Virus record (IMG/VR): IMGVR_UViG_3300034103_001442
Coordinates: 87,741-151,740 of that record
Length of the DNA stretch: 64,000 nucleotides
From: a virus
Strand: one strand, 5' to 3'
Below, piece after piece: positions 1 to 64,000 of this stretch. Within the stretch, counting starts at the first letter, position 1. Each line of letters starts with the position of its first letter. Both the position numbers and the translations under genes were made by a program. Below the pieces are notes generated by a model. The model worked only from the letters and a program-made list of their open reading frames with translations. It was not told where the DNA came from and did not search any database.

Positions 1-1
1 A

Positions 2-454
2 ACGGAATGCATTTTTTTTGCGATCATGATATGCTTTCATTTTTACCATATCATAAATTGGTTCGACAAGAGTTACCCTTTCAGTCCAGTCTTCGCCTTC
101 TTTTTTCACCCACTTGTATTTACCTTTCTTGATGCAAAAATTTGGGTCACGGTTTTTGGCAAGTTCGCCAAATGCCCAAATCATCTCGCCAAGAATCCAG
201 TCCCAACGCTTGAAGTGGTTGGAGTCTGTGTCCCATTCATTTTTCTTTGGCTTGGCTGCAGTTGAACGCAGATGTTCAGGAACATCTTCATCATCAGTGT
301 AAGGTGCTCCATGCGCAGTTTTCTTCAACTGTTTGAGCATTGGATAAATGATATCAGAAAGAGTGTGAGCCATGTCCCAAGTGTCCCATGGATCAATATG
401 AATAAACTTTTTTTGATCACCCTTCTTTGGGTATTTGCGAATTGTTACTTTCAT
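2..454 (-). CDS. conserved T4-like phage hypothetical protein (3'-partial)
   Basis: Read manually, not in ORF track: MKVTIRKYPKK...IDPWDTWDMAHTLSDII...HGAPYTDDEDVP...RWDWILGEMIWAF; open to the window edge. Confidence 0.75.
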   Translation of the reverse strand, partial: MKVTIRKYPKKGDQKKFIHIDPWDTWDMAHTLSDIIYPMLKQLKKTAHGAPYTDDEDVPEHLRSTAAKPKKNEWDTDSNHFKRWDWILGEMIWAFGELAKNRDPNFCIKKGKYKWVKKEGEDWTERVTLVEPIYDMVKMKAYHDRKKNAFR

Positions 455-567
455 TTTGTTTTTTCGTGCAGCCATTCAGCCGCTTCACAAAGAAACTTCA
501 CCAAAAAAATAATACCAAGAAAAAGTGCACCTGTTAAAAGCAAACCCAATGTCAAATCAGTTATCAT
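451..567 (-). CDS. small single-TM hypothetical protein (38 aa)
   Basis: Manual translation MITDLTLGLLLTGALFLGIIFLVKFLCEAAEWLHEKTK; ATGA overlap with next gene. Confidence 0.5.
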   Translation of the reverse strand: MITDLTLGLLLTGALFLGIIFLVKFLCEAAEWLHEKTK

Positions 568-826
568 TTTTCGTTACTGGACTGATGTCAACATCAAATG
601 TTCTTACTTCGACAGTTTCGTAGTAACCCTGACTCCAAAGTTTTTGGGCTCTGCTTTTGGCATCCAAATACTCAACGTGAACGCTGTCATCAAACCACCA
701 CCAACGGTCGAAAAACCATTGAGGCTCACGGCGATACTCAACGTACCACTTGCCGCTGTATTTGGTAACTTTGACTTTAAGTATTGGGTGTTTCTTTAAA
801 TAAAACCCAGAGTCGTTGATGTCCAT
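557..826 (-). CDS. hypothetical protein
   Basis: ORF track; fits the tandem minus-strand gene array. Confidence 0.6.
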   Translation of the reverse strand: MDINDSGFYLKKHPILKVKVTKYSGKWYVEYRREPQWFFDRWWWFDDSVHVEYLDAKSRAQKLWSQGYYETVEVRTFDVDISPVTKNDN

Positions 827-858
827 ATTATACCACTTTTACCAGATCTTGTATATAT

Positions 859-1122
859 TTAAGCGAAAAGGTATCTCAAGATTCCAGCAAATAAAATGAC
901 CCCAAGGGTGCCATTCAGCACCATGATTGCTCGGTCATTCCATTTCCAGCCGACATAAAACCAGCCGACAACACCAAGCCAACTAAAGAAAATGTCATAG
1001 ATGAGGAGTTCAATCACACCGCTCGAGCGAAAAGTCACAGCAATCAAAACAAAAATGCTCGAGACCCACTTGATATACCAAGTGGCATCATATTTCGGTG
1101 TGACTGATTCCATTGTACTCAT
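859..1122 (-). CDS. small membrane protein (about 3 TM)
   Basis: Hydrophobic segments; WYIKWVSS...WNDRAIMVLN. Confidence 0.7.
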   Translation of the reverse strand: MSTMESVTPKYDATWYIKWVSSIFVLIAVTFRSSGVIELLIYDIFFSWLGVVGWFYVGWKWNDRAIMVLNGTLGVILFAGILRYLFA

Positions 1123-1313
1123 CTTACATCATCCCTCTGCTTTCTGTAGTTGAGTATAGTGACCGCATCATTGATTTGGTCAAGGTACTTACACTCAGCA
1201 GTGTAGTTGAAGCCAGCCATGTTGTTGGCTGCATCCCGCGCATCCTTAATGATATACAGGAGTTCTTCGTTTGTTTTACCGTGATATGGATGTCCATCGA
1301 GAATTTTAGACAT
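1119..1313 (-). CDS. hypothetical protein
   Basis: Likely start at MSKILDG (GAGG SD) rather than the ORF-track start. Confidence 0.6.
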   Translation of the reverse strand: MSKILDGHPYHGKTNEELLYIIKDARDAANNMAGFNYTAECKYLDQINDAVTILNYRKQRDDVR

Positions 1314-1659
1314 TGTTAACACCTCGAACAAGTGGGGCAACCCCAGACTTAATTTCTTCCAAAGCATTATCCAGCAAACGGTCGCCGATTTCTTCGAGCA
1401 CTCGTTTGCCATTTGGCACAAGGTAAAGACCCTTCCACTGTATCCCAACTGACTTGGCGAGTGAACTCATGGAAAAGTAATTCGGCTTGTCACCGTCATT
1501 GAACAAACGGTAGTACATATTTTGGTACTTGCGCCACTTGTCCATTTTCGGAGTTGAGCACTTGTCATAGTAGGGGATATACTTATCCGCAACTGCCACT
1601 TCTTCTTCGCGGCGACCAGCCCAAAACGTTTCGGGGAATTTCAAATCTTGCTGAACCAT
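1306..1659 (-). CDS. early hypothetical protein
   Basis: Downstream of promoter motif at 1692; start MVQQDL. Confidence 0.65.
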   Translation of the reverse strand: MVQQDLKFPETFWAGRREEEVAVADKYIPYYDKCSTPKMDKWRKYQNMYYRLFNDGDKPNYFSMSSLAKSVGIQWKGLYLVPNGKRVLEEIGDRLLDNALEEIKSGVAPLVRGVNNV

Positions 1660-1691
1660 CTTTATTTTCCTAATTACCAAACTATAGATCA

Positions 1692-1723
1692 AGTATAGGT
1701 TATTTCAGAAATAAAATAAAGTC
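1692..1723 (-). promoter_or_regulatory. phage early/middle-type promoter
   Basis: TTTATT-TTATTTCTGAAATAACC-TATACT; motif repeated about 10 times in the window. Confidence 0.75.
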
Positions 1724-1730
1724 TTTTTTT

Positions 1731-1770
1731 AAAAAAACGGCGAGCCTCTTTTCAGAAACTCGCCGTTTTC
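1731..1770. terminator. intrinsic terminator (possibly bidirectional)
   Basis: AAAACGGCGAG...CTCGCCGTTTT stem with T-tracts on both strands. Confidence 0.7.
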
Positions 1771-1771
1771 A

Positions 1772-2179
1772 TTAGGCTACGCGAGTAACGGTAACAAACC
1801 CACGACCAACCTTACGCGAGAACCGCGCACCAGTGATCTTGCTAACGTACTTCATAGCATTGACCACCTTACGCACAGTCTTGCGCTTGGAGTATCGGTT
1901 ATCAGCACTTGTCTTAAACGACACCACCGAGCCAACACCCTGATTCTTCGCTAGAAGAATTTGGCGAGTGAAACCACTTCGACGACGACCACGCTCACCG
2001 ATAAAATTCGGATCAGCAAGTTCCGCAGTTACAGTTTCAGCCACCACTTCAGTTACAAGTCCCTCGAGAACTCGGACTTCCTGGAGGAGTTTCGAATAAG
2101 ACTTCTGTGCTCCTTCAATGACCGACTCAAGATGAACCAACTGCTCACGCTTCACGTTCAAAATATTCTGCAAATTCAT
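1772..2179 (-). CDS. hypothetical protein, coiled-coil N-terminus and basic C-terminus (possible DNA-binding)
   Basis: GGAG SD before MNLQN; own promoter at 2232 and terminator. Confidence 0.65.
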   Translation of the reverse strand: MNLQNILNVKREQLVHLESVIEGAQKSYSKLLQEVRVLEGLVTEVVAETVTAELADPNFIGERGRRRSGFTRQILLAKNQGVGSVVSFKTSADNRYSKRKTVRKVVNAMKYVSKITGARFSRKVGRGFVTVTRVA

Positions 2180-2231
2180 ATCAACATCTCCATTACAAAA
2201 GTTACTAAACAATTAATCAACCAACTAAACC

Positions 2232-2263
2232 AGTATACGTTTTTTCAGAAATAAAATAAAGTC
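2232..2263 (-). promoter_or_regulatory. phage early/middle-type promoter
   Basis: TTTATT-TTATTTCTGAAAAAACG-TATACT. Confidence 0.75.
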
Positions 2264-2267
2264 TTTT

Positions 2268-2522
2268 TTATTCCTCCTTTTGCGCCCCAACCTTCCGCAA
2301 AAGTTCGTATCGCTCGCTGCTGAATTGTTCAAACATTCGCCAAAGTTTATCAAACTTCGCCTCATACAATGTTTCAATTCCAATCAGCATGTTAGCAACC
2401 TTATCATCATGACCCTTTTCCAGCGGCGCATCAAGCATAAACTCACTGACAGTTTTAATATCAGAGGTCACGCGCCAGCATTCCATAATCTGTTGTTCAA
2501 AATCGAATTGATCGTACTTCAT
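2268..2522 (-). CDS. hypothetical protein
   Basis: ORF track, SD present. Confidence 0.65.
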   Translation of the reverse strand: MKYDQFDFEQQIMECWRVTSDIKTVSEFMLDAPLEKGHDDKVANMLIGIETLYEAKFDKLWRMFEQFSSERYELLRKVGAQKEE

Positions 2523-2523
2523 A

Positions 2524-2841
2524 TTAACCTCTACGCATCCGCGAAATATCTTTCATTTGTTCATCGTTAATAACTGGCACTGCGTTTGACTTATGCATTG
2601 TTGCAATGCCCTTAATCAAAGTGCCAGTATACTTCAGTGACTCTTTACGAGTGGTTGAAGATAGGTCACTGGTCAATGACTCGAGGCGACTCGCCTGATC
2701 AGAGCCAGGACGTAGGTATGACACTGCTGAAAGTTTCAGGGTGCTGGTAATCTTATCAGTTCTCTGATACTTTTGGGCAATGACACCTTTCAACTTACGC
2801 TTTTTTTTCGGTTTGAACCGAGTAGCGCAATACACCATCAT
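2524..2841 (-). CDS. conserved T4-like hypothetical protein
   Basis: C-terminal YTGTLIKGIATMHKSNAVPV motif typical of T4-like phages. Confidence 0.75.
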   Translation of the reverse strand: MMVYCATRFKPKKKRKLKGVIAQKYQRTDKITSTLKLSAVSYLRPGSDQASRLESLTSDLSSTTRKESLKYTGTLIKGIATMHKSNAVPVINDEQMKDISRMRRG

Positions 2842-3035
2842 GGACTGGGATACCTCTCATTGTGAGAACGGTAAAAGGAATTAATTTTACCAATCTCACG
2901 GGACATTTCAATTACAAAGTCGTGAATGTCTTCCTCATTTCGAGAAATGTCATTCAACTTATGAACAAACTCGCGCAGCACGCGAATTTCTTCCATAGTG
3001 CCTCGCGGCATAACTTCAAAATCACCTTCACTCAT
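2838..3035 (-). CDS. hypothetical protein
   Basis: ORF track; promoter motif at 3045-3076. Confidence 0.6.
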   Translation of the reverse strand: MSEGDFEVMPRGTMEEIRVLREFVHKLNDISRNEEDIHDFVIEMSREIGKINSFYRSHNERYPSP

Positions 3036-3074
3036 ATAGTCTCCAGTATACGCGTTATAAGAAAAAAAGAAAAG

Positions 3075-3260
3075 TTATTCGTTGTTTTGAAAATCTTCAA
3101 AGTGAAACCACTCACAAATCTCATTCAGAACTGCTCGCTCAATCTGTTCGCGAACATGATGATCTTCTGGTTGATCAGTATGCTTGTGTGCACGATTCCA
3201 GCCAAGCATAACGCCAGTCTCAACACACTGAGCAATTAGATTGTATTCTTTTGCTTTCAT
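3075..3260 (-). CDS. hypothetical protein
   Basis: Start MKAKEY after GGAGG SD. Confidence 0.65.
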   Translation of the reverse strand: MKAKEYNLIAQCVETGVMLGWNRAHKHTDQPEDHHVREQIERAVLNEICEWFHFEDFQNNE

Positions 3261-3422
3261 TTTACAACCTCCCAGCACTTGGCAACTGCATCTTTGTGAA
3301 TCATCGTTGAGTTGGCTTCGAGGCAATTGCTATAGATTCTTTTCTCTGTAAGAGTAAACCCAAGCAGATACCCCAAAACAAATAAAATTAACGCTACCAC
3401 AAAAATTGGCATTGCATTATCA

Positions 3423-3719
3423 TCATTCATATGTCATCTCCCATCTTGGCGTTCTATGCCAAACGATTTTTGAATTTGTTTTTTCATACTGCTCAACCAA
3501 CTGCTGCAATGTCCACACAGCATCAGTCTCAACAGTTTCGAGCCAATCGCTGAATTTGTTATAATCATCTGCCTTCATTATTGGCAAACCGATTTCTTCT
3601 GGATAACTCCAATCGCCACCATACATGTCGATACGACCACCAGCCCAATCACTGCCATGCTCTTTGATCCAATCCATATTGATCGGACCCATATAGTTGG
3701 TGCTGTAATGAATAGGCAT
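3423..3719 (-). CDS. hypothetical protein
   Basis: ORF track. Confidence 0.6.
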   Translation of the reverse strand: MPIHYSTNYMGPINMDWIKEHGSDWAGGRIDMYGGDWSYPEEIGLPIMKADDYNKFSDWLETVETDAVWTLQQLVEQYEKTNSKIVWHRTPRWEMTYE

Positions 3720-3863
3720 TACTCTATCTCTACTCCCATCGCATCAGCAATGCTTGTATAGATAAGTGCGAACATCATAAACACTACAAGCAGTGGAACA
3801 ACCACAATTAGCCAAACAGGAAATGTGATTGTAAGAACTCCAGCAAGAATCTTCTTCTGTTTG

Positions 3864-4106
3864 TTAGTCATTGCCTTCACCATAATACTTCAACACAGTC
3901 TTGAATGCATCGATGTGTCGCTTGATCTCAGCAATGTCTTTCTTCTTGTTTGTGTCAAAGATGGCAATCCACTCTTTGCCCTTCTTCCGTTTCTCAAGAT
4001 CAACTTCAAGATTCTCAACAAGACTCTTCATTGAAGAAGTTGTAATCTTGTCAATTGTATCCCAATCAAGTTCAACTGTGATTTTCTTGTCCATTTTCAT
4101 CTCCAA
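3864..4106 (-). CDS. hypothetical protein
   Basis: ORF track. Confidence 0.6.
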   Translation of the reverse strand: MEMKMDKKITVELDWDTIDKITTSSMKSLVENLEVDLEKRKKGKEWIAIFDTNKKKDIAEIKRHIDAFKTVLKYYGEGND

Positions 4107-4208
4107 AAAATACGAATCATGATTGGTCCAATGCGAATGTCACGATAAGGATTGCCATTGTTGAATCGCACAGTTGATCCGAATGACCAATGCTTGACCC
4201 AATGAATA

Positions 4209-4658
4209 TCAACCTTCACCATAGGTCTCAAACTCAAACTCACCATCGACAACAGTCACCTTGACCAACTTGCCATCAGCACCACCGCTTGTGCGCAAAT
4301 AGTCACGACCACCATCAATCATGTATGGTCCTTTAGTAACATAATCATGTCGAAAACGACTCACAAGAACCTCACCATCTTCTGTCAACAAGCCTGTGAT
4401 TGGTTCACTGAATGCACTTGCAGCATCAGTGATCATCACTTGTCCCTTGTAGGGACGAAACATTCCAAAGTAATGCGAGTGACCTTTGCTCACATCAGGA
4501 TTCGGTTGATAAAAAACATCAACAGGTGTGTCTGACCAACCAGACTCAAGTCTGATTGCCCAGTATCCCATATACTTGGCACCATATTGTTTTTCGATAA
4601 CAGCAATTGCGTCAGGGCTGAAATAGAAACTGGGCGTCTTGATAAACATTGTGCTCAT
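4209..4658 (-). CDS. hypothetical phage protein
   Basis: SRFRHDY...IDGGRDYLR motif seen in phage proteins. Confidence 0.7.
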   Translation of the reverse strand: MSTMFIKTPSFYFSPDAIAVIEKQYGAKYMGYWAIRLESGWSDTPVDVFYQPNPDVSKGHSHYFGMFRPYKGQVMITDAASAFSEPITGLLTEDGEVLVSRFRHDYVTKGPYMIDGGRDYLRTSGGADGKLVKVTVVDGEFEFETYGEG

Positions 4659-4703
4659 AGATCAATTATAATCTAACAATAATAAAAAGTAAAGCAATTT
4701 TTG

Positions 4704-5093
4704 CTAACTAAATTCTCTTGAACAGAACGAATAACCTTCTGGATCATCCCAATCCCACTCTGGATTGAACCAGCCTTCCTTGCGACCTTCTTCGTTGTGA
4801 ACCTTCACTTTGTAACCTTGTGGGTGATACTCATTTACCACCACATAACCTGGTCTGCCATAAATTTCTATCAATTCAACAAACTTATCAAATGGAACCG
4901 TACCACCATACTCATCGTAGATAATTTTGTCAACAAGATACTCTTTCCACTTTTGCCAAGTGGTCAAACCATCATACTTGTAACCATGGAATGAGAATGC
5001 CCAGCCATATGAATTCTTGCCGATGTGATACTTCTCATCGTATCGCTTACAGCATTCGCAAACATTGTCAACAACATAATAATTAGTGCCCAT
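4704..5093 (-). CDS. hypothetical phage protein
   Basis: MGTNYY..CxCC..HIGK.SYGW.F.F...FS pattern. Confidence 0.7.
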   Translation of the reverse strand: MGTNYYVVDNVCECCKRYDEKYHIGKNSYGWAFSFHGYKYDGLTTWQKWKEYLVDKIIYDEYGGTVPFDKFVELIEIYGRPGYVVVNEYHPQGYKVKVHNEEGRKEGWFNPEWDWDDPEGYSFCSREFS

Positions 5094-5503
5094 TATTCAA
5101 CTCCTTGTTCGTATTTGCCTTTGTTTTTTACACTGCACATTTCTCTGTTCATAACATCTTCAATGAACTTTTGATTGATACGCTTGATATGATACGCAAA
5201 TCTGCCACCAAAGTAAACACAATACTCTCCCAAATAATTACTTCGCAACACGATAGTGTATGCGCTGGTTATGGCTTGACCACCAAGACCACCAAACCCC
5301 AGTGCTGTGGAACTCCAGGTTTGACTGAACATGGCATAGACTTCAATATCACGATCACTATGCTTGCGAGTTTTGGTAACTCTTTTGTTTTCTCCAGTTT
5401 TACCGAAATGTTCCCAATCACGGTCCTCGTATTCAATCAGAGGAAACCCCTCGTACATCGCATGAGCAATAGCATTAGATAAATTCTGTACTGCGTATTC
5501 CAT
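5093..5503 (-). CDS. hypothetical phage protein
   Basis: FSQTWSSTALGFGGLGGQAITSAYT motif. Confidence 0.7.
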   Translation of the reverse strand: MEYAVQNLSNAIAHAMYEGFPLIEYEDRDWEHFGKTGENKRVTKTRKHSDRDIEVYAMFSQTWSSTALGFGGLGGQAITSAYTIVLRSNYLGEYCVYFGGRFAYHIKRINQKFIEDVMNREMCSVKNKGKYEQGVE

Positions 5504-5721
5504 TATTCAACTCCCACAACTTTGAATTCTTGATTCTCACGTTTGAACTGGTTTGCAGCATGCTGTGCTGCTTCTTCTGTAGTGAAGAAGTAATCCTTCA
5601 GCCACATTTCCCAGTCAGACCATTCGATATGCGACTTGAAGAAGCAACCGTTGTAGCAGCGTCTTTGTGGGTCGTCGTTGATCAATTGACCACGACGGAT
5701 GTATAAAGTATATTTCATCAC
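5503..5721 (-). CDS. hypothetical protein
   Basis: ORF track, coupled start/stop. Confidence 0.6.
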   Translation of the reverse strand: MMKYTLYIRRGQLINDDPQRRCYNGCFFKSHIEWSDWEMWLKDYFFTTEEAAQHAANQFKRENQEFKVVGVE

Positions 5722-5963
5722 TTAACTCCAAAATGCTTTTTCAAATCCTCAACACAACGACGGACTTCAAAGTCCTCACGATTGTTATCACCCATGTATC
5801 GTTTGTTAACTACACCGATACATTCTTGAACAATCAACTCAGCGAACTTTTCCAATCCTGGTGAAATCATTATTTCTATTGGACCACCAACCCATAGTTG
5901 GTCTTTAATTGGCTCATATGCAAATCCAGCCTGTAGAGCAAGTTCTTTAATTCGTTCGTTCAT
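5718..5963 (-). CDS. hypothetical phage protein
   Basis: MNERIKELA...EKFAELIVQEC...KHFGV pattern. Confidence 0.7.
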   Translation of the reverse strand: MNERIKELALQAGFAYEPIKDQLWVGGPIEIMISPGLEKFAELIVQECIGVVNKRYMGDNNREDFEVRRCVEDLKKHFGVK

Positions 5964-5966
5964 TCT

Positions 5967-6326
5967 TCAACTCCGATAAGTCTGTTCTGTTTCACGAATC
6001 CAGAACGCAGCATCTTCGGACTCAGAATCCCAAGAAGAATCTGCATCATACTGACGCAACAATTGCTCCGTCGTTTGCAGATCATCCAAGTAACCACGAC
6101 CGAACTGCGCAAGACGACCCTGCACATCTTCGCATGCAAAGTCAGAATCCCAATCGAACTCTGCTTGAAATGCATCGCAATAATCGCAAGAACCGAATGC
6201 GCCTTGCACCCAGCCACGCTGACCTTGGTACTCGACCAAAGCAACCCATGAGCCTTGCCAGTCACCAAACTCCTGAAACGCGATCACTCGCGCACCAGCA
6301 GCAACCAATGAATCTTGATATGACAT
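5967..6326 (-). CDS. hypothetical protein
   Basis: GSCDYCD motif; promoter at 6333-6364. Confidence 0.65.
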   Translation of the reverse strand: MSYQDSLVAAGARVIAFQEFGDWQGSWVALVEYQGQRGWVQGAFGSCDYCDAFQAEFDWDSDFACEDVQGRLAQFGRGYLDDLQTTEQLLRQYDADSSWDSESEDAAFWIRETEQTYRS

Positions 6327-6362
6327 ATTAAGAATATACCCTACCTTGAAAATAAAATAAAG

Positions 6363-6617
6363 TTAGGCAACCACCTGAATGCGCGGCTCAATCCACTCGT
6401 CGTCGAACATGTGCTGACCAGGAAGGGGAGCAACGAAAGTGTCAGACCAGAACCTCTCTTCAACCTTACCCTCCCACACACGCTTGATCTTGTTGGCGCG
6501 GAAAGTGCCATCAGGAAGAATGGCAGTCACGAGACCGACATAATAACAATCCGTCGTGCTCGGAAAATCGAGCGACTTCACGACGGAACCTACTTCAACA
6601 GTGTTTTCAGTTTTCAT
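6363..6617 (-). CDS. hypothetical protein
   Basis: ORF immediately after promoter 6624-6655. Confidence 0.65.
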   Translation of the reverse strand: MKTENTVEVGSVVKSLDFPSTTDCYYVGLVTAILPDGTFRANKIKRVWEGKVEERFWSDTFVAPLPGQHMFDDEWIEPRIQVVA

Positions 6618-6623
6618 ATTATC

Positions 6624-6655
6624 AGTATAGGTTATTTCAGAAATAAAGAAAAGTC
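6624..6655 (-). promoter_or_regulatory. phage early/middle-type promoter
   Basis: TTTTCT-TTATTTCTGAAATAACC-TATACT; 24 nt identical to the 1692 copy. Confidence 0.75.
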
Positions 6656-6690
6656 TTTTATTTTAATAAGAATCAATGAGTTACAGGCAT

Positions 6691-6850
6691 AAAAAAAGGG
6701 TGCCCTTTCGGACACCCTCCCACGATGCGTGTATCGAGAGGAACCCCACCTGCTGAGAACCAGCTGCCTCGACTGTTCCAATCGTCTCTAACGAGACACT
6801 TGCCACTTTACGGACTCTAGAAACCGTAACCCACGCACCACATTGTGTAG
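6691..6850 (-). ncRNA. putative late-transcribed structured ncRNA (about 160 nt) with terminator
   Basis: TATAAATA at 6854-6861; multibranch fold closed by GGTGCGTG/CACGCATC; GGGTGTCC-GAAA-GGGCACCC-T7 terminator; no ORF in track. Confidence 0.6.
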
Positions 6851-6886
6851 TCTTATTTATAATGGGAAGTTGATTTTTTCAAAAAA

Positions 6887-8281
6887 TTATTTAAAATTTT
6901 GGAATTTTGTTTTGTCAAATTTGAACTCTGTGATCTTTTCGCCAAACTTTCCCTTATCAGCCACTGGACCATCATCCATGATATTGTGTTGGGCTGCAAC
7001 CTCAACATCATAGAGTTTCATCTTTGACCTATCAATACCAACAACAAATCTTCGGTTGTTGCCTGGATCACCATAACGGTTCTTCAACTGCTTGACCAAA
7101 ATTTGGTTCATGCGTTCAAGTTCCTCAGTGCTGATCAACGCAAACATAAAGTCAGCCGTAGCAGGTAGACCAAATGACTCGGAGGTATCTTCAAGTCCAA
7201 CATCAGAGTTTGTAAAGCCAGACCTGTTCGTTTGGGTTGCTGATATAATTGGAACGTTAGACTCAACCGCAAGCCCACGCAACTCTTCAGCAATTGCCTT
7301 GATGTACATATAACTGTTGACATTGCTGTTTGGCTTGATTCTTGATGAGGCGCAAATGTTCAGATAGTCAATGTAGATAATATCAGGGACAAAGTTTTTC
7401 TTGACTTTCAACTCACCAAGCAGGTGGCGAAAGTTTGCCGAGCCAGCACAAGCAGTTGGATACTCTTTGACGATCAACTTACCCTTGGCTTTTTCTCTAA
7501 TTTTAGTAATCTTGCGGTCATATGAGTCTTTTGGTAAGTCCTTGAGTTCATCAAGGGTGACATCCATAAGGTTGGCATCAATACGTTCAGCAATCTTTTC
7601 CTCAGCCATTTCCATGGTGATATACAAAACGTTGTAACCACTGATAAGGTTGTATGCCGCGCAATGACACATAAACAAAGATTTACCAACGCCTGTTCCC
7701 GCGAGCGCGATGTTCAAAGTTTTTTTGGGCAAACCGCCATCGGTAATTTTGTTAAAGTATTCGAGGTCAAATGGAATCTTTGACTCACGCTTATGATACA
7801 ATTCAAAACGTTCATCAGAGTCGAGAAGGAAGTCGTGACCGATGCTACTATCAAATGATACACCAAGCGCATCAGATAAAATTTTTGGAATTGATCCAAC
7901 TGAAATCTTATCGTCTTTTTTATCAACCAACTTAATGGCTTCCATCAATGCATTGTATAGTGCCTTGTCTTTACAAAACTCTTCAGTGCGGTCAACCAAC
8001 CAATCGAGTTCACGGTCTTCACTTTCTTTCAGTGTTCCAATCAACTCTTTGGTTAATTTAAACTGCTCTTCATTCAGATCAGTTGAACTTTGAATATCAA
8101 TCAGCAACGCTTCCTTGGTCGGAAGTTTGTTATATTGTTTTACATACTTATCAATCAATTCAAAAATAACTTTGTGATTGCGGTCACGGAAATAATCGAC
8201 ACGCAAAAACGGTATGACCTTACGGGCATACTCTTCCCTATATATCAGGTTACCAAAAATTATTTCTTCGATGTTGATCAT
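6887..8281 (-). CDS. 41: replicative DNA helicase (DnaB-like)
   Basis: Walker A AGTGVGKS, IDYLNI, SESFGLPATAD, KNRY. Confidence 0.95.
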   Translation of the reverse strand: MINIEEIIFGNLIYREEYARKVIPFLRVDYFRDRNHKVIFELIDKYVKQYNKLPTKEALLIDIQSSTDLNEEQFKLTKELIGTLKESEDRELDWLVDRTEEFCKDKALYNALMEAIKLVDKKDDKISVGSIPKILSDALGVSFDSSIGHDFLLDSDERFELYHKRESKIPFDLEYFNKITDGGLPKKTLNIALAGTGVGKSLFMCHCAAYNLISGYNVLYITMEMAEEKIAERIDANLMDVTLDELKDLPKDSYDRKITKIREKAKGKLIVKEYPTACAGSANFRHLLGELKVKKNFVPDIIYIDYLNICASSRIKPNSNVNSYMYIKAIAEELRGLAVESNVPIISATQTNRSGFTNSDVGLEDTSESFGLPATADFMFALISTEELERMNQILVKQLKNRYGDPGNNRRFVVGIDRSKMKLYDVEVAAQHNIMDDGPVADKGKFGEKITEFKFDKTKFQNFK

Positions 8282-9333
8282 TCAGACTCCACAAATTCTT
8301 CGTTGCCTTCGTCATCGGTCATGCCGTAACTGTAATACTTTTTGGCAGCGGCTTCAAGTTGTTCCATAACTTCCTTGGTGAAGAATTTTTCTGGCTCATC
8401 ATTGATTGCCTTACCGAAAACTTTATCACCATTTGGAAGTTCGTAGCGAGTGCTGACCTTCTTAAATACCCCAGCCTTCTCAGCAAGTTCAAGCAAGCCA
8501 TAGTATTTGTCAAGACCAGACTTGTATGAAAGTTTCACAACAGCGGAGGCGTTTTCCTTCGACATACGTGACTTATACATCTTGATCTTAATCAAGTTAC
8601 CAACAACATCAGTGCCATCCTTGTCTTTGCTCTTTGAAAGCATAGCAATGGTTGATGCGGCATACTTCAAACCAGTGCCGCCCGAGATTTCATTTGTCGG
8701 AACATAAGCACCAACTGCAGCATAAACGTGATTGGTCAGAAGCATTGGAATTTTAGCCCGAGCAAGTTTTAAAGTCAATACCCTGAATGCAGCCTTGATG
8801 ACCTGTGCCTTGGTCATATCGCGAGTTTCCTTACCCTCAGAACTATCTTCCATTTCTTTTGTAGTTGACAGCATGCCAAGTGAGTCAAGCACAAACATCA
8901 TTGGGGGACGTTTATCGGCAGGGCGTGCGATGTAAGCATCAATCAACTTAATGGCATGATGACGAAACTTCTGAATTGTATCAGGCTCGGCATAAATGAC
9001 ACGGTTGACATCAACGCCACGTGACTTCATCATATCACGAGTCACTGCGGCTTCGGTGTCATAATAAACAACGCCAGCGTCAGGGTTGTTGTCAAGAAAG
9101 TTCTTGACGATGCCGAGGACGAAAAATGTTTTACCAGTTGATGATTCACCAGCGAATGCAGTGATTTTGTTATTTGGAACACCACCATACAAACTACCAC
9201 TCAACACTGCGTTGAGCATGTATGATCCAGTGTCAATGAAACCAGAATATTCACCAGCACCCTCGCCATCTGCAACGATGCTTGTATCCTCGTCTTTAAT
9301 TTGATCTACTAAACTTCTAAAAAAATCGGTCAT
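8278..9333 (-). CDS. uvsX: RecA-like recombinase
   Basis: AGESSTGKT, YYDTE, LDSLGML; synteny with gp41. Confidence 0.95.
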   Translation of the reverse strand: MTDFFRSLVDQIKDEDTSIVADGEGAGEYSGFIDTGSYMLNAVLSGSLYGGVPNNKITAFAGESSTGKTFFVLGIVKNFLDNNPDAGVVYYDTEAAVTRDMMKSRGVDVNRVIYAEPDTIQKFRHHAIKLIDAYIARPADKRPPMMFVLDSLGMLSTTKEMEDSSEGKETRDMTKAQVIKAAFRVLTLKLARAKIPMLLTNHVYAAVGAYVPTNEISGGTGLKYAASTIAMLSKSKDKDGTDVVGNLIKIKMYKSRMSKENASAVVKLSYKSGLDKYYGLLELAEKAGVFKKVSTRYELPNGDKVFGKAINDEPEKFFTKEVMEQLEAAAKKYYSYGMTDDEGNEEFVESE

Positions 9334-9366
9334 GGGGTCACCTCTTGATACACTTTCAAGTAATCA

Positions 9367-9395
9367 ATTCTATTGTATTTGGGAAATAAAGTCAA
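9367..9395 (-). promoter_or_regulatory. sigma70-like promoter for uvsX
   Basis: TTGACT-17-TAGAAT, with TTATTTC following the -35. Confidence 0.6.
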
Positions 9396-9397
9396 CG

Positions 9398-9676
9398 TCA
9401 CTCGGACTTTACAATTTGGTCTAACTTCTTAATGAATGCGTCGATTTTCTGTTTTCTATCTGGCCAATAAATGTATTCACGTTTATCAGCGTCCTTTGCT
9501 AAATTTTGAAGCAGGGGTATAATCATCTTGTACATTGTCTCAACTTTGCTATCAGCGACTTTCACCGTTTGCTCAACTGCTACTTGTGCTGCTTTTTCTT
9601 CACGCTTTTTAAATTCATCCTCGCCAAAAGTGGTGAAACCAAAGTCAAAGTTTTCATCTAGTTCTATTCTAGCCAT
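9398..9676 (-). CDS. conserved T4-like hypothetical protein
   Basis: FDFGFT...PLLQNL...YIYWPDR; usual position between gp43 and uvsX. Confidence 0.8.
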   Translation of the reverse strand: MARIELDENFDFGFTTFGEDEFKKREEKAAQVAVEQTVKVADSKVETMYKMIIPLLQNLAKDADKREYIYWPDRKQKIDAFIKKLDQIVKSE

Positions 9677-9684
9677 TGTTGCTC

Positions 9685-12189
9685 CTATGAGAAAAAGTCC
9701 TCAAGTGTTGCTGTTTTTTCAACGTGCCAACCAATGGTGCTGATAATACTTTTGATCGGCTCAATATACGCTTTATCAAATTGAGTTTCGTAGTCAATGA
9801 AATTTTCCAACCCAAACTCTTTCGGCAAACCACTAGGACAAGACAGCACAGTTATGTTATATGGGTTTGGTTTCTTCATGTAACAGAATTTGATCTTTTC
9901 ACCACTTGCTATACCCTGATATTTATTCGTCAGATGTTTTTTCTCAATCAGGTGGTTGAAAAATATCGCACCCTTGACATGAATGGGTGTGCCCTTCTCA
10001 TATAACAAGTTCTGGTTTTGAGCCCATTTCTCAATATCAGTCACACCTCGCGGGAATGCGACATCCTCAAACTCCATCTTTCTAAACTCACCACGGAAGT
10101 TTTCGATAAACCTGTGAAGTGCTGACTCGTTCTCATTCATGATAATCTCAAGTGACTTCTTAATGTTATCACGACATGACGATGGGGTTGAGGAGCGGAC
10201 AGCCTCAATGCCCATCATCTTGAGTTTTGGCTTATCATACAGCACACCCTCTTGATCCCACACGTTGAGGATGTACATTTTCTTCGCCTTCCAAATACCC
10301 TTATTGGCGATAGCCTCACGCTTCATGATCATCTTTTGTTGAGCAGCGTGCATATAGTTCGCAAGTTCTTGATAGACACTGTCAATGTATGGCTCAAGTT
10401 TCTTTTGGCAAACCGTATCAATGAACTTGACAATCTTTTTGTCATCAGTTTCATTTGGCATAACTTCTTGAACCAAACGGTCAAGAGTGATGTACACTGA
10501 GTCAGTATCAGACGCAATGACATAATCTTTTTCTTTTGTCTTGAACAGTTTGTTGAGGTACTCATTGAGTTTACCCTCAATCCAACGGATGGACAACTGA
10601 CCAGACATAGTGATTGCCTCCGCATGGTTGATATCATACCAGCGGAAGTATTGATTACCCAACGCACCGTAAGCGGAGTTCAGCTGAATCTTTTTCGCCA
10701 TTTGCATGTTGTTGAGACGAGCAATTTCTTTCAGCAGTGCAGGGTTTTTGAACTTCTCATATTCTTTCTTGACCTCAATCATTTGCTTCTTGTACACTAC
10801 ACGGTCGTTGTACATCTTTTGCATTAGTGCGGGCAAGAACCCTTGACGCTCTTTTGAATACACGCAAAGGTTAGCGGCAATGGCGCAATTCATTTTGTCA
10901 AGGTATTCGTGGTAGTCAGTTATTTTGCCATCCAATATTTCCTCAATGGAATGCGACTGCTTGAGTTTAGTCACAAACGTCTCGGGGGAGATATTATACT
11001 GCATAATCAAGTGGGGGTAAAGTGAGTTGAGGTCGAATGATACAACCCATTTGCTCAACCCAACCTTTGGGTCTTTGACATAGCCACCAACTAGTGACTT
11101 ACAGTTTTTGTTTTTATCAAACTGCGGGATGACGATGTTTTTACCACGGAGGTAGTTATGTACAATAACATCCCACTGCTTAACTGAGGCAAGTGTATCT
11201 TCATAGTTGACCTTGGCGTCATATGACAGCGCATAGACCAACTCAATGAATTTCATTTTGTCTTCGAGTTTTTCAATCAGTTCAACGTCACGGATGTTAT
11301 ACTCAATATACTTTTGAAAGTTTGAGTTGTACATATCTTGCAAGCCAGTATACTCTGAATAGTCCAGTTTGCGCTCACCAAGTTCAACGTTGGCAATATG
11401 ATCTAGGCGATATGACTCCTGTTGAGTGTAGGTGAATTTTTTGTACAGGTTTTGATAGTCAAGCACGTTGACCCCAACTGGACTGTAGGCGATGTTTTCA
11501 CGCCCACGGATTTGAACTTTGTATTCTTCCAAAATGTTCCAAGGTGACAAACGTTTAGCATCATCATCGCCAAGTACATTTTTGATTCGGTTTACAAGGT
11601 ACGGAATATCAAAGAACTCAATGTTCCAACCAGTGACTACATCAGGGAGATATTCCTCACTATTCCAAATCTCAAGGAAAACACGGAGCAATGCAGCCTC
11701 ATCAGTGCACTTGTAGTACTTGATATTGTCTTGATGCTCGGTATAGTCACCGCAACCAAATACAACCTTTTTGCCATCACGTGACATAGTGATGGCTGTG
11801 ACTTCGTTCAGTGCGGTGTCCACTCGGGGAAAACCGTTATCAATGCTAACCTCAATGTCGATGCTAACTACTGAAATCAGCGAGGGATCATACTTAACCT
11901 CTCCATGAAAGGTGTCATAAATGTAGAGGTAGGTGAAGTCACTGAGTCCATACAGGCTCATACCCTGCACACCCTCATACTTTTGTAGGAACTCTCGACC
12001 TTCAGACATACTGCTGAAGTCTACACGACCGACATATTCACCCTTGAGATTTTTATACTCAGTAGCCTTGTTCGAGGGTATAAATAGATATGGCTTGTAC
12101 TGGACGGACTTTTTATATGGTTTACCATTTTGGTAACCTCTGACCAGTATCTGGTTACGGTGCCTTGTTACGTTCGTGTAAAAATGCAT
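9685..12189 (-). CDS. 43: family B DNA polymerase
   Basis: Exo DIEV, FDLNSLYP, KIQLNSAYG, SDTDS; start MHFYTNV after GGAG; C-terminal ATLEDFFS. Confidence 0.97.
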   Translation of the reverse strand: MHFYTNVTRHRNQILVRGYQNGKPYKKSVQYKPYLFIPSNKATEYKNLKGEYVGRVDFSSMSEGREFLQKYEGVQGMSLYGLSDFTYLYIYDTFHGEVKYDPSLISVVSIDIEVSIDNGFPRVDTALNEVTAITMSRDGKKVVFGCGDYTEHQDNIKYYKCTDEAALLRVFLEIWNSEEYLPDVVTGWNIEFFDIPYLVNRIKNVLGDDDAKRLSPWNILEEYKVQIRGRENIAYSPVGVNVLDYQNLYKKFTYTQQESYRLDHIANVELGERKLDYSEYTGLQDMYNSNFQKYIEYNIRDVELIEKLEDKMKFIELVYALSYDAKVNYEDTLASVKQWDVIVHNYLRGKNIVIPQFDKNKNCKSLVGGYVKDPKVGLSKWVVSFDLNSLYPHLIMQYNISPETFVTKLKQSHSIEEILDGKITDYHEYLDKMNCAIAANLCVYSKERQGFLPALMQKMYNDRVVYKKQMIEVKKEYEKFKNPALLKEIARLNNMQMAKKIQLNSAYGALGNQYFRWYDINHAEAITMSGQLSIRWIEGKLNEYLNKLFKTKEKDYVIASDTDSVYITLDRLVQEVMPNETDDKKIVKFIDTVCQKKLEPYIDSVYQELANYMHAAQQKMIMKREAIANKGIWKAKKMYILNVWDQEGVLYDKPKLKMMGIEAVRSSTPSSCRDNIKKSLEIIMNENESALHRFIENFRGEFRKMEFEDVAFPRGVTDIEKWAQNQNLLYEKGTPIHVKGAIFFNHLIEKKHLTNKYQGIASGEKIKFCYMKKPNPYNITVLSCPSGLPKEFGLENFIDYETQFDKAYIEPIKSIISTIGWHVEKTATLEDFFS

Positions 12190-12253
12190 AAATACTCCCA
12201 TTGAACTGACAAGTATACCTGAATGAGTTAATAAAGAAAAGCGCGAGGGAAAT

Positions 12254-13426
12254 ATGAGTTTAGCCAACCTACAAAAAAAGATGGGCATCGTCTCCGATGG
12301 TGCTTTTGGACCAGGAACATTAAAGGCAGCAATGGCGTACTACAAACTGACGCCAAATCGTGCTGCACACTTCTTTGCCCAAACGGCACATGAGTCTGGT
12401 AATTTCAAAGCATTTAGTGAAAACCTCAGTTACTCAGCAGATGGTTTGCTGAAAATTTTTGGTAAGTATTTCAATCCAGGCAACGTTACAAGTTATGCCC
12501 GCCAACCTGAAAAAATTGCCAACCGTGTATATGCCAACCGCATGGGTAATGGTAATGAGGCAAGTGGTGATGGTTGGAAGTATCGTGGGCGTGGCGCATT
12601 GCAATTAACTGGTAAAGACAACTATGCCGCATTTGCGAAATATTTAAACAAACCAGAAATTATGACAAACCCAGACTTGGTCGCGACCGAATATGCATTT
12701 GAATCCGCAATGTTTTTCTTTCAAAAGAATAACCTCTGGGCGATTTGTGATAGTGGCGTTAGCGATTCAACTATTTTAGCAATGACCAAAAAAATCAATG
12801 GTGGCACTCACGGTCTTGCTGACCGTAAAGAGAAAACAATTAAGTACCTCGGTTGGTCAATGTCAAACGCACAACCAACAAAGGCAGCACCCCCTCCAGC
12901 CCCAGCAAAGCCAGCAGCAGCGCCAGCCAAGCCAACTACAAAATTATCCCCTGATACTGTTTTGTCTGAAAATTTTAAACTTGGTGAGTTCATAAAATCA
13001 GAAACCGCAATACGTAAAGGTATTGACAACAGCCCAAGCGAGGAACATCTTGAAAATCTTAAACTTGTATGCCAAAAAATTCTTGAACCAGTTAGGAAAC
13101 ACTTCGGCAAACCAATTCGTATTAATAGTGGGTACCGTGGTCCTGCTCTTAATGCTGCTGTTGGCGGATCAAAAACTTCGCAGCATTGCAACGGAGAGGC
13201 AGTCGACTTTGAAATTGACGGACTTGCCAATCCTGAACTAGCAAAGTGGGTTGCTGCCAACTGTGACTTTGACCAAATCATTCTTGAGTTCTATGACCCA
13301 AAGGAAGGACCAAACAGTGGTTGGGTTCATGCAAGTTATACAAACAAAAAACCAAACCGCAAACAAACAATGACGGCATCAAGTGCTGGCGGTAAAACCG
13401 TTTACACTCCTGGATTTAAAATATGA
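12254..13426 (+). CDS. modular endolysin: short PG-binding domain + GH19 + Pro/Ala linker + peptidase M15
   Basis: DGAFGPGT; AQTAHESG, YRGRGALQLTGKDNY, INGG; LSENF, SGYR..LN.AVGG..SQH..GEAVD, WVH. Confidence 0.9.
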   Translation: MSLANLQKKMGIVSDGAFGPGTLKAAMAYYKLTPNRAAHFFAQTAHESGNFKAFSENLSYSADGLLKIFGKYFNPGNVTSYARQPEKIANRVYANRMGNGNEASGDGWKYRGRGALQLTGKDNYAAFAKYLNKPEIMTNPDLVATEYAFESAMFFFQKNNLWAICDSGVSDSTILAMTKKINGGTHGLADRKEKTIKYLGWSMSNAQPTKAAPPPAPAKPAAAPAKPTTKLSPDTVLSENFKLGEFIKSETAIRKGIDNSPSEEHLENLKLVCQKILEPVRKHFGKPIRINSGYRGPALNAAVGGSKTSQHCNGEAVDFEIDGLANPELAKWVAANCDFDQIILEFYDPKEGPNSGWVHASYTNKKPNRKQTMTASSAGGKTVYTPGFKI

Positions 13427-13533
13427 AAAACAAATTGTTGACTTTTATTCAAGAGTGGGGGTTGCTATTCGTTCCTCCTTTGTTATTTGTAGGATTTTGG
13501 TTGTTAATAACACTCACTGATATTCTTTATTGA
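13423..13533 (+). CDS. small single-TM protein (possible holin-like)
   Basis: Manual translation MKNKLLTFIQEWGLLFVPPLLFVGFWLLITLTDILY; ATGA overlap with endolysin. Confidence 0.5.
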   Translation: MKNKLLTFIQEWGLLFVPPLLFVGFWLLITLTDILY

Positions 13534-13661
13534 TGCAACCATACAAAGAAGTCATTTGGCATTTTGTTTGTTCCAAATGCACGCTTTGGTGGAGTTTTGC
13601 AACTGATGGGGAGTGGAAACCAAAAGAATGGTTTTGCCCCCACTGCGGCACCAAACATTAA
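13533..13661 (+). CDS. small zinc-ribbon protein (42 aa)
   Basis: Manual translation, CSKC...CPHCG; TGATG coupling. Confidence 0.55.
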   Translation: MQPYKEVIWHFVCSKCTLWWSFATDGEWKPKEWFCPHCGTKH

Positions 13662-13686
13662 AAGAAAGGGGGAGTTTCCTCCCCCA
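13660..13686 (-). terminator. intrinsic terminator after hsp20
   Basis: GGGGGAG/CTCCCCC stem followed by TTTCTTTT on minus strand. Confidence 0.7.
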
Positions 13687-13692
13687 ATCTTA

Positions 13693-14166
13693 TCACTTTT
13701 CTTCGACTAAAAGTTGTGGTGAAGTTTTAATTTCGATTTTCTTCGGCTTTTTGTGTTCTGGAATAACATCAACCAGAGTCACAGTCAACATACCATTAGC
13801 AAGCACCGCAGACTCAACTTGAATTGTATCTGCTAGAGTAAACTGACGAGTAAATGCCCTGTCAGAAATACCACGGTAAACATAATGAATATCTTTGTCC
13901 ACGTCAAGTCGATCGAGCGTTTCATGATTGCCTTTGATTGTCAATTTACCATCTGCGACTGAAATGTCGATGTCATTTTCAGCAAAACCAGCCACTGCGA
14001 GTTCAAGCACATACTTGTCCTCGTTCATGATTTTCTTTACATTGAATGGTGGGTAGTTGGCTTTACCGTATGCAGCAGCCTCATTGAATTGTTTCATGAG
14101 TCTGTCAGCGCCAAGAAAATAACGCTCAAATAGATCATTACCAAATACGTCTTTTACGTATGTCAT
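13693..14166 (-). CDS. small heat-shock protein (Hsp20/IbpA family)
   Basis: NYPPFNV, ELAVAGF, YRGISDRAFTRQF, LANGML, IPEHKKPKKIEI. Confidence 0.95.
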   Translation of the reverse strand: MTYVKDVFGNDLFERYFLGADRLMKQFNEAAAYGKANYPPFNVKKIMNEDKYVLELAVAGFAENDIDISVADGKLTIKGNHETLDRLDVDKDIHYVYRGISDRAFTRQFTLADTIQVESAVLANGMLTVTLVDVIPEHKKPKKIEIKTSPQLLVEEK

Positions 14167-14226
14167 ATGTTTCTCCTTTAATAAGCAAGATTGTTAGAAT
14201 TGCATCCCATTTCGGCGATGCAATTC
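14167..14226 (-). promoter_or_regulatory. ROSE-like RNA thermometer in hsp20 5'UTR (late promoter TATAAATA at 14227-14234)
   Basis: Upstream hairpin, then UCUUGCUU-AUUA-AAGGAGA pairing over the SD with a bulged G. Confidence 0.65.
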
Positions 14227-14234
14227 TATTTATA

Positions 14235-14429
14235 TCAATCTTCCTCTTTTCCCACACCGAGCATTGACAAAAATAAGTCAACAGCGACGAGGATGAAGAA
14301 CGCTTTGCCGACATTCTCAAAAAACAATTCCCAGCCAGGATGAGTCCCGCCCACCACAAACATTATTAGTGACAGTGCGAAACAAATTGTTAAAGACCAA
14401 AACCCTCTACTGATTAAGTAAATTATCAT
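14235..14429 (-). CDS. small membrane protein
   Basis: Two hydrophobic segments. Confidence 0.5.
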   Translation of the reverse strand: MIIYLISRGFWSLTICFALSLIMFVVGGTHPGWELFFENVGKAFFILVAVDLFLSMLGVGKEED

Positions 14430-14685
14430 CTTGCTCCAACTCGAAAAGTTTTTCCTCCCACTTTACGCCGATGTAATATTCAGCCACAGTGGTTAGTGAT
14501 TGAAGAAACTCTAAATTGTCTTGATACTCATAATGAATATCATGCTGAGTGTTTGCCAAGTATTCTGGGTTATATTCAATTTCTTTTATCAATGATCGGT
14601 TACGTTTGCGCAATGAAGATATATCACGCAAAATCGTTTCATTGACTATTTCATCGATCATTGATTGCTGTAGATTTACTTTCAT
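14407..14685 (-). CDS. hypothetical protein
   Basis: ORF track. Confidence 0.6.
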   Translation of the reverse strand: MKVNLQQSMIDEIVNETILRDISSLRKRNRSLIKEIEYNPEYLANTQHDIHYEYQDNLEFLQSLTTVAEYYIGVKWEEKLFELEQDDNLLNQ

Positions 14686-14789
14686 GCCTTTCCATTTCCT
14701 TTAACAAAATTTCTTCAACCAATTTATTGAAGGTGATATCGCGACGGTGAGCCTCAAGCATTAACTGAAATAAAGTTTCGTCATCTAAA

Positions 14790-14990
14790 TCAATTTCGAT
14801 TTCTTCCATTAGCACCCTCCGCAATGCATTTAGTTATTGCTGCATACCAAGCAAGTTGCTTAATCGCCTGACGTTTGTACACTTCATACAAAAGTTTCCC
14901 TGATGGCGTTCGCTCATAGGGATCCATTTCCATAAAGAGGCAAAACTCAATGGCAACTTGATCTATCTTTTCAGCCATTGGGTCTAACAA
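14790..14990 (-). CDS. hypothetical protein
   Basis: ORF track. Confidence 0.5.
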   Translation of the reverse strand: MLDPMAEKIDQVAIEFCLFMEMDPYERTPSGKLLYEVYKRQAIKQLAWYAAITKCIAEGANGRNRN

Positions 14991-15250
14991 GACTCCTTAC
15001 TCCCAAAATATTTACGCAAGTCTTCATCGAGAAATTCGGCAAGTTGATTCACAGGTTCAACTTCATGATCTCGATAAACTATATGCTGCTTGTAAAAATC
15101 ATATACCTTATCGTACAAACCAGGAACATCAAAGTAAAATATTTGCCCACTGTAGATTTTGTAGGCAATTTCGTCGTTGTTGATAATTTCTGCAATATTA
15201 GATTTCATATTACAAGTATCCTGCTTCTTGATATTAAAGTCAAGCGGCAA
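14984..15250 (-). CDS. hypothetical protein
   Basis: ORF track; start uncertain. Confidence 0.5.
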   Translation of the reverse strand: MPLDFNIKKQDTCNMKSNIAEIINNDEIAYKIYSGQIFYFDVPGLYDKVYDFYKQHIVYRDHEVEPVNQLAEFLDEDLRKYFGSKESC

Positions 15251-15911
15251 TCTTGGTACGTACAGCAGCCATGCGGCGGTAAGTACGAACCCACTGCTGG
15301 GCGGTCATAGTGGTGGTCTTGCGATGCATGCGGAGACCGCTAGAGCGGAACGTCTTCTTAAGGATGTCGCCAGCCTTTGCGCTCATGAATCGCGAGACCA
15401 ACTTGACGAGAGTTTGACGAAAGGACAAGTCGTGATGCATATGACCCGCAACGTGAGCCAGTTCATGAAGCAACACATACATGTTGAAGCCACTAGTCGG
15501 GCAAAGAGTGATTTGACCCCATGTAGCAAGACCAGCAGTGCGGCTACGCATACCCATATCACGCTTTTGAACCAATCGAACGTTACGGGAGCCGCTGAGT
15601 TTGGACCAAGTCTTGCTGCTGATGATGTTGTTCATCGCACGCAATGCTTCATCGTAGTCTTTGAAGTTCTTGTTAACACCACCAACCTTGGTGTAGTTAC
15701 ACAAAAATTCGTTCTCAGCAGTATACACCTTCGTCTTTTCGCTATCCTTGTACGCGCTACGACCGCGACGCTTGACACGGCTGAAGCGCAGAAGATACTC
15801 ATCATACTTTTTAACTTCTTCCAAAGTCCAATCCCAAGAAAGAAGTTCGTCAACGTCATTACGAGAAATGATACTTGTGTAGATCACTTTGCTTTCCTTT
15901 TTATCAATCAT
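15240..15911 (-). CDS. SprT-like HEXXH metallopeptidase-domain protein
   Basis: VLLHELAHV...HHDLSF; promoter at 15918-15949. Confidence 0.75.
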   Translation of the reverse strand: MIDKKESKVIYTSIISRNDVDELLSWDWTLEEVKKYDEYLLRFSRVKRRGRSAYKDSEKTKVYTAENEFLCNYTKVGGVNKNFKDYDEALRAMNNIISSKTWSKLSGSRNVRLVQKRDMGMRSRTAGLATWGQITLCPTSGFNMYVLLHELAHVAGHMHHDLSFRQTLVKLVSRFMSAKAGDILKKTFRSSGLRMHRKTTTMTAQQWVRTYRRMAAVRTKIAA

Positions 15912-15917
15912 AGAACA

Positions 15918-15949
15918 AGTATATTCTATTTCAGAAAAAAAGAAAAGTT
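15918..15949 (-). promoter_or_regulatory. phage early/middle-type promoter
   Basis: TTTTCT-TTTTTTCTGAAATAGAA-TATACT. Confidence 0.7.
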
Positions 15950-15982
15950 TTAAATTTACTTAAAAATCAATGACTTACCCAC

Positions 15983-16011
15983 TTGACTTTATTTCTCATC
16001 TTTAGTATAAT
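15983..16011 (+). promoter_or_regulatory. near-consensus sigma70 promoter, antisense to downstream genes
   Basis: TTGACT-17 nt-TATAAT on + strand. Confidence 0.65.
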
Positions 16012-16028
16012 GGTTCTGTTGAGCGAAT

Positions 16029-16448
16029 TTAAAGATCTTTTATGTCACCACTGAACAAATGGTGACTGGTTGACTTGAACAAAACGGAGTGCAAATCTGG
16101 TTCCTTGTAGTTTGGTCCCTTCATAACCTTCCCATCTTCGCGGTAGATCGGTTTACCATTTGGTCCAAGTTTGCTCATGTTGCTTCGTTGAACTTCTAGG
16201 AAACATTTGTCAAGGTTGATACCAAACGCATGACCAGCGCCATAGGTGACATACAAAATATCGGTCAAGGCATCAGCAACGCCAACGATATCTTTTTCGC
16301 CCATTGCTTGGAAAAGTTCTTTCAACTCTTCATTGATTAATTCATAACGCAACGCTTGAGTGTCAATTGATGGAAGTTCAGGGGAAGTTTTTACCTCCTG
16401 CCCAAACTTGGTCATAAAGTCTCCAACCATTTTAAAATTACTTACCAC
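16029..16448 (-). CDS. all-alpha NTP pyrophosphohydrolase (MazG/PRA-PH-like)
   Basis: LINEELKEL, ADALTDILYVTYG, EVQRSNMSK, REDGKVMKGP. Confidence 0.9.
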   Translation of the reverse strand: MVSNFKMVGDFMTKFGQEVKTSPELPSIDTQALRYELINEELKELFQAMGEKDIVGVADALTDILYVTYGAGHAFGINLDKCFLEVQRSNMSKLGPNGKPIYREDGKVMKGPNYKEPDLHSVLFKSTSHHLFSGDIKDL

Positions 16449-16839
16449 GGATTCTCTCCCTCAATTCAGTTGTGCTGTAGTCATGATACCTTGAAGTGTA
16501 GACGATGTCATAATGTTTGAGGTCATCGCCTGTAAATGCTCTTCCATGATAATCACCACCAATAAAACGGTAGTCAATTTTAGTCGTCAATAAAATATTG
16601 AGCAAGTCATGCTCAGTATCATATGGGATAATTTCATCAACAAACCTACAACCACGCAGTTGAACCCAACGTTCATACATACTTTGTATTGGCTTGCCCT
16701 TTGTATCTGGGCGTTCAACATTTGGGTTGGTGTGTAATCCAACAATCAGCCAGTCGCATTTTTCTTTTGCCTCAGCAAGCATTAAAACATGACCAGGATG
16801 AAATAAATCAAACGCTCCACATGTAAATCCAATTTTCAT
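16438..16839 (-). CDS. cytidylyltransferase (TagD/RfaE-II-like)
   Basis: GAFDLFHPGH, LIVGL, VDEIIPY, YSTT. Confidence 0.9.
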   Translation of the reverse strand: MKIGFTCGAFDLFHPGHVLMLAEAKEKCDWLIVGLHTNPNVERPDTKGKPIQSMYERWVQLRGCRFVDEIIPYDTEHDLLNILLTTKIDYRFIGGDYHGRAFTGDDLKHYDIVYTSRYHDYSTTELRERIRGK

Positions 16840-16932
16840 TTTATTTTACCTCGCTTACGCATATCTTTGTATTCAGTGAATGACATCCTATATTGGGCTG
16901 ATGGGTGTTTAAGGTAGTCTTGATACCAACCC

Positions 16933-17421
16933 TTACTGTTTCTCTTTGCTGGCGCGTTCTGCTTTTCTTCTTTTTTTAACATGCTCCATCCACCTTGCAT
17001 AAAGTCCTTCCTCTTTCCCATAGGCTTCAATTTCCCATGGGCTGTCATAGTAATCATCTAATTCATCGCCAGAGTTTTTCCACAGTTTACCTTTCCAGTA
17101 GGTCTTGATAATATCCCCACGCTTGATATGGTCTTTCATCTCTCCAGTTAGCCACTGTTTGAGATGCACAACCTCATGCGCGAGAGTCTTAAACTTCGAC
17201 TTCCTGTCAAGTTTGCTGTGTATTGTTATTTCGTATGTTTTTGGGCGATTTGTGTTAACACAAGATCCTTGATCGCTCTTCATCTCTGCGAGTCTAAAGA
17301 TGAGTGTAACATTATTTAGTTTTCTTTTCGAGACACCAAGTTTATGCAAGTAAAAATAGCAGGCATCAGTAACGCTCTCACGAAACTTTTTGTTCGTTCT
17401 CCCTCGGAAGGTGATTCGCAT
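16933..17421 (-). CDS. HEXXH metallopeptidase-like protein
   Basis: LAHEVVHLKQ...PWEIEAYG. Confidence 0.8.
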   Translation of the reverse strand: MRITFRGRTNKKFRESVTDACYFYLHKLGVSKRKLNNVTLIFRLAEMKSDQGSCVNTNRPKTYEITIHSKLDRKSKFKTLAHEVVHLKQWLTGEMKDHIKRGDIIKTYWKGKLWKNSGDELDDYYDSPWEIEAYGKEEGLYARWMEHVKKRRKAERASKEKQ

Positions 17422-17463
17422 AGAGTGAACTCCAGAATTTAGAGCGTCACTCTATATATAAAA

Positions 17464-17700
17464 TCAGATCTTGTCCATATACCTCTTCATGAATTTATGC
17501 ATCAGTTTGTACTGCACCATCGTAGGAACATTGAAGAATGGAGACTCGAGAACAAATGGACATCCTTGATCCCATTTACCATACTTCATGAAGTGTGCAT
17601 ACTCTAACAGATGAGAGTTGTCACTTGGGTCGAATCTTACTAAATTCCTTTTCCGCTTTAAAAATGTTCCACTTGGTGTAAAGTCCAACTTCTCGACCAT
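17464..17700 (-). CDS. hypothetical protein
   Basis: RFDP...GKW..GCPFVLE pattern; start uncertain, overlaps upstream gene. Confidence 0.55.
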   Translation of the reverse strand: MVEKLDFTPSGTFLKRKRNLVRFDPSDNSHLLEYAHFMKYGKWDQGCPFVLESPFFNVPTMVQYKLMHKFMKRYMDKI

Positions 17701-18118
17701 ATGCTTCAATCTCCCATGGGGAATCGAGGACTGTAATATACTCACGTTTTGTCTCCTTCCAAAGTTTACCACGCCATAAGACTGAGGGTGGCTTGCCATC
17801 TACAAACAAGTCTTTGATCTCACCTTTCGCATACTGTTTGACATGAACCATCTCATGCGCCAGTGCTCTAAATGGATCTGATTCGTTCGTATATCTCTTT
17901 TTGTCATCACGCAGGTGAATCGTGAACACGCGAGGAGGATTGACATCGTCTGCGTTTTCACAAAACCCAGACAGATCTAATTTCTTATGCAACTTGATCA
18001 GAATTGATAGGTTGTTAACCATCCGAGGATCCATAAGTAGCAAACCGTATAGGAGAGTTGCGGACTTGTACTCATCCCTACGCTTTTTGCTACGGCATCC
18101 TGTTACGCTAATTTCCAT
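17621..18118 (-). CDS. HEXXH metallopeptidase-like protein (paralog of 16933-17421)
   Basis: LAHEMVHVKQ...PWEIEAYG. Confidence 0.8.
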   Translation of the reverse strand: MEISVTGCRSKKRRDEYKSATLLYGLLLMDPRMVNNLSILIKLHKKLDLSGFCENADDVNPPRVFTIHLRDDKKRYTNESDPFRALAHEMVHVKQYAKGEIKDLFVDGKPPSVLWRGKLWKETKREYITVLDSPWEIEAYGREVGLYTKWNIFKAEKEFSKIRPK

Positions 18119-18129
18119 TTATGCTCCAT

Positions 18130-18208
18130 AAAAAAGTGGGCGGCAAAAGAGCGGTTCACAGAGGGATTTACCCAATTTACGAAAAACCACGGTGCTCTTT
18201 GCCGCCAT
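18130..18208 (-). ncRNA. putative small RNA or attenuator leader
   Basis: Promoter 18215-18246, then GGCGGCAAAGAGC/GCTCTTTTGCCGCC stem and T6. Confidence 0.45.
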
Positions 18209-18250
18209 ACATTCAATATACTACAACTCAGAAATAAAGAAAAGGGCTCA

Positions 18251-18421
18251 CTACTTTTTTGAAATTACAACTGAGTAGTTCTCACTAGTAATATTTCTTT
18301 TTACAATGTCACTTTGTATAGATAAAGCAAACCTGTAATCGTGAGTGACCAATAAAATTTTTTTACCAACACTCACGATGTACCTTTTAGGTTGCAATGG
18401 CAACACTAACGCCTCAAGCAT
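18251..18421 (-). CDS. hypothetical protein
   Basis: TAATG-coupled to upstream gene (MLEALV...). Confidence 0.45.
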   Translation of the reverse strand: MLEALVLPLQPKRYIVSVGKKILLVTHDYRFALSIQSDIVKRNITSENYSVVISKK

Positions 18422-18960
18422 TAATTTGCTAGTGGGTTTTCCCATGCTTGCTTAATTTTTTCATCAACTTTCTTTTCAAGTTCTTTTAATTTTTGATCCG
18501 TTTCACGTTCAATTGTTCTCAAACGTGCTGACATATCACGGTCAGTTACGCCAACAAATCCACGCACTTCTTTATCAAGTTCGCGATTACGACGATCTGC
18601 AGCATCCATATCGGCTTGGAGACTATCAATATCGCCCTTTAGGTCTGAACGAACATCGCGGATAATATCACCGCTTTCATCAACCATTACAACTGCATTA
18701 TCGACGCGCTCTTCCATCTTGGTGATGCGCTCTTGGATTGCAGAAAGATCTGGTGCAACATACTCTTGAATCTGTTGCTTCATGTCCATATAATCTTTAT
18801 AGAACTCAAAGGCTCCATAAAGACCGCCCAATACTGAAGAAACAATGCCACCAGCGATCATTAATTTTGCTGGGGTAAAACTGTACCCACCAATGCTGAT
18901 GACCGTATTTGGGTCAACTGCTGCTTCTAGTTTATCTACCTTCTCGTCTAAATCGCTCAT
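18421..18960 (-). CDS. membrane-anchored coiled-coil protein
   Basis: N-terminal TM (LMIAGGIVSSVLGGLYGAF), long heptad region, ends ENPLAN. Confidence 0.8.
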   Translation of the reverse strand: MSDLDEKVDKLEAAVDPNTVISIGGYSFTPAKLMIAGGIVSSVLGGLYGAFEFYKDYMDMKQQIQEYVAPDLSAIQERITKMEERVDNAVVMVDESGDIIRDVRSDLKGDIDSLQADMDAADRRNRELDKEVRGFVGVTDRDMSARLRTIERETDQKLKELEKKVDEKIKQAWENPLAN

Positions 18961-18984
18961 TTGTATTGCTCCTTGTTTTATATT

Positions 18985-19428
18985 CTATCTCGTTATAATA
19001 TAAGCAAATCCAAAAATTATGCCAACAAGCATAAAAAATAAAATCCCCACACAAACCATTAATGTAATTTCTTCTTGCCTGTGCGCGGCTTCAATTTCAG
19101 CGCGTCGTCTTGCTTGCGCCGCTGCTAATTCCATCTGCGCATGCATTTTCTGAAACTTCACCCAATCATCCCATAATCCAGGTCGCCCAGCAATCAGCAT
19201 ATAGTCTTTAAGTTCTCTTTCCTTTTTTCGCACTTCTTCTAATGCAAAAAATTCTTCTAGTCGGCTACGCTCATTTGCAGGTGTTTCAATAACTTTCTTT
19301 TCTAACTTTCGTTTACCTTCAAAAAACTTTCCTAATTGACCTGCGCAATCACTTAATTCTCTGCCGTTAGAGACAACCTCCTTGATAACCGCATATGCAG
19401 CATTGATTGCTGCGAGTTCTGCTAACAT
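18985..19428 (-). CDS. helical protein with C-terminal TM anchor
   Basis: ORF track; C-terminal hydrophobic stretch. Confidence 0.75.
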   Translation of the reverse strand: MLAELAAINAAYAVIKEVVSNGRELSDCAGQLGKFFEGKRKLEKKVIETPANERSRLEEFFALEEVRKKERELKDYMLIAGRPGLWDDWVKFQKMHAQMELAAAQARRRAEIEAAHRQEEITLMVCVGILFFMLVGIIFGFAYIITR

Positions 19429-21674
19429 TACTTGTACTGCTCTTCGACCATCTTTTTATATGTGTCAGTGTTTCCTTTTTCGAGAAAATATGAACCGCGA
19501 ACATTATCTTTGTAGACAACGTTCTTGTATATATCTTCTGGTTTATAAAACGGCACATCTTGAAGTCTTTGCGACAAATAAGAACTCACATCTGCATCCA
19601 CTGCAATTGCTGATACAATACCTGATTGATCAGCGTCCATGTAGTTTGCATTAATTGCATCTTGTTGTTCTTTGTTCGCAGCAACTACTTGCTCGGCACG
19701 AACTTCAGCATCAGACTTTTCAATTGGTTTTAACACACCAATAATTTCAAGATTCATCATGCTTGGTGGTTGATTAAACGTATTTGCCACGGCAAGTGCT
19801 GGATCAATCAATGCATTTGTTGTCTCGGCATCTTTTGCAGACTCATCATCAAACTTTTGCTCTGATGATGCAACAGCCGCAGCAACGATGTTTAGTGCTT
19901 CAGCCTCTTGAGCCTCTGCCGTTACTGTTTGATCAGCATTCTCAGCCATCATTTCTTTACCAACATCAAAACTTATTTCAGCAGATGCTTCTGCTTGTAA
20001 CGTTGCTTCGGCAACTACGGTTTCGGTTGTTGTTTCGATCGCTTCAGCCACGACAGTTGATTCTTGTACCTGCGCTTCTTCAGCCGCTACAGTTTCTTCT
20101 GATTGGACTGATGTGCTTGAAGAGTCACTAGCAACCATTGATGCTTCGGCTGCGGTGGCTGATATTGTCTCAGCCTCTGCGACGGATTCATTTGCAGATG
20201 CTTCCGTTCCAGCAAGAGTTGCAGCCAATGCTTCTTGCCCCAACGCTCTACCTGTTTCCAAAAGTTCAGCAGAGGCATCACCTTCATTTGATGCCAAAGC
20301 AACTTCTTCGTTTGCTGTTTCGCTTGATGACGCTGCCTCAGCAACTGCAGTTTCAGAAGTTTCATTTGCAGTTTTTGATGATGAAGAAGATGCAGTAGTT
20401 GATGTTGTTTCGCCAGCAACGCTTCCTGCAGTAGTTACATCAGCAGCAATTGATAGCGCAGCCTCAAGAACATCTTTTGAAATTGAGTCAGATAGTACTG
20501 ATGCCTTTTCTTCGTTTTCTAATGTCTTGGCTACAGCAACAGTTTCAACAACTTCCTCTTCATCATCAATTGTTTCTTCATCAGCAAGCAACTCTTCAAG
20601 ATCTTCATCAATCATTTCTTCATCAGCAATTTCTTCAGCGACAAGAACTTCTTCTGCGACTGAATCGTCTACTGTTTCTTCTTCGTCTTCGGTAAATGCA
20701 TCTGAACCGTCATCTGAACCACTGTCAAATCCAGTATCAGCAAGCATTTCTTCATCAATGGCGTCACTTGTTATACTGTCAATAATACAAGTTGGATCAG
20801 TTGGGTCAGTGGCGCAATCGACTTCAGCAACAGATGGTGGTATATTACTACCGAATGAGCAACTTTTAACAACACCACCAATTGGATCACTACCCCAGTC
20901 GCCATTAGTACAAGCATACGTTCCTGCTTGAAATTCTTGATAGATGTAAACACCATCAGCACCATATCTTACAACACCTGGTTCGGTGAGTGTAAACAAT
21001 TCATTTTCACCAGCCAATCTTTCCCAATATAAAAAATCTGTTGGAGGTGGTGCCGCAGCATATGTTAAACTTAAATCAAGACTTCTAACTTGCGGACCAT
21101 AGTAGCCAGCCCAAAATCTATCATCTTTACCTGTAAAACTAATTTGTATTCGACCAATTTCAGATATATCGTATGGATTGGTAAAACTTATTTCACCGCC
21201 AAATAATGTCCAACCATTTGTGGTTTGTCCTAATTGAAAATTAAAATCTTCTAGGATATTGTTGTTTGGGTCATAAAATTTAATGGCTGCGGACAACGTA
21301 CCCCTGCTAAACTCTTGGTTGAAATATTCCCAACTATATTTGAAACTGTTTATTTGAGTTCCGTTTCCTGGAAACTCACTTGTATCAAATAAGTTGTAAT
21401 TTACTGTGCCCTGCGCATAACCAAATATAAAAGTTCCTGTTTGACCGTTGTACCCAGGAATATTTCCGCCAGAAAATCCACCACCACTTGAATTGGTATT
21501 AACGAATCCAGTCCAAGTATAATTTGTTCCCTGTGGTGGAGGGTTCAATGTAGTATAAATTAAATTCTCAGTTTCACCAGTAGGAGGTGATGCTGGAATG
21601 TATGGACCAGGAGTGTACTCCTGCGCGAACGCAGGAGCCACTGCTAATAAAAGTAGAGCGAGAAGTCGCTTCAT
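19428..21674 (-). CDS. secreted protein with lectin-like domains and long acidic Ala/Glu-rich region
   Basis: Signal peptide ending AFA; GKDDRFWAGYYGPQV (FBA-like); VRYGA..C.N..WGSDP.GGVVKSC module. Confidence 0.75.
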   Translation of the reverse strand: MKRLLALLLLAVAPAFAQEYTPGPYIPASPPTGETENLIYTTLNPPPQGTNYTWTGFVNTNSSGGGFSGGNIPGYNGQTGTFIFGYAQGTVNYNLFDTSEFPGNGTQINSFKYSWEYFNQEFSRGTLSAAIKFYDPNNNILEDFNFQLGQTTNGWTLFGGEISFTNPYDISEIGRIQISFTGKDDRFWAGYYGPQVRSLDLSLTYAAAPPPTDFLYWERLAGENELFTLTEPGVVRYGADGVYIYQEFQAGTYACTNGDWGSDPIGGVVKSCSFGSNIPPSVAEVDCATDPTDPTCIIDSITSDAIDEEMLADTGFDSGSDDGSDAFTEDEEETVDDSVAEEVLVAEEIADEEMIDEDLEELLADEETIDDEEEVVETVAVAKTLENEEKASVLSDSISKDVLEAALSIAADVTTAGSVAGETTSTTASSSSSKTANETSETAVAEAASSSETANEEVALASNEGDASAELLETGRALGQEALAATLAGTEASANESVAEAETISATAAEASMVASDSSSTSVQSEETVAAEEAQVQESTVVAEAIETTTETVVAEATLQAEASAEISFDVGKEMMAENADQTVTAEAQEAEALNIVAAAVASSEQKFDDESAKDAETTNALIDPALAVANTFNQPPSMMNLEIIGVLKPIEKSDAEVRAEQVVAANKEQQDAINANYMDADQSGIVSAIAVDADVSSYLSQRLQDVPFYKPEDIYKNVVYKDNVRGSYFLEKGNTDTYKKMVEEQYK

Positions 21675-23035
21675 CAGCCACCTACGGAGGCTACTGGAAT
21701 ATCAGTTGATTTTTCTTGCTCTTTCTTTTCCCAAAATTTCCACCACTTCTTCTTGAAGTCTGGACGTTCTTCTTGGTTGCCTGTCCACTCTGTTGTTGCT
21801 TCTTTGCCGATTTTACCCATGTATGGGCAAGGTGTTCCAGCCATTTCCATAGCCTTGAACACTCTTTCATCTTGACACATTAGTGACACAGCAGCAACCT
21901 TCATACCCATGTCGTATAGAGTCTTTGATAGTTTCAAACGTTCGCAATTCATATCACGAACTGCCTTACCAGCAGAGACACCGAACACTTGAGTTTGTAC
22001 AGCGCCAGAAACGCCTGACACACAGACATCTTGGCTGTATGTTGAGATCATTGGAGCAATAGCACTAGCAGGAGGTGCTTTGATTGTTGTTTCTGTTTTT
22101 GTAAAGTTTTCGTTACGATTGATATTCGTATTTGTATTTTCAGTTTTTACATTTGATTGGCTTGTGCTTTCAGACTTGTTAACGTTTTCGTTTTTGTTTA
22201 CAGCTGTTGATGTGCTTACATTAACATTGTTATTTGTGTTTACGCTAGTGCTATCGTTTTTATTAACATTGGTATTTGTTGAAGTTGAGACGTTGTTGTT
22301 ATTATTTGTGTTGGTTGAAGTTGAGACGTTATTGTTGTTATTCGTATTCACATTATTTGAGTTGATATTTGTGTCATTTTTATTGTTATTATTATAAGTC
22401 ACTTCACCAGATAGGTTGTTATTATTGTTATTTGTGTTCGTAGATGTTGAGGTGTTCACATTGTTATTATTATTTGTATTTGTGCTCACTGATTCATTCG
22501 TACTATTATTGTAATTAACGTTCGTATTTGTCGATACGTTGTTGTTATTATTTGTAGAAGTGTTAACATTCGTATTTGTGGAAACACTGTTATTATTATT
22601 CACGTTGGTATTCGTAGAAACACTGTTGTTATTGTTAGTGCTTGTACTGTTCACCGTTGACGTATTCACATTGTTATTGTTATTCGTCGATGTGGTGTTA
22701 TTGTTATTATTGTACGTCACCTCACCAGACATATTATTGTTGTTGGTGTTGACGTTTGTATTCGTAGACGTCGAATTGTTCGTGTTTACGTTGTTGTTAT
22801 TATTCGTATTCGTACTTGTAGAAGTCGAATTATTCGTGTTAATATTCGTATTGAGATTCGTATTATTCGTCGTCTCAGTACTGGTATTAACGTTCGTGTT
22901 GTTATTTGTGTTTGTATTCGTCGTCGTTGACGTAGTGTTAACGTCACTAGTCGTGTTGACCGTAGAAACTGTAGTAGTTTGTGCGAATACTGTTCCAGAA
23001 ACGAGAAGAGCAAGAACTGCTAGTAATCTTTTCAT
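21674..23035 (-). CDS. secreted Asn/Thr-rich repeat protein with Cys-containing C-terminal domain
   Basis: Start MKRLLAVL after GAGGG SD; signal peptide; about 300 aa of N/T/S/V repeats; C...CERLKLSK...MCQD...GTPCP. Confidence 0.8.
   Translation of the reverse strand: MKRLLAVLALLVSGTVFAQTTTVSTVNTTSDVNTTSTTTNTNTNNNTNVNTSTETTNNTNLNTNINTNNSTSTSTNTNNNNNVNTNNSTSTNTNVNTNNNNMSGEVTYNNNNNTTSTNNNNNVNTSTVNSTSTNNNNSVSTNTNVNNNNSVSTNTNVNTSTNNNNNVSTNTNVNYNNSTNESVSTNTNNNNNVNTSTSTNTNNNNNNLSGEVTYNNNNKNDTNINSNNVNTNNNNNVSTSTNTNNNNNVSTSTNTNVNKNDSTSVNTNNNVNVSTSTAVNKNENVNKSESTSQSNVKTENTNTNINRNENFTKTETTIKAPPASAIAPMISTYSQDVCVSGVSGAVQTQVFGVSAGKAVRDMNCERLKLSKTLYDMGMKVAAVSLMCQDERVFKAMEMAGTPCPYMGKIGKEATTEWTGNQEERPDFKKKWWKFWEKKEQEKSTDIPVASVGG
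22080..22980 (-). repeat. low-complexity Asn/Thr coding repeat
   Basis: Recurrent units such as STNTNNNNNV and SGEVTYNNNN (twice). Confidence 0.85.
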
Positions 23036-23126
23036 TGTACCCTCTTTGTTGTTTGCATAACGAAACATCAAAAAAGGATATAATTCAATGGTGATGAGTG
23101 TATTTAGTCGTTTCCGTTTTAGAAAT

Positions 23127-23160
23127 AAAAAAAGAGCCTGCACCAAAACGGTACAGGCTC
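23127..23160 (-). terminator. intrinsic terminator
   Basis: GAGCCTG...CAGGCTC + T7. Confidence 0.7.
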
Positions 23161-23201
23161 CAACTCATGAGGATAAGTATGAGTTAAATGTTAGCTGTAA
23201 A

Positions 23202-23504
23202 TTAGGCAGCAATCGTAACGTTGATCGCGTCACGATAGAGCGTCTTACGCGAACGAGCAACCTGACGGTTGGAACGATACGTATTGAACGCCTTGTTGGC
23301 ACTACCAATGCGGTAGGCAAACACCTTACGACCACGGCTGTTAGTTACGCGGTTGGTGTAAACAGTTACACCAGCGTTACGAGCGCGGTAAGCAAGGTCA
23401 GCGATATTCTTAACCTTAAAGAGGGTGCGAGCCTGACGGGTCGTAACCTCACTACCCTCATTGACGAGGAAGTTAAGGAAAGAGTTAAGTGCAGTCATCT
23501 TCAT
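23202..23504 (-). CDS. basic hypothetical protein (possible winged-helix DNA-binding)
   Basis: Arg/Lys-rich; own promoter 23566-23597 and terminator. Confidence 0.7.
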   Translation of the reverse strand: MKMTALNSFLNFLVNEGSEVTTRQARTLFKVKNIADLAYRARNAGVTVYTNRVTNSRGRKVFAYRIGSANKAFNTYRSNRQVARSRKTLYRDAINVTIAA

Positions 23505-23609
23505 AATTACTCCAATAATATAATTTCAAGTTTAACAAAGTGTTGGACGCTTATCCAACTTTACCAGTATACCCCAACCCAGAAATAAAGAAAAGGGGTG
23601 TTTTGGTTC

Positions 23610-23682
23610 GGTAGCGGAGCCGAGAGTTGCACTCGGAATTGAGGATTATGAGTCCTCTGTGATGCTGTTTCACTACCCCGCA
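23610..23682 (-). tRNA. tRNA-fMet-like (CAT)
   Basis: TGCGGGG..., anticodon arm GAGGA-CTCATAA-TCCTC, 1:72 mismatch; ends ACC(G). Confidence 0.8.
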
Positions 23683-23687
23683 ATAGA

Positions 23688-23921
23688 TCACTTCTCGCAC
23701 TTGTCCAGCAAGTAGGCTTTCGCAGTACGTAATTCTGAGTTTGACAAAGAACCATCGTTGTTCTTGTCTGCTCTTTCAAAAAGTTTTGCATCAACATCGC
23801 AATAACGGTTGAGGTCTTCAAGTGTTACCTTACCATCTTGATCAAAATCGTAAATTGATACACGGTCAACTGCCAATGCTGGTGTTGATGCGAGAGCGAG
23901 TGCTAGAATAAACTTCTTCAT
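23688..23921 (-). CDS. secreted EF-hand protein
   Basis: Signal peptide ending ALA; DFDQDGKVTLED and DKNNDGSLSNSE loops. Confidence 0.8.
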   Translation of the reverse strand: MKKFILALALASTPALAVDRVSIYDFDQDGKVTLEDLNRYCDVDAKLFERADKNNDGSLSNSELRTAKAYLLDKCEK

Positions 23922-24334
23922 TTTGTGATTTCTCCAATTTTCTTATAACCGTTACCAGTGGGATGTATGCCATCTTTTGATAGGGATGGAATCCTAATAA
24001 TCCAATCACCATACATCTCCGCAATACTTTCTACATACTCTTGAATTCTGACGATAGGGATTTCGCTAGTCTTTGCATTACCAGCAGGAAGAATCCAGTA
24101 TACCGTTTCTGCTTGTACTCGTTCGCGCAGTTTAAACAGTTCCTTTTCAGTCTTAATGTACTTGTGGTCATTACTACCAAGACTGATTACAACAATCCTA
24201 CCAGCAAATTTTTGCGGATACTTTTTGTTGAATTGTGTGGTATTGATTCCACTCGTAGCATAAGCCACACACTCGGGGCGAGCCTGTGCAGTGCCAACAG
24301 CAATACTATCACCCAAAATCAAACAGTCAATCAT
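23918..24334 (-). CDS. SGNH/GDSL hydrolase
   Basis: GDSIAVG, SLGSND, DGIHP. Confidence 0.85.
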   Translation of the reverse strand: MIDCLILGDSIAVGTAQARPECVAYATSGINTTQFNKKYPQKFAGRIVVISLGSNDHKYIKTEKELFKLRERVQAETVYWILPAGNAKTSEIPIVRIQEYVESIAEMYGDWIIRIPSLSKDGIHPTGNGYKKIGEITK

Positions 24335-24517
24335 ATTTCTTTTTTATGCCAATAATTTGGTATACGACAAAATGTCGCACACTTACTTATATAGAATCAG
24401 CCCTTTTTTTGGCTCTTTCTATTAATTTTTTTACCCTGACCGAAAATGCGCTCCCAGTTTTTGTCAAACTGTTTTTTTGGGATGCTCAACGGTCTTTGTT
24501 TACTACCTTTGGACATA

Positions 24518-25090
24518 TCAATTTTTCCAAACACGACTGTTCTTTGGGATACTCGCCATCAAGTATTCCATTTGATCAGCGAGCACCTTACGATTTTTCA
24601 GTAGTATACGTTCATGCACAGTTGGTGCATATGGAACATAGATCAAATGCATCTTGGCTTCTTCTGGTGTACGGTTGCCTTTACGATGATTACATGAACG
24701 GCAAGCAGTGACACAGTTAGTCCACTGATTTGTACCGCCTCGGGATTTCGGATGAACATGGTCAATCGTCAATTGGCTTGATGAAAACTCATCACCACAG
24801 TATGCACAAATATGCCAGTCACGAGCATACAACGTCATTCGATCAGCAAATTTGGTTTGTTGATTGTAAAACTTATCACCAAGCAATGGACCACTGACAC
24901 CGATGATTGAAGAAATATCAATGCGTGATTGCTCGCCAAAATTGTTACGCCCACCAAACATGGACTTCACTTTGGTTCCCAATTCCCACAACACTTTTTC
25001 TTTTGCGTAATAACAAGCAGCCATTTCAAAATTCACCCAGTCTTTGGGCATGCCGCCTTTATCAACAACCAATACCAGTGACACAATCAA
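24518..25090 (-). CDS. HNH endonuclease (McrA-like)
   Basis: RD..CAYCG, TIDHVHPKSRGG, W.NCVTAC.SCN..KG. Confidence 0.9.
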   Translation of the reverse strand: MIVSLVLVVDKGGMPKDWVNFEMAACYYAKEKVLWELGTKVKSMFGGRNNFGEQSRIDISSIIGVSGPLLGDKFYNQQTKFADRMTLYARDWHICAYCGDEFSSSQLTIDHVHPKSRGGTNQWTNCVTACRSCNHRKGNRTPEEAKMHLIYVPYAPTVHERILLKNRKVLADQMEYLMASIPKNSRVWKN

Positions 25091-25223
25091 CTCCTACCAG
25101 TGATGGATAATATTTGCTATGATAAAAATACAAGTTACGATTTCTAGGGCACGGATACACCACCAAATAACTGGTGTATGTTTTTCAACTTTTCTACTAT
25201 ATCTAGTGATCATATTTTATTTA

Positions 25224-25307
25224 TGGTGCCCAGAAGAGGACTCGAACCTCCATGCCTTTCGACGGCAGATTCTAAGTCTGCTGTGTATACCATTCCACCA
25301 TCTGGGC
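25224..25307 (-). tRNA. tRNA-Leu(TAG)
   Basis: Cloverleaf, GCAGA-CTTAGAA-TCTGC, CCA. Confidence 0.92.
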
Positions 25308-25318
25308 GTTTTAAATTT

Positions 25319-25408
25319 TGGCGGAAGCGGAAGGATTCGAACCTTCGTGTCCCGTTAAGGACTGCTTGTTTTCAAGACAAGTGCGATCAACCACTCTGCC
25401 ACGCTTCC
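25319..25408 (-). tRNA. tRNA-Ser(TGA)
   Basis: CTTGT-CTTGAAA-ACAAG, long variable arm, CCA. Confidence 0.92.
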
Positions 25409-25420
25409 AAAATTTTATTC

Positions 25421-25738
25421 CTACGAATTTATCTTATAATACTCTTTCATGATAAAAAAGTCAAGCGCCTTAACAATCTTGCTAATCCTATAGGACTGAT
25501 TGTCACCTGCCGCTTGACGTGTTTGATGGTTTACTAGATGTAACTCATAAACCAAATCTTCAAATGTAATACTTTTGTTTCTAATTTTCCGTAGTATTTC
25601 ACGGTATTGTTCCGCGTATTGATATACTTCTTTGTTGTATGAAATACCACTAGCAGATGCACCTTTGTTATCAAGCGCATCGCAAAGCATATCAACATGC
25701 GGCTGTAAATCTTCGAACCGTAATTTCTTTTGTGTCAT
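25421..25738 (-). CDS. hypothetical protein within tRNA array
   Basis: ORF track; AT-rich. Confidence 0.5.
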   Translation of the reverse strand: MTQKKLRFEDLQPHVDMLCDALDNKGASASGISYNKEVYQYAEQYREILRKIRNKSITFEDLVYELHLVNHQTRQAAGDNQSYRISKIVKALDFFIMKEYYKINS

Positions 25739-25743
25739 AAAAT

Positions 25744-25817
25744 TGGAGCGGGATGCGAGAATCGAACTCGCGCGTAAACCTTGGCAAGGTTTCAGGCTAC
25801 CATTACATCAATCCCGC
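25744..25817 (-). tRNA. tRNA-Gly(GCC)
   Basis: AAACC-TTGCCAA-GGTTT, CCA. Confidence 0.92.
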
Positions 25818-25829
25818 ATAAATAGTTAT

Positions 25830-26006
25830 ATGGAAATATCGAATGTAAAAGAAAATAGTTTGATACAAGGTAATTTAGTCGAAAAACCTAAACCTGTACC
25901 GCAAGTACCTTCCGAGTCCAGTTTACTCTCAACACCGCCAGAAGAAATTCAAAAAAATATAGAGCGTTGGAGAGAGTTTAATGAACGCATACATGTAGTT
26001 GTTTAA
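25830..26006 (+). CDS. small hypothetical protein antisense to tRNA operon
   Basis: MEISNVKE...; CATAAATA just upstream; fills the tRNA spacer. Confidence 0.4.
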   Translation: MEISNVKENSLIQGNLVEKPKPVPQVPSESSLLSTPPEEIQKNIERWREFNERIHVVV

Positions 26007-26008
26007 AA

Positions 26009-26083
26009 TGGTGCGCGATGAGAGGGTCGAACTCCCGACATTTGCCGTGTAAAGGCACTACTCTACCACTGAGTTAATCGCGC
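26009..26083 (-). tRNA. tRNA-Val(TAC)
   Basis: TGCC-TTTACAC-GGCA, CCA. Confidence 0.9.
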
Positions 26084-26084
26084 A

Positions 26085-26381
26085 TTAATTCGTCAACACT
26101 CTATATAGACCATAAGTGTCTACAATAGTCAATAGCAAATAATTAGCAAACATACCAAAACTATTTCGTGTCCATGCCGCCCAAGCATACATGGCGCAAC
26201 CACTCATCCAAAATGGATATAACAATTTGAGTGGTGGATCGGGAACAGTTACAGCCATAGCAACGGTGCAACCGATACTGATAATCCAAGCGATCACTTC
26301 AACGCAAAATCTAAACGGATACGATTGATAATCGGTTTTCGCCCAATTCCATGTATCAACCATTGCTTTTTTGATAATCAT
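26085..26381 (-). CDS. small membrane protein
   Basis: About three hydrophobic segments; GAGGG SD. Confidence 0.7.
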   Translation of the reverse strand: MIIKKAMVDTWNWAKTDYQSYPFRFCVEVIAWIISIGCTVAMAVTVPDPPLKLLYPFWMSGCAMYAWAAWTRNSFGMFANYLLLTIVDTYGLYRVLTN

Positions 26382-26394
26382 AGTTCCCTCAATT

Positions 26395-26470
26395 TGGCGC
26401 GCTCGGCAGGATTCGAACCTGCGTATATCTGCTTAGAAGGCAGATGCCTCATCCACTAGACTACGAGCGC
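26395..26470 (-). tRNA. tRNA-Arg(TCT)
   Basis: TCTGC-CTTCTAA-GCAGA, CCA. Confidence 0.92.
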
Positions 26471-26471
26471 A

Positions 26472-26545
26472 TGGAGCAGAGTAGGAGAATCGAACTCCTT
26501 TGACCAGCTTGGAAGGCTGGGACACAACCAATATGCCAACTCTGC
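26472..26545 (-). tRNA. tRNA-Gly(TCC)
   Basis: CCAGC-CTTCCAA-GCTGG, CCA. Confidence 0.92.
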
Positions 26546-26552
26546 GTAACAC

Positions 26553-26637
26553 TGGTGCGACTGGTCGGACTTGAACCGACATGGCTAACGCCGACAGATT
26601 TTAAGTCTGTTGTGTATACCGATTCCACCACAGTCGC
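26553..26637 (-). tRNA. tRNA-Leu(TAA)
   Basis: ACAGA-CTTAAAA-TCTGT, CCA. Confidence 0.92.
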
Positions 26638-26642
26638 GAAAA

Positions 26643-26719
26643 TGGTCGGACAGAGAGGATTCGAACCTCCGACCCTCTGCTCCCAAAGCAGATGCACTAC
26701 CAGGCTGTGCTACTGTCCG
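26643..26719 (-). tRNA. tRNA-Pro(TGG)
   Basis: TCTGC-TTTGGGA-GCAGA, CCA. Confidence 0.92.
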
Positions 26720-26727
26720 ATTTATAC

Positions 26728-26756
26728 ATTATAAGTTAGTGATGAAATAAAGTCAA
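26728..26756 (-). promoter_or_regulatory. internal sigma70-like promoter of tRNA array
   Basis: TTGACT-17-TATAAT. Confidence 0.75.
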
Positions 26757-26757
26757 G

Positions 26758-26834
26758 TGGTGCGCCCACTAGGACTTGAACCTAGAATCAACAGATTATG
26801 AGTCTGCTGCATTAACCAATTATGCTATAGGCGC
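26758..26834 (-). tRNA. tRNA-CAT (probably Ile2; Met not excluded)
   Basis: CAGA-CTCATAA-TCTG, CCA. Confidence 0.85.
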
Positions 26835-26838
26835 GAAA

Positions 26839-26913
26839 TGGAGTTGCGGACTGGACTCGCACCAGCATAGAACAGTTTTGCAGACTGTCGCCTAACTTCT
26901 CAGCCACCGCAAC
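26839..26913 (-). tRNA. tRNA-Cys(GCA)
   Basis: ACAGT-CTGCAAA-ACTGT, U73, CCA. Confidence 0.88.
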
Positions 26914-26986
26914 AAAATTTACTGATCGGTAAAATTTTGTTAACAATAATTAACAATGTCAAAAAATTTACTGATCGGGAAAATTT
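26914..26986. repeat. two copies of a near-palindromic 23-bp element
   Basis: AAAATTTACTGATCGG(T/G)AAAATTT at 26914 and 26963. Confidence 0.8.
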
Positions 26987-27061
26987 GGTAGCAACGGTTG
27001 GACTCGAACCAACGATAAACTCCGTATGAAGGAGGTGCATTAGCCACTATGCTACGTTGCC
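26986..27061 (-). tRNA. tRNA-Met(CAT), elongator type
   Basis: CTCC-TTCATAC-GGAG, CCA. Confidence 0.88.
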
Positions 27062-27063
27062 AT

Positions 27064-27150
27064 TGGCGGAAGGCAGTGTACTCGAAACACATTCCCAAAG
27101 GGAACCATCTGTTTAGCAAACAGCGACAGATCCTCTCTGCTTTACCTTCC
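27064..27150 (-). tRNA. tRNA-Ser(GCT)
   Basis: CTGT-TTGCTAA-ACAG, long variable arm, CCA. Confidence 0.88.
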
Positions 27151-27155
27151 TAAAA

Positions 27156-27232
27156 TGGCGACTCGGATGGGACTTGAACCCACGACCTCATGCGTGACAG
27201 GCATGTGAACTAACCAACTGTTCTACCGAGCC
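27156..27232 (-). tRNA. tRNA-Asp(GTC)
   Basis: CATGC-CTGTCAC-GCATG, CCA. Confidence 0.92.
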
Positions 27233-27236
27233 AACT

Positions 27237-27313
27237 TGGTGGGACAAGATGGATTCGAACCATCGACCTCAGTCTTATCAGGACTGTGCGCTAACCAACT
27301 GTGCCATTGTCCC
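27237..27313 (-). tRNA. tRNA-Ile(GAT)
   Basis: CAGTC-CTGATAA-GACTG, CCA. Confidence 0.92.
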
Positions 27314-27319
27314 GAATAA

Positions 27320-27406
27320 TGGTGGGAAAGGAAGGATTCGAACCTACTCAGCCGATTGGCGACAGATTTACAGTCTGTTGTGACTCTCCAACTTCACCGC
27401 TTGCCC
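27320..27406 (-). tRNA. tRNA-Tyr(GTA)
   Basis: ACAGA-CTGTAAA-TCTGT, CCA. Confidence 0.92.
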
Positions 27407-27415
27407 ACATAAACT

Positions 27416-27489
27416 TGGCTGAGGCGCATGGATTCGAACCACGATAAGCAGGATCAAAACCTGCTGTCCTGCCGTTAGACGACGCCTCA
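27416..27489 (-). tRNA. tRNA-Gln(TTG)
   Basis: GCAGG-TTTTGAT-CCTGC, CCA. Confidence 0.92.
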
Positions 27490-27497
27490 AAAATAAA

Positions 27498-27717
27498 ATG
27501 CTTCCCCCTGCAGGCGGTTTTTGTCGTCCCACCACAAACACTTATGTGGTATCCGCATCCCAACACAGGGAGATTGTCGTATTGCCAACGCTGAACTTCA
27601 TCAGGGAGATCACTATGGGAATCCAACCCATTTCTCATCATGCGTGTCGCACTAGCCATTGGATTCATGGCACGTTATGATAGCCGACACGTACATTGCT
27701 GCAGAGGTGTCGGGCAT
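27498..27717 (-). ncRNA. putative 220-nt structured ncRNA between tRNA-Ala and tRNA-Gln
   Basis: Closing helices ATGC/GCAT and CCTCTGCAG/CTGCAGGGG; several hairpins; complementary loops. Confidence 0.65.
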
Positions 27718-27721
27718 ATTT

Positions 27722-27796
27722 TGGTGGAGGATGAGAGAATCGAACTCTCAACTCTGCGATGCAAACGCAGCGTGTTCCCATTAGCACTAATCCCCC
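27722..27796 (-). tRNA. tRNA-Ala(TGC)
   Basis: CTGCG-TTTGCAT-CGCAG, G3:U70, CCA. Confidence 0.92.
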
Positions 27797-27801
27797 AATA
27801 A

Positions 27802-27955
27802 GGTGTGGGCTACCATTTAAGGTTTGTTCTTAATCCTTACCCCCACACAGCAAGGTTGCGATCCGTTCTGCCTCATAATTCGATCAGTGCTACCGAAACG
27901 GATAAGCCCTTACACTGATAGGATGAACCCGACAGAGCGCGCCTGCAGGTCACCA
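27802..27955 (-). ncRNA. putative pseudoknotted ncRNA between tRNA-Asn and tRNA-Ala
   Basis: ATCAGTGT/GCACTGAT, TCTGTC/GGCAGA, ATCCGTT/AACGGAT, GTGTGGG/CCCACAC. Confidence 0.55.
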
Positions 27956-27958
27956 AGA

Positions 27959-28033
27959 TGGCTGGCGAGGATGGGATCGAACCATCGACAGGCTGATTAA
28001 CAGTCAGCTGATCTACCTCTGATCTACTCGCCA
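27959..28033 (-). tRNA. tRNA-Asn(GTT)
   Basis: GCTGA-CTGTTAA-TCAGC, CCA. Confidence 0.92.
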
Positions 28034-28045
28034 AAAAAATTAAAC

Positions 28046-28120
28046 TGGCTCCCCGATACGGACTCGAACCGCAACCAACAGTTTTGGAGACTGCGATGCT
28101 ACCAATTACACCATCGAGGA
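28046..28120 (-). tRNA. tRNA-Trp(CCA)
   Basis: GCAGT-CTCCAAA-ACTGT, CCA. Confidence 0.9.
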
Positions 28121-28132
28121 ACAATCACAATA

Positions 28133-28208
28133 TGGTGAGACCACTGGGACTCGAACCCAGAACTTACGAGTTAAAAGCACGTTACTCTACCAGTTGAGTT
28201 ATGGTCTC
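28133..28208 (-). tRNA. tRNA-Lys(TTT)
   Basis: ACGTG-CTTTTAA-CTCGT (one mismatch), CCA. Confidence 0.9.
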
Positions 28209-28222
28209 AAATTCATAATATA

Positions 28223-28297
28223 TGGTGAACCCAAGGGAATTCGAATCCCTATTCCATCCGTGAAAGGGATGTGTCCTAACCGTTAGACGATGGGTCC
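28223..28297 (-). tRNA. tRNA-Glu(TTC)
   Basis: CATCC-CTTTCAC-GGATG, CCA. Confidence 0.9.
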
Positions 28298-28303
28298 GCA
28301 AAA

Positions 28304-28385
28304 GGTGCTGGTTACTCATCCAGCGTCACAATGTGCTTCGGGGTGACAGTCTCCGCTGCTACGAACTTCTGATAGCAGTCAGGTT
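28304..28385 (-). ncRNA. putative three-hairpin small RNA between tRNA-Thr and tRNA-Glu
   Basis: CTGCTA/TAGCAG, GTCAC/GTGAC, GCTGG/CCAGC + ACC. Confidence 0.45.
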
Positions 28386-28389
28386 AAAT

Positions 28390-28465
28390 TGGTGCCTTCA
28401 GAGAGACTCGAACTCCCAACCTACTGATTACAAATCAGTTGCACTACCAATTGTGCTATGAAGGC
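28390..28465 (-). tRNA. tRNA-Thr(TGT)
   Basis: ACTGA-TTTGTAA-TCAGT, CCA. Confidence 0.92.
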
Positions 28466-28469
28466 AAAA

Positions 28470-28722
28470 CCTTGATACCTGCCCCAACTCCCGCAGATAT
28501 CGGTGGCTTCCCGCATACAAGTATGCATCGAAACCTTACCCAGTGTCCTATAATTTTAAACAACTTTTTGCCGCTTGGACAAAAATTCCTGCTTACCTAA
28601 TACAGGACGGTCTTTTCGTAACCGTGGCTCTCAACCGCCGAACTTCGCTATCGGTGCGCCTGTATGCGCTTATGATACAGGTCAAGTTGTTGGTGGGTAA
28701 GTAACCTTACCTCATCCAACAT
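28470..28722 (-). ncRNA. putative multi-hairpin ncRNA(s) forming the leader of the tRNA operon
   Basis: Seven or more short helices directly after promoter 28730-28761; no ORF in track. Confidence 0.55.
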
Positions 28723-28729
28723 AGAAAGA

Positions 28730-28761
28730 AGTATACATTAAGTCAGAAAATAAAAAAAGTG
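28730..28761 (-). promoter_or_regulatory. promoter of tRNA operon
   Basis: TTTTTT-ATTTTCTGACTTAATG-TATACT variant of the repeated motif. Confidence 0.65.
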
Positions 28762-28780
28762 TTTTTTAAAAAATTATTTA

Positions 28781-28963
28781 TTAAGAATAAACAAAAGTGA
28801 TGATAAGAGAAAACAAAACTGCAAACCCAAGAATGATGTAGATATCTCGCCGAGCAATCTTGTTATTTTTTAATTCATCCCAAGTCAACTTCGGCTTGAT
28901 TGGACACCCTTTGCTATAGCAACTCTGTTCCATTTCCTTGTTACAAACGTGACAAAATTTCAT
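28781..28963 (-). CDS. small Cys-rich protein with C-terminal TM
   Basis: Start MKFCHVC after GGAG SD. Confidence 0.5.
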   Translation of the reverse strand: MKFCHVCNKEMEQSCYSKGCPIKPKLTWDELKNNKIARRDIYIILGFAVLFSLIITFVYS

Positions 28964-29135
28964 AGTGACTCCACGTGCCACTTGTAAAGTAAGTTTTTCA
29001 AACGTTTGGGGAACATTTCCCAAGGAACATACCACTTACTCAAGCAAAACATCGCAATTCGACCTTTGATACTCATTTTACTCACCTACTAATAATTAAA
29101 CGATAGTAAGAGTATATTGAGTTCTTGAAATTAAG

Positions 29136-29537
29136 TCAAGGGGTCTTTTTTCTACCGATGTTGTACTTGGTTACCAGTTCCCAGTCATTTTTCTCTTTGT
29201 ACGGAAGGATCTTCACCTGACTCAATGGGACAACTGGTTCAGCAGTTTTGCTGGCATCAACAATCTTAACCAAACCCCACTCTTGGAGTAGGTTGGCAAT
29301 CGTGTTTCGACGACCTTGATCTGACTCAGAAAACTCTGTTGGCTTACCATCAAGCGCAAACAACTCTTTGAAATGAACGATGTAATACTTGCCTTGCTTA
29401 TGAAGGATGTGGCAAGATTGATAGAGTGTTTTTTCTTTTCTTGAGGCAACACCGATGCGTGTCAAAGTTTCACGGACTTTCAAGAAGTCATCTTCTGTCT
29501 TAAGTATGACCTCTACTAGTGATTCTACTGAACTCAT
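29136..29537 (-). CDS. regA: translational repressor RegA
   Basis: DDFLKVRETLTRIGVAS, LYQSCHILHKQGKYYIVHFKELF. Confidence 0.97.
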   Translation of the reverse strand: MSSVESLVEVILKTEDDFLKVRETLTRIGVASRKEKTLYQSCHILHKQGKYYIVHFKELFALDGKPTEFSESDQGRRNTIANLLQEWGLVKIVDASKTAEPVVPLSQVKILPYKEKNDWELVTKYNIGRKKTP

Positions 29538-29539
29538 TT

Positions 29540-29929
29540 TTATCCACCTTTGTCAAATTCTTTTAATTGTTGTAGTTGTTCAGGTGATAGAATTTGAATA
29601 GCAGATCTTGCCTTCTTCATGTTGTAACCATAACATCTGGCGACCGCTTCCAAATCACTGTCTTCCTTCTTCTTCGCCCATTTGCTATATCGCTTCTTGG
29701 GTCTAACAATATTTATTAAATACTGATACTGAAGTTTGTTATCCAAGTGATGGTTACCATTCATCACGTTAGCATACTGAATTGTATCGGGGAAGTAAGA
29801 CAAAGCACTGTTGATAAGCCACGCATTGTATGACTTTTCCGCAAGTTGATCGTTCTCAGTGCCTCGCATCAAATCTTTTTTACTAAAGTTGATGGAGTCT
29901 ACAAAATCAAATGGATTCATCTTTGCCAT
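29540..29929 (-). CDS. 62: clamp loader small subunit
   Basis: LSYFPDT...N..HLD..LQY.YL; synteny. Confidence 0.92.
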   Translation of the reverse strand: MAKMNPFDFVDSINFSKKDLMRGTENDQLAEKSYNAWLINSALSYFPDTIQYANVMNGNHHLDNKLQYQYLINIVRPKKRYSKWAKKKEDSDLEAVARCYGYNMKKARSAIQILSPEQLQQLKEFDKGG

Positions 29930-30104
29930 TTTTGTTCCTCAAAACTTCAGCAGACTTGTCGAAAAATTCAGCGCAAGGCTCACAAATTTCCAACTCAATC
30001 AAACCTTCTTGAACCTGCATTCGCAAAATAGAAAACTCTTCATTTGGTTTCTTTTTTGCATAACACATTTTGCATTTGCCTTTAGTGAGTATGTCAAAAA
30101 TCAT
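29907..30104 (-). CDS. small Zn-finger-like hypothetical protein
   Basis: CKMC...CEPC; between gp44 and gp62. Confidence 0.55.
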   Translation of the reverse strand: MIFDILTKGKCKMCYAKKKPNEEFSILRMQVQEGLIELEICEPCAEFFDKSAEVLRNKNGKDESI

Positions 30105-31033
30105 TTGAACTCACACTCAACCATGATCTCAGTCAAGCAAGCCATCAAGTTGATATCGGGATTTGCAACAAATGCATTTTGATACTGATAGCGAGCAATG
30201 ATAAGAACAAGTTGAGGGATGCTCTTTTTGTCTACATACTCTTCACACTTGTCAAACAAGTTACGGAAAAATTCATTTGGCTCAAAGTCAGCCTCGCCAA
30301 TCCACTTGCGTAAGTTGGTATAGTCTTTTTCTTTGAGGTATCCAACGAGTTTGGTAAGGTTGACATCCCGCATATTTGAAAGGATGCCAGTGTCGATTTT
30401 ACCAGTTGCTGAATAGCGTTGAAGTTCATTCAAAACTCTACGCCAATCAGGAAAATGCTTCTTGATTACCTCCGCAACAACTGCCTTTTCATATGGAACA
30501 CTCTCAGCGTTGAGGATGTCCATCACACGCTTCATGAACTGCTTGGCGAGTTCAGCCATATCACCCTTGTTGATTTTAAACTCAATGACCGAGCACCGTG
30601 ACTTCAGTGGGTCAATGATTTTGTCTTTAAAATTACAAGTGAGGATAAAACCACAGTTCTTTGAAAACTCCTCCATAAAATTACGGAGGGCTGGCTGGGT
30701 GTTGTTAGTTAGGTAGTCAGCCTCATCAAGGATGACATACTTGCGTCCACCACGGAGAGAAACTGATGAGGCAAACCTACTGATTTCATTACGCAATGTA
30801 TCAATGTTACCATTTAACGAACCGTTGATCACGATGTAATCGCAATCAAGCATTTCACACATTGCTTTAGCAACAGTAGTTTTACCTACACCAGCCCCAC
30901 CAGAGAGAAGTAAGTTTGGGATATTTTTTTGATCGACAAATTGCTGGAAAGTTACCTTGAGTTGTTCAGGTAAAATTGTATCAGCGATGGTCTTGGGGCG
31001 GTATTTTTCAACCCACAAAAAGTCAGTAAGCAT
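30101..31033 (-). CDS. 44: clamp loader large subunit (AAA+)
   Basis: LWVEKYRP, GGAGVGKT, LDEADYL, SRC. Confidence 0.97.
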   Translation of the reverse strand: MLTDFLWVEKYRPKTIADTILPEQLKVTFQQFVDQKNIPNLLLSGGAGVGKTTVAKAMCEMLDCDYIVINGSLNGNIDTLRNEISRFASSVSLRGGRKYVILDEADYLTNNTQPALRNFMEEFSKNCGFILTCNFKDKIIDPLKSRCSVIEFKINKGDMAELAKQFMKRVMDILNAESVPYEKAVVAEVIKKHFPDWRRVLNELQRYSATGKIDTGILSNMRDVNLTKLVGYLKEKDYTNLRKWIGEADFEPNEFFRNLFDKCEEYVDKKSIPQLVLIIARYQYQNAFVANPDINLMACLTEIMVECEFK

Positions 31034-31063
31034 TTTTCACCTCTATCATTATAAAATTAAAAA

Positions 31064-31393
31064 TCACTCAGTTACTATTCTACGCCACTTTCCATTAATC
31101 TTTAAATACATTTCACCGTCTGGTCCGACATTCATTCCAACATTAACATCCTTTCTTGTACCAGAAACATATCGTGGTTCACGTATGAACATATGGTTTG
31201 AAGGCGATGCTGGATCTGGAAGTCTTTGACCATAAGTTTGCTGGAATTGTATATTGGTCATGGTTTTGTCAAGTTTCTTTACACACTCTGTTTTTTCAGG
31301 ATCTGGCAAAACGGCTGCAGCGGCAACAATGCCGCCACCAGCCACGCCACCAGCAAGACCAAGATATTTGAAGAAATTACGTCTTGTTGTCAT
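31064..31393 (-). CDS. hypothetical protein with twin-arginine (Tat) signal
   Basis: MTTRRNFFKYLGLAGGVAGGGIVAAAA; GGAG SD. Confidence 0.7.
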   Translation of the reverse strand: MTTRRNFFKYLGLAGGVAGGGIVAAAAVLPDPEKTECVKKLDKTMTNIQFQQTYGQRLPDPASPSNHMFIREPRYVSGTRKDVNVGMNVGPDGEMYLKINGKWRRIVTE

Positions 31394-31550
31394 CGTTTTT
31401 TCTCCGCGACCATTCATTGTAACCAACCTCAGCACCCATGGAAATTAGAATACCATAAATGCCATAAGATGGTTCTAAATTTAAAAAGAAAGCAACCAGC
31501 GTGTAAACAGCAAAACCTAAAATCAGTGCCGCAAAAATAAGATCTTTCAT
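31377..31550 (-). CDS. small membrane protein (57 aa)
   Basis: Manual translation MKDLIFAALILGFAVYTLVAFFL...; GAGG SD. Confidence 0.5.
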   Translation of the reverse strand: MKDLIFAALILGFAVYTLVAFFLNLEPSYGIYGILISMGAEVGYNEWSRRKNDDNKT

Positions 31551-31564
31551 AATTGCCTCACAAT

Positions 31565-31588
31565 AAAAGAGGGGGAGTTGCCTCCCCC
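31565..31588 (-). terminator. terminator after gp45
   Basis: GGGGGAG-GCAA-CTCCCCC-TCTTTT. Confidence 0.75.
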
Positions 31589-31593
31589 ATCAA

Positions 31594-32253
31594 TTAACCC
31601 TGATAAGAGGATGAAGACTCAACAGCAATCCAGTACTCGACTTCCTTACCCTTAAAGTGTGACAAACCCTTCGATGAAATTGATACATCGTAGTCGCCAG
31701 CCATCACCTTGATATTTTCAGCGCGGAACACCATGCGGAAGTTCGCATTGGTTGTACCAACTTCAACGTTGAAAACGTCAGCAGTTGTACCCTTGACATC
31801 AACCGCCTGAAGATAGATTTTACCATTCTTGCCTGTGACGGCAATCTCAGGCAAACCTAGCACGCCAAGCGCACGTGTAGCCTTGGTCAACTTGGCTTCT
31901 GGCAAATGGAAATTAACTTCAGCATTTGAGAGATTAATTTCCTTTTCAGGTGCAGCAACGATCATAGAAGGATCAGTGAAAGTATACTCACACTGCTCTT
32001 CGCCATCACCCACAACAACGTGCTTCTCATTAAAGGTCAACTCTGGAGAGTCAAACTGAGAAACGACACCCAAGAAACGGGAAACGTCATAAATCGCAAA
32101 CTGCTGGGGGAAGTCTTGATTCAACATTGCCTTTGCCATCACAGTCTTTGACGGTGAAATGGTGCGGATAACGTTGCCAGGCTTTACAAGCACTGATTGA
32201 TTAATGGTTGCAAAATTCTTCAATACACTAACTGTCTTATCATCAAGTTTCAT
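31594..32253 (-). CDS. 45: sliding clamp
   Basis: LKNFATINQS, FAIYD..RFL, YWIAVE. Confidence 0.95.
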   Translation of the reverse strand: MKLDDKTVSVLKNFATINQSVLVKPGNVIRTISPSKTVMAKAMLNQDFPQQFAIYDVSRFLGVVSQFDSPELTFNEKHVVVGDGEEQCEYTFTDPSMIVAAPEKEINLSNAEVNFHLPEAKLTKATRALGVLGLPEIAVTGKNGKIYLQAVDVKGTTADVFNVEVGTTNANFRMVFRAENIKVMAGDYDVSISSKGLSHFKGKEVEYWIAVESSSSYQG

Positions 32254-32314
32254 AACAATCTCCTATAACAAACGAGTTATTAACTCTAACGCAAATCACA
32301 AATTAAGTCAAGGG

Positions 32315-33175
32315 TCACTTTTTCTTCTTTAACAAACTAGAATCAGCAGTTGCTGCTGCGCCAATTTGAGCAAGGTCAATGAGTGAACCGCCGAACACAT
32401 ACATACCAACGTGCTGGAGTTTCATCCATGGGCAAAGCCAAACATGCATTCCAGCCTTGCGTGACCACTGACAGAACATATAGTCCTCAGACAAGTAGCG
32501 ATTTGACTCCTCGCAAATTGGGGTGTCGAAAAATGCCATGATCTGACGAGTGCCATCAAAGTGCTCAGTGCGGATATGATCTGGGCGATACAATTGCTTT
32601 GGATATGCTTCCTGGAATTTTTCAAACGTCTTACGGCGAATCATCATGAAGCCAGTTCCCGCCTCAAGCACTTCAACTGGTTGCCCGAGTGGAATTTCGG
32701 TCTGACCGCCAACTGGGTTGAAAACGTAGTCACCAACGTACTTGTCAAGATCTGCTGGGTCTTTATCAGCAAATCCCTTATCAACTGCAACCTTAATCTT
32801 TTCCCAACTAATGCACTTCTTTGGGTATGGACCAGCGATGATGTCATACTTGTTATCAGGATCTTCATGATCAGACAACGCAAGAAGCGCAATGACATCG
32901 TTGGCATTAAATCCAATATCAGAGTCAATGAACATCAAGTGAGTATCACCACTGCGCATAAACTCATCAGCGCAATAGTTTCTCGCGCGAGTGATTAGTG
33001 ACTCATTGAACAAAAAGTAAAACCTTACCTGAATTCCATAGTGTGTACAAAGTGCTGAAAGGTCAGCAACTGACCTAGCAAACATACCACTACATTGACC
33101 GCCATACATTGGAACCGCAAGAAATAACTTACGCTTGCGGAGTTCTTCTACAGACACCTTAATATCAATTCCCAT
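32315..33175 (-). CDS. GT-A fold glycosyltransferase-like protein
   Basis: ESLITRARN, HLMFIDSDI (DxD), GTGFMMI, YLSEDY. Confidence 0.8.
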   Translation of the reverse strand: MGIDIKVSVEELRKRKLFLAVPMYGGQCSGMFARSVADLSALCTHYGIQVRFYFLFNESLITRARNYCADEFMRSGDTHLMFIDSDIGFNANDVIALLALSDHEDPDNKYDIIAGPYPKKCISWEKIKVAVDKGFADKDPADLDKYVGDYVFNPVGGQTEIPLGQPVEVLEAGTGFMMIRRKTFEKFQEAYPKQLYRPDHIRTEHFDGTRQIMAFFDTPICEESNRYLSEDYMFCQWSRKAGMHVWLCPWMKLQHVGMYVFGGSLIDLAQIGAAATADSSLLKKKK

Positions 33176-33449
33176 TTTTCATTGCCTCATCGTGAATATA
33201 AAGTTGAATAATTGAATAGTGAATAATCTTCAATAAGTCTTTTCGCCACTCTTCAGGTGTACCTTTTTTACCATAGCGTTGCGAATACTTTTGAATGTTG
33301 CCCATACAAAAACCAGTGCCGTGACCCGAGTCAATAATAAACTCAGTTGCCTGATATTTGTTTTGTGAGTAGTGTTGGGCGTAGGTGCTATTGACGTACT
33401 CTCGAATTTCATCGAGTGTTGCACCCTCATTGTATTTATAATCAGCCAT
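33165..33449 (-). CDS. DUF3310/SaV-like protein
   Basis: HY...GFCMGNIQKYSQRYGKK...DLLKIIHY. Confidence 0.8.
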   Translation of the reverse strand: MADYKYNEGATLDEIREYVNSTYAQHYSQNKYQATEFIIDSGHGTGFCMGNIQKYSQRYGKKGTPEEWRKDLLKIIHYSIIQLYIHDEAMKNGN

Positions 33450-33990
33450 TGACCACCTCTGTAATATACTTCATAATTTTATCTTGATCCTCAATGCTCT
33501 CATTATTGAAACGTTCAGTTACAAACTTCAACTCAAAGTTACCAAGTATGTTACTGATTTTACTTTCACGACCAGCAAGCCAAGTCTCATTTTGGTTTGA
33601 CCCACGCTCAGCATAACGAACCTTGCGAGTGTCAGACTTGGTTTGTAGGTAAACCATTTTGAGGTCAAACTTATTATTGCAATGCTCTAAAAAAGAAGCA
33701 GTACAAAGACGATCACCCTCAAAGAAAACAACGGAATCATTTGGCAGTGTGTCAAGAAACTTAATAGCCTCTGGCTGAACTGCCATGCTCATTCGGTCTG
33801 TTCCAGCAAACACTTCACCCTCTTCATACTTACCAAGGACGTATTTGTTCTCATGCTTATGATAGGGAACAAGTTTGAAATCTTCCTTGAGTGTGCCTTT
33901 AGCAAAACCGAGTTCACAAAGAACACGACGCATAAGAGTTGACTTGCCACTTCCTGGCTCGCCAAATATAGCAACAACTTTCATATTCAC
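33442..33990 (-). CDS. P-loop kinase, putative 5-hydroxymethyluracil-DNA kinase
   Basis: GEPGSGKST, GTDRMSMAVQP, FEGDRL; adjacent to aGPT-Pplase-like gene. Confidence 0.75.
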   Translation of the reverse strand: MNMKVVAIFGEPGSGKSTLMRRVLCELGFAKGTLKEDFKLVPYHKHENKYVLGKYEEGEVFAGTDRMSMAVQPEAIKFLDTLPNDSVVFFEGDRLCTASFLEHCNNKFDLKMVYLQTKSDTRKVRYAERGSNQNETWLAGRESKISNILGNFELKFVTERFNNESIEDQDKIMKYITEVVNG

Positions 33991-33991
33991 C

Positions 33992-35077
33992 TCAGTTCAA
34001 AAATCTAGTCAGTGAGTTTTCTGCTTCTTGATTGTAGAAGGGCATGTTTTTGATTGATGTCCAACGTTGTGGTTGCTTGTTGTACCAAGCCTCAACACGA
34101 GGAATTCGACCAAAATCTTTTAGACAGTTTACCCAGTCTTTACAGTAGGCGTGATCGGTTTCAGCCTTGTAGTTTTCATACAGCAGTTCTTGTGGAATGA
34201 CATGCTGTCTACCCTCTAGGTATTTATTCCAAAGCCAGTCATACTCTGGCCAATCACGCTTCATTTGCATCGTTTCAGCATACTGTTCATCTATATAGCA
34301 GCCGCCATAACGGGAACCTTTATGCTGACGTTTGTAATTACAGCAAGCAGTCTCAAGCGTGAAAAACCCAGCGCGGATAAATTTTTTATCAGCAATATAC
34401 TCAGCAGCAGTTCGCTCTAGGTATTCACAGTCTTCATTTGAAATAGTATCACCAGTCAAGTCGTCTCGACCGATACAAAACGCCCAACCTGACCTATGAC
34501 TTTTGCCATCAGCAAATTCCATAGTTGGGGGTAGGATAGGGGCATCAATAAACCTAGCAATCGCCTCTGAAAAACACCAGTGACCCATTCGCCCCCAGTG
34601 ATACCAATTGGTCATACATTTTTCTTTGAGGTCATTGTAGTTCTTGTATTTGTCATCGCTTTGTAGGCATGACTGGATAAAGTTCCCAAGTGTGCCATAG
34701 TGCTTCAATGACTCGCCAACTGAATAAAGAAACTTATCAAATACAAGTTTGCGGTACTTACAGTCAGGCGAAAACAGGAGTCGTTTTTTGTTCTCAAAGA
34801 AAAAGTCAACTAACCCCTGAACATTTGGTGTGATGGTTGAGAAACGATCAGCAAACATTGACTCGCATGGACCAGCATAAGTTGCACCATGAAACAAACC
34901 AAGGACACAACGTTTCTCAAAGTCAAACCCCATATCATCGGCAATCCATTTTTCAACTGCGATGTCGGGGGAGCAATCGTTTGTAAGGCAATGAAATTCG
35001 TAAAATTTATCAAAACCTACTTTGCGATATTCTATATCGCGGTAGTCAATATCAGATAGCATAGATACATTTTCCAT
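33992..35077 (-). CDS. aGPT-Pplase-like amino acid:DNA transferase
   Basis: WGRMGHWCFSE, FFTLETACCNYK...RY.GCYID pattern of the aGPT-Pplase/AADT family. Confidence 0.7.
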   Translation of the reverse strand: MENVSMLSDIDYRDIEYRKVGFDKFYEFHCLTNDCSPDIAVEKWIADDMGFDFEKRCVLGLFHGATYAGPCESMFADRFSTITPNVQGLVDFFFENKKRLLFSPDCKYRKLVFDKFLYSVGESLKHYGTLGNFIQSCLQSDDKYKNYNDLKEKCMTNWYHWGRMGHWCFSEAIARFIDAPILPPTMEFADGKSHRSGWAFCIGRDDLTGDTISNEDCEYLERTAAEYIADKKFIRAGFFTLETACCNYKRQHKGSRYGGCYIDEQYAETMQMKRDWPEYDWLWNKYLEGRQHVIPQELLYENYKAETDHAYCKDWVNCLKDFGRIPRVEAWYNKQPQRWTSIKNMPFYNQEAENSLTRFLN

Positions 35078-35714
35078 GACGCCAGATTTCTTCCCTTATT
35101 TCATAACCAAGGTACTGGCGCTGATTTCTTTTAGCAGCAGCCAGCGTTGTACCAATTCCAGCAAATGGGTCATATACAACATGACCCTCATCAGTATAAT
35201 TTAGTATACAGTATTCGGCGATTTCAATCGGTTGACCAACAACTTCGCCATCAATTTTCTTTTCTTTACCGAATGGTCCCCAAAAATCTTTACCGTAAGT
35301 TTGATACAACGAGTCTTTTCGCAGGTTGTACAAACCCTTGACGCCTTCTTTTTGAAAGGTCAATATATGTAGGATTTGCGAGGAGTAGGCATTGAAACTC
35401 TCGCTTTTCTTAGAATATTTTACATCTCTTAGATAATAACCGTTCTCAGAAAAAGAGTCAATGACAAATTTAAATTTCGGTAAAATGCGCCCACCATTGC
35501 GACGGTCGCCAGTAAATGAAACAGTGGCAGTGCCCAAACGCGGATTCATCATTGGGATAATGCCATCCATGAATTTGGTCTTGTAGGTCTCAGGCTTGTT
35601 TATATCAACTCCGAAAAACCCAAGGTCTTCATAACAAGGTGGGCTCATGAACAGGTAGTCATACTGCTCACTGGCAAACGTATCTAAACAACTACCAAGT
35701 TTGTATTCACTCAT
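35052..35714 (-). CDS. beta-class N4-C/N6-A-type methyltransferase (atypical motif IV)
   Basis: SPPCY near N-terminus; YDPFAGIGTT and LGYEI near C-terminus. Confidence 0.8.
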   Translation of the reverse strand: MSEYKLGSCLDTFASEQYDYLFMSPPCYEDLGFFGVDINKPETYKTKFMDGIIPMMNPRLGTATVSFTGDRRNGGRILPKFKFVIDSFSENGYYLRDVKYSKKSESFNAYSSQILHILTFQKEGVKGLYNLRKDSLYQTYGKDFWGPFGKEKKIDGEVVGQPIEIAEYCILNYTDEGHVVYDPFAGIGTTLAAAKRNQRQYLGYEIREEIWRHGKCIYAI

Positions 35715-37084
35715 TCAAAAAACGCCTCAAGGCTCGCATTTACACCAACAACGCCATCTTCATCTTTCATGTTGTGTTTCTTTAAGTAGTCCAACCACTC
35801 TTCACTTTCCCACATTCCTGGGCTGATACCATTCCAAAGTGGTCGCCAAAACTTATGATCCTTGTTTGCACGACGTTCATCAACAAACTTACGACGCAGT
35901 GTTTCATACTCCCAAGACTTCAACTCGAGCATTTTCTCGCGGAAGTAACAAACAAGTGAAATACGCTCGCTCTTTGGATCATCTGGATTATTCAAAACAA
36001 TCGGTGTGTTACCATGAATAATCTCATGATTGTTAACAAGGAGCAAGTCTCCAGGACGAACGTTGACCGCTACACGGTACTCGGGGAAAATAAGGTAGCC
36101 ACCAGTATAGTTACCAGTGCCTACAACCAGCAGATTACTCAAACCGTCATTCAAGTCACCAGCGTCACGGTGGGCAGCAGTACGGAAAGTCTTATTGACC
36201 GTGATTGTAGTGAATACAGTTTCAGGGACAAGAAAACGTTTATCAAGTTTATCAGCCGCTACTTTTTGGTTTGACCAACGCCATGGCATTAAGTCTTTGA
36301 AGCCACGGTTGAGTGATTGTAAGAATGGATAAGAAAGGGCAAACTTGTCAGGGTGTTTTTCGGTGTATGAAGTCGCACGACCATATGGAATGCGTGGGTA
36401 ACGATCATACCAACCAGCAACACCAGAATAAACTGACTTGGCATAGTTTGTAACTGAAATCCAGTCATTGACTACACGCTCCGCATCAGCACGTTGCTCA
36501 GCCGCTGGCTTGTCCAATATTGAATCAACCCACTTATCAAACCAACCGTGATACTCTGGGTAAACCTTGGTCACCTCAGAGCGTAGCCAAACTTGACCAC
36601 GTGTATCATCTGGGTTTGCGCGTGGTTTACCCGAGTGACGCTCGCGAATTTTTTCAACTGATTCATCTTGAATGAGTTTTGCCGAGTTGTCGAGGAAAAA
36701 ATCTAGAATTTCTAGTTCGTACTCGGTGACCCAATCGCGACCTTTGCGACCAGCAGTTGTAAGAAGTTCGCCTCTTGGACCAGCAGCAAGACCTCGGTTT
36801 TGACTCTCAGTTGCGGCTTCACGCAATCCATTGTAGGCTTGCTCTTGCTCCTCTTTGGTGAAAAAGTTTTTACGGAATTTAAAAGCAACAGTGCGTTCAT
36901 CAGTACCATCAGCACAGTTGTTACAATCTTGATTGCAGTTTTCCTTCGTTGTAATATCACAAACGGGAGGCATGAAACAATCAGTGTCTTCCTCGACTAG
37001 AATGTCGTAGTGACTTTCATCTAGATAATGACCGAGCAAATGCTCACAGTCAATTTTCTCTTTTGCTGTGATTACTTTAACCAT
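35711..37084 (-). CDS. TET/JBP-family 2OG-Fe(II) dioxygenase
   Basis: FTTITVN..FRTAAHRDAGD (HxD), IHGNT, RISLVCYFRE; SGVAGWYDRYPR. Confidence 0.88.
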   Translation of the reverse strand: MVKVITAKEKIDCEHLLGHYLDESHYDILVEEDTDCFMPPVCDITTKENCNQDCNNCADGTDERTVAFKFRKNFFTKEEQEQAYNGLREAATESQNRGLAAGPRGELLTTAGRKGRDWVTEYELEILDFFLDNSAKLIQDESVEKIRERHSGKPRANPDDTRGQVWLRSEVTKVYPEYHGWFDKWVDSILDKPAAEQRADAERVVNDWISVTNYAKSVYSGVAGWYDRYPRIPYGRATSYTEKHPDKFALSYPFLQSLNRGFKDLMPWRWSNQKVAADKLDKRFLVPETVFTTITVNKTFRTAAHRDAGDLNDGLSNLLVVGTGNYTGGYLIFPEYRVAVNVRPGDLLLVNNHEIIHGNTPIVLNNPDDPKSERISLVCYFREKMLELKSWEYETLRRKFVDERRANKDHKFWRPLWNGISPGMWESEEWLDYLKKHNMKDEDGVVGVNASLEAFFE

Positions 37085-37626
37085 GATAAAAACTCCCTTG
37101 ACTTATCTGACAGTTGGCTCATAGGTTTGATGGGGCTGTTCCTATTAAACTTTTTGGCAAACTTTTTCGCTTTTTCAAGATGATACTCGCTTGCTCTACT
37201 AGTATATAGTAAACCATTTAAATGGTCAAGTTCATGTTGAAAACATCTTGCGGTGATACCATCAAACACCTTTGTGACAGTCTCACCGTTGGGGAGCGTA
37301 TACCTTGTTTTAATTTTCTTTGGTCTTTTGATTTTAACAAACAGACCAGGATTGGACAAGCAACCCTCTTCCATTAAAATAGTTTCTGATGAATAGTCTA
37401 CAATCTTAGGATTAAAACAACCAATGACTTCTTCAGCACGCAATACAAACGCACGGTAAGGTAAACCCACTTGGTTAGCACTCAACCCAAGCCCATGATA
37501 CTCAATCATAGTCTCAGCAAGGTTGTTATACAACTCAACTGGGTTTGTAGGTGGGTTTGCAAAATCAAACAACTCCATCTCTTGGCGGAGGATCGGACTG
37601 TCACATTCCAACAACTTTAATATCAT
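37072..37626 (-). CDS. def: peptide deformylase
   Basis: GLGLSANQVG, EGCLS, QHELDHLNG. Confidence 0.95.
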   Translation of the reverse strand: MILKLLECDSPILRQEMELFDFANPPTNPVELYNNLAETMIEYHGLGLSANQVGLPYRAFVLRAEEVIGCFNPKIVDYSSETILMEEGCLSNPGLFVKIKRPKKIKTRYTLPNGETVTKVFDGITARCFQHELDHLNGLLYTSRASEYHLEKAKKFAKKFNRNSPIKPMSQLSDKSREFLSWLK

Positions 37627-39335
37627 ACCATCCTCGAAAAATTCTGATGCTTCACAAACTTAATAACCGAATGAAACTTGTCATACAACTGATCACCCTT
37701 ATGGCTGATGATGAACACGTTTGTATCGGCTGTCAGGCTCTCCAAAATTTTCAGAAACTCATCTGTTCCCGTAGCATCAAGTGAACTATCAAACACCTCA
37801 TCCATAATCAACAAGTTTGTTGATGCGGAGTTACGCATTTTAGCAATTGACCGCCAAGTGAATAACAGTGACAAGTCAATTCGCATTTTCTCACCTTCAC
37901 TGAATGAGTCATAAGAAAATTCATCACGGAAACGAGACTTGATCGTTTCTTTGAAGTTTTCATTCAACTCAAACTGAACAAAGAAGTCCATTGAGGCTAG
38001 GTACTTGTTGATCAGTTTGTTCATGATTGGAACATACTGACGAATAATTTTCGTTTTGATACCCGAATCTTTCAACAACACTGATGCTACGTCTTGAATT
38101 TTCTTTTCTTGATGCAACCCTTCAAGTGATGACACCTTGCTCTTCAATTCAGTTTGTAACTTTTCAATCTCAACATTGTTGGCGTCAATAACCTTCGTGT
38201 TGTTTCTGATCTTTTCAATTTCATCGTTTAACGTACTGATTGACTCATTCCAAGAGGATATCTTGTTATTGTTCTCAGTGATTTCACGATTCAATTTCTC
38301 AATTTCAGAATTGACAGATGAAATCTCAGCCAACCTTGATTCTAGAATTGTAAACTCTTTCGATAATTCTGTCAAGCCCCCATTGACTTGGGTTAGTTGT
38401 TCATTACGGGAGTTGAGTTTTTCGCACTTGAACTCTTCATGAATACCCTGCTTACAAGTAGGGCAGTTGTCGTTTTCTTCGAAAAATTTAACTTCCTTCC
38501 TAATCGCGCGAATTCTATCCTCAAGTTTCTTTTCTAATTCAAGAACTTTTTGTTTCTTGGTTTCGACTTTCGTTTTGTCTGCGATGGTTTGCTTCAAAGT
38601 ATTAATTTGAGCAGAAATGTTGGCAACAACTACGTTTGCCTCACTGATTTTCACTTTAGTGACATCAATGAGTTCTTGCTTTTGACCTATCAACTCCTCA
38701 TTGTTAAGTTTGAGTGACTTGATATTCTTTTCTTGCATCTCGATCTTGTTTTCGATCAAATCAATCTCATGTTCAGAGTTCAAGATTTCGTTTTTGTTTG
38801 CAACAACTTTTTCTTTCAGCAAACTATTCATGACTGAAAAGATTTGAATATCAAGAAGGTCTTCAATCACCTCACGTCTTGTATGAGCAGGCAACTGCAT
38901 AAACGGAATGAAGTTTGCCGAGCCGAGCACAACAATTTGTCCAAATGACTTATGATTCATTTTCAAAATAGTTGTCTCAAGTAGTTCTTGATACTCCTTG
39001 ATGTTTGGACTCTGGTTTATCAGCCCACCATTGCAATAAATCTCAAACACCTCTGGGCGTTGACCCCTTCGGATTTTATACTCCTTACTACCAATGCTAA
39101 ACTCACACTCAACCAAACAATTCTTTTGCGTGATAGAGTTTACAAGTTGCGGCTTGTTGATATTGCGGAATGGTTTACCGTAAAGAGCAAATGACAAAGC
39201 GTCAAGCATGGTAGATTTACCAGCCCCATTCTCACCAACCACAAGTGTTGATTTAGACCTGTTGAGTTTTATCTCGGTAAATTGGTTGCCCGTTGACAGA
39301 AAATTCTGCCAACGGATCGTTTTGAATAGTATCAT
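37623..39335 (-). CDS. 46: recombination endonuclease ATPase subunit (Rad50/SbcC-like)
   Basis: GENGAGKST, CPTC zinc hook, FSEGE, LIMDEVFD. Confidence 0.96.
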   Translation of the reverse strand: MILFKTIRWQNFLSTGNQFTEIKLNRSKSTLVVGENGAGKSTMLDALSFALYGKPFRNINKPQLVNSITQKNCLVECEFSIGSKEYKIRRGQRPEVFEIYCNGGLINQSPNIKEYQELLETTILKMNHKSFGQIVVLGSANFIPFMQLPAHTRREVIEDLLDIQIFSVMNSLLKEKVVANKNEILNSEHEIDLIENKIEMQEKNIKSLKLNNEELIGQKQELIDVTKVKISEANVVVANISAQINTLKQTIADKTKVETKKQKVLELEKKLEDRIRAIRKEVKFFEENDNCPTCKQGIHEEFKCEKLNSRNEQLTQVNGGLTELSKEFTILESRLAEISSVNSEIEKLNREITENNNKISSWNESISTLNDEIEKIRNNTKVIDANNVEIEKLQTELKSKVSSLEGLHQEKKIQDVASVLLKDSGIKTKIIRQYVPIMNKLINKYLASMDFFVQFELNENFKETIKSRFRDEFSYDSFSEGEKMRIDLSLLFTWRSIAKMRNSASTNLLIMDEVFDSSLDATGTDEFLKILESLTADTNVFIISHKGDQLYDKFHSVIKFVKHQNFSRMV

Positions 39336-39339
39336 AGTG

Positions 39340-40401
39340 TTACTCTATGGACAAGGCTTCAGTATAAAGGTTCTGAAGAAAAATGTCAAGTTTTTTCTTA
39401 TCAATACTGGTATCCATACCATCAACCACTTTGCGCAATATGGTCAGCGTGTCCTCAGCCTCATTGATGATGTCACCGTCATCTTCAAGATTCAGATTCA
39501 AGTGGTCATCAAGCACCTGTAAGTCTGACACCCCTGTTTTCTCAAGTTTGTCAATAAACATATCAAACCAAAGAGGATTTTCTTTAGAGTGAATGATGAC
39601 TTTGACATATTGATTTTTGTAGGGCGCTGGGTCAAACAGAAGCACTTCATCCATCGTTTTGCCAGCGTCATCATAGTGAATTTTGCTGAACATTTTGTAT
39701 GGATTTTCGATAAACAACAACTCACGTGTATCAGTATCGAAAATATGAAAGCCACGCGGGTCATTATAGTCTGACCAAGTCATTTCATAAGGAGCGCCAA
39801 GGTAGTGAATATTACCCCTGCTTGACTTATGATGGAAGTGACCAGACAAAACCATATCGAATTTATCAAACTGTTTGGCATCAAATCCATGGTCATTGAA
39901 TGAGCCACGGTACATTTCAAATCCTTGAATCTCTAGGTGACCAAAAAGGATTTGGGCATCGGTTTCATTGACAAACTTCATTGACTCGTCATAGTTACCC
40001 GAGCAAACCCAAGGCAACAATGCGATTTTCAAGCCATCAAACTCTTTAGTGGTTGGGCTTGAATAATAAGAAACATCATATGAACTATGCTCAAACAACT
40101 CATTCATTGAGTTGACTTCATTTGTATTCTTAAATGAAGTGTCATGGTTGCCGATCAAAACGTCAAGTTTTATCCCTGACGTGTCACAATGACCAACAAA
40201 CTTCCGCAAGTTTTTTGCGGTCAAATAGTTGATATACTTGCGGCGGTCTACAATATCGCCCAAGTGAATGATTTGTGTGATGTTGTTTTCTTTTAAATAC
40301 GGAAAGAAAAAATCGTAGTAGAACTTGTTAAAGAAATCTGCAAATGCTTGACTATCGCCTCGTGCGCCCCAGTGTGTATCAGTTATCAAGGCTATCCGCA
40401 T
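39340..40401 (-). CDS. 47: recombination endonuclease subunit (Mre11/SbcD-like)
   Basis: TDTHWG, HLGD, GNHD, SGHFH; start MRIALIT. Confidence 0.96.
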   Translation of the reverse strand: MRIALITDTHWGARGDSQAFADFFNKFYYDFFFPYLKENNITQIIHLGDIVDRRKYINYLTAKNLRKFVGHCDTSGIKLDVLIGNHDTSFKNTNEVNSMNELFEHSSYDVSYYSSPTTKEFDGLKIALLPWVCSGNYDESMKFVNETDAQILFGHLEIQGFEMYRGSFNDHGFDAKQFDKFDMVLSGHFHHKSSRGNIHYLGAPYEMTWSDYNDPRGFHIFDTDTRELLFIENPYKMFSKIHYDDAGKTMDEVLLFDPAPYKNQYVKVIIHSKENPLWFDMFIDKLEKTGVSDLQVLDDHLNLNLEDDGDIINEAEDTLTILRKVVDGMDTSIDKKKLDIFLQNLYTEALSIE

Positions 40402-40939
40402 TAGAATCCTCCTCATCAATAAACTTTTCAATACCCTTGCGCTTCTTTTTCTTTTCGATCTTTGACTCAAACTTTTCTATCATATCATTGATATTGTCGC
40501 TTGTATTGAGTAACAAAGCATCAAAGTGAGCCAGTTCTTCACTCGACATGTCAACAAGGTTGTTATTCACAAGTGCGTGTTCAAGACTCTTATGCTTGAT
40601 GTAAGACTGTTTCTTTTCTTTAGAAATACGACGCAAGAATGCATAGTATATAATTTGTGTGAAATAAGCAAAAGGGTTGCTTGACTTATCTGGGTCGAAA
40701 TTGTGGAGGTAGGTTAAGCAGTTCTCAACACCATCACTGATCATTTCGTCTTTGTAAGTGTACCCAGCAAAGTTTGGCTTGGTTGCCAAACGTGTGGCAA
40801 TTTGAAAGATGCAGTACCCGATATACTCGGGGATGCGTGGCTTTGGTTCACCTTTTTCTTTCGCTTCGTTGACCCTTGCAATATGCTTTAGCATTTCTGC
40901 ATAAAGTTTCTTGTTGTCAACATAATGATTCGACTTCAT
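40379..40939 (-). CDS. 55: late-transcription sigma factor
   Basis: HYVDNK, NFAGYTYKDEMISDG, NPFAYFTQI. Confidence 0.95.
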   Translation of the reverse strand: MKSNHYVDNKKLYAEMLKHIARVNEAKEKGEPKPRIPEYIGYCIFQIATRLATKPNFAGYTYKDEMISDGVENCLTYLHNFDPDKSSNPFAYFTQIIYYAFLRRISKEKKQSYIKHKSLEHALVNNNLVDMSSEELAHFDALLLNTSDNINDMIEKFESKIEKKKKRKGIEKFIDEEDSNADSLDN

Positions 40940-40949
40940 AATAAATCCT

Positions 40950-41354
40950 TCAGTGTATGTTTGTATTCGCAACGCCCTGTGTTAAAAACAATTTGTTGAG
41001 TTTTTCGATAAACTCTTCCTTTTCACGCTCAGTGTCAATCAAGTCGTGAAGAGCATCGCCTATCTTTTGTTCGGCAAGTTTCTTATCTTCTTTGCCAAAT
41101 GGACGAACTTCATTGTAGTATTCAACTAGTATATCTTGAGGCTGATAATAAGTCAATATGTGTTTTTTTTCAAAAACAAGATAATCCGTAATTGATAAAC
41201 TGGTGGCACTGTGAAGTTTCAACTGGGTTTCGTAGTCATTGTCTCGGTAAACTTCGATAACCATTGGGTCATGAACAACTGCTGGATCAACGCTATCCGC
41301 TTCCAGTTCTCCAATAATGGTTTCACCGCTAACTAACTTTAATATTTTGATCAT
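40950..41354 (-). CDS. conserved T4-like hypothetical protein (Sm-like)
   Basis: ILKLVSGETIIG N-terminus; between uvsW and gp55. Confidence 0.75.
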   Translation of the reverse strand: MIKILKLVSGETIIGELEADSVDPAVVHDPMVIEVYRDNDYETQLKLHSATSLSITDYLVFEKKHILTYYQPQDILVEYYNEVRPFGKEDKKLAEQKIGDALHDLIDTEREKEEFIEKLNKLFLTQGVANTNIH

Positions 41355-42787
41355 ACTTTGAGCCTCGTGGTGTAAATTTTGTATTCAAATTTTTCTTCAT
41401 CGTATATTTTACATCGCTCTACAAAGTGTCCGATTGTATGATTTTTCCTAGATTTCCAAGTTAGGTCATCTGCAATATCATACAACATCGCCTGATCTTT
41501 TGTCTCACTTTTTCTCAAACCACGCCCAATAGACTGTAAGTTTCTTATTTTAGATTTTGATGGGCTGGCGAATATAATATTATGAAGGTTACGTATATTT
41601 ATTCCTGTTGAAAACGTGCCATATGAGGCTATGATGATTGACTTGGACTCACCATCAACAATCTTTCTTATTTCATCGCGTTCAACACCCTCAACGCCAC
41701 CATGGACGAAAAAGGTTGGGATGTTATTATCTTTGATCATGTCATATAGTATTTGTCCATGTTTATCAACAAACTGAAACAACAGAAGGGTGTTACCTTC
41801 TAGTGATAGGCATAAATTCTTTATGAATTTGTTTCTGTTATCGTTACGGACTAAAAAATCCATTTCGTCTTGATAGGTCGCATTCTTCATCGCCTGACAA
41901 ACTGCATCAGGGTATTTCAATATGACACATTTGATTTTGAAGTTTGATAGGTGTTTTTGTTCTATAAGTTCAGCAGTTGATATAACTTTCCTTACCGCGC
42001 CAAACAAACCTTCAAGGACTAGTTTATGAGTTTGAGTCCCATCCAGCGTTCCAGTAAATCCAAAACGGTATTTACAGTCAATCATCTTTTCCATAATTGA
42101 TGACAATGACTTGGCTTTGAACAGGTGGGCTTCGTCGCCGATTACAACACCAAACTGTGAAAACCATTGTTTTGGCATTTTGTATATGGACTGCCAAGTT
42201 GTTATAACGATTGGCAAGTCTGTTTTCTTATCCACACCTGCTGTAATTTTGTGTATATCAGTGTCATACCCATATGACTTAAAGTCAGAAGCCATTTGGT
42301 GTACAAGTGAGGTGGTTGGGACAACTACCAACGTTTTCAAATTAAACCATCGCGCGAGAAGGTAAATGATAAATGATTTACCCGAGGCAGTTGGAGAAAG
42401 CATAACTGCTCTTCTATTTCTGACCGCATACACAAATGCATCCATTTGGTAGTCGCGAGGCTCCATAGTTGGGTTGAGTTCCTTGACGAACTCCTGCGCC
42501 TCTTTCAGTGAAAACTCATCAGCATAGAAATCATCTGGTTGTTCTAATTCGTAGTCACGTTCTTTACAGAAACGTTCAAGGTGATGGATCAATCCGCAAT
42601 ATAAAGTTCTCGTGAGTTGATTGAAAAGTCGTATTTTACCATCCCACATACGGTTACGATATGCGGGCATAAACTTGGCTCCTGGCACTTCAAATGTAAA
42701 ATACTCGCTTATCTCAGCAGCGGTGCCAGCCTCGCAGTATACCTTCAAGTATACTTCATTAACTTTTTCTACTTTTATTGTTTCCAC
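41351..42787 (-). CDS. uvsW: SF2 helicase UvsW
   Basis: SPTASGKS, GDEAH, QSIGRGLR; start uncertain (GTG). Confidence 0.95.
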   Translation of the reverse strand: METIKVEKVNEVYLKVYCEAGTAAEISEYFTFEVPGAKFMPAYRNRMWDGKIRLFNQLTRTLYCGLIHHLERFCKERDYELEQPDDFYADEFSLKEAQEFVKELNPTMEPRDYQMDAFVYAVRNRRAVMLSPTASGKSFIIYLLARWFNLKTLVVVPTTSLVHQMASDFKSYGYDTDIHKITAGVDKKTDLPIVITTWQSIYKMPKQWFSQFGVVIGDEAHLFKAKSLSSIMEKMIDCKYRFGFTGTLDGTQTHKLVLEGLFGAVRKVISTAELIEQKHLSNFKIKCVILKYPDAVCQAMKNATYQDEMDFLVRNDNRNKFIKNLCLSLEGNTLLLFQFVDKHGQILYDMIKDNNIPTFFVHGGVEGVERDEIRKIVDGESKSIIIASYGTFSTGINIRNLHNIIFASPSKSKIRNLQSIGRGLRKSETKDQAMLYDIADDLTWKSRKNHTIGHFVERCKIYDEEKFEYKIYTTRLKV

Positions 42788-42968
42788 GTATAAATTTTTT
42801 CTTATTCTTTTTTTCAAAACGGTAAACTACACTGTAGATCATAGTATACACAGCGTTGTCTGTTACAATTGTATGACCGTTGAATGATACAATATTTTCT
42901 CGTAACTTTAAGTCTTGCTCGAGAAACTTGGTCAAACTTTCCCATTTACGTTTTAGTGGCTCCATCAA
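42759..42968 (-). CDS. hypothetical protein
   Basis: ORF between uvsY and uvsW. Confidence 0.5.
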   Translation of the reverse strand: MMEPLKRKWESLTKFLEQDLKLRENIVSFNGHTIVTDNAVYTMIYSVVYRFEKKNKKKFIRGNNKSRKS

Positions 42969-43399
42969 GCACCAACTTTGAATCTTTCCCAGTCAATAGC
43001 AGCCTTGATATTGTAGCCTCTATTGTTGAGTGAGCGAATAATGGAATCTACAAAGTCAACTTTTTCCTGTTGCATACCAATTTTAAGTGACAGGTAGATA
43101 ATATCCTTGTCACCTTCTATATAGGAATTTACATCGGACTTGAGAATTTTACCAATTGGGGGAAGTTGCCAGCCCAAGTCTTGAGTTTCCTTGGTTGGTC
43201 CCTGTGTATAAAATTCATACTTGGAAAGTTTCAACTGCTTCATATCCGCTTCAAGTTTGCGGAGAGTTAAACGTTCTTGTGAGTAAATCTTAAAGTATTT
43301 ACTATGCAACTGGGGAATCTTTAATGCTTCCTCCCCGAGTTCAGTTCGGTCAACTTGACTGTCTTTTTCCCAAAATGTTTGTATGTCTTCTAATTTCAT
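42965..43399 (-). CDS. uvsY: recombination mediator UvsY
   Basis: IPQLHSKY, IKAAIDWERF; synteny. Confidence 0.92.
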   Translation of the reverse strand: MKLEDIQTFWEKDSQVDRTELGEEALKIPQLHSKYFKIYSQERLTLRKLEADMKQLKLSKYEFYTQGPTKETQDLGWQLPPIGKILKSDVNSYIEGDKDIIYLSLKIGMQQEKVDFVDSIIRSLNNRGYNIKAAIDWERFKVGA

Positions 43400-43436
43400 A
43401 TATCACCTCGCACATAATAATTCTACTATAGAATTT

Positions 43437-43637
43437 TTATAAAGTCAAGTCTTTTATGTTATAATGTTTTTCCAACAAGTACCTTCTGGTTGCATCACTT
43501 TTGTTGCAAATTTCATCGCTTGCTTTAGTTTTCCAAATTTCTGGAAATATTCCATGGATCAATAGGATAAATGCAAGTCGCCACGCTCTCATTAAATGTT
43601 TTAGGTAACCCATATTGACTTCATTTAAATGCCCCAC
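43437..43637 (-). CDS. hypothetical protein
   Basis: HL..V.MGY..H...A......IHGIFP pattern. Confidence 0.65.
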   Translation of the reverse strand: MGHLNEVNMGYLKHLMRAWRLAFILLIHGIFPEIWKTKASDEICNKSDATRRYLLEKHYNIKDLTL

Positions 43638-43663
43638 TATAATTACTCCTGTAAGGGGAAATA

Positions 43664-44158
43664 CTAGAGAACAGCGATATTGTAACGTTGGTACCTGAAT
43701 GTGGCGCTTGCTTCAACATAGTTAACATCTGTATCAGTTGTAAGAAAGTCAATGTCACTCAGTGATGTTGGGAAGATGTTGAAAAAATCGATAGTAATAT
43801 TCGGACGCATAGCACTGGTCATAACAATAAGATTTGCATCTAGTTTCAGTGCTTGATTGTTGTATTGGGTGAATGACTCTGGCGCACCGAGTTCAACCAT
43901 CCAGTTGTAAATTTCTAGATAATTCTTCAAGTCTTCATCGACTTTGAATGACACCATCAATTGATTATAGTCCAGTCTACTATTTAGAGGAATAGTTGAG
44001 AATGGGGTTGGCACTGTGCTAAAGTCCAAATTGACCCCAGGCAGCATTGTTCGTTGTACATTGTATGATAGGTTTGGGGCACGGTTGAGTGAAAACTTAA
44101 ACCCAAGTGGGGATAAAAAGTTTTTACTCTCAGGGATGTTTGTTACATTTGTTGGCAT
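43664..44158 (-). CDS. 3: tail completion / sheath stabilizer
   Basis: NFLSPLGFKF, FKVDEDLKNYLEIYNW, FPTSLS. Confidence 0.9.
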   Translation of the reverse strand: MPTNVTNIPESKNFLSPLGFKFSLNRAPNLSYNVQRTMLPGVNLDFSTVPTPFSTIPLNSRLDYNQLMVSFKVDEDLKNYLEIYNWMVELGAPESFTQYNNQALKLDANLIVMTSAMRPNITIDFFNIFPTSLSDIDFLTTDTDVNYVEASATFRYQRYNIAVL

Positions 44159-44174
44159 ACTATTATTTAGGCAT

Positions 44175-44202
44175 AAAAAAAGGGGAGCATTTCTGCTCCC
44201 CT
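44175..44202 (-). terminator. terminator after gp23
   Basis: AGGGGAGCA-GAAA-TGCTCCCCT-T6. Confidence 0.8.
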
Positions 44203-44227
44203 CTTAGTACAACCCTTGTTGTTTTTA

Positions 44228-45577
44228 TTACATGAGGTTGTTGACAAGCACGCGACGGTAGTACTTGTTGACATCTTGCTCGAGTGTAGCTGTTGCATCT
44301 GCAGCAGTTGTACCCTTCGCAAATGGGTTTGGTGCCATACCATAACGTGTCTTGAAGCCAATTTTTGGCTGGAAGGTGTCTGGATCGACGGCACGAACCA
44401 TCTGGAGTGGAACGTATGGGCAGTAGAACAAGCCAGCATCGAATGGTGATGTACCCTTATAACCAACAACCATATAGTTGGTTGCAGCATATGGGTCAAT
44501 GTACACCTTCAAGCGACCGTTTAGAACACCAGCAAATGTGTTGCCTGTGTCGTCAACGTTCAATGCGTTGCTGTTGAGGGCTGGAGCATAATCCAGAACA
44601 CCAGCCATCTGCAATGCTGACGCTACGTCAGATGAGCAGAGGATGATGTTACCCTTACCGCGACGTGTCTGCTTGGCGATTTGGTTTGCTTCGCGCTCGA
44701 CTTGGAACATAAGTCCCTTGAACTTCTCAACTGACCAACGACCATTTGAGTCTGTGTCGAGGTCAAAGATACCTGAAGCAGTTGTACCTTCAGTTGCACC
44801 CTTCTCAGCAGTGATGATTACTGAACGGACAACCTCGCGGTTGATTTCAGCAAGAATTTCTGCAGAAAGAATGTTTGAAAGTTCTGTTTCAGCGTCAAGA
44901 CCGTGAATTGCCTTCAAGTCCTGTGCGAGTTCAAGACTGTATTCAGCCTTCAATGCGCGTGTTTTAGCAGAAACTGTTACCTTCTCGATTGAGAAGCCCA
45001 TTTGTGGGAATGTGCCTGTTGCGCCCAACTTTTCAGCTGAACCAAGGAGCAAGCCCATTGCGTAGTTGTATGTGCTGTTACCAGCGTTGTTTGAGGCATA
45101 GATGCCTGCTGATACAACGTTAGCACCAACAGATGTAGCACCTGAAGCGCCAGTGTTTGCAGCGTCAAGACCTGCGCCAAGACGTGATGCATGACCTGTG
45201 TTTGCTTCGTTATAGAATGCTTCATCAGTTAATGCGGTTGAGTTTGCATACTTTGTACGCATTGCGAAAATCAGACCTGTTGGACCTGTCATTGGCTGAA
45301 CGCCGCAGATGTCATAGGCAACGAGGTTTGGCATTGCGCGACGAACCAGTGAGATCAACACTGGGTCAAAGTTTGATGCGTTTCCTGCGACGTTTACTGG
45401 TGCGGCTTCGCCAAGTAGTTGTTGTGAACCACCGAGCAATGCTGCTTCGTTTAGTGCCTTCTCAGTGTTCTCAAGAACCTGAGCAGTAACCATACGACGG
45501 TAAGCGTCCTTAATTTCTGGAAGATCAGAGTGATCAAGCACTGGCTTCCACTTGTTTTGAATTTCCTCAGCTAACAT
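44228..45577 (-). CDS. 23: major capsid protein
   Basis: GVQPMTGPTGLIFAMR, ELAQDLKAIHGLDAE, FQPKIGFKTRYG. Confidence 0.98.
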   Translation of the reverse strand: MLAEEIQNKWKPVLDHSDLPEIKDAYRRMVTAQVLENTEKALNEAALLGGSQQLLGEAAPVNVAGNASNFDPVLISLVRRAMPNLVAYDICGVQPMTGPTGLIFAMRTKYANSTALTDEAFYNEANTGHASRLGAGLDAANTGASGATSVGANVVSAGIYASNNAGNSTYNYAMGLLLGSAEKLGATGTFPQMGFSIEKVTVSAKTRALKAEYSLELAQDLKAIHGLDAETELSNILSAEILAEINREVVRSVIITAEKGATEGTTASGIFDLDTDSNGRWSVEKFKGLMFQVEREANQIAKQTRRGKGNIILCSSDVASALQMAGVLDYAPALNSNALNVDDTGNTFAGVLNGRLKVYIDPYAATNYMVVGYKGTSPFDAGLFYCPYVPLQMVRAVDPDTFQPKIGFKTRYGMAPNPFAKGTTAADATATLEQDVNKYYRRVLVNNLM

Positions 45578-45624
45578 TTTTCTTAACTCCCTTTGGGTTG
45601 GTTATTTGTAGTAAAAAATATTTA

Positions 45625-46599
45625 TTATTTTAACGTTCTTGAAATTGCACTGACGTACTTGGCCATGTGTGCTGGTACTGGCGCAGCAACAGGCTCAACC
45701 GCCTCAGTTTCTTCCGTCACGATATTCGTTGCAGGCTTTTCTTTCTTAGCAAAGTATTGCTCTTTGATAACTTGCAACTTCTTGCGGTAAGCATCAACAT
45801 CGGCGAAATCCACACCCTCTGAAAGTGTACGGAATTTTTCGACTTGAGTTGCCACAAGACCTTCTGCAACTTCATCAAATGTAGTCTGCTTTTCGGCTTC
45901 ATTGATGACGTTTTGCAATTCGATGTTCTTATTAATTTCTTCGTCGAGTTTGGCTTGGATCTCTTCGATACGTGCGCTCAATTCGCCAAGAACGTCAACC
46001 TTCTCTTCTGGAATGTTGATGTATGACTCTGTGAACAACTTGTGGAGACCGCCAATAAATTCTTCAGCAATCTCTGAACGTAGTGATTCAACGAGTGCAA
46101 TCTCGTTTTCCTTGACCCATGTCTCAACGACATAATCCATATACTGATCTACCTTTGATGATAGGTCGTCTTGGAATAGGGCTACGGCTTCCTCGATTTT
46201 CTTTTCTGTTTCTTCTTCGAGACGTGCCTTTTCGATTGTGAGGCGAGCATTGACTGCTGCTTCGAAAATTGTTACTGTCTTTTCCTTGAACTCTTCAGTT
46301 AGAGTTTCGCCAGCAAACATTTCTTCAACGTCTTCCTTGGCGACTAACTTTGGCATTGGCATTTGACCAAGACCTGTTTGGCCAGGAGCAGTTGCAGATG
46401 GTGTCTTTTCTGCTTCCTTACCGATTTGAGCGAGCGCGTCATTCAGGAACTTTGAAAGATCCTCTTTACCAAGTTGTGCCATTAATGACGTGAATGTAGC
46501 AAGCATCTCAGCCTTTGATGGAGATGGCTTGAGTGTATCTGCTGCTGCAGTTTCGTCGATTTTCTCAACGACTTCAGTGTTCTGATCTGACATTTGCAA
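45625..46599 (-). CDS. 22: prohead core scaffold protein
   Basis: EEFKEK..TIFEAAV, Y.DYVVE.W; late promoter 46624-46631. Confidence 0.92.
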   Translation of the reverse strand: MQMSDQNTEVVEKIDETAAADTLKPSPSKAEMLATFTSLMAQLGKEDLSKFLNDALAQIGKEAEKTPSATAPGQTGLGQMPMPKLVAKEDVEEMFAGETLTEEFKEKTVTIFEAAVNARLTIEKARLEEETEKKIEEAVALFQDDLSSKVDQYMDYVVETWVKENEIALVESLRSEIAEEFIGGLHKLFTESYINIPEEKVDVLGELSARIEEIQAKLDEEINKNIELQNVINEAEKQTTFDEVAEGLVATQVEKFRTLSEGVDFADVDAYRKKLQVIKEQYFAKKEKPATNIVTEETEAVEPVAAPVPAHMAKYVSAISRTLK

Positions 46600-46622
46600 A
46601 ACTCCTTTAGGATATTTTTTAT

Positions 46623-47291
46623 TTATTTATAATTTGAGGATTTAGAAATTTCGTTGAGAAACTTCTCGAAAATTGCTAACTTTTTGGATTCGTCCAACTT
46701 CTTAACCTTTGATGCTTTTTCAATGGCGGCTTTTGCTTCTCTAGCAACAAGCATATCATTTTCCCAGCACCACTCTACACCTTCCATAATACCATTGACG
46801 AAAGCGTCTGGTGCTGATGGATCAGCCACGATGTCAGCGGCTGTTGCGAGGTAAAAATCATTTTGAACTTCATTGACACCTTCTTTGTTCAGTTTCAATG
46901 AACCCATGCCGCGTGATGACACGCCGATTGTGACGCCTTCACCGATAAGGTTACGAACGATGGCACCCATTGGGGTCTCCATGATCTTTGCTTTACCGAT
47001 AAAGTTGCTACCATCGCGACGCAGTTCAACAATTTTATGTGATACGCGGTCAAGGTTGATTGTTGGACCATCTGGGTGACCGAGTTCGCCAAGAGCACGA
47101 CCTTTTTGAACATATTGTTCATTGTAGCGGCTAACTTCTTTATCTAAAACTTCAATTGGATACATACGTCCATTGCGGTTTTTAATTCCACCTTGAAGAA
47201 AAACACCTTCGATATAGAGATTTTTCTTACCGTTTTCTTTTGTTTCGGTAACGTATTTTAGATCTTCAACGACTTCCGTGATCAGTTTCAT
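46623..47291 (-). CDS. 21: prohead protease
   Basis: KNRNGRMYP, ALGELGHP, GVSSRGMGS, DIVADPSAPDA. Confidence 0.96.
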   Translation of the reverse strand: MKLITEVVEDLKYVTETKENGKKNLYIEGVFLQGGIKNRNGRMYPIEVLDKEVSRYNEQYVQKGRALGELGHPDGPTINLDRVSHKIVELRRDGSNFIGKAKIMETPMGAIVRNLIGEGVTIGVSSRGMGSLKLNKEGVNEVQNDFYLATAADIVADPSAPDAFVNGIMEGVEWCWENDMLVAREAKAAIEKASKVKKLDESKKLAIFEKFLNEISKSSNYK

Positions 47292-47301
47292 TTGCTATAC
47301 C

Positions 47302-47676
47302 TTATGAATTGTTATAGTCAGAGGTAAATTGTCCGACCTTTTGACACTCAAGCATAATGTATGCGTTTGCCGTTCCAACATAGTTGATTACAAGATTTGC
47401 GCTTTGTCCAACAGTGATTGGAATTCCGCAACCAGCATAATCTTTTTGACCAGTTGATTCATAAACTGCAACAAGTGTTGATCCACGTAAAACTTGAATA
47501 TGACCGCCATCAGTACCCCAAACCGCTTGGGCGATATAGGCGCCAGTCAAAATTTCATTTGATGTAGCAACGTTGCTAACACTATTATTACCTGCAACAA
47601 TAATTGTACTATTGCCAGGTGTTGAGTGAACAACAAACGCTGTATTTTTACGGTTTGATGTAATTGTGTATGCCAT
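47302..47676 (-). CDS. hypothetical virion-cluster protein
   Basis: Beta-rich ORF between prohead core genes and gp21. Confidence 0.7.
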   Translation of the reverse strand: MAYTITSNRKNTAFVVHSTPGNSTIIVAGNNSVSNVATSNEILTGAYIAQAVWGTDGGHIQVLRGSTLVAVYESTGQKDYAGCGIPITVGQSANLVINYVGTANAYIMLECQKVGQFTSDYNNS

Positions 47677-48392
47677 TATTCAAGGTTCCTATTTTTGATA
47701 GCAAAATCAAGCATTGTATCAAGACCACCTTTTTCGATAGCCTCAACAAACTTTTCTTGATTTTCTTCAGTCAATTTACCAAATACTGAAAGCATCAGTG
47801 TTTTATTTGATTCATTTAGTGAAGAAAGTAAGTCTTCAATTTTTTCTTCAGCGCGGAGTTTCTTTAGTACTGCCCCAGCAACACGTTCACCTGCTGCCTT
47901 TGAGCCATACTTTTTGGCTGCTGATGCAGCAATTTTTGAAAACTGCTTACCCTTTTTGCCAATATCTTTTCCAGCGGCTGCGGCTTTGGCTGAGTAACCA
48001 GCCTTTTCTTCGATTGATTCAACTTCTTCAGTTGCTGGAACCTTGACTGCGCCCTTACCCATGGCACCGATTTTTTTGAATGCTAACTCACGACCTTTTG
48101 AACGATCTTTTTTAGTGTCAGCAAATGCTTTTTCTCGGTATTTGTTAACTTTAGAAGCAGAAATTTCATCGATTTGTTCGACTTCTTCATAGACTTTTTC
48201 ATCTTCTCCTGGCTCATGGCCATGGGCTTCCTTCTTTCGGTCTATCTTTTTAACCTTCGCGCCAGCGAAAACGTCATCACCATTTCCATTGCGGTCTGGT
48301 GTTTTTGCGACAACGTGCTTGTCGACAAACTTTTGTTCATCGGCTGCTTTTGGCTTGTATAGTTCCAAAAAGTCTTTAAGTGTTTTCGCCAT
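47676..48392 (-). CDS. prohead core / internal head protein candidate
   Basis: Lys/Glu-rich with I/V-x-E sites (VYEE, QIDE, SIEE); located in head cluster. Confidence 0.65.
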   Translation of the reverse strand: MAKTLKDFLELYKPKAADEQKFVDKHVVAKTPDRNGNGDDVFAGAKVKKIDRKKEAHGHEPGEDEKVYEEVEQIDEISASKVNKYREKAFADTKKDRSKGRELAFKKIGAMGKGAVKVPATEEVESIEEKAGYSAKAAAAGKDIGKKGKQFSKIAASAAKKYGSKAAGERVAGAVLKKLRAEEKIEDLLSSLNESNKTLMLSVFGKLTEENQEKFVEAIEKGGLDTMLDFAIKNRNLE

Positions 48393-48726
48393 CTTCTAAT
48401 TCCTCTGAATCTAATAAGTCCGCAAGTTGCGCATCTAATTCTTCATCTCCGATATCGGCTGGCAAATTATCCCAGTCGATCTCGTCTTCTAAATCTGTTT
48501 CTGCCTCTGCTTCATCTTCAACAGTCTCGTTTTCTTCGTTTTGTTCAACTTCAGGGACGTCTACTGTTTCTTCGTCCTCATTAGCGAACATAGATTTAGC
48601 AACATCAACTTTCAAAGCAGCAATTGCATCACTCGCTTTTTGACCGATGATTTCGTTGAATGCATCAGAAAAACTTGTTGGCTGCTTTTCAAAAGCAAAA
48701 TTAATCAAATCAGCAGTTGTTGGCAT
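48376..48726 (-). CDS. acidic prohead core protein (gp67-like)
   Basis: Start MPTTADL after GGAGG; late promoter 48744-48751; very acidic. Confidence 0.7.
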   Translation of the reverse strand: MPTTADLINFAFEKQPTSFSDAFNEIIGQKASDAIAALKVDVAKSMFANEDEETVDVPEVEQNEENETVEDEAEAETDLEDEIDWDNLPADIGDEELDAQLADLLDSEELEDGENT

Positions 48727-48754
48727 ATATCCTCCAATCCTTTTATTTATAAAT

Positions 48755-50332
48755 TCATTCAACGCCAACCATGTCCTGTCCTGGTTGCCCTTCATCTTGA
48801 GCACCACCAGGAGCAGCGGCTTGTTGTTGTGGTAACGGTTCTTGATACTGAGGGTTGTCTTGTTCTTCCTCAATTTGTTTATCAATTTCCTTCATATCTT
48901 CTTCAGTTTGATATAGAACATTGCGACGAACCCATTCATTTGAATAGTAACGTCCAACAAAGTCAGACATATCACGCATCATTGAGACACGGTCACGCAA
49001 AATTTCTGTATTGCGCAATTCGGCAAAGTGATTGTCTTGAGCAAACTCATACTTGAAGGCATCTTTAAACTCAGCCCAGTCTTCACTGGTGATAATACCC
49101 TTGAGGATAAGTTGTTTTTCAAGACATTTGTTAAACAGTTCGGCAAATTTTGCGCGCAAACGTGTGATAAACTTTGAAAACTTCACTTCATCGCGGCTGA
49201 TCTCAGTTGCACGACCCAAGTTGAATTGAGCCTCTGGATCAAGTCTTGTAACAGGAACGTTTAGAGCCTTATACAAACGACGCTGGAAGTAAACGATATC
49301 ATCAATTTCTCCCAAGTTTTGACCGCCTGGCAATGTTGTAATTTCTGTTCCCTTACCGCCTTCACGACGTGGTAGCCAGAAATCTTCAAGCATTGTCATA
49401 AACTTACGGTCATCACGAACTTCACCTGTTTGTGAGTCATATACAAGTTTGTTCTTAAACTTGGTCATGATGTCACGGAGGTATTGCTCAGCCTTCATTT
49501 TTGGAAGGTTACCAACATCGATGTAGAAAATACGACGTTCAGGTGCACGTGAAATACGATAAATGACCAGCGAATCTTCCATAGACTTCAACTGGTTTAG
49601 TGGTTTGATTGCTTTATGTAAGTAACCAACAACCAAGTCGCCATTGACGTTTACGAGTCCACTGGTTACATGGACGATAGAGTCTTTGGCAATTTTAATT
49701 CCTGTTTGACCACTTTGACTGAAGTCAGCAGTACCAGCGGCTTTGGTTTGAAAACCCTTATCGCTGTACATGTAAAATTCTTCAATATCAGAAACAACAC
49801 TGACATTGTTTTTAACTTTTTTCTTTTTGACTTGTTTGACTTTACGCATTTTGCGTGGGTCAATGTAACGCAATTCTTTTAAACCAGCACGTGGGTTTTC
49901 GTCGTCGATTATAAAATGATAATACAAACGACCATCAACATACCATTTACGGAATATTTCATATGCGTGTTGGTTAAATTCAAGAATCTGCTTGACGTTG
50001 TTAAACTCATCAAGGATCATCTTTTTGATATTGTCTGGTTGCTTTAGGTCATCCAAATTTAATTCAACAATTTCTTTTTTTGGATCAGCAACGATTGCTT
50101 CATTTACAATATCATCTACAGCATAGTCGATTTCTGGATATGTTGCCATATCACGGTAGCGAGTGACCAGTTCGCCTTCTGTTCTAATTGACCCATCAAG
50201 GTCAACATACATACCATACACGCCACCCTCGGCAACGACAACTGCGCCGTCCTCATTGAGCGGTGGTGCAAATGAAGGGGAGGGAGCCTCCTCCTTTTTA
50301 CGTTCAATTTTGAAACCGAATAATTCAGCCAT
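48755..50332 (-). CDS. 20: portal protein
   Basis: RISRAPERRIFYIDVGNLPK, EDFWLPRREGGKGTEI. Confidence 0.98.
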   Translation of the reverse strand: MAELFGFKIERKKEEAPSPSFAPPLNEDGAVVVAEGGVYGMYVDLDGSIRTEGELVTRYRDMATYPEIDYAVDDIVNEAIVADPKKEIVELNLDDLKQPDNIKKMILDEFNNVKQILEFNQHAYEIFRKWYVDGRLYYHFIIDDENPRAGLKELRYIDPRKMRKVKQVKKKKVKNNVSVVSDIEEFYMYSDKGFQTKAAGTADFSQSGQTGIKIAKDSIVHVTSGLVNVNGDLVVGYLHKAIKPLNQLKSMEDSLVIYRISRAPERRIFYIDVGNLPKMKAEQYLRDIMTKFKNKLVYDSQTGEVRDDRKFMTMLEDFWLPRREGGKGTEITTLPGGQNLGEIDDIVYFQRRLYKALNVPVTRLDPEAQFNLGRATEISRDEVKFSKFITRLRAKFAELFNKCLEKQLILKGIITSEDWAEFKDAFKYEFAQDNHFAELRNTEILRDRVSMMRDMSDFVGRYYSNEWVRRNVLYQTEEDMKEIDKQIEEEQDNPQYQEPLPQQQAAAPGGAQDEGQPGQDMVGVE

Positions 50333-50389
50333 TTACGGAAACTCCAAAAATATAAAAAGACAGAAGGGAGGTGTTACCCTCCCAATCTA

Positions 50390-50923
50390 TCAAGCGCCAC
50401 CAGCGTTCCCTGTAACTCCACCTGTAACAGTCCAATAATCGTACTGGAATTCAACTTGGAATGTCTCATAAGTATCGATGTCGCCCCAGTTGAGGTCAAT
50501 GTTTGACACAACAATTGGGAACAAACCGCTGAAAGTGTATTCTCTCAGAATTTTACCATCTTTACCGAATTGAGTTACTTGAGCATCAGACTTGTAACTT
50601 GAAAGAGCGCGAACGTTACCTTGTAGACGATTGATCTGGTTTGACCATGTTTCAAGTGCGTTGCGGATTTTGAAGTCTTCATCGTTGATTACGGTGACAG
50701 TCCAAGGATCGAATGTTCGATCGCCAGCCAGTTTTAACTGACGACCGAAATATGGAACCTGAATTGTACCGAGGTTTGATGCTGGTAGGGCTGCTGCTTG
50801 TACCATAAATGGCACCTTAATATTAGCAGCAGCGTCTTTTGTATCAATTTGTACGCGGAATAGATTTGGTCTTGCGCCGCCACCAGCCAGTTGGCTTCTA
50901 ATTTCATTAATACTGAAAGCCAT
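50390..50923 (-). CDS. 19: tail tube protein
   Basis: GGARPNLF, LAGDRTFDPWTVTVINDEDF. Confidence 0.97.
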   Translation of the reverse strand: MAFSINEIRSQLAGGGARPNLFRVQIDTKDAAANIKVPFMVQAAALPASNLGTIQVPYFGRQLKLAGDRTFDPWTVTVINDEDFKIRNALETWSNQINRLQGNVRALSSYKSDAQVTQFGKDGKILREYTFSGLFPIVVSNIDLNWGDIDTYETFQVEFQYDYWTVTGGVTGNAGGA

Positions 50924-50951
50924 TTTGTCTTTCTCCTTTTATCCTTATTTA

Positions 50952-53276
50952 TTAGAACTGGCCAACGACTTCGTTGAACTCTACACCAGAGCGTACTGCC
51001 ACGAAATTCAACTGGATGAAGTTGATTGACTTGGCTGGCTTGATATAGATGTCACCAACAAATCTGTTACCATCAATAACTTCAGCGGTGTTGTTTGTTT
51101 CATCGCAAACAACGCGGAAGTCATAGATGCCACGGCGACCCTGAATATCACGCAGGAATGGTTCAACTAGATTTTTGAACTGTGCGCGTGTAAACTCATC
51201 GTTGAACTCGAACAACATAGCGTTTGCAGCAGTTGCAATCGCTTTTTCGAGAACGATGAACAGGCGACGAACGTTGATTCGGTCAAATGCACTTGGCTTA
51301 CCGAGAAGTGTTTTATCTCCGTAAAGCACTGTGCCTTGTCCTGGGAACGTTACAACTGGGTTGACACCCTTCTTGTAAAGTTCATCACGCTCTGCCTTGT
51401 TTGGATTCCAAGCAAGTTTGACAACATTCTTAACTTGACCACGATTAAATCCAGCTGGTGAGAACCATGGATCGCGGAGGTCATCATTACGTGCTGTCAT
51501 ACCTGCTGTATCGCCGTTGAGTGGGATCCAACGGTAAATGTCGTTATACTTATCGTACTGGTACTTGTAACCTGAGTCCATTACAGCATAAGAAGATGCT
51601 CTTACGTTGTCGCGGAATGCAGTTACGTTTGTTACTTGTGCGCCATCAACACCTGCGCCGAACACGTCAGCCTTTTCTGGTGATAAGAATACCACGCAGT
51701 CTTTTCTGACTTCAGCAACGTTGTCGATGATGTAGTTGGCAAGTTGTGCCCCACCGCTTGAACCGCGTGCTGGACCAGTCATCACCAGTGAAATATCCAC
51801 TGCTGAAGTGTCAGCAAACAAGTCATAAGCAGTAGCCAATGAAGCAACTGACACGCCTGTTTCTGAACCGCCCTCACGACCACCGATGAATGACTCAGTG
51901 TACGGTGTTGTTTCAGTTGATGCGGCAACTAGTGCTGCTGTTGCAGATGCCGCCCCAGTGCGATCGTTTGCTGCCCAAACATACTTGGAGAAGTCATTAA
52001 TGACTGTCTTGTAATATGCTGATGAACCGTCACTATTTTTTGCATCAGTTGAACGTGAGAGGTTTTGGAACACTTCAAGAACTGTTCCTACTGAACCTGA
52101 AATTTCTCCATTTTCGTCAGCAACTACAACACTGAGTTGATCAACTACTGATCTACCAGCATTTGTAACAGAGTCGGAAATTCCTGGTGCTGTATCAACT
52201 ACGTTGTGGTATTCCCAGTAACGTGCAAAGTTGTTGCTTGAAATATTTGTTGAAAGTTTTAATGGGCTCTCAAACGTTACTGAGAAGTGGGCAACGTTTG
52301 GCGTTGCACCACCACTGGTGTCCGTTTGTACAATGTCGCCGATTGTTTTGATCTTCAACTTCTGCTTACCGATAGTTGTGTTACCAACTTCGATATAGTC
52401 GCCAACGATCAATTTAGCCTTGACTGCTGTAGCAACAGTTGCTGTATTTGTAATACCAACCATGTTGCCTGTACCAACAAACACAGTCACGTTTGCGCTT
52501 GACTCATTTACTGTCATTGAGATACCAGAAGCGGTTCCTGGTACTGATGTTGAGTTTGATGACAATGTTGAGTTTGCAACTGTAGCAAATGGGTTGATTG
52601 TTGATGACCACTGATCTGCACTGTCGCAAACAGAAACTTTTAGTGAGTCGCCAATCAATCCTGGGTAACGAGCAACATACTCTACACCACTTGGTACTGT
52701 TACAGTTTCCCAATGGTCAGAGTTTTTAACAATCCAGCTGTTTCTTGACGCAGCAACTGCACTGTTTGCAGCAGCGTTGAATGACATGCTGTTAGCAAAG
52801 AACTGAATTGATTGTGTGCTGGCTACTGTTGAGTTACCGAGCGTTGCATTTTTTGAAATTGTAATTGTGCTGTTGTTTGCGGCTGATACGAAAGTATCGT
52901 CTGCGACACCTGAACCGTAAACACCATCACCTACTGACACGCCAATTGCTACACCGTTTGCAGTAACGATTGTGTTACCGTTGAGAGCAACAGACTGGGT
53001 GTTTGAGAAACCTGTTGTAACTGCAGCACGGCTAACATAGAGGCGATTGCCATATGCTAGAAAGTTTGCGGCAGTGAAGAATGTTTCTGCGTTGTCGTTG
53101 GTTGGTTTGCCGTACTTGGCAACTAAATTATTTTCTGAATCTATAAGGAGGAATTTTCCGACTGGTCCCCAACGGAAGACACCTGCAATAGCACCAGTTG
53201 TGGTTGCTACTGAAGGGACAACGGTAGTAAGATCAATCTCAGAAACATTAACTCCAGGGCTGACTTGAAACGCCAT
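50952..53276 (-). CDS. 18: tail sheath protein
   Basis: VSPGVNVSEIDLT, WFSPAG.NRG, FDRINVRRLF. Confidence 0.97.
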   Translation of the reverse strand: MAFQVSPGVNVSEIDLTTVVPSVATTTGAIAGVFRWGPVGKFLLIDSENNLVAKYGKPTNDNAETFFTAANFLAYGNRLYVSRAAVTTGFSNTQSVALNGNTIVTANGVAIGVSVGDGVYGSGVADDTFVSAANNSTITISKNATLGNSTVASTQSIQFFANSMSFNAAANSAVAASRNSWIVKNSDHWETVTVPSGVEYVARYPGLIGDSLKVSVCDSADQWSSTINPFATVANSTLSSNSTSVPGTASGISMTVNESSANVTVFVGTGNMVGITNTATVATAVKAKLIVGDYIEVGNTTIGKQKLKIKTIGDIVQTDTSGGATPNVAHFSVTFESPLKLSTNISSNNFARYWEYHNVVDTAPGISDSVTNAGRSVVDQLSVVVADENGEISGSVGTVLEVFQNLSRSTDAKNSDGSSAYYKTVINDFSKYVWAANDRTGAASATAALVAASTETTPYTESFIGGREGGSETGVSVASLATAYDLFADTSAVDISLVMTGPARGSSGGAQLANYIIDNVAEVRKDCVVFLSPEKADVFGAGVDGAQVTNVTAFRDNVRASSYAVMDSGYKYQYDKYNDIYRWIPLNGDTAGMTARNDDLRDPWFSPAGFNRGQVKNVVKLAWNPNKAERDELYKKGVNPVVTFPGQGTVLYGDKTLLGKPSAFDRINVRRLFIVLEKAIATAANAMLFEFNDEFTRAQFKNLVEPFLRDIQGRRGIYDFRVVCDETNNTAEVIDGNRFVGDIYIKPAKSINFIQLNFVAVRSGVEFNEVVGQF

Positions 53277-53322
53277 CTTGTAATCTCCCTTTGAAGGTGT
53301 TTATTGTGTTAATATCTTTTTT

Positions 53323-53330
53323 TATTTATA
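53323..53330 (-). promoter_or_regulatory. T4-type late promoter (gp18)
   Basis: TATAAATA. Confidence 0.8.
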
Positions 53331-54981
53331 AATTGCGGAAATCTGGTGCATCAGTAACGCCGAACTCATTTCTGAATTCGTCTTTCATTTCTGATACTGG
53401 TATATTGATTTTCGCATCTTCTTCTTCATCGCCACTGGAATACATGCCAAAGGGGAGCATTTCCTCCTCAAGCATGCGTTCGTTTTGTTCAACTATTTTC
53501 TTACGTATATCTAGGTCAGTTAGTTCTTTCAAATAGGGTTGAGTTGTCAACCAACTGAACAACACACAACACATCACCAAGTCATCATTACCCTCTTCAG
53601 CCTCATATGACTTACCTTTAAGAGTAAATCGAGAAAGTTCATAAATGGTATCATAATCTTCAATAATAAGTTTATCAGATTCGATTAATGTTTTCAATGT
53701 AGCACAGCCAATACGTTTGACCTGCTGGGTTGTTCTAATTCCATAGTGAGTTGTTGTAGCAAACCCACCTGAGAGCGATTGACCAGAGCGTCCATTGTTT
53801 GCTGACACTAAAAGGTTTTCATACTCAAGGTCATAATGAATAATATCAGCCACTTGCTGACCAATGTCATTTGTCTCAACTAAAATGAGAGCGTTATTAT
53901 ACATTTTCGCTGTATCATGAATAATATTTGGGTACACCAACGGCGAGATCAAATTATTCTTAAATGTAGCAACAACCCTATACGGGAAAGTTGAAACGTT
54001 TACAACAATGAATGCTGAGTAGTCCGCGCCTGCACCACGTGATGTATCTACAACAATAGAATAAATGACCCCTTTCTCAGGCTCTTGGTACATTTTAAAC
54101 CCAAGGTCGTTTGTTTTGATTGGGCGTTTAAACGCAAGCATGCGGAGTTTGTTTGGGTGAACCAGTGTGTTTGCTGACCCGAGAAACTCACACTCGTATT
54201 CTTGTCTAAACTGATCTTCAGAGGTGTTGCTGATAGTTTCTTGACGCCACTTATCATCACGCCCAGGAATATCAGACCAGTGAACATCCACACGCTCATA
54301 AAAGTTTCTACCCTCAACGGAATCCATCCACAGTTTATAGAACAGGTTCATTCCATTTGGGGTTGAGGTGATTAAAACTTTTGACGTTTGACCAGAAGAA
54401 ATCGTTGGGTAAACGGATGCAAAAAACTCTTCCTGAATATTTGTAGGAACGAATGCAAACTCATCAAGGTAAACGAGGTTGAACGATCCACCACGAATCG
54501 CTGATGATGAGGTCGCTGATGCTAGAATTTTCGAGCCATTTTCGAGTTCAATATTACCCTTGTTCCATTCTGATACACCCATTTGTAACCATTTTGGTAG
54601 GTGCTCAAACATCAACTGAATACGGGATAGAATTTCGCGTGCTTGGCGGTCTTTGTTTGCTAGGATAGCGACATTATAGTCAGAGGTAAACAAAACTTTC
54701 CAAAGCAGGTATGCCGCCACAGTTGTTGTTTTACCGACCTGACGAGGCATTTTACAAATGACGAAACGATTGGAGTCAAACTTTACTACCATTTCTTCCT
54801 GAAATTTCCACAGGTCGAAATTCACCAAACCCTTATCAACATTTACGATTTTGCAGTATGTTTTGACGAAATGAATTATGTCTTGAGAGCACTTTAAATA
54901 CTCAAGCACTTGCTCTTGTGTATACTCGACTTTTACATTTGAACGTTTAAGACGAGGATTACCGAGGTAATTATCAGCCAT
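53326..54981 (-). CDS. 17: terminase large subunit
   Basis: PRQVGKTT, YLDEFAF, TSTPNG, NDDLVM. Confidence 0.97.
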   Translation of the reverse strand: MADNYLGNPRLKRSNVKVEYTQEQVLEYLKCSQDIIHFVKTYCKIVNVDKGLVNFDLWKFQEEMVVKFDSNRFVICKMPRQVGKTTTVAAYLLWKVLFTSDYNVAILANKDRQAREILSRIQLMFEHLPKWLQMGVSEWNKGNIELENGSKILASATSSSAIRGGSFNLVYLDEFAFVPTNIQEEFFASVYPTISSGQTSKVLITSTPNGMNLFYKLWMDSVEGRNFYERVDVHWSDIPGRDDKWRQETISNTSEDQFRQEYECEFLGSANTLVHPNKLRMLAFKRPIKTNDLGFKMYQEPEKGVIYSIVVDTSRGAGADYSAFIVVNVSTFPYRVVATFKNNLISPLVYPNIIHDTAKMYNNALILVETNDIGQQVADIIHYDLEYENLLVSANNGRSGQSLSGGFATTTHYGIRTTQQVKRIGCATLKTLIESDKLIIEDYDTIYELSRFTLKGKSYEAEEGNDDLVMCCVLFSWLTTQPYLKELTDLDIRKKIVEQNERMLEEEMLPFGMYSSGDEEEDAKINIPVSEMKDEFRNEFGVTDAPDFRNL

Positions 54982-55375
54982 TGTCTCTTTTATTCTGTAT
55001 CAGTTTTTGAAGTTCAGCAGTGCTGCCAACAAACAGGTTGTTATTGGTGACAGTTTTTTCTTTTGCTTCTTCTTGCTTGAACAAATCTTTCTTTTTCTTT
55101 TGCAGGTCAACTAGGTCTTTGTTTGCGGCAACGAGTGTGTTGATTAAACCAGACAACACTTCATAGGCTCTAGGATGTTGTGATTGTTTAGCAACATCAA
55201 GCATATCAAAGAGTGCCTCTTGACCCTTTTCGATTACATCATACAAATTTTCGCGAGCATAGGAGTAATCTTTTTCTGCTTCATTATTTACTGGTTCAAC
55301 TACAGCAGGTAGATTTTCAACTTTTTGTTCTTCGGTATTTGGTGCGATGTTTAGTATTTTATCTAGATCATTCAT
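54974..55375 (-). CDS. 16: terminase small subunit
   Basis: DYSYARENL, HPRAYEV, NNNLFVGSTAELQK. Confidence 0.95.
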   Translation of the reverse strand: MNDLDKILNIAPNTEEQKVENLPAVVEPVNNEAEKDYSYARENLYDVIEKGQEALFDMLDVAKQSQHPRAYEVLSGLINTLVAANKDLVDLQKKKKDLFKQEEAKEKTVTNNNLFVGSTAELQKLIQNKRDNG

Positions 55376-56199
55376 TAAATATTCTCAGTGAACTCAGTTA
55401 TAAATCCATAGTTATCCGTAGCGTCAATTTGGCTACTAGGAACGGAAAGTGCAGCATTGCTTGTTGGTGCGCCATTAGCCAGCATACCAGGAGTTACCTC
55501 AATCAGTGCTGTATTTGCTAGTGAAGTGTTGGCGATAATTGGCGACACGTTTGAGTTGCGAACGTCGATTTCAGCAGCCTTGATGAGTGTAGTTTTCTTA
55601 ACTGGACCAAACACATACGCCTTCATTGTAAAGTTCAATGTCCAAATGATTGAACGTCTTGTTTCAAAATTACCCTCATATGAATCTTCAGTGTTGACAC
55701 TGTTCAAAATGATAGGTAGATCATATGTTCCACCCATTGATGGGAGCAACTCTACAGTTGGTGTCCACTCTGGTGTAAAGTATGGAAGAATTTGCTCAAC
55801 AATTTTTGTTCCATCTTCAGCATTTTTAACCATAATGTACAAAGTGAAACCGATGTTATATGGCACTGGCTGATACATGTAACTGACTTCATCAGCATCA
55901 GTTTCGCTTTGCTTGTATCGTTTGTTCAGTGTGTTTAATTTTCGGCTTGAGTCATATTCGAAACTTGTCATTTCAAAAGACATGCGCGGGAGAACGATAC
56001 CGATTTTGCGGTTGAGTTCTGGGTCAGCACCTAAACGAGCAAGAAACTTTTCTTTTGGTCCATATGATAATGGAATTTTCAATGTCTGAATAGTCTCACC
56101 AGTGCTATTTTGGCGAGTGACATATAGGTTATTAAACAGTGTACCAAACAGTACAACGTACTTTCTTAATACATTATGTGACCAAGTTTTACCAAACAT
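55375..56199 (-). CDS. 15: tail sheath stabilizer / terminator
   Basis: FGTLFNN, YGPKEKF, LPRMSFE, EQILPYFTP. Confidence 0.95.
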   Translation of the reverse strand: MFGKTWSHNVLRKYVVLFGTLFNNLYVTRQNSTGETIQTLKIPLSYGPKEKFLARLGADPELNRKIGIVLPRMSFEMTSFEYDSSRKLNTLNKRYKQSETDADEVSYMYQPVPYNIGFTLYIMVKNAEDGTKIVEQILPYFTPEWTPTVELLPSMGGTYDLPIILNSVNTEDSYEGNFETRRSIIWTLNFTMKAYVFGPVKKTTLIKAAEIDVRNSNVSPIIANTSLANTALIEVTPGMLANGAPTSNAALSVPSSQIDATDNYGFITEFTENI

Positions 56200-56927
56200 T
56201 AGATGTCACCCTCTGAGAACGGATCAATCTCACTAAAGTTGATGATTGAATCAGCCTCAGCCTCAATTTCATCATTATCAGCAAGTGAGTCAGTTGCTTG
56301 TGTATCAAAGTTGTATTGATCTTGAACGATGTCATATCCATCATCAGATGAAATTATGTAACCATCTTCAGCCAATATTGCATATACACTCATATTTACT
56401 GAATGGTCACGCTCAATTTTATCAATGGCTGCGATACCTGTTGATAGTTTCTCGCCGCTGTATTCAAACATTTCAGCAACGACATCATACATTTGAATTG
56501 AGCCCATCTGATAAAAGACGGCATTTTTGTTTACGTATTTAATAACAAACAAACGATCAGCCATTGGGAGGTAAATCAGGTCGCCTTCCCTTGGGCGTTC
56601 GATACTTTCGTAATTTCCGATTTCATCGGTAAAATTACGGACTGAAACTGTGAAGGTTACTTGATCTCGAATTTCAAGATTGAACTTGGATAGAAATGCT
56701 CCATCACCTTCATAACTATCATAACTGCGAATGTACATGTCAATTTCATACGCCATTGTATATTCGCTAACTGAGTCCTCGCCGTAAATCTCATCTTTGT
56801 TTTTGATTCGACGTGGGACATAGTACATGTCATGTCCATAAATCTTAATGGACTCCATGACCAAATTTTCAATCAACAGCTGTTCTTGGCTGTTGTTAAA
56901 ATTATTGAAATAAAAATTGGTAGCCAT
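56199..56927 (-). CDS. 14: neck protein
   Basis: ESIKIYG.D.YYVPR, RPREGDLIY, FSEIDPF. Confidence 0.95.
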   Translation of the reverse strand: MATNFYFNNFNNSQEQLLIENLVMESIKIYGHDMYYVPRRIKNKDEIYGEDSVSEYTMAYEIDMYIRSYDSYEGDGAFLSKFNLEIRDQVTFTVSVRNFTDEIGNYESIERPREGDLIYLPMADRLFVIKYVNKNAVFYQMGSIQMYDVVAEMFEYSGEKLSTGIAAIDKIERDHSVNMSVYAILAEDGYIISSDDGYDIVQDQYNFDTQATDSLADNDEIEAEADSIINFSEIDPFSEGDI

Positions 56928-57670
56928 TACCCAATCATATCCGTGACAGGCAGACTGTATGAGTTGATCATCTCATTTTCCATCTTTTCGATTTCAGCCT
57001 GAGCATCGGTCAAAATTCTCTCACCGTTGAACTGAACACCACCTGGCAAATTCATTCCAGTGAACTTGGTGAGGTTAGTACCCCACTGGTACTTGATCTT
57101 GGCTGTTGTATAGTTTTGCAACCAACGATCCCCCCAAGCATCTGACCAAGTGGCTGGGTCAACGATTTCATATGCCTCAACGATTAAGAACTGACCAGGA
57201 GTAAACACTGACCAGTTGGCATCAATATGCAAACGATCACGGTGACGTGTGTAACGAATTGGCTGACGACCGACCAACAACTCTTGCAGCAATGCGATAT
57301 GTTCCATGACTTGATAGTATGGAACGAGGGAGACGTTTGTCAGTGTGTACAGGTCATTCAGAGCGATCTGATAACGAATATTGAACAGGTCATCAGATGT
57401 GATTGCTGGGTCTGAAATCTGAAACACACTCACAACACCGATGATGTTTTCGGGTAGTGTGATATAACGATTTGTGATATCATCAGATGTAATCTGATAT
57501 TTGTAGTAGGTTTTTTCAGAACCGTCGAAATGGTAGTCCCAGTAGTAACGGATCGATTCATCAATACGATCCTCTACTTGGTCGTCATCAACGTTGATTT
57601 CAATGACTGGTTTACCGAGTTTGCGGAGGCAATACTCTTTGAATTCTGCTCTTGAAGTAGGAACTGCCAT
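56927..57670 (-). CDS. 13: neck protein
   Basis: YCLRKLGKPVIEINV, QWGTNL.KF, LPGGV. Confidence 0.95.
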   Translation of the reverse strand: MAVPTSRAEFKEYCLRKLGKPVIEINVDDDQVEDRIDESIRYYWDYHFDGSEKTYYKYQITSDDITNRYITLPENIIGVVSVFQISDPAITSDDLFNIRYQIALNDLYTLTNVSLVPYYQVMEHIALLQELLVGRQPIRYTRHRDRLHIDANWSVFTPGQFLIVEAYEIVDPATWSDAWGDRWLQNYTTAKIKYQWGTNLTKFTGMNLPGGVQFNGERILTDAQAEIEKMENEMINSYSLPVTDMIG

Positions 57671-57721
57671 TTTGTTATCCTATGTTGGTTTCTTTTATTT
57701 ATTAAACCCAACTCGGAAATT

Positions 57722-57755
57722 AAAACACCCCTGTGGCGGCAACCACAGGGGTGTG
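57722..57755 (-). terminator. intrinsic terminator
   Basis: ACACCCCTGTGG/CCACAGGGGTGT + TTT. Confidence 0.7.
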
Positions 57756-57767
57756 TGTCAGTTGATA

Positions 57768-57989
57768 TTACTGAACTGCTGCTGGTGCAGGTTGTGGTGT
57801 CATTCCACCCTGAGCGGCTGCAACTTGTGGTTGCGCCTGCCCAACGATCTTTCTGAGAAGACCGTCTACAACACGGTGTGGGAGTTCTTGAAGAGCGCCC
57901 ATGATTACGTTCAATTCCTGAACAGTCAATTCAACTTTCACCGTTGGTGTTTCTTGCTGTACCAACTTATCTAATTGCTCATTTGCCAT
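57768..57989 (-). CDS. hypothetical protein
   Basis: LTVQELNVIMGALQELP; GGAG SD. Confidence 0.7.
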   Translation of the reverse strand: MANEQLDKLVQQETPTVKVELTVQELNVIMGALQELPHRVVDGLLRKIVGQAQPQVAAAQGGMTPQPAPAAVQ

Positions 57990-58045
57990 TTTATATCTCC
58001 TTACAATTGTAAATTACCAGCCCGAATCGGCACTGGTGTTTCTAT

Positions 58046-58525
58046 TTAGTTGCTCAAACTCTCAAGTTCTGCTACAACCGCTTCATAACGACTTTTCAAA
58101 ACAGAAATTTGGTCCAAAAAGTTTTTTGCTTCCCCTTTCAAGTCTGCAATTTGCACTTCTAAATTTTCTTCTAGCGGCTCGGTTGGGGGCATAAATTTTG
58201 GCGCTGGTTGCCATGGTTTGTTTTTATAAACCAACTCTGGATTTAGAGATTTATAAAGTTTTTCATCCACAATCGGTTTCAAACTTTCTTCATCCAATTG
58301 TGTTTTCAACCATGAAATAACCATTTCTTCGCTTATTTGCTCGTATTGAATGAAAGATTCTGGATTTGGGTCTGGTACATCAACAACACCGAATGTATGT
58401 TCTGCCGCCCCATTTTCATTTCTTACAACATAAACCCAGTGAATTTTTTTCACAATATTTTGCAAACCGTTAGCAGATGGTTTGACTTCTAAATTTGCGA
58501 TTTCCCAGTAATACGTATTAGACAT
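58046..58525 (-). CDS. tail-fibre-associated protein (paralog of 60078-60440)
   Basis: YYWEI..L...V..IHW...F..YE..SEEMV..W...PW. Confidence 0.7.
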   Translation of the reverse strand: MSNTYYWEIANLEVKPSANGLQNIVKKIHWVYVVRNENGAAEHTFGVVDVPDPNPESFIQYEQISEEMVISWLKTQLDEESLKPIVDEKLYKSLNPELVYKNKPWQPAPKFMPPTEPLEENLEVQIADLKGEAKNFLDQISVLKSRYEAVVAELESLSN

Positions 58526-58537
58526 TTTTTTATACCC

Positions 58538-58951
58538 TTAAATTACTTTAAACATTTCCCAGTAAAAAGTTTTTGCTCCTTCTGGAGAAGTATGAGTGAA
58601 TTGTATAGTGGTGCTTGTTTGTTTTGATACGGTCATACTGATAGTGCTCATCGACCCAACTTGAACATTAGCAGAAGAAACTGCGATTATGCCTGACCAA
58701 TACTGCGGTAAAGTTGTCGTAGAGTAATTAAGGTTTGGCGACCACCCATTTAACCAATAAATTCCTTCGTGCTGAGTTCCTGTTCCAAACGTATACAAAG
58801 TGGTTAGTGTTGCATTTGCTACTGAAGCAGTTGTGGTGGACCAAGCAGTTATTGGTTTCATACTACCAGCCGTTCCAGCGCCCAAAGTCAAACTGGCAGT
58901 ATCACTACCAGCGGTTGCAGGACTTGTTCCATCTGCCACTACGTATCCCAT
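58538..58951 (-). CDS. beta-rich hypothetical tail-associated protein
   Basis: Ser/Thr/Gly-rich; downstream of tail fibre. Confidence 0.65.
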   Translation of the reverse strand: MGYVVADGTSPATAGSDTASLTLGAGTAGSMKPITAWSTTTASVANATLTTLYTFGTGTQHEGIYWLNGWSPNLNYSTTTLPQYWSGIIAVSSANVQVGSMSTISMTVSKQTSTTIQFTHTSPEGAKTFYWEMFKVI

Positions 58952-58958
58952 ATTTACC

Positions 58959-59357
58959 TCAATTAAAAACTAATGCTGTTGCGTAAATATTTCTGGCAAC
59001 GCTTGCGGTATTATTTACATACAAAGAGTCACCAACAACGTATAAACTAATACCGCCCACAAAAGAGGCTATTGGCGTGGTTTGCAAAATTAATGTATTA
59101 GAATAATACATAAAACCTTGCACTCCGTAACCAACGCGATCAAATCCCCCCGTAGAAGAATTATCCGTCATAACGAAAAATAAACCCGATACTCCTGATG
59201 GATATGAGTAATTCCATCCAAATTGATTAATTATTTGAAACCCACCAGCACCAGTTGCGTAAACATAAAAATCTTCCAAACAATGAACAGGATTTGTGGT
59301 AGAAGTTGTTATAGAAGAATTTGAATACAAAGATGTCGTTTTCGCGGAAATTGCCAT
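58959..59357 (-). CDS. beta-rich hypothetical tail-associated protein
   Basis: Start MAISAK after GGAGG. Confidence 0.65.
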   Translation of the reverse strand: MAISAKTTSLYSNSSITTSTTNPVHCLEDFYVYATGAGGFQIINQFGWNYSYPSGVSGLFFVMTDNSSTGGFDRVGYGVQGFMYYSNTLILQTTPIASFVGGISLYVVGDSLYVNNTASVARNIYATALVFN

Positions 59358-59359
59358 GT

Positions 59360-59782
59360 TCAACCTCCAGATCTAATTAGTGGAGTGATCATCCAATTGA
59401 ATGTTTTTGTGACACCAGAAGTGTTGGTAAGTCTTACAAAACCACTAACCACAGTGATTGTAAGACCGCCTGTGACGGGCATGAAATAAAAAGTGCTAGA
59501 AGTGTAAGCCCCATTAGAGAATACATTACCAGTAGTACCTGATATTCTTTTCATCACTATTGCTGAATGATATGAAGTATAATCTGTAGAATATGCAGAA
59601 ACAACGAACGCAGTGCAACTTGTATCGGCTACTGAAAACACATTCCAAAAATCAGCAGTGTCAATCGTCCGTTGCCCACCAAAACCGCCAAGCCCACCAC
59701 GTTGACCTGAAGTTGGGTATACGCTAACTGCAGAATTTCCAGAATATGGATACCCTGTCCCGCCATTAACGCCAAGACCCAT
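59360..59782 (-). CDS. beta-rich hypothetical tail-associated protein
   Basis: Gly/Ser/Thr-rich; GGAGG SD. Confidence 0.65.
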   Translation of the reverse strand: MGLGVNGGTGYPYSGNSAVSVYPTSGQRGGLGGFGGQRTIDTADFWNVFSVADTSCTAFVVSAYSTDYTSYHSAIVMKRISGTTGNVFSNGAYTSSTFYFMPVTGGLTITVVSGFVRLTNTSGVTKTFNWMITPLIRSGG

Positions 59783-59784
59783 AA

Positions 59785-60072
59785 TTATCCTCCAATTGGC
59801 GTTGGGGCTGCTGCCGCTGCTGCTCCTGGTGCAGTATTTGCGTTTGCTGGATCTGTTGGGTCAACGAATGACACCACGCCAACAGACACTTTGTGTTTTA
59901 CTGCAGCCAAGTGCTCTTCTAAACGAACTGCCCAACCGTCAGCATCAACGGCACCATCTTTATATGGAACATTGATATGACGCTTGAAGACTTTACCTTC
60001 GTCATTTGTGAATGTAACTTCTACTGAAGTTGCATTATTTGCGATTTCTGGATTATTATATGTGATTGCCAT
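59785..60072 (-). CDS. hypothetical tail-associated protein
   Basis: ORF track. Confidence 0.65.
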   Translation of the reverse strand: MAITYNNPEIANNATSVEVTFTNDEGKVFKRHINVPYKDGAVDADGWAVRLEEHLAAVKHKVSVGVVSFVDPTDPANANTAPGAAAAAAPTPIGG

Positions 60073-60077
60073 AACTA

Positions 60078-60440
60078 TTAACCTGCTGGTGCGGTGTTAG
60101 ATGCTGGTGGTGCCCATGGAAGTTGGCTGACTTCAACAACTGGGTTTTTCTTCAGGTCAATCTGCTTTGTGATTTGCTCATTGACATGATCCCAGTAACC
60201 GCCGACAACAACAGCCTTGATCCAATCAAGTACCATTTCTTCGGTGAGGTCTTCATAAGCAACGAAACTGTCTGGATTTACTTTAGAGAGATCAAATGGT
60301 GTTGCACCAGAAAATGAACCTTCATTTCCATCGGCATCTACGCCCTTGAGTTCCCATTGTGTTCCGACGATAACATCTGACAGACTGTTACCGCTTGTTT
60401 TCTTCAGTTGTTTTACTTTCCAAGTATATGTAAGTGACAT
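60078..60440 (-). CDS. tail-fibre-associated protein
   Basis: YTWKV..L...V....W...FVAYEDLTEEMVLDW...LPW. Confidence 0.75.
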   Translation of the reverse strand: MSLTYTWKVKQLKKTSGNSLSDVIVGTQWELKGVDADGNEGSFSGATPFDLSKVNPDSFVAYEDLTEEMVLDWIKAVVVGGYWDHVNEQITKQIDLKKNPVVEVSQLPWAPPASNTAPAG

Positions 60441-60468
60441 TTCAATCTCCTTTGTGGAATGTTTGTAT

Positions 60469-63400
60469 TTATTTATTCGAAAGAGCAGCCTTCAACTCGT
60501 CGATCTGCTTTTGTTGTTCTTTGATTGCTTCAATTAATAGACCAATCATGTTGCCGTATGCGACTGTTTTTGCTGAATCTGGATCAGACTCATCTGTGTT
60601 AAAGACCACTTCTGGTAACACTTTTTCAACCTCTTGCGCGATGACACCAGCATATTTTCTGCCCGTTTCATCGTTATTTTTCGTATAAGTGACACCGCGA
60701 ATTTTTGTAATTTTATCAATTGCATTAGAGATCAATTCAATATTTTCTTTGACTCTGATATCAGACAACGCAGTAATATTACCGCCAGCAGTGATGCTAC
60801 CATCGCCTTGATTAAATCTTATTTTTTCGTATGCAGTTCTGTTACCACTCTCGCGCGAAGGAACTGTAAATGATCTCAAATTTCCAGTTGAACTTTCAGC
60901 AGTCACGCAAAAATAATTGTTTGGGTTGTCATGATACAACCCCCAGCCAGTGTATGGTTCAAAATCAACAAAAATACCAGTCCAACCTTCAGTAGTGACT
61001 TGTTGCATACCAAAAGCAGCACCAGAAGAACTTGTCCCGCTAGAATTTATCAATAATCCTGGTTTGTTATAAGTAGCCGCATTTACAGAACCGTCTATAA
61101 ATACATTACCAGAATTAGTGACATATGCTTTCCTTACATCACCGAATATAAAATGAATTTCTGAACCACTAGTAGAAAGAGAAAGGGTGCTTGCAGCATA
61201 AATACCACCACGGTTCCAAGCAGCACCAAGTCTAACTTCACCAGAGTAAGCCTCAGGGTTTGATATTGATAAATTTCTGCTGCTATTTAAATATGGGATT
61301 TGATTTGTGCTGTTACCTACACTATATCCATCCACAGTATCCGCATCTAAACCAGAGCCTGAGCCGTCATTATTTGATGTCCAGTATGTTCCAGAAAATC
61401 CACTAACATTATCAGCAACACGAGCAGAATCAACACGAACACCATAGGTAGAAGAACCATTCCACCCCATGAGTGTTGGATATGATCCAGACCATGCTAC
61501 TGCGGCGTTTGTGTTATTTACGGATGTGCCATCAGGCGAGGTTGAATTTGAAGCATCAAATATTGTATGGCTGTTTCCGTAATTTTTCCAAGCAAGTTGA
61601 CCAACTACGTTATTGATAACAGTACTATCATTCCAATTTGATCGTGTTCTTGCTCGTGCAAATCCACTTGAATCGACTCCATCCAACGTATCAGCATCTA
61701 AACCAGAACCTGAACCGTCATTACCGCTGTTCCAATATTTTACCCAGCCACTCCAAGAATTTCCAGTGACATTTCTTTGATATAATTGGTTAGCATTATC
61801 TTCCCAACCCCAAGCAATTTGTGTACCCCAGTAATTGCCACTATTGCTATGACGCATTGATTCATAAAACCACCATGTTCCTGTCGGACCACCAGAAGAA
61901 ATATCACCGTGGAATTGATAACAGTTGACAGGTGTTGTGGTAAAAGCAGAATTCCAATCACTACTGGTATTTGTTTTACCGTAATAAGAATATAATGCAC
62001 CACTCGAATCTCTAACAGCGATTGTGCTTGCTGATAGGGAGGTTGATGGGTTTATACCATCAACAGTATCAGCATCAAGACCAGAACCACTACCGTCATT
62101 ACCAGCGTGCCAAGCAACATTACCACCAACATATAATGTATTTTCAACACGAACGTTGTTGTCGCCTTTGCCGACCGAAAAAATATCAGATCCCGTAAAT
62201 GGCGAATTATTGAAAAAACGAGTGCCGCCGTAGCCTGACGCTGCACCGATCTCGATGCCCGTGTGCCACGCAAGCGTTAGTCGGGTGTGAGTAGAGTATC
62301 CGTTGTTGTATTGCGGTTTGCAGTAAATTAGGTAGTAGGGATTTGTGTCCGTTCTCGCACCCCACGTTATTCCGCTGTTAATGGACGCCGCAGATGGGTC
62401 AGTGTCTGAATCAGACAGGTTGATGTGGCGGGTCACGCCAGAACTGGAACCGACCCTGAAAACAAACGTATTACTACTGTCAACATAGCGATTGCTCGCC
62501 ACTGAGCTGAATAGCGAGACAGCGCTGTTGGTGGTGAAATTGAGATACGAGCCGTCCCAGTACATACCGCGACGACTACCCCAAGTGTTGTCTGATGCTA
62601 ATGACCAAAATCCATTATTCTCGCCAGCAACATATGCACCATCAATCAATACGCCAATTTGCCCTGCGTTTGGTAGTCCATCACCAAGAACAAATTCGCC
62701 GCCGCTTGCACTAATGCCCTGAAGTCGGCTTCCTGGCAACCCACTGCCATACCAACTACCACTTTTTGTCCAAAATCCAGAAGAATCTACACCATCAAGT
62801 GTATCAGCATCAAGACCAGAGCCAGAGCCGTCAGAAGTTGATGTCCAAATTTGTTGCCAACTGTACCAGTTGCCATCATTCCAACCAGTGCGCAATAAAA
62901 TTTTATCACCAATATGAGGATAATATGTTTGCTGTAAACCTTGCCCATTGGCTTCGGTCACTAATAAATGACCGTAAGTATAAACGGAACCAGGATTGTT
63001 CGAACCTGAAAACGCACTGCCAGAAGCAACACCATACATACCAGGTGCAACATAATCGTTCCAATTAGAAGAAACACCAACTTGACCGACGCCTTTATCA
63101 TAAACAATTGATTGAAGGTTTACACCATCCAACAAGTCAGCATCAAGACCAGAGCCAGATCCGTCGTTTCCTGCGTGCCATACAGTGCTGCCGCTAACCT
63201 GTAACCCTAAATCAAAATGGAAAACTGACCCTGTATATCGTATATTATTGCTAGTGTAACCTCCTCTATGGAAATTGAGAACGATATTTCCTGCGTCACT
63301 ATTCTCTAAAGACAAAGTGTGATCAGCGTCTGGCCAACTACCAGTGTTAGTACCAATATTTCTGAACACTTGAAATCCAGCATTTACTGAATTATATACA

Positions 63401-63999
63401 TCGTTTCTAGCGAAAGATCCAGAACTAATACCATCAACAGTATCAGCATCAAGACCAGAGCCAGATCCGTCGTTTCCTGCGTGCCAAGCAACGCTTCCAG
63501 CAATTTTAAACCCGCCGCCTGAGACGTTGATATTTCCAGAATCACCATTAGGAGCAAAATCCATAATAGTGCTTGCAGTACGAATTCTTAAACCGTAATA
63601 TCCCGCAAACTGCGGAACTTGTGTTGCGCCAAATGTTAAATCTGTTGCGCCAAGACCGTACCAAGGAGCGCCATTAATTGAATCTGAAAGATTAGAAGAA
63701 GAAATGCCAATTTTTGGAGAATAAATGCCAGAATTTGCATTTAACACTCCAGTCAGCGTCCCGCCACTTAATGGCAAATAAGAACTCAAACTTGATGCTG
63801 TTGCGAAATAAGAACTGTTTTGACCATCCAACAAATCAGCATCAAGACCAGAACCAGAACCATCGTTGCCAGCATGCCAAAATAAATTCCAGCCTGTTGT
63901 TCCACTACCATTTGTTTTTCTGCCATAAAAATTTTGATCAAAAAAACTACCAGCAATTTGCATAGAATAGTAATTGCTATCATTGCTATGTGTGCAAGC
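60469..63999 (-). CDS. long tail fibre with C-terminal peptidase S74 intramolecular chaperone (5'-partial)
   Basis: Frame open to window end; 7 GSGSGLDAD repeats; SDIRVKENI...GVIAQEVE.VLPE...coiled coil. Confidence 0.9.
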   Translation of the reverse strand, partial: ACTHSNDSNYYSMQIAGSFFDQNFYGRKTNGSGTTGWNLFWHAGNDGSGSGLDADLLDGQNSSYFATASSLSSYLPLSGGTLTGVLNANSGIYSPKIGISSSNLSDSINGAPWYGLGATDLTFGATQVPQFAGYYGLRIRTASTIMDFAPNGDSGNINVSGGGFKIAGSVAWHAGNDGSGSGLDADTVDGISSGSFARNDVYNSVNAGFQVFRNIGTNTGSWPDADHTLSLENSDAGNIVLNFHRGGYTSNNIRYTGSVFHFDLGLQVSGSTVWHAGNDGSGSGLDADLLDGVNLQSIVYDKGVGQVGVSSNWNDYVAPGMYGVASGSAFSGSNNPGSVYTYGHLLVTEANGQGLQQTYYPHIGDKILLRTGWNDGNWYSWQQIWTSTSDGSGSGLDADTLDGVDSSGFWTKSGSWYGSGLPGSRLQGISASGGEFVLGDGLPNAGQIGVLIDGAYVAGENNGFWSLASDNTWGSRRGMYWDGSYLNFTTNSAVSLFSSVASNRYVDSSNTFVFRVGSSSGVTRHINLSDSDTDPSAASINSGITWGARTDTNPYYLIYCKPQYNNGYSTHTRLTLAWHTGIEIGAASGYGGTRFFNNSPFTGSDIFSVGKGDNNVRVENTLYVGGNVAWHAGNDGSGSGLDADTVDGINPSTSLSASTIAVRDSSGALYSYYGKTNTSSDWNSAFTTTPVNCYQFHGDISSGGPTGTWWFYESMRHSNSGNYWGTQIAWGWEDNANQLYQRNVTGNSWSGWVKYWNSGNDGSGSGLDADTLDGVDSSGFARARTRSNWNDSTVINNVVGQLAWKNYGNSHTIFDASNSTSPDGTSVNNTNAAVAWSGSYPTLMGWNGSSTYGVRVDSARVADNVSGFSGTYWTSNNDGSGSGLDADTVDGYSVGNSTNQIPYLNSSRNLSISNPEAYSGEVRLGAAWNRGGIYAASTLSLSTSGSEIHFIFGDVRKAYVTNSGNVFIDGSVNAATYNKPGLLINSSGTSSSGAAFGMQQVTTEGWTGIFVDFEPYTGWGLYHDNPNNYFCVTAESSTGNLRSFTVPSRESGNRTAYEKIRFNQGDGSITAGGNITALSDIRVKENIELISNAIDKITKIRGVTYTKNNDETGRKYAGVIAQEVEKVLPEVVFNTDESDPDSAKTVAYGNMIGLLIEAIKEQQKQIDELKAALSNK
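63137..63486. repeat. 44-bp exact direct repeat in tail fibre
   Basis: TCAGCATCAAGACCAGAGCCAGATCCGTCGTTTCCTGCGTGCCA at 63137-63180 and 63443-63486. Confidence 0.9.
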
Positions 64000-64000
64000 A

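What the first reader, a model, noticed from the sequence alone, without database searches (positions are those of the whole stretch)
6691..6861. Stand-alone late ncRNA gene downstream of gp41
A perfect T4 late promoter TATAAATA and a GNRA-capped terminator bracket about 160 nt with no ORF in the track. The RNA folds as a multiway junction: GGTGCGTG/CACGCATC, TTACGG/CCGTAA, GTCTC-GTTA-GAGAC, GATTG-GAA-CAGTC, GAGG...CCTC. A gp55-dependent ncRNA in an otherwise early region suggests a late function (packaging, virion cargo or regulation).
Basis: partly seen in the sequence, partly recalled or inferred. Interest (0 to 1): 0.7.

Follow-up and report, generated by a model that had tools for sequence, protein, structure and literature searches.

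The report
New late structured RNA, T4-like phages
Just after its DNA helicase gene, this uncultured freshwater T4-like phage carries a small gene for a folded non-coding RNA of about 158 bases, with its own late promoter and terminator; it belongs to an undescribed family kept by at least 85 related uncultured phages, and its job is still unknown.

Summary
On the minus strand a perfect TATAAATA (6861-6854) lies about 160 nt before a GAAA-capped terminator with a U7 tail (6717-6691), and no ORF is conserved in between.

Two covariance models found 91 copies (85 distinct) in IMG/VR contigs. All carry TATAAATA or an NNTAAATA variant. About 87% have a clear terminator.

The fold is a four-way junction (P1-P4) plus a small hairpin, P5. 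In the alignment 96% of cells pair, against 64% when shuffled, and 29 of 30 pairs show compensatory changes. GGCA, GGAA and the P5 hairpin GG-UGGGGUU-CC are invariant.

In 81 of 85 loci the RNA lies next to the 3' end of gp41. It is co-directional in 63 and inverted on its own in 18, and the inverted copies form one gp41 clade. Downstream genes vary and no antiterminator pairing is detectable. It is therefore an autonomous RNA gene, not a riboswitch or leader.

Nothing matches in Rfam 15, in T4 (including rnaC and rnaD), or in five cultured relatives.

Function is not shown. My best inference is a trans-acting folded RNA whose G-rich core binds a conserved partner. Expression was not demonstrated.

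Other agents of this scan found the same family on other genomes, and my results agree with theirs.

The parts
6854..6861 (-). T4-type late promoter TATAAATA; the inferred +1 is the A at 6848
   Evidence: Sequence. Exact in 65 of 85 distinct relatives, NNTAAATA (mostly ACTAAATA) in the other 20, always just 5' of the RNA. The same octamer precedes the tail sheath and scaffold genes in this genome.
6691..6848 (-). Predicted RNA, about 158 nt, from the inferred start to the U-tract
   Evidence: R2 match at 6688-6849, 102.9 bits. Ends are inferred from the promoter and terminator, not measured.
6832..6839 (-). P1, 5' strand (pairs with 6724-6731)
   Evidence: Six modelled pairs, all with compensatory changes, 98% of cells paired.
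6724..6731 (-). P1, 3' strand
6808..6829 (-). P2 hairpin (6829-6824 pairs with 6813-6808); loop varies in sequence and length
   Evidence: Four modelled pairs, all covarying.
6798..6807 (-). Junction J2/3 with invariant GGCA (6804-6801)
   Evidence: At least 97% identical across 85 distinct sequences.
6784..6797 (-). P3 hairpin (6797-6793 pairs with 6788-6784); variable, capped by UUCG or UACG tetraloops in some relatives
6774..6783 (-). Junction J3/4 with invariant GGAA (6779-6776)
6733..6773 (-). P4 (6773-6768 pairs with 6738-6733). It encloses an optional hairpin P4a (6764-6761 with 6755-6752) and hairpin P5 (6751-6749 with 6741-6739), whose loop UGGGGUU (6748-6742) is invariant
   Evidence: P4 is 100% paired with 5 of 6 pairs covarying. 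The P5 closing pair is AU 46, CG 32, UA 5, GC 2. L042 keeps P5 through a double compensatory change. P4a is absent from many relatives.
6691..6717 (-). Intrinsic terminator: 8-bp GC-rich stem, GAAA loop, U7
   Evidence: Fold. Terminator stems covary across the family. 74 of 85 pass a crude hairpin-plus-T-run test.
6887..8281 (-). gp41 DnaB-like replicative helicase, the syntenic anchor of the RNA gene (context, not part of the RNA)
   Evidence: PHROG 19, E 6e-127. gp41 lies next to the RNA in 81 of 85 loci.

Best explanation
This is an autonomous gene for a structured non-coding RNA of a previously undescribed, phage-restricted family. Phage late transcription (TATAAATA, gp55/gp33 type) starts at about 6848, and the transcript ends at its own strong terminator near 6691. 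The result is a discrete RNA of about 158 nt: a four-way junction (P1-P4) with a small hairpin P5 stacked inside P4. P2, P3 and P4a are variable spacers. All invariant nucleotides (GGCA in J2/3, GGAA in J3/4, the P5 loop UGGGGUU) sit at or next to the junction. I infer that they form one compact G-rich core that binds a conserved partner in trans late in infection. The partner is most likely a protein, phage-encoded or universal in hosts, which would make the RNA an RNP component or a decoy. A small ligand is less likely. Shown here: the gene, promoter motif, fold, terminator, synteny, autonomy and vertical inheritance. Inferred: late timing, the transcript ends, action in trans and the nature of the partner.
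For: Family and fold: 91 matches, 85 distinct; 96.1% of cells paired against 64.4% shuffled; 29 of 30 pairs with double changes; slid controls 40-52%. All top mutual-information pairs lie in the model. Promoter kept in 85 of 85 as TATAAATA or NNTAAATA. Terminator kept. Autonomy: 63 copies co-directional with gp41 and 18 with the RNA alone inverted; downstream genes differ between subgroups; no antiterminator complementarity (median z +0.26, none below -2). Non-coding: median longest ORF 18 aa, and stops in every frame near the core in 58-67 of 85 members. Late machinery: TATAAATA before the sheath and scaffold genes, and a gp33 homologue. Inheritance: presence clusters on the gp41 tree (4-5 changes against about 35 when shuffled), and the inverted form is one clade with 100% support. 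Conserved residues lie only in junction strands and one loop. That pattern is typical of RNAs with a tertiary core rather than linear antisense seeds (general knowledge).
Against: No expression evidence. Four metatranscriptome runs gave only low-depth contig fragments. One contig runs from the gp41 3' end through the promoter into the RNA, which fits read-through or DNA carry-over equally well. No partner was identified. The small ORF family usually found between gp41 and the RNA also occurs in 24 loci without the RNA, and it is missing from this window. Invariant residues cannot covary, so the proposed tertiary core is untested. No cultured phage is known to carry the RNA.
Confidence: 0.5

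Rival explanations
1. It is a base-pairing small RNA of the Hfq type. The single-stranded conserved G-rich segments would act as seeds that pair with C/U-rich sites in host or phage mRNAs late in infection.
For: It is a stand-alone unit with a Rho-independent terminator and U-tail, as in many sRNAs. J2/3 and J3/4 are predicted to be single-stranded and conserved.
Against: The conserved segments are short (4-7 nt) and split over three places at a junction. Complementary 8-9-mers in the 151.7-kb phage genome are few, and most, including the RNA gene's own complement, lie on the strand that carries few genes. The same residues are invariant in phages whose RNA G+C ranges from 35 to 58%, which probably have different hosts. 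That fits a structural core better than a seed.
Confidence: 0.17
2. It is a new ribozyme class, for example self-cleaving or RNA-processing, with the junction and the P5 loop forming the active site.
For: A multi-stem junction with about 19 invariant nucleotides and freely varying helices resembles the conservation pattern of small ribozymes, many of which occur in phages (general knowledge).
Against: No match to any Rfam ribozyme. A dedicated promoter and terminator are unusual for self-cleaving ribozymes. No conserved cleavage-site context is recognisable.
Confidence: 0.1
3. It is a cis-regulatory riboswitch or attenuator. An aptamer would control its terminator and so the read-through into downstream genes, or into antisense transcription in the inverted clade.
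For: The order promoter, junction fold, terminator, ORF looks like a terminator-type riboswitch in the 63 co-directional loci. Conserved junction nucleotides suit an aptamer.
Against: In 18 of 81 loci the RNA points at the 3' end of the gp41 operon with no gene to control. Downstream genes are unrelated between subgroups. No alternative pairing between the terminator arm and the aptamer exceeds shuffles. The terminators are strong, with a variable 2-19 nt linker. Rfam riboswitch models do not match.
Confidence: 0.07
4. It is merely the structured 3' end (stabiliser or terminator module) of the gp43-uvsX-gp41 operon mRNA.
For: There is no strong terminator between the gp41 stop codon and the RNA in this window, so operon transcripts probably read into it. 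One RNA-run contig bridges the gp41 end and the RNA 5' half.
Against: A late promoter is conserved in all 85 members directly 5' of the RNA. In one clade the RNA sits on the opposite strand. A terminator hairpin alone would serve as a 3' end, so the invariant junction core would be left unexplained.
Confidence: 0.05
5. It is a small protein-coding gene.
For: The window has minus-strand ORFs of 41 and 49 aa overlapping the stretch.
Against: No frame is conserved. The median longest ORF is 18 aa, stops interrupt all frames in most members, helices vary by paired changes, and indels are not multiples of three.
Confidence: 0.01

Closest known systems
T4 rnaC and rnaD (species 1 and 2 stable RNAs)
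   Same: Small (119-139 nt), stable, structured RNAs of a T4-type phage with no known function.
   Different: They are encoded in the tRNA cluster and co-transcribed with tRNAs, not from a late promoter. Model R2 finds nothing there; the best T4 match is 15 bits, E 0.15, at an unrelated place.
manA, wcaG, PhotoRC-II and glutamine (glnA) RNA motifs of T4-like cyanophages (Weinberg et al. 2010, PMC2864571; PMC9602691)
   Same: Conserved structured RNAs first seen in aquatic metagenomes and T4-like phages of the same broad group (Kyanoviridae-like).
   Different: Those are cis-regulatory 5' UTR elements with Rfam models. This RNA matches none of them, has its own terminator, and is orientation-independent of its neighbours.
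phi29 packaging RNA (pRNA)
   Same: A phage-encoded, stand-alone, multi-helix junction RNA that acts as a folded RNA in a late process.
   Different: As far as I recall, pRNA is a three-way junction transcribed from an early promoter, multimerises through complementary loops, and is limited to phi29-like phages. Here the hairpin loops are variable and show no such covariation, and T4-type packaging motors are not known to use RNA.
Candidate structured RNAs predicted in IMG/VR (Fremin, Bhatt and Kyrpides 2023, PMC10690425)
   Same: Same data source and same type of object: 8,495 unnamed covarying candidates in IMG/VR, 1,241 of them with an intrinsic terminator.
   Different: I could not check whether this family is among them, because the supplement is not held. 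That paper assigns no function and does not name it in the sections I read.
Terminator-type riboswitches
   Same: A junction fold with conserved unpaired nucleotides directly followed by an intrinsic terminator.
   Different: There is no regulated gene in the inverted clade, no antiterminator, and the downstream genes vary.

Membership tests
Any Rfam 15 family (4227 models) | Match to the family covariance model at or near its gathering score | tested here: not met
   Window 6000-7500 at E up to 10 gave only chance hits of 18 bits or less against thresholds of 50-120. Twelve relatives at E up to 1 gave only GibS at 35 bits (threshold 115) on one locus.
New family defined here (models R1, R2) | Four-way junction P1-P4 plus P5 with invariant GGCA, GGAA and GG-UGGGGUU-CC | tested here: met
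   The window scores 159.5 bits with R1 and 102.9 bits with R2 over the full model length.
New family defined here (models R1, R2) | Late promoter motif directly 5' and intrinsic terminator directly 3' | tested here: met
   TATAAATA at 6861-6854; terminator at 6717-6691. The motif is kept in 85 of 85 members, and 74 of 85 pass the terminator test.
New family defined here (models R1, R2) | Position next to the 3' end of gp41 | tested here: met
   The promoter starts 26 nt after the gp41 stop codon in the window. gp41 is adjacent in 81 of 85 loci, at a median distance of 332 nt.
Terminator-type riboswitch | A downstream gene on the same strand in all members | tested here: not met
   18 of 81 loci are convergent with the gp41 operon.
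Terminator-type riboswitch | Mutually exclusive antiterminator pairing | tested here: not met
   Duplex energies between the terminator arm and the aptamer are no better than shuffles: median z +0.26 and +0.42.
Terminator-type riboswitch | Ligand binding | not testable with these tools
   Needs in-line probing or ITC.
Hfq-type base-pairing sRNA | Conserved accessible seed with complementary targets | tested here: inconclusive
   No enriched complementary sites in the phage genome. The host is unknown, so host targets were not testable.
Hfq-type base-pairing sRNA | Rho-independent terminator with U-tail | tested here: met
tRNA / tmRNA | Recognised by ARAGORN | tested here: not met
   The window has 22 tRNAs, none at 6691-6861.
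T4 rnaC / rnaD | Sequence or structure similarity to the T4 genes | tested here: not met
   R2 on the whole T4 genome gives no match at rnaC or rnaD.

The most novel reading that the evidence does not exclude
The eight invariant guanines (GG of GGCA, GG of GGAA, GGGG of the P5 loop) and their neighbours may build a new kind of natural RNA core: a ligand pocket, possibly based on G-quartets, or a catalytic site. The phage would make this RNA in bulk late in infection, either to soak up a small molecule such as a host immune nucleotide signal, or to carry out an RNA-processing reaction. That would be the first RNA 'sponge' or a new ribozyme class in T4-like phages.
Probability: 0.15. Interest if true: 0.9.

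Novelty: new variant of a known kind. Interest (0 to 1): 0.62.

Why it matters
T4-type phages are among the best-studied viruses, yet no stand-alone RNA gene driven by a late promoter is known in them. Here a whole lineage of abundant uncultured lake and ocean T4-like phages has inherited such a gene vertically beside the replicative helicase gene, and about 19 nucleotides have stayed unchanged while gp41 diverged to 56% identity. That degree of constraint implies an important interaction that is not yet on the map of phage late functions. The family is well enough defined (model, consensus, invariant core) to be tested directly in vitro. It could also be added to RNA family databases so that it is annotated in new phage genomes.

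Tried and rejected
1. Rfam at permissive thresholds, on the window and on 12 relatives: nothing.

2. blastn of three family members against 50,697 isolate phage records: no match. blastn is insensitive here, so R2 was run on whole records of Melnitz-2, HTVC008M, S-CRM01, S-SM2, Syn9 and T4. No match scored above 15 bits or below E 0.15.

The best was 19.6 bits, E 0.044, in a Methanobacteriaceae MAG, taken as chance.

4. Pattern scan of metagenome contigs: 9 of 120 hits were real, all inside larger contigs, with nothing new on context or transcript ends.

5. Expression: RNA runs held 10-18% of the sampled words, but laying them showed scattered low-depth fragments of gp41 and of the downstream ORF. 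One contig covered 6756-6920. No transcript ends or depths can be read from contigs.

6. Partner protein: the small ORF family with the motif LNxGGGFDGxTPxF that usually separates gp41 from the RNA is not linked to it. It occurs in 24 loci without the RNA, and the window has the RNA without it. PHROGs gives no function for it or for the window's downstream ORFs.

7. Extra pseudoknots: the mutual-information scan found none. A GGAA/UUCC pseudoknot is disfavoured because L042 keeps P5 by changing GG/CC to AC/GU while GGAA stays.

8. Antisense targets in the phage genome: none beyond chance.

9. The one locus with a different gene context (L099) probably reflects a contig end, not a different site.

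10. The promoter/terminator scanner did not list the terminator at 6717-6691. I rely on the fold and on covariation instead.

Full report
**What is in the window.** The genes here run on the minus strand: uvsX (8278-9333) and the DnaB-like helicase gp41 (6887-8281), both confirmed by PHROGs. Twenty-six bases after the gp41 stop codon lies a perfect TATAAATA (6861-6854). About 140 nt further on is an 8-bp GC-rich hairpin with a GAAA loop and seven U (6717-6691). The stretch is a G+C island: 58% against 24% in the flanks. Its only ORFs are 20-49 aa. ARAGORN finds 22 tRNAs elsewhere in the window and none here. The window is part of a 151.7-kb IMG/VR virus record. Its nearest cultured relatives are the Methylophilales phage Melnitz and cyanomyoviruses, at about 65-67% nucleotide identity in uvsX/gp41. 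DNA runs that hold the stretch are mostly lake or freshwater metagenomes; several are filed as fungus metagenomes.

**It is a family.** Loci fetched through gp41 gave five homologues, with the promoter, helices and terminator aligned and with compensatory changes. A covariance model (R1) was then run on loci fetched with a 14-mer and with a gapped pattern of the invariant core. A second model (R2) followed. Together they recovered 91 copies, 85 of them distinct, all full length, at 49-137 bits.

**The fold.** On the 85 distinct sequences, 96.1% of cells form standard pairs, against 64.4% after shuffling and 40-52% when partners are slid. 29 of 30 pairs show changes on both sides.
- The fold is a four-way junction. 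P1 closes it, P2 and P3 are hairpins of variable length and loop sequence, and P4 carries an optional inner hairpin.
- A 3-bp hairpin, P5, sits directly 5' of the 3' strand of P4. Its closing pair occurs as AU (46), CG (32), UA (5) and GC (2).
- One member (L042) changes the two inner GC pairs of P5 to AU and CG, so the hairpin is real.
- A mutual-information scan puts every strong pair inside this model and finds no extra pseudoknot.
- The invariant residues are GGCA in J2/3, GGAA in J3/4, and GG-UGGGGUU-CC of P5.
The proposed GATTG-GAA-CAGTC hairpin is not kept in relatives.

**It is an autonomous, non-coding gene.**
- All 85 members carry TATAAATA (65) or a close variant, mostly ACTAAATA (20), just upstream.
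- 74 of 85 pass a crude hairpin-plus-T-run test, and the terminator stems covary.
- gp41 is in the held locus in 81 of 85 cases. The RNA lies beyond its 3' end at a median of 332 nt, co-directional in 63 and convergent in 18. In the convergent cases the RNA alone is on the opposite strand to all neighbouring genes.
- The genes on the far side differ between subgroups.
- The 5' arm of the terminator shows no complementarity to the aptamer-like part beyond shuffled controls: median z +0.26, none below -2. The linker is 2-19 nt.
- No reading frame is conserved. The median longest ORF is 18 aa, and stops interrupt each frame near the core in 58-67 of 85 members.

These points argue against a riboswitch or leader, a simple 3' UTR, and a peptide gene.

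**Late timing is inferred, not shown.** TATAAATA occurs 16 times in the 151.7-kb genome, mostly 5-65 nt before ORF starts, including the tail sheath and head scaffold genes. The genome encodes a gp33 homologue. Metatranscriptome runs gave only low-depth contig fragments. One contig bridges the gp41 end and the 5' half of the RNA, which does not separate read-through from DNA carry-over.

**Evolution.** I built a gp41 tree of 104 rows, leaving out 23 loci with too little downstream flank. Presence of the RNA is strongly clustered: 4-5 changes against about 35 when labels are shuffled. The convergent form is a single clade with 100% support. The window groups with L005 inside a 14-row clade in which every row carries the RNA. 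This fits vertical inheritance with one inversion and a few losses, not a mobile element. The rows with the RNA came from pattern scans and the rows without it from a gp41 search, so the sampling is uneven.

**Comparison with what is known.**
- Rfam 15 gives nothing for the window or for 12 relatives.
- R2 finds no member in T4 (including rnaC and rnaD), Melnitz-2, HTVC008M, S-CRM01, S-SM2 or Syn9.
- Among the first 120 pattern hits in prokaryote genomes none is real.
- The ncRNAs known in T4-like cyanophages (CfrI, PhotoRC-II, wcaG, manA, the glutamine riboswitch) are cis or antisense elements (PMC2864571, PMC9602691).
- Fremin et al. 2023 predicted 8,495 unnamed candidates in IMG/VR (PMC10690425). 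The family may be among them, but the supplement is not held.
- Earlier notes of this scan describe the same family on other genomes, also with function unknown. I reached the same result independently and add four things: the antiterminator test, the gp41 tree, the proof of P5, and the checks against cultured phages.

**How it most likely works.** The helices vary freely, and every invariant base sits in two junction strands and one loop. The same bases are kept in phages whose RNA G+C ranges from 35 to 58%. I therefore read it as a folded, trans-acting RNA whose G-rich core binds one conserved partner late in infection, most likely a protein. I put about 0.9 on 'real autonomous ncRNA gene of a new family' and about 0.4-0.5 on this mode of action. 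The rivals are a base-pairing sRNA, a new ribozyme, a riboswitch, a 3' UTR module and a peptide gene.

Noticed in passing
window 23610-28465 (-): Cluster of 22 tRNA genes on the minus strand (three Met, two Gly, two Leu and others). That is large for a phage of about 150 kb.
   Followed up: no
L006:4510-4821, L008:4401-4607, L097:6899-7078 and about 40 other loci: A small ORF family (59-113 aa) with the motif LNxGGGFDGxTPxF sits between gp41 and the RNA in most loci. It also occurs in 24 gp41 loci without the RNA and is absent from this window. The only PHROG match is to a family of unknown function.
   Followed up: partly
window 13693-14166 (-), promoter at 14227-14234: A phage Hsp20-like gene (PHROG 432, E 9e-37) is preceded by a perfect TATAAATA, which suggests late expression of a small heat-shock protein.
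   Followed up: no
G000:C1:85533-85544 (about 2.2 kb before the window start): Two TATAAATA octamers overlap back to back on opposite strands (TATTTATAAATA), each 18-25 nt before a large divergent ORF: a compact bidirectional late promoter.
   Followed up: no
L097:5990-6020, L128, L095, L134, L154: In several members of the clade with the inverted RNA gene, a TTGACA lies about 15-17 nt upstream of the TATAAATA. This could be a host sigma-70 -35 element, so the RNA there may be made early as well as late.
   Followed up: no
window 6866-6886 (-): An A/T palindrome (T6-G-A6) fills the 25-nt gap between the gp41 stop codon and the late promoter. It is kept, with a central C, in L003-L005. It is too weak to be a terminator.
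   Followed up: no
L099:2732-3635: In the one family member with a different visible context, the neighbours include a GIY-YIG-type homing endonuclease and an anti-restriction-like protein.
   Followed up: partly

What the first reader, a model, noticed from the sequence alone, without database searches (positions are those of the whole stretch)
27498..27717. 220-nt highly structured non-tRNA RNA with complementary loops inside the tRNA operon
On the minus strand the ends pair (ATGC/GCAT; CCTCTGCAG/CTGCAGGGG). Internal helices are CGTGTCG/CGACACG, CTGA/TCAG, GTTG-GCAATA-CGAC, TCCC/GGGA, and GCGG/CCGC enclosing TACCACA/TGTGGTG. Two hairpins, GCCAT-GAATCCA-ATGGC and ATGGG-TTGGATT-CCCAT, have complementary loops (kissing loop or switch). 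It is GC-richer than other spacers and would be released by processing of the flanking tRNAs. Large ncRNAs such as GOLLD and ROOL lie near phage tRNAs, but this one is much shorter and I cannot assign a family.
Basis: partly seen in the sequence, partly recalled or inferred. Interest (0 to 1): 0.8.

Follow-up and report, generated by a model that had tools for sequence, protein, structure and literature searches.

The report
New double-pseudoknot RNA in phage tRNA operon

Summary
The gap between tRNA-Ala and tRNA-Gln (window 27490-27721, minus strand) encodes a conserved structured RNA.

- **No known family.** It matches no Rfam family. On its own it folds no better than shuffled sequence (z = -1.6).
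- **Homologues.** I found them in 13 other IMG/VR contigs of T4-like phages. All lie inside tRNA arrays on the tRNA strand, and most lie between tRNA-Ala and tRNA-Gln.
- **Covariation.** On the 13-row alignment, 97% of cells pair and 23 of 37 pairs carry compensatory double changes (0 of 500 shuffles).
- **Two tertiary contacts also covary.** The other is a pseudoknot between the hairpin 2 loop and the strand after hairpin 3.
- **What it is not.** It is not a tRNA, a T4 rnaC/rnaD homologue, a Y RNA, or a GOLLD/ROOL RNA. An antisense ORF is also excluded.
- **Best reading.** tRNA processing most likely excises a free, compact RNA. Its function is unknown, and a ribozyme or decoy role is not excluded.
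- **Distribution.** None was found in cultured phages or, in a truncated pattern scan, in bacterial genomes.
- **Earlier notes in this scan.** The scan appears to have found the same family before on other DNA (e1-5667968).

The parts
27490..27721 (-). Whole spacer between tRNA-Ala (27722-27796) and tRNA-Gln (27416-27489); the RNA gene with its 5' extension
   Evidence: ARAGORN and Rfam tRNA calls; G+C 0.48
27489..27680 (-). Conserved core of the family (match to covariance model R2, positions 1-193)
   Evidence: 168.5 bits, E 1.7e-54, the only copy in the window; alignments A5 and A6
27684..27713 (-). 5' extension hairpin P0 (CCGACAC / GUGUCGG), loop with invariant CCUCUGCAGCAAUGU; shared only with L132 and L134
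   Evidence: Alignment A7: stem becomes CCGAAGC/GCUUCGG, 2 compensatory pairs; pair probability 0.9
27655..27671 (-). Hairpin 1: GCCAU-GAAUCCA-AUGGC
   Evidence: All 5 pairs have compensatory changes, 100% paired
27640..27652 (-). Hairpin 2: GUGC-GACAC-GCAU; its loop gives the 5' strand of pseudoknot 2 (27644-27646)
   Evidence: 3 of 4 pairs compensatory; pseudoknot counts
27632..27639 (-). Near-invariant single-stranded junction GAUGAGAA
   Evidence: Identical in 11 of 12 rows of A9
27615..27631 (-). Hairpin 3: AUGGG-UUGGAUU-CCCAU (T-arm-like in this member only)
   Evidence: Compensatory changes in the outer pairs; own tRNA model matches only this hairpin, 6.3 bits, E 1.8
27660..27665 (-). 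Kissing helix PK1, 5' strand AAUCCA (loop of hairpin 1), pairing with UGGAUU at 27620-27625
   Evidence: A9 columns 17-21 with 58-62: 85% paired, 4 of 5 pairs compensatory, 0/500 shuffles, slid controls 0-1
27620..27625 (-). Kissing helix PK1, 3' strand UGGAUU (loop of hairpin 3)
   Evidence: per-lineage loop pairs
27611..27613 (-). Pseudoknot PK2, 3' strand GUG after hairpin 3, pairing with CAC in the hairpin 2 loop (27644-27646)
   Evidence: A9 columns 35-38 with 126-129: 91% paired, 3 of 4 pairs compensatory (ACCC:GGGU, GUCC:GGAC, CAC:GUG)
27591..27604 (-). Hairpin 4: CUGA-UGAAGU-UCAG
   Evidence: All 5 family pairs have compensatory changes; the two outer pairs are not formed in the window
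27578..27590 (-). Hairpin 5: CGU-UGGCAAU-ACG, invariant 7-nt loop, followed by conserved CGAnAAUC
   Evidence: U:A to C:G in 6 of 12 rows; loop invariant
27503..27573 (-). 3' domain: long-range helix UCUCCCUG (27566-27573) / CAGGGGGA (27503-27510), inner GCGG/CCGC (27553-27556 / 27514-27517), and variable hairpin UACCACA/UGUGGUG (27530-27551)
   Evidence: Helix 7: 6 of 11 pairs compensatory, 99% paired; helix 8: 98% paired. The variable hairpin is replaced or absent in other members
27499..27505 (-). Near-invariant 3' motif GGAAGCA, followed by a U-rich tail up to the 5' end of tRNA-Gln
   Evidence: Alignments A6 and A9

Best explanation
The spacer is a gene for a compactly folded non-coding RNA. 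The conserved core is about 185 nt, and the whole gap with its 5' hairpin is 232 nt. The RNA belongs to a family that no searched catalogue lists and that was found only in uncultured aquatic T4-like myophages.

Shown here:
- The RNA has five local hairpins and a long-range 3' helix.
- It has two tertiary pairings: a kissing helix between the loops of hairpins 1 and 3, and a pseudoknot between the hairpin 2 loop and the strand after hairpin 3.
- All of these are maintained by compensatory substitutions.
- Three near-invariant unpaired motifs accompany them: GAUGAGAA, the UGGCAAU loop, and GGAAGCA.

Inferred:
- The RNA is transcribed with the tRNAs.
- It is released as a discrete molecule by RNase P cleavage at the 5' end of tRNA-Gln and by 3' maturation of tRNA-Ala.
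- It then acts as a free, stable RNA whose conserved unpaired motifs bind a protein or RNA partner during infection, much as is assumed for the unexplained stable RNAs of the T4 tRNA cluster.

The partner and the benefit to the phage are unknown.
For: - **Family.** Homologues were found by conserved-block pattern scans of IMG/VR.
- **Model scores.** 11 full or near-full matches score 96-223 bits with model R2, and a twelfth is a broken copy at 41 bits.
- **Position.** In every locus the element lies in a tRNA array on the tRNA strand. It follows tRNA-Ala in most loci, including the window.
- **Minimal borders.** In L110 it fills exactly the 162 nt between two tRNAs.
- **Secondary structure.** 97.4% of cells pair against 83% in shuffles. 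23 of 37 pairs carry double changes against 12.3 +/- 2.0 (0/500). Slid controls pair at 35-55%.
- **Kissing helix.** 4 of 5 pairs are compensatory, 0/500 shuffles.
- **Second pseudoknot.** 3 of 4 pairs are compensatory.
- **Strand.** G:U pairs in several helices fit the tRNA strand only.
- **Composition.** G+C is like the tRNAs and unlike most spacers.
- **Homing endonuclease.** One relative carries a NUMOD3 homing-endonuclease gene inserted inside the element. Such genes typically target conserved genes; segB sits in the T4 tRNA cluster.
Against: - No expression data exist.
- The family is absent from many related T4-like contigs that have full tRNA arrays, so it is dispensable for the wider group.
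- The alignment has only about six independent lineages, so shuffle statistics overstate significance.
- Nothing here distinguishes a trans-acting RNA from a cis-acting or catalytic one.
Confidence: 0.6

Rival explanations
1. It is a catalytic or cis-acting processing element. This could be a new self-cleaving ribozyme, or a dedicated nuclease site, that helps cut the polycistronic tRNA precursor. The HDV-like theta ribozymes that sit directly after tRNAs in gut phages are a precedent.
For: The double-pseudoknot fold with near-invariant unpaired nucleotides is typical of ribozymes. In L129, L121, L130 and L110 the element starts 0-1 nt after the CCA end of the upstream tRNA. The precedent is Kienbeck et al. 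2024, PMC10879173.
Against: No Rfam ribozyme family matches, even at E<=10. GAUGAGAA resembles the hammerhead core but has no stem II, and the closing pair of hairpin 3 is not the required A:U in all members. In the window, L118, L123, L132 and L134, 43-420 nt separate the tRNA from the element, so a fixed cleavage role at the tRNA 3' end does not fit.
Confidence: 0.15
2. It is a tRNA-derived mimic. Hairpins 1, 2 and 3 would descend from the D, anticodon and T arms. The kissing helix would replace the D-loop/T-loop elbow. The RNA would act as a decoy or ligand for a factor that recognises tRNA shape, such as a tRNA-cleaving defence nuclease or a processing enzyme.
For: The order of three hairpins with a first-to-third loop contact matches tRNA topology. 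In the window, hairpin 3 is T-arm-like and is followed by AGUGAUCUCC, which resembles a tRNA 3' end. tRNA profile HMMs hit that spot, with only 1 of 200 shuffles reaching a similar score. ARAGORN calls a pseudo-tRNA there at its laxest setting.
Against: The Rfam tRNA model gives nothing at E<=10. My own tRNA model matches only the hairpin, at 6.3 bits and E 1.8. The T-loop likeness is peculiar to the window; other members have GUGAUG, UAAUU or AUCAUGA loops. No acceptor stem is conserved.
Confidence: 0.12
3. It is junk: decayed remains of duplicated tRNA genes, or scars of homing-endonuclease traffic, with hairpins left by chance.
For: The gap is about three tRNA lengths. Relatives L060 and L079 have Thr-Met-Asp between Ala and Gln. 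Folding energy is unremarkable. The arrays are heavily rearranged.
Against: Compensatory changes keep 8 helices and 2 tertiary pairings across lineages that are only 54-73% identical. Unpaired motifs are invariant.
Confidence: 0.03
4. It is a small protein gene on the opposite strand (window 27498-27680, plus strand, 60 codons from ATG).
For: An antisense frame stays open over most of the element in nearly all members.
Against: All three antisense frames are largely open at once, so this reflects base composition. The longest frame differs between members. Most members have no ATG. Indels are not multiples of three; for example, the 3' variable hairpin is absent in L110, L133 and L134. Substitutions follow base pairs, not codons. 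All neighbouring genes are on the other strand.
Confidence: 0.02

Closest known systems
Phage T4 stable RNAs species 1 and 2 (rnaC 139 nt, rnaD 119 nt) in the T4 tRNA cluster
   Same: Both are non-tRNA RNA genes inside a T4-type phage tRNA cluster, on the tRNA strand and abutting tRNA genes (T4 annotation). Function is unknown in both cases. rnaC carries a T-arm and rnaD begins AUGAGAAAC + hairpin + UAAG, which recalls the family's GAUGAGAAA + hairpin 3 + UAGG.
   Different: There is no detectable homology. Model R2 with filters off finds nothing significant in the T4 cluster or in the whole T4 genome, and nhmmer finds nothing. The folds differ: no double pseudoknot is known for the T4 RNAs. 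Neither T4 RNA is in Rfam.
GOLLD and ROOL (large ornate RNAs often beside phage or prophage tRNAs)
   Same: They are orphan, elaborately folded RNAs that tend to sit next to tRNA genes in phages (Kretsch et al. 2025, PMC12286853, listed).
   Different: They are three to four times larger. Rfam's models, searched as part of the whole library, give no match at the gathering score or at E<=10.
Bacterial and phage Y RNAs (YrlA)
   Same: YrlA is a small RNA with a tRNA-like module and a paired stem. Some are phage-encoded (Chen et al. 2014, PMC4201824).
   Different: YrlA lies beside a Ro60/Rsr (TROVE) gene, and none is in this 151-kb record. Its module order is T arm, acceptor-like stem, D arm. 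No Rfam match was found.
HDV-like theta ribozymes after phage tRNAs
   Same: They are structured RNAs directly downstream of phage tRNA genes with a nested double pseudoknot (PMC10879173).
   Different: The strand order of the HDV fold (P1-P2-P3-P1-P4-P2) does not match this RNA. No Rfam HDV-type model matches. The distance from the tRNA varies.
Uncatalogued structured RNAs in phage tRNA arrays noted earlier in this scan (e1-5667968, e1-5377343 and others)
   Same: e1-5667968 and e1-5667980 share short words with the main-group sequence. They describe the same ACCC loop/GGGU pseudoknot and a CGC/GCG hairpin, so they are very probably the same family on another genome.
   Different: These are AI notes, not publications. 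I could not align their sequence here.

Membership tests
tRNA (Rfam RF00005) | Cloverleaf match at or above the gathering score (29 bits) | tested here: not met
   No tRNA match in the spacer at E<=10. My own model from the window's 18 tRNAs matches only hairpin 3, 6.3 bits, E 1.8. ARAGORN calls it only at -ps70.
T4 rnaC / rnaD | Sequence and structure homology to the T4 RNAs | tested here: not met
   R2 with filters off over the T4 cluster gives a best score of 4.6 bits elsewhere. Nothing in the whole T4 record. nhmmer finds nothing.
T4 rnaC / rnaD | Non-tRNA gene within the tRNA cluster, co-oriented with and abutting tRNAs | tested here: met
T4 rnaC / rnaD | Accumulates as a discrete stable RNA in infected cells | not testable with these tools
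GOLLD / ROOL / Drum / wcaG and other Rfam 15 families | Covariance-model score at or above the family's gathering score | tested here: not met
   Window: only tRNAs at gathering, and chance C/D-box hits at E 0.45-8.9. L129 member: best hit is wcaG at 18.3 bits against a gathering score of 42.
Y RNA (YrlA) | Adjacent or co-resident Ro60/Rsr (TROVE) gene | tested here: not met
   PF05731 is absent from the 151,740-bp record, while the control genomes are positive.
Known self-cleaving ribozyme classes | Match to a class model or its conserved core | tested here: not met
   No Rfam hit. The hammerhead-like GAUGAGAA lacks stem II.
Known self-cleaving ribozyme classes | Self-cleavage activity | not testable with these tools
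   Needs an in vitro assay.
The new family defined here (model R2) | Full-length match to the family covariance model | tested here: met
   Window 27489-27680(-): 168.5 bits, model positions 1-193. Note that the window is one of the training rows.
The new family defined here (model R2) | Kissing helix, second pseudoknot, and the GAUGAGAA, UGGCAAU and GGAAGCA motifs | tested here: met
   Window: AAUCCA:UGGAUU (6 bp), CAC:GUG (3 bp), and all three motifs present.
The new family defined here (model R2) | Position in a tRNA array on the tRNA strand, downstream of tRNA-Ala | tested here: met

The most novel reading that the evidence does not exclude
The family is a new functional RNA class with an activity of its own. 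It could be a new self-cleaving or tRNA-processing ribozyme. It could instead be an RNA decoy that neutralises a host factor aimed at tRNAs. Its double-pseudoknot core and invariant unpaired nucleotides would form the active or binding site.
Probability: 0.15. Interest if true: 0.85.

Novelty: new variant of a known kind. Interest (0 to 1): 0.58.

Why it matters
Phage tRNA clusters have been known since the 1970s to hold stable non-tRNA RNAs (T4 species 1 and 2) whose purpose is still unknown. This finding adds a well-defined, covariation-backed family with a complex fold to that unexplained class. It shows that such RNAs are conserved under selection in uncultured aquatic T4-like phages.

The two pseudoknots and the three invariant motifs give precise handles for mutagenesis, structure work and partner hunting. 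If the RNA proved catalytic or anti-defence, it would be a new RNA function. Together with earlier notes of this scan, it also suggests that tRNA arrays are a rich and under-annotated source of phage RNA genes.

Tried and rejected
**Searches that found no homologues**
- blastn of the spacer and of a main-group member against 50,697 cultured-phage records: no match.
- Exact 17-mers of hairpins 1 and 3 in IMG/VR: chance hits only.
- A degenerate two-hairpin pattern: none in IMG/VR and 4 chance hits in metagenome contigs.
- 80 loci around clamp-loader (gp44) relatives: tRNA arrays but no homologue.
- Small ORF 26085-26381 as bait: it gave a close relative (L106, 83% nt identity), but that contig starts inside the array.

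**What worked**
- A 20-mer of the flanking tRNA-Gln led to L110.
- Conserved blocks from the window/L110 alignment then found the rest.

**Other negative or unavailable results**
- The genome contigs pattern scan gave 119 hits, all chance by nhmmer (12.7 bits or less).
- Fremin et al. 2023 catalogue of IMG/VR candidate RNAs (PMC10690425): no supplement is held, so overlap cannot be checked.

**Readings considered and dropped**
- Pseudo-tRNA.
- Hammerhead, C/D-box or K-turn.
- T-box-like GGGUGGU: present in the main group only.
- SRP-like GGAAGCA.
- A pairing of the strand before hairpin 4 with the hairpin 4 loop: inconsistent across lineages.
- Intrinsic terminator or promoter inside the spacer.
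- Antisense ORF.

Full report
**Context.** The window is part of a 151,740-bp IMG/VR virus record. PHROGs matches to gp43, gp44, gp46, gp41, gp23, gp18 and gp17 homologues mark it as a T4-like myovirus. Its major capsid protein is at most 64% identical to cultured phages; the nearest are Pelagibacter phage Mosig, Stenotrophomonas phage DLP_6 and Methylophilales phage Melnitz. On the minus strand, 23610-28465 holds 22 tRNA genes, nearly all with an encoded CCA end. The finding is the 232-nt gap 27490-27721 between tRNA-Ala and tRNA-Gln.

**Observation.** The gap has 48% G+C, like the tRNAs (52%) and unlike most spacers (7-40%). Three other gaps (94, 162 and 92 nt) are equally GC-rich.

Folding alone is not persuasive. 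The minimum free energy is -73.2 kcal/mol, with z = -1.58. The opposite strand gives z = -1.11, and the central cloverleaf-like part gives z = -0.28. No Rfam family matches at the gathering score or at E<=10.

**First lead: a decayed tRNA?**
- ARAGORN at its laxest setting calls a pseudo-tRNA at 27608-27681.
- Hairpin 3 is T-arm-like, and the following bases resemble a tRNA 3' end.
- tRNA profile HMMs hit that spot, with only 1 of 200 shuffles reaching a similar score.
- However, a covariance model built from the window's own tRNAs matches only the hairpin, at 6.3 bits and E 1.8. A weak tRNA-Ser(GCT) at 27064-27150 scores 16.1 bits with the same model.
- The comparative data below show that the T-loop likeness is peculiar to this one member.

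**Finding relatives.** Direct searches failed. A 20-mer from the neighbouring tRNA-Gln retrieved contig L110. Its 162-nt gap between tRNA-Cys and tRNA-Tyr aligns with positions 46-232 of the spacer and already showed compensatory changes. Two pattern scans built from the conserved blocks (GAUGAGAAA, UGGCAAUnCGA, AAUC, GGAAGCA) then retrieved L117, L118, L121, L123, L125, L129-L135.

In every locus the element lies within a tRNA array on the tRNA strand. It usually follows the order Asn - gap - Ala - element - Gln - Tyr, as in the window. Members are 54-73% identical to the window and fall into about six lineages:
- the window
- a main group (L110, L118, L121, L123, L129, L130)
- L117
- L132
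- L133
- L134

**Structure.** RNAalifold on the 13-row alignment A6 predicts 37 pairs, 23 of them with double compensatory changes. Counted independently:
- 97.4% of cells pair, against 83.0 +/- 1.0% in shuffles.
- 23 pairs carry changes on both sides, against 12.3 +/- 2.0 (0/500).
- Sliding the 3' partners by 1-3 columns drops pairing to 35-55%.

The supported helices in the window are hairpin 1 (27655-27671), hairpin 2 (27640-27652), hairpin 3 (27615-27631), hairpin 4 (27591-27604) and hairpin 5 (27578-27590, with the invariant loop UGGCAAU). A long-range helix UCUCCCUG/CAGGGGGA, with an inner GCGG/CCGC, encloses a variable hairpin.

The first 45 nt form an extra hairpin (CCGACAC/GUGUCGG) that only L132 and L134 share. 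There it reads CCGAAGC/GCUUCGG, which is two compensatory pairs.

**Tertiary pairings.**
- In a common column register of the model-based alignment A9, the loop of hairpin 1 pairs with the loop of hairpin 3 as follows: AUCA:UGAU (main group), AAUCCA:UGGAUU (window), AAUUA:UAAUU (L133), UGUUA:UGACA (L134, with one G.U), and UCAU:AUGA plus an A:U pair (L132).
- Counts for this helix: 85% paired, 4 of 5 pairs compensatory, 0/500 shuffles, and slid controls give 0-1 such pairs.
- It reads ACCC:GGGU (main group and L134, where the model alignment misplaces the 3' strand behind an insertion, so I read it by eye), GUCC:GGAC (L117, L132, L133) and CAC:GUG (window). It is 91% paired, with 3 of 4 pairs compensatory.
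- Three unpaired motifs are nearly invariant: GAUGAGAA, UGGCAAU and GGAAGCA.

- CGTGTCG/CGACACG and TCCC/GGGA conflict with helices that covary.
- GTTG/CGAC is in the wrong register.
- CCTCTGCAG/CTGCAGGGG competes with the covarying long-range helix. It could still be an alternative state in the three lineages that have the 5' hairpin, because its loop CCUCUGCAG is invariant there. With no variation, this cannot be tested here.

**Rivals excluded or weakened.**
- Antisense ORF: all three antisense frames are open, no start codon is conserved, and indels break the frame.
- T4 rnaC/rnaD: similar context and one similar short motif, but no match to the family model.
- Y RNA: no TROVE gene.
- Known ribozymes, GOLLD, ROOL: no model match. 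The best stray hit is wcaG at 18.3 bits against a gathering score of 42, on L129 only.
- Junk: incompatible with the covariation.

**Distribution.**
- None in 50,697 cultured-phage records by blastn.
- None in the four nearest cultured phages or in T4 by covariance model.
- None confirmed among 119 pattern hits in bacterial genomes, in a truncated scan.
- Absent from more distant T4-like contigs with full arrays.
- One copy in the window.

**Mechanism.** The fold and its selection are shown. Three steps are inferred.
- *Co-transcription with the tRNAs:* the strand is the same, there are no internal promoter or terminator signals above chance, and the G:U pairs fit that strand.
- *Excision by tRNA maturation:* the borders coincide with tRNA ends in L110, and the U-rich tail runs up to the next tRNA.
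- *Action as a free RNA through its invariant unpaired motifs.*

A catalytic or decoy role is not excluded. A NUMOD3 homing-endonuclease gene interrupts the element in L133, next to a partial duplicate of its 5' part. This fits a conserved gene that serves as a homing target, as with segB in the T4 cluster.

**Novelty.** No searched catalogue holds the family. It may be among the unnamed candidates of Fremin et al. 2023, which I could not check. This scan has very probably met it before on another genome (e1-5667968), and it has repeatedly met other uncatalogued RNAs in phage tRNA arrays. I class it as a new variant of a known kind: orphan stable RNAs of phage tRNA clusters.

Noticed in passing
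window 27797-27958 (minus), between tRNA-Asn and tRNA-Ala: This 162-nt GC-rich gap is also conserved in the same relatives (L118, L121, L123, L129, L130), with long identical blocks and a kept UUCCGUU/GAACGGAA pairing. It is probably a second RNA gene flanking tRNA-Ala. Only 2 of 21 predicted pairs covary so far (A8).
   Followed up: partly
L133:3085-3747 (minus), with L133:3779-3823: A 220-aa ORF with NUMOD3 motifs (Pfam 4.9e-10) and a GIY-YIG-like N-terminus is inserted inside the RNA gene, just after GAUGAGAAG. A main-group-like partial 5' copy lies upstream. The ORF's stop codon lies in the hairpin 1 loop of the complete downstream copy.
   Followed up: partly
window 27064-27150 (minus): Probable extra tRNA-Ser(GCT) missed at default settings: ARAGORN finds it at -ps90, and my own tRNA model gives 16.1 bits, E 0.003. 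tRNA-His and tRNA-Phe remain unfound in the array.
   Followed up: partly
L129:1296-1380, and the same place in L118, L121, L123: In main-group relatives, a further conserved module of about 80 nt lies between this RNA and tRNA-Gln. It is closed by CUGGAUG/CAUCCAG and ends CAC-UUUU. The window and L110 lack it.
   Followed up: no
L085:10005-10175 (also L087, L090, L091): In unrelated large phage contigs, a 416-nt gap between tRNA-Gly and tRNA-Thr ends in the same 17-mer T-arm followed by CCGCCUC-UACC. That segment pairs with GAGGCG about 150 nt upstream, giving a tRNA-like acceptor/T-arm domain with a large insert. ARAGORN and Rfam do not call it.
   Followed up: partly
L017:15867-16089, L045:18592-18810, L007:10088-10194: The GC-rich gaps before tRNA-Gln in more distant relatives contain tRNA-Tyr-like sequences (CUGUAAA anticodon loop...CCACCA end) that ARAGORN did not report.
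   Followed up: no
window 28298-28389 and 28466-28720 (minus): The 92-nt gap between tRNA-Thr and tRNA-Glu (50% G+C) and the leader upstream of the array are further GC-rich, hairpin-rich stretches with no tRNA or Rfam match.
   Followed up: no
L105 (phage T4) 5054-5172 (minus): T4 rnaD starts AUGAGAAAC-CCGG(loop)CCGG-UAAG, much like the family's GAUGAGAAA-hairpin 3-UAGG. The family model does not match it, so this is either chance or very remote kinship.
   Followed up: partly

What the first reader, a model, noticed from the sequence alone, without database searches (positions are those of the whole stretch)
33442..37084. Candidate post-replicative thymine hypermodification operon: TET/JBP + methyltransferase + amino acid:DNA transferase + kinase
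Seen: four abutting or overlapping genes encode a TET/JBP dioxygenase (HxD...H...R intact), a beta-class amino-MTase, an aGPT-Pplase/AADT-like protein and a P-loop kinase, sitting between gp46/def and gp45. Known: in ViI/M6/PhiW-14-type phages, a kinase and AADT act on 5hmU that dUMP hydroxymethylase makes before replication. Characterised phage TETs act on 5mC made by a C5-MTase, followed by glycosylation. Inference: no C5-MTase or dUMP hydroxymethylase is present in this window, so the TET/JBP may oxidise T to 5hmU in DNA, the kinase activate it, the AADT attach an amino acid or amine, and the MTase methylate the adduct. That would be a hybrid route to a possibly undescribed base.
Basis: partly seen in the sequence, partly recalled or inferred. 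Interest (0 to 1): 0.9.

Follow-up and report, generated by a model that had tools for sequence, protein, structure and literature searches.

The report
Clamp-tailed phage thymine hypermodification cassette
An uncultured T4-like phage has four packed genes that probably oxidise thymine in finished DNA, activate it, attach an amino acid and perhaps methylate it; the route is published, but the tightly coupled odd methyltransferase and the polymerase-like sliding-clamp tails on the DNA-acting enzymes are not.

Summary
On the minus strand at 33442-37084 lie four tightly packed genes (three junctions overlap, one has a 1-nt gap): a TET/JBP dioxygenase, a beta-class N6_N4 methyltransferase (MT), an amino-acid:DNA transferase (AADT) and a P-loop kinase.

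This 87%-complete genome and three 98-100%-complete relatives lack both a C5-methyltransferase and a ThyA-type hydroxymethylase. ThyX is present. Thymine is therefore the only plausible TET substrate.

The "hybrid route" is not new. Lee 2021 (PMC8989533) and Burke 2021 (PMC8256090) described such clusters, and O'Toole 2026 (PMC13229309) demonstrated phage T-dioxygenases.

Three points go beyond those papers:
- **MT coupling.** The MT family has a non-canonical catalytic motif. In 29 of 29 informative loci, on at least three phage backbones, it sits beside one AADT subclade. In sister cassettes it is replaced by an Asp/Asn-hydroxylase-like gene or is absent. This fits a tailoring enzyme.
- **A swap site.** In T4-like relatives the stretch after TET carries alternative cassettes.
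- **Clamp tails.** TET, AADT and the cassette glycosyltransferases and acetyltransferases end in the same tail as the phage DNA polymerase (73/133 versus 7/785 tails, p 3e-62). The same enzyme families on non-T4 backbones lack it. This suggests docking on the gp45 clamp.

This scan's earlier AI notes report clamp-tailed cassettes in at least 12 other genomes. No chemistry has been tested.

The parts
35711..37084 (-). Long-form TET/JBP (5mYOX) dioxygenase, 457 aa; predicted thymine-to-5hmU dioxygenase acting on DNA, with no ParB partner
   Evidence: PF12851, E 1.6e-24. HxD/H/R invariant. AF2 pLDDT 82.8; best folds CcTet, TET2, NgTET1. Catalytic core 42% identical to a ParB-linked 318-aa TET.
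35714..35737 (-). C-terminal tail of TET (...ASLEAFFE), the same motif as the phage DNA polymerase tail; proposed gp45 clamp-docking peptide
   Evidence: pLDDT is below 50 for residues 448-457, after a variable linker.
35052..35714 (-). Beta-class amino-methyltransferase with non-canonical motif IV (SPPC-Y-E-D) and intact SAM motif I; proposed tailoring enzyme of the AADT product
   Evidence: PF01555. AF2 pLDDT 90.6; nearest folds are N4C/N6A DNA MTases 8s9m, 2zie, 5hfj, 6pbd. Family alignment. Always beside this AADT subclade.
33992..35077 (-). Amino-acid:DNA transferase (AADT, formerly aGPT-Pplase2) with catalytic Glu242 and Cys246
   Evidence: PF18724, E 2.9e-15. 26% identity over 91% of its length to ViI gp247. 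Glu/Cys invariant with gp247. 61% identical to the AADT of an unrelated marine phage.
33995..34018 (-). C-terminal tail of AADT (...ENSLTRFLN), a degenerate polymerase-like tail
   Evidence: AADTs of the same subclade on non-T4 backbones lack it.
33442..33990 (-). P-loop kinase of the Ploopntkinase3 clade; predicted 5hmU-in-DNA kinase (true start probably the ATG two codons in)
   Evidence: PF18751, E 6.9e-14. 57-64% identical to kinases of other T4-like cassettes and 35% to the marine one. No clamp tail.
31594..32253 (-). gp45 sliding clamp, the proposed docking platform for the tailed enzymes
   Evidence: gp45-slide_C PF09116 and phrog_223, E 9e-72. Strong terminator just downstream at 31571-31588.
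9685..12288 (-). DNA polymerase gp43, whose C-terminus (...TATLEDFFS) defines this phage's clamp-binding tail motif
   Evidence: PF00136. Tail read. Relatives' polymerase tails read.

Best explanation
The four genes form a post-replicative thymidine hypermodification cassette. The phage makes ordinary dTMP with ThyX and replicates with T.

Step 1 (inferred; activity shown for relatives in the literature): the long-form TET/JBP dioxygenase hydroxylates thymine in DNA to 5-hydroxymethyluracil.

Step 2 (inferred from context): the Ploopntkinase3-type kinase phosphorylates the new hydroxyl.

Step 3 (inferred; the mechanism is known from ViI gp247 and M6 gp51): the AADT attacks C6 with Cys246, expels phosphate and captures an amino acid on the exocyclic methylene.

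Step 4 (weakest, about 0.45): the non-canonical amino-methyltransferase N-methylates the appended group, giving a base not yet described.

TET, and probably AADT, reach newly made DNA by docking on the gp45 sliding clamp through a C-terminal tail copied from the DNA polymerase. In this lineage the clamp would replace the ParB-like activator that short phage T-dioxygenases need (about 0.6).
For: - Domain assignments and catalytic residues.
- Folds.
- No C5-MTase and no ThyA-type enzyme in the own record or in three near-complete relatives; ThyX present.
- TET orthologues (58-82% identical) sit at the same gp46/def...gp45 site in 80 fetched loci. They are followed by alternative cassettes: MT-AADT-kinase; GATase-GNAT-AADT-kinase; AADT-inositol-1-P synthase-kinase; TAGT or GT1 glycosyltransferase alone; kinase alone. 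One TET therefore serves many decorations without any MT.
- MT homologues (46-91% identical) lie between TET and this AADT subclade in 29/29 informative loci and 3/3 contig look-ups. The backbones include T4-like phages, ParB + short-TET marine phages and others.
- The window AADT is 61% identical to the marine one but only 22-25% to the AADTs of nearer T4-like relatives. MT and AADT therefore move together.
- In sister cassettes the MT slot is taken by an Asp/Asn beta-hydroxylase-like gene, or is empty.
- Tails: in the own genome the strict motif occurs only in gp43 and TET among 176 ORFs. Across T4-like loci it occurs in 73/133 modification-enzyme tails against 7/785 others. Those 7 tails all come from DNA polymerases, extra cassette enzymes or one unannotated 95-aa ORF; Fisher p 3e-62.
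- Polymerase tails of relatives match their cassette enzymes, for example TLEDFFG in both the polymerase and the TAGT of one phage.
- The same families on non-T4 backbones have no such tail.
- Literature: TET-for-hydroxymethylase substitution (PMC8989533); T-dioxygenase activity and ParB dependence (PMC13229309); interchangeable clamp-binding C-termini of gp43, gp55 and gp33 (PMC2988020).
Against: - No biochemical or mass-spectrometry data exist for this phage or for any long-form TET.
- The kinase belongs to Ploopntkinase3, not the HMUD2 clade of the proven ViI gp243 kinase, and shares only the P-loop with it.
- The nearest relatives of the MT in sequence and fold are ordinary DNA N4C/N6A methyltransferases. 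It has no clamp tail, and L130 does without it.
- The AADT tail in this window lacks the acidic residue (SLTRFL).
- PMC13229309 notes that some ParB-less clade C1 enzymes were inactive in E. coli.
- A claimed T4 alpha-glucosyltransferase-gp45 interaction was not reproduced (bioRxiv 10.64898/2025.12.06.692756).
- The own record is only 87% complete.
Confidence: 0.7

Rival explanations
1. The methyltransferase is an ordinary orphan DNA N4-cytosine or N6-adenine methyltransferase. It adds a second, independent protective mark and does not touch the thymine adduct.
For: The best sequence and fold matches are all DNA base methyltransferases: 8s9m N4CMT, TTHA0409, M1.HpyAVI, CcrM, M.PvuII. The SAM motif is intact. 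L130 shows the AADT works without it. Orphan methyltransferases are common in phages (general knowledge).
Against: It was never seen away from this AADT subclade: 29/29 loci and 3/3 contig look-ups, on at least three backbones. It is co-transferred with the AADT. Motif IV departs from (D/N/S)PP(Y/F/W) at both functional positions, family pattern [S/G]-x-P-[C/D]-[Y/F]-E-D. It occupies the slot that tailoring enzymes hold in sister cassettes.
Confidence: 0.4
2. The TET acts on 5-methylcytosine rather than thymine, and the kinase and AADT then build a cytosine hypermodification, as Burke 2021 speculated for some C5-MT-containing contigs.
For: Characterised clade A/B phage TETs are 5mC dioxygenases. 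PMC8256090 raises a 5hmC kinase role for P-loop kinases in contigs that carry a C5-MT.
Against: No PF00145 enzyme is found in the own record or in relatives that are 100%, 98% and 100% complete. The only MT has an amino-MT fold, and its motif-IV Cys is replaced by Asp in several family members, so it is not a C5 nucleophile. TET orthologues work with MT-free cassettes. PMC13229309 finds only 6% of 5mYOX pathways with a C5-MT and shows T oxidation for AADT/kinase-linked enzymes.
Confidence: 0.06
3. The shared C-terminal tail is not a clamp-docking peptide. It serves another common purpose, such as binding a different replisome protein or acting as a stability or localisation signal.
For: The kinase, which must also act on DNA, has no tail. 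The T4 alpha-GT-gp45 precedent was not reproduced (bioRxiv 10.64898/2025.12.06.692756).
Against: The motif matches the tail of the phage's own gp43, a tail shown in T4/RB69 to bind gp45 and to be interchangeable among clamp ligands (PMC2988020). It sits at the extreme C-terminus after a variable, low-confidence linker, as in gp55. It appears only on T4-like (gp45-encoding) backbones.
Confidence: 0.2
4. The cassette is a decaying or silent passenger with no effect on virion DNA.
For: None specific. Some ParB-less clade C1 enzymes were inactive in a heterologous assay (PMC13229309).
Against: All four ORFs are intact and tightly packed. Catalytic residues are invariant across dozens of homologues at 46-91% identity, and gene order is conserved across backbones.
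Confidence: 0.03

Closest known systems
Metavirome TET_JBP/5mYOX clade C1 clusters with P-loop kinase and AADT (Lee et al. 2021, PMC8989533; Burke et al. 2021, PMC8256090; O'Toole et al. 2026, PMC13229309)
   Same: TET_JBP replaces dUMP hydroxymethylase. There is no C5-MT. Kinase and AADT are adjacent. The catalytic core is 42% identical to a ParB-linked short TET that sits in the same TET-MT-AADT-kinase order.
   Different: No ParB is found anywhere in the genome. The TET is 457 aa rather than about 280-320. It has a roughly 100-aa insertion after the NRGxAAG motif, a C-terminal extension and a polymerase-like tail. The MT partner is not discussed in those papers beyond a domain tally.
Thymidine hypermodification in Salmonella phage ViI (5-NeOmdU) and Pseudomonas phage M6 (5-NedU)
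   Same: Kinase activation of 5hmU in DNA, followed by an AADT that uses an essential Cys and Glu. The window AADT aligns over 91% of its length with ViI gp247 and keeps both residues.
   Different: There, 5hmU is made before replication by a dUMP hydroxymethylase, and tailoring is by PLP decarboxylase or radical SAM enzymes. Here 5hmU would be made in DNA by TET, and the only tailoring candidate is a methyltransferase. The kinase clade also differs: PF18751 here against HMUD2 for gp243.
Trypanosome JBP1/2 and base J
   Same: A TET/JBP-family thymine hydroxylase acts on finished DNA, followed by decoration of 5hmU. Sister cassettes here carry TAGT or GT1 glycosyltransferases.
   Different: In this window the decoration is amino-acid transfer via a phosphorylated intermediate, not glucosylation. 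There is no J-binding domain.
T4-type sliding-clamp ligands gp43, gp55 and gp33 (PMC2988020)
   Same: A short hydrophobic-acidic motif at the extreme C-terminus after a variable linker. The TET tail ASLEAFFE compares with the own gp43 tail ATLEDFFS.
   Different: The carriers are DNA-modifying enzymes, not polymerase or transcription factors. I found no published case in the searchable library. The one older claim, T4 alpha-GT with gp45, is disputed.
Beta-class N4C/N6A DNA methyltransferases (A. vaga N4CMT 8s9m, TTHA0409, M1.HpyAVI, CcrM)
   Same: Fold (TM 0.63-0.72), motif order and SAM-binding motif.
   Different: The catalytic tetrapeptide is SPPC here, and [S/G]-x-P-[C/D] across the family, instead of (D/N/S)PP(Y/F/W). 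The strict genomic coupling to an AADT is also unusual.

Membership tests
TET/JBP (5mYOX) dioxygenases | Fe(II)/2OG facial triad HxD...H plus the 2OG-binding Arg | tested here: met
   H305, D307, H357 and R374 are invariant in 22 sequences. PF12851 scores 86 bits against a cut-off of 34.9.
TET/JBP (5mYOX) dioxygenases | TET-type jelly-roll fold | tested here: met
   The AF2 model (pLDDT 82.8) best matches CcTet, TET2, NgTET1 and CMD1, E 1e-9 to 1e-7.
Phage T-dioxygenases, ParB-dependent subclass (PMC13229309) | Adjacent ParB-like activator gene | tested here: not met
   No PF02195 match in the whole record at E <= 1. The TET N-terminus shows no similarity to the ParB of L087.
Phage T-dioxygenases (any subclass) | Oxidation of T to 5hmU in DNA | not testable with these tools
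   Only indirect evidence: no 5mC source and no hydroxymethylase in the own and complete related genomes.
Amino-acid:DNA transferases (AADT / aGPT-Pplase2) | Profile match plus the essential Cys and neighbouring Glu (PMC8989533) | tested here: met
   PF18724 scores 57 bits against a cut-off of 26.2. E242 and C246 are invariant in 26 sequences, including ViI gp247.
5-hmdU DNA kinases | Membership of a biochemically proven kinase clade (e.g. HMUD2 of ViI gp243) | tested here: inconclusive
   The window kinase matches Ploopntkinase3 PF18751 at 52 bits, whereas ViI gp243 matches HMUD2 PF18747. The pair shares only the P-loop. Walker A is present. The role is inferred from constant adjacency to AADT.
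Beta-class N6A/N4C DNA methyltransferases | Fold, permuted motif order and SAM motif I | tested here: met
   PF01555 scores 59.5 bits. AF2 pLDDT is 90.6 and Foldseek gives E 1e-15 to 8s9m. DPFAGIGTT is conserved.
Beta-class N6A/N4C DNA methyltransferases | Canonical catalytic motif IV (D/N/S)-P-P-(Y/F/W) | tested here: not met
   SPPC in the window. The family shows [S/G]-[P/T/I/S]-P-[C/D], then Y/F-E-D. The canonical consensus is quoted from general knowledge.
T4-type sliding-clamp ligands | Extreme C-terminal hydrophobic-acidic motif like that of the phage's own gp43 | tested here: met
   TET and gp43 are the only strict matches among 176 ORFs. The AADT tail is a degenerate match. Enrichment across loci is p 3e-62.
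T4-type sliding-clamp ligands | Physical binding to gp45 | not testable with these tools

The most novel reading that the evidence does not exclude
In T4-like phages the whole thymine-hypermodification toolkit (TET dioxygenase, AADT, glycosyltransferases, acetyltransferases) rides the replicative sliding clamp gp45 through polymerase-mimicking tails. Decoration would then follow the fork, with the clamp replacing the ParB-like activator of other phage T-dioxygenases. In this cassette a re-purposed amino-methyltransferase would additionally N-methylate the amino-acid adduct, giving a DNA base that has not been described.
Probability: 0.3. Interest if true: 0.85.

Novelty: new variant of a known kind. 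Interest (0 to 1): 0.66.

Why it matters
Post-replicative thymine hypermodification is a recently recognised and widespread phage counter-defence, but the products of almost all TET-linked cassettes are unknown.

This locus gives three testable leads:
- **A minimal four-gene cassette.** Its only tailoring enzyme is a methyltransferase with an altered catalytic motif, so the product may be a new base, and the enzyme may be a new DNA-adduct methylase useful as a tool.
- **A possible reason for inactive enzymes.** Some ParB-less phage TETs were inactive in E. coli. They may need the phage clamp and clamp loader.
- **Clamp-coupled DNA modification in phages.** This would parallel eukaryotic DNMT1-PCNA coupling (general knowledge) and would revisit an old, disputed T4 claim with much clearer sequence evidence.

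Cultured relatives with TET homologues and tail-like ends exist for experiments: Stenotrophomonas phage DLP6 and Caulobacter phage Cr30.

Tried and rejected
- **N-terminal 250 aa of TET as a fused ParB.** Rejected: no Pfam hit and no similarity to the ParB of L087. The extra length comes from insertions within the TET fold.
- **MT supplies the TET substrate, as C5-MT/TET pairs do.** Rejected. TET orthologues at 58-82% identity work with MT-free cassettes. The motif-IV Cys alternates with Asp. The MT tracks the AADT, not the TET type.
- **phrog_1574 protein (32315-33175) as part of the pathway.** It has homologues in Sinorhizobium, Rhizobium and cyanophage genomes that gave no TET hit, and it has no tail, so it was left out.
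- **M6 gp51 as a second AADT reference.** It was not found in bases 25000-59000 of the unannotated M6 record. Only ViI gp247 was used.
- **Iyer et al. 2013.** The paper could not be fetched. It is cited only through the papers that quote it.
- **Supplements of PMC13229309.** Not held, so I could not check whether these contigs are among its tested enzymes.
- **DNA-level search of the phage collection.** It found only a 112-bp match.

Full report
**Observation.** The window is bases 87741-151740 of a 151,740-bp IMG/VR record of a T4-like phage, estimated 87% complete. On the minus strand lie four ORFs at exactly the stated coordinates. All four pass Pfam's curated cut-offs.
- TET, 35711-37084: Tet_JBP, E 1.6e-24.
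- MT, 35052-35714: N6_N4_Mtase, E 5.9e-16.
- AADT, 33992-35077: ADDT PF18724, E 2.9e-15.
- Kinase, 33442-33990: Ploopntkinase3, E 6.9e-14.

Three of the four junctions, counting def/TET, are overlaps of 13, 4 and 26 nt, and the fourth is a 1-nt gap. gp46 and peptide deformylase lie upstream. DUF3310, a phrog_1574 protein, gp45 and gp44 lie downstream. A strong terminator follows gp45.

**Is thymine the substrate?** The record has no C5-MTase (PF00145), no ThyA-family enzyme (PF00303, the family of dUMP hydroxymethylases) and no Dam. It has one ThyX gene, outside the window, and only this one N6_N4 methyltransferase. The record is incomplete, so I ran the same two searches on five relatives that carry a TET orthologue. 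All five lack both families, and three of them are 100%, 98% and 100% complete. One of the complete genomes has the same MT-AADT-kinase cassette. Thymine is therefore the only 5-methylpyrimidine available.

**The enzymes.**
- *TET.* It keeps H305-x-D307, H357 and R374, invariant in 22 homologues. Its AF2 model (pLDDT 82.8) best matches CcTet, TET2 and NgTET1.
- *AADT.* It aligns over 91% of its length with ViI gp247, the proven serine:DNA transferase (identified). It keeps the Glu and Cys that PMC8989533 showed to be essential: E242 and C246, invariant in 26 sequences.
- *Kinase.* It has a Walker A motif but belongs to Ploopntkinase3. ViI gp243 is HMUD2, and the two share only the P-loop. Its substrate is inferred from context.
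- *MT.* It folds confidently (pLDDT 90.6) as a beta-class amino-methyltransferase. Its nearest structures are the rotifer N4-cytosine MTase, TTHA0409, M1.HpyAVI and CcrM.

**Literature.**
- PMC8989533 states that some contigs lack a dUMP hydroxymethylase and encode a TET_JBP protein beside the T-hypermodification genes. It infers in-DNA conversion of T to 5hmU.
- PMC8256090 lists TET contigs with a P-loop kinase and aGPT-Pplase, and found one TET that oxidises T.
- PMC13229309 demonstrates phage T-dioxygenases in vivo and in vitro. It divides them into ParB-dependent and ParB-independent subclasses. It says the former are consistently linked with GATases, P-loop kinases and AADTs, and it finds a C5-MT in only 6% of pathways.

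**A swap site in T4-like phages.** 236 viral contigs encode a relative of this TET. In the 80 fetched loci the TET sits between def and gp45, and what follows it varies:
- MT-AADT-kinase (this window and its closest relatives)
- GATase, a 290-aa unknown, GNAT, a 450-490-aa unknown, AADT, kinase
- AADT, inositol-1-phosphate synthase, a 126-aa protein, kinase
- a 261-aa unknown, AADT, kinase
- a TET-associated glycosyltransferase (TAGT) alone
- a GT1 glycosyltransferase alone
- kinase alone

One resident dioxygenase thus primes many decorations. Cultured Stenotrophomonas phage DLP6 and Caulobacter phage Cr30 carry TET homologues that are annotated as "SNF2 DNA repair protein". Cr30 also has an AADT and an inositol-1-phosphate synthase.

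**The methyltransferase.**
- Its homologues form a tight family, 49 clusters at 49-98% identity.
- In three contig look-ups and 29 of 29 informative viral loci the order is TET-MT-AADT-(small ORF)-kinase. The backbones are T4-like phages, roughly 40-kb marine phages with ParB plus a 318-aa TET next to terminase and HK97-type capsid genes, and others.
- The window AADT is 61% identical to the marine one but only 22-25% identical to the AADTs of nearer T4-like relatives.
- The kinase shows the reverse pattern: 35% to the marine kinase against 57-64% to T4-like ones. MT and AADT were therefore acquired together.
- Searching from the AADT side found the MT present in most loci of this subclade. 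One T4-like phage (L130) has TET-AADT-kinase without it. Six short-TET loci carry instead an Asp/Asn beta-hydroxylase-like 2OG oxygenase between AADT and kinase.
- The MT is therefore dispensable for transfer. It occupies a slot that another amino-acid-modifying enzyme can fill.
- Motif I and the ribose-binding Glu are conserved. Motif IV reads SPPC-Y-E-D here and [S/G]-x-P-[C/D]-[Y/F]-E-D across the family. This is unlike the (D/N/S)PP(Y/F/W) of characterised enzymes (general knowledge).

I read it as a tailoring N-methylase of the adduct, at about 0.45. The rival reading, an ordinary m4C/m6A orphan methylase, stands at about 0.4.

**Clamp tails.** An earlier first-reader note on this stretch (e1-5827840) suggested polymerase-like tails, and I tested the idea.
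- Among 176 ORFs of the genome, a strict C-terminal motif ([STGN][LIVM][DE]x[FLM][FLM] plus 0-2 residues) occurs only in DNA polymerase gp43 (...ATLEDFFS) and TET (...ASLEAFFE). The AADT ends ...NSLTRFLN.
- Across 90 T4-like loci the motif is present in 73 of 133 distinct tails of TET, AADT, TAGT, GT1, GNAT and GATase proteins, against 7 of 785 other tails.
- Those 7 tails come from DNA polymerase fragments, further cassette enzymes and one unannotated 95-aa ORF. Fisher p is 3e-62.
- Kinase, MT, inositol-phosphate synthase and all replication neighbours lack the motif.
- Polymerase tails fetched from four relatives carry the same motif. In one phage the polymerase and the TAGT both end in TLEDFFG.
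- The same TET, MT, AADT and kinase families on ten non-T4 backbones have no such tail.
- In TET the tail follows a linker of variable length and has low model confidence.
- PMC2988020 documents that gp43, gp55 and gp33 of T4 share interchangeable hydrophobic-acidic C-terminal clamp-binding motifs joined by divergent linkers.
- I found no paper in the searchable library that describes such tails on phage DNA-modifying enzymes.
- A 2004 claim that T4 alpha-glucosyltransferase binds gp45 was not reproduced in a 2025 preprint that used C-terminally tagged enzymes.

**Link to ParB.** The long TET aligns with short ParB-linked TETs throughout. It carries a variable Cys-rich insert, a roughly 100-aa insertion after the NRGxAAG motif, and a C-terminal extension ending in the tail. 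No ParB exists in the genome. PMC13229309 proposes that ParB, itself a DNA clamp, keeps its dioxygenase on DNA, and it reports inactive ParB-less clade C1 enzymes. A dependence on gp45 would explain both points. This is a hypothesis, not a result.

**Verdict.**
- The pathway type is known.
- The variant here has not been described in the papers I could read. Its features are a ParB-less long TET, a coupled non-canonical methyltransferase and clamp-type tails.
- Earlier AI notes of this scan report clamp-tailed hypermodification cassettes in at least 12 other genomes, including the same MT-type cassette. These are unchecked notes, not independent evidence.

Noticed in passing
window 32315-33175 (-): The phrog_1574 protein (286 aa) is conserved next to gp45 in all relatives. 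It has an invariant D-S-D after a beta-strand-like stretch. One weak atlas lead points to nucleotide-diphospho-sugar transferases (a family on 32% of that cluster's members). It has no Pfam or PDB hit. Homologues also occur in Sinorhizobium, Rhizobium, Pelagibacter and cyanophage records that gave no TET hit (Sinorhizobium, Rhizobium) or only a TET from another phage of that host (Pelagibacter, Synechococcus), so it is probably not part of the cassette.
   Followed up: partly
window 33433-33440 (-): A T4 late-promoter-like TATAAATA lies just after the kinase stop codon, inside the annotated start of the DUF3310 ORF. It may start late transcription of DUF3310, phrog_1574 and gp45. A strong terminator follows gp45 at 31571-31588.
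   Followed up: no
L010:6628-7755, L083 (Caulobacter phage Cr30) 12293-13474: Sister cassettes, and the cultured phage Cr30, pair TET and AADT with a myo-inositol-1-phosphate synthase. This hints at an inositol-derived DNA decoration.
   Followed up: partly
L136:2867-4000, L138:4181-5434: In short-TET phages the same AADT subclade is followed by an Asp/Asn beta-hydroxylase-like 2OG oxygenase instead of the methyltransferase. This hints that the transferred group may be Asp- or Asn-like.
   Followed up: partly
L082 (Stenotrophomonas phage DLP6) 7001-8347 and 4057-4920; L083 7001-8329: The TET homologues of cultured phages DLP6 and Cr30 are annotated as 'SNF2 DNA repair protein'. DLP6 TET ends ...ATLGDFFV, and a neighbouring 288-aa protein ends ...LSDLSSFFN; both are tail-like.
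   Followed up: partly
window 40379-40972 (-): The gp55 late sigma homologue carries GIEKFIDEE about 10 residues from its C-terminus. This resembles the GLERFT and GIESFME tails of AADTs in related phages.
   Followed up: no
own genome C1:42125-42841 (+), outside the window: A 238-aa ORF in the baseplate region ends ...STLNDFFTLG. It is the only other loose match to the tail motif in the genome and may be chance.
   Followed up: no
window 36914-36979 (-), TET residues 36-57: A Cys-rich insert (C-x5-C ... C-x3-C-x2-C) lies in the TET N-terminal region. It is present in most long TETs but missing in some close relatives, and may be a zinc-binding module.
   Followed up: no
L087:7042-7998, L101, L106-L110: Short ParB-linked TETs end in a conserved GLN-x-ME(V/D/E) motif of their own. 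Its function is unknown.
   Followed up: no
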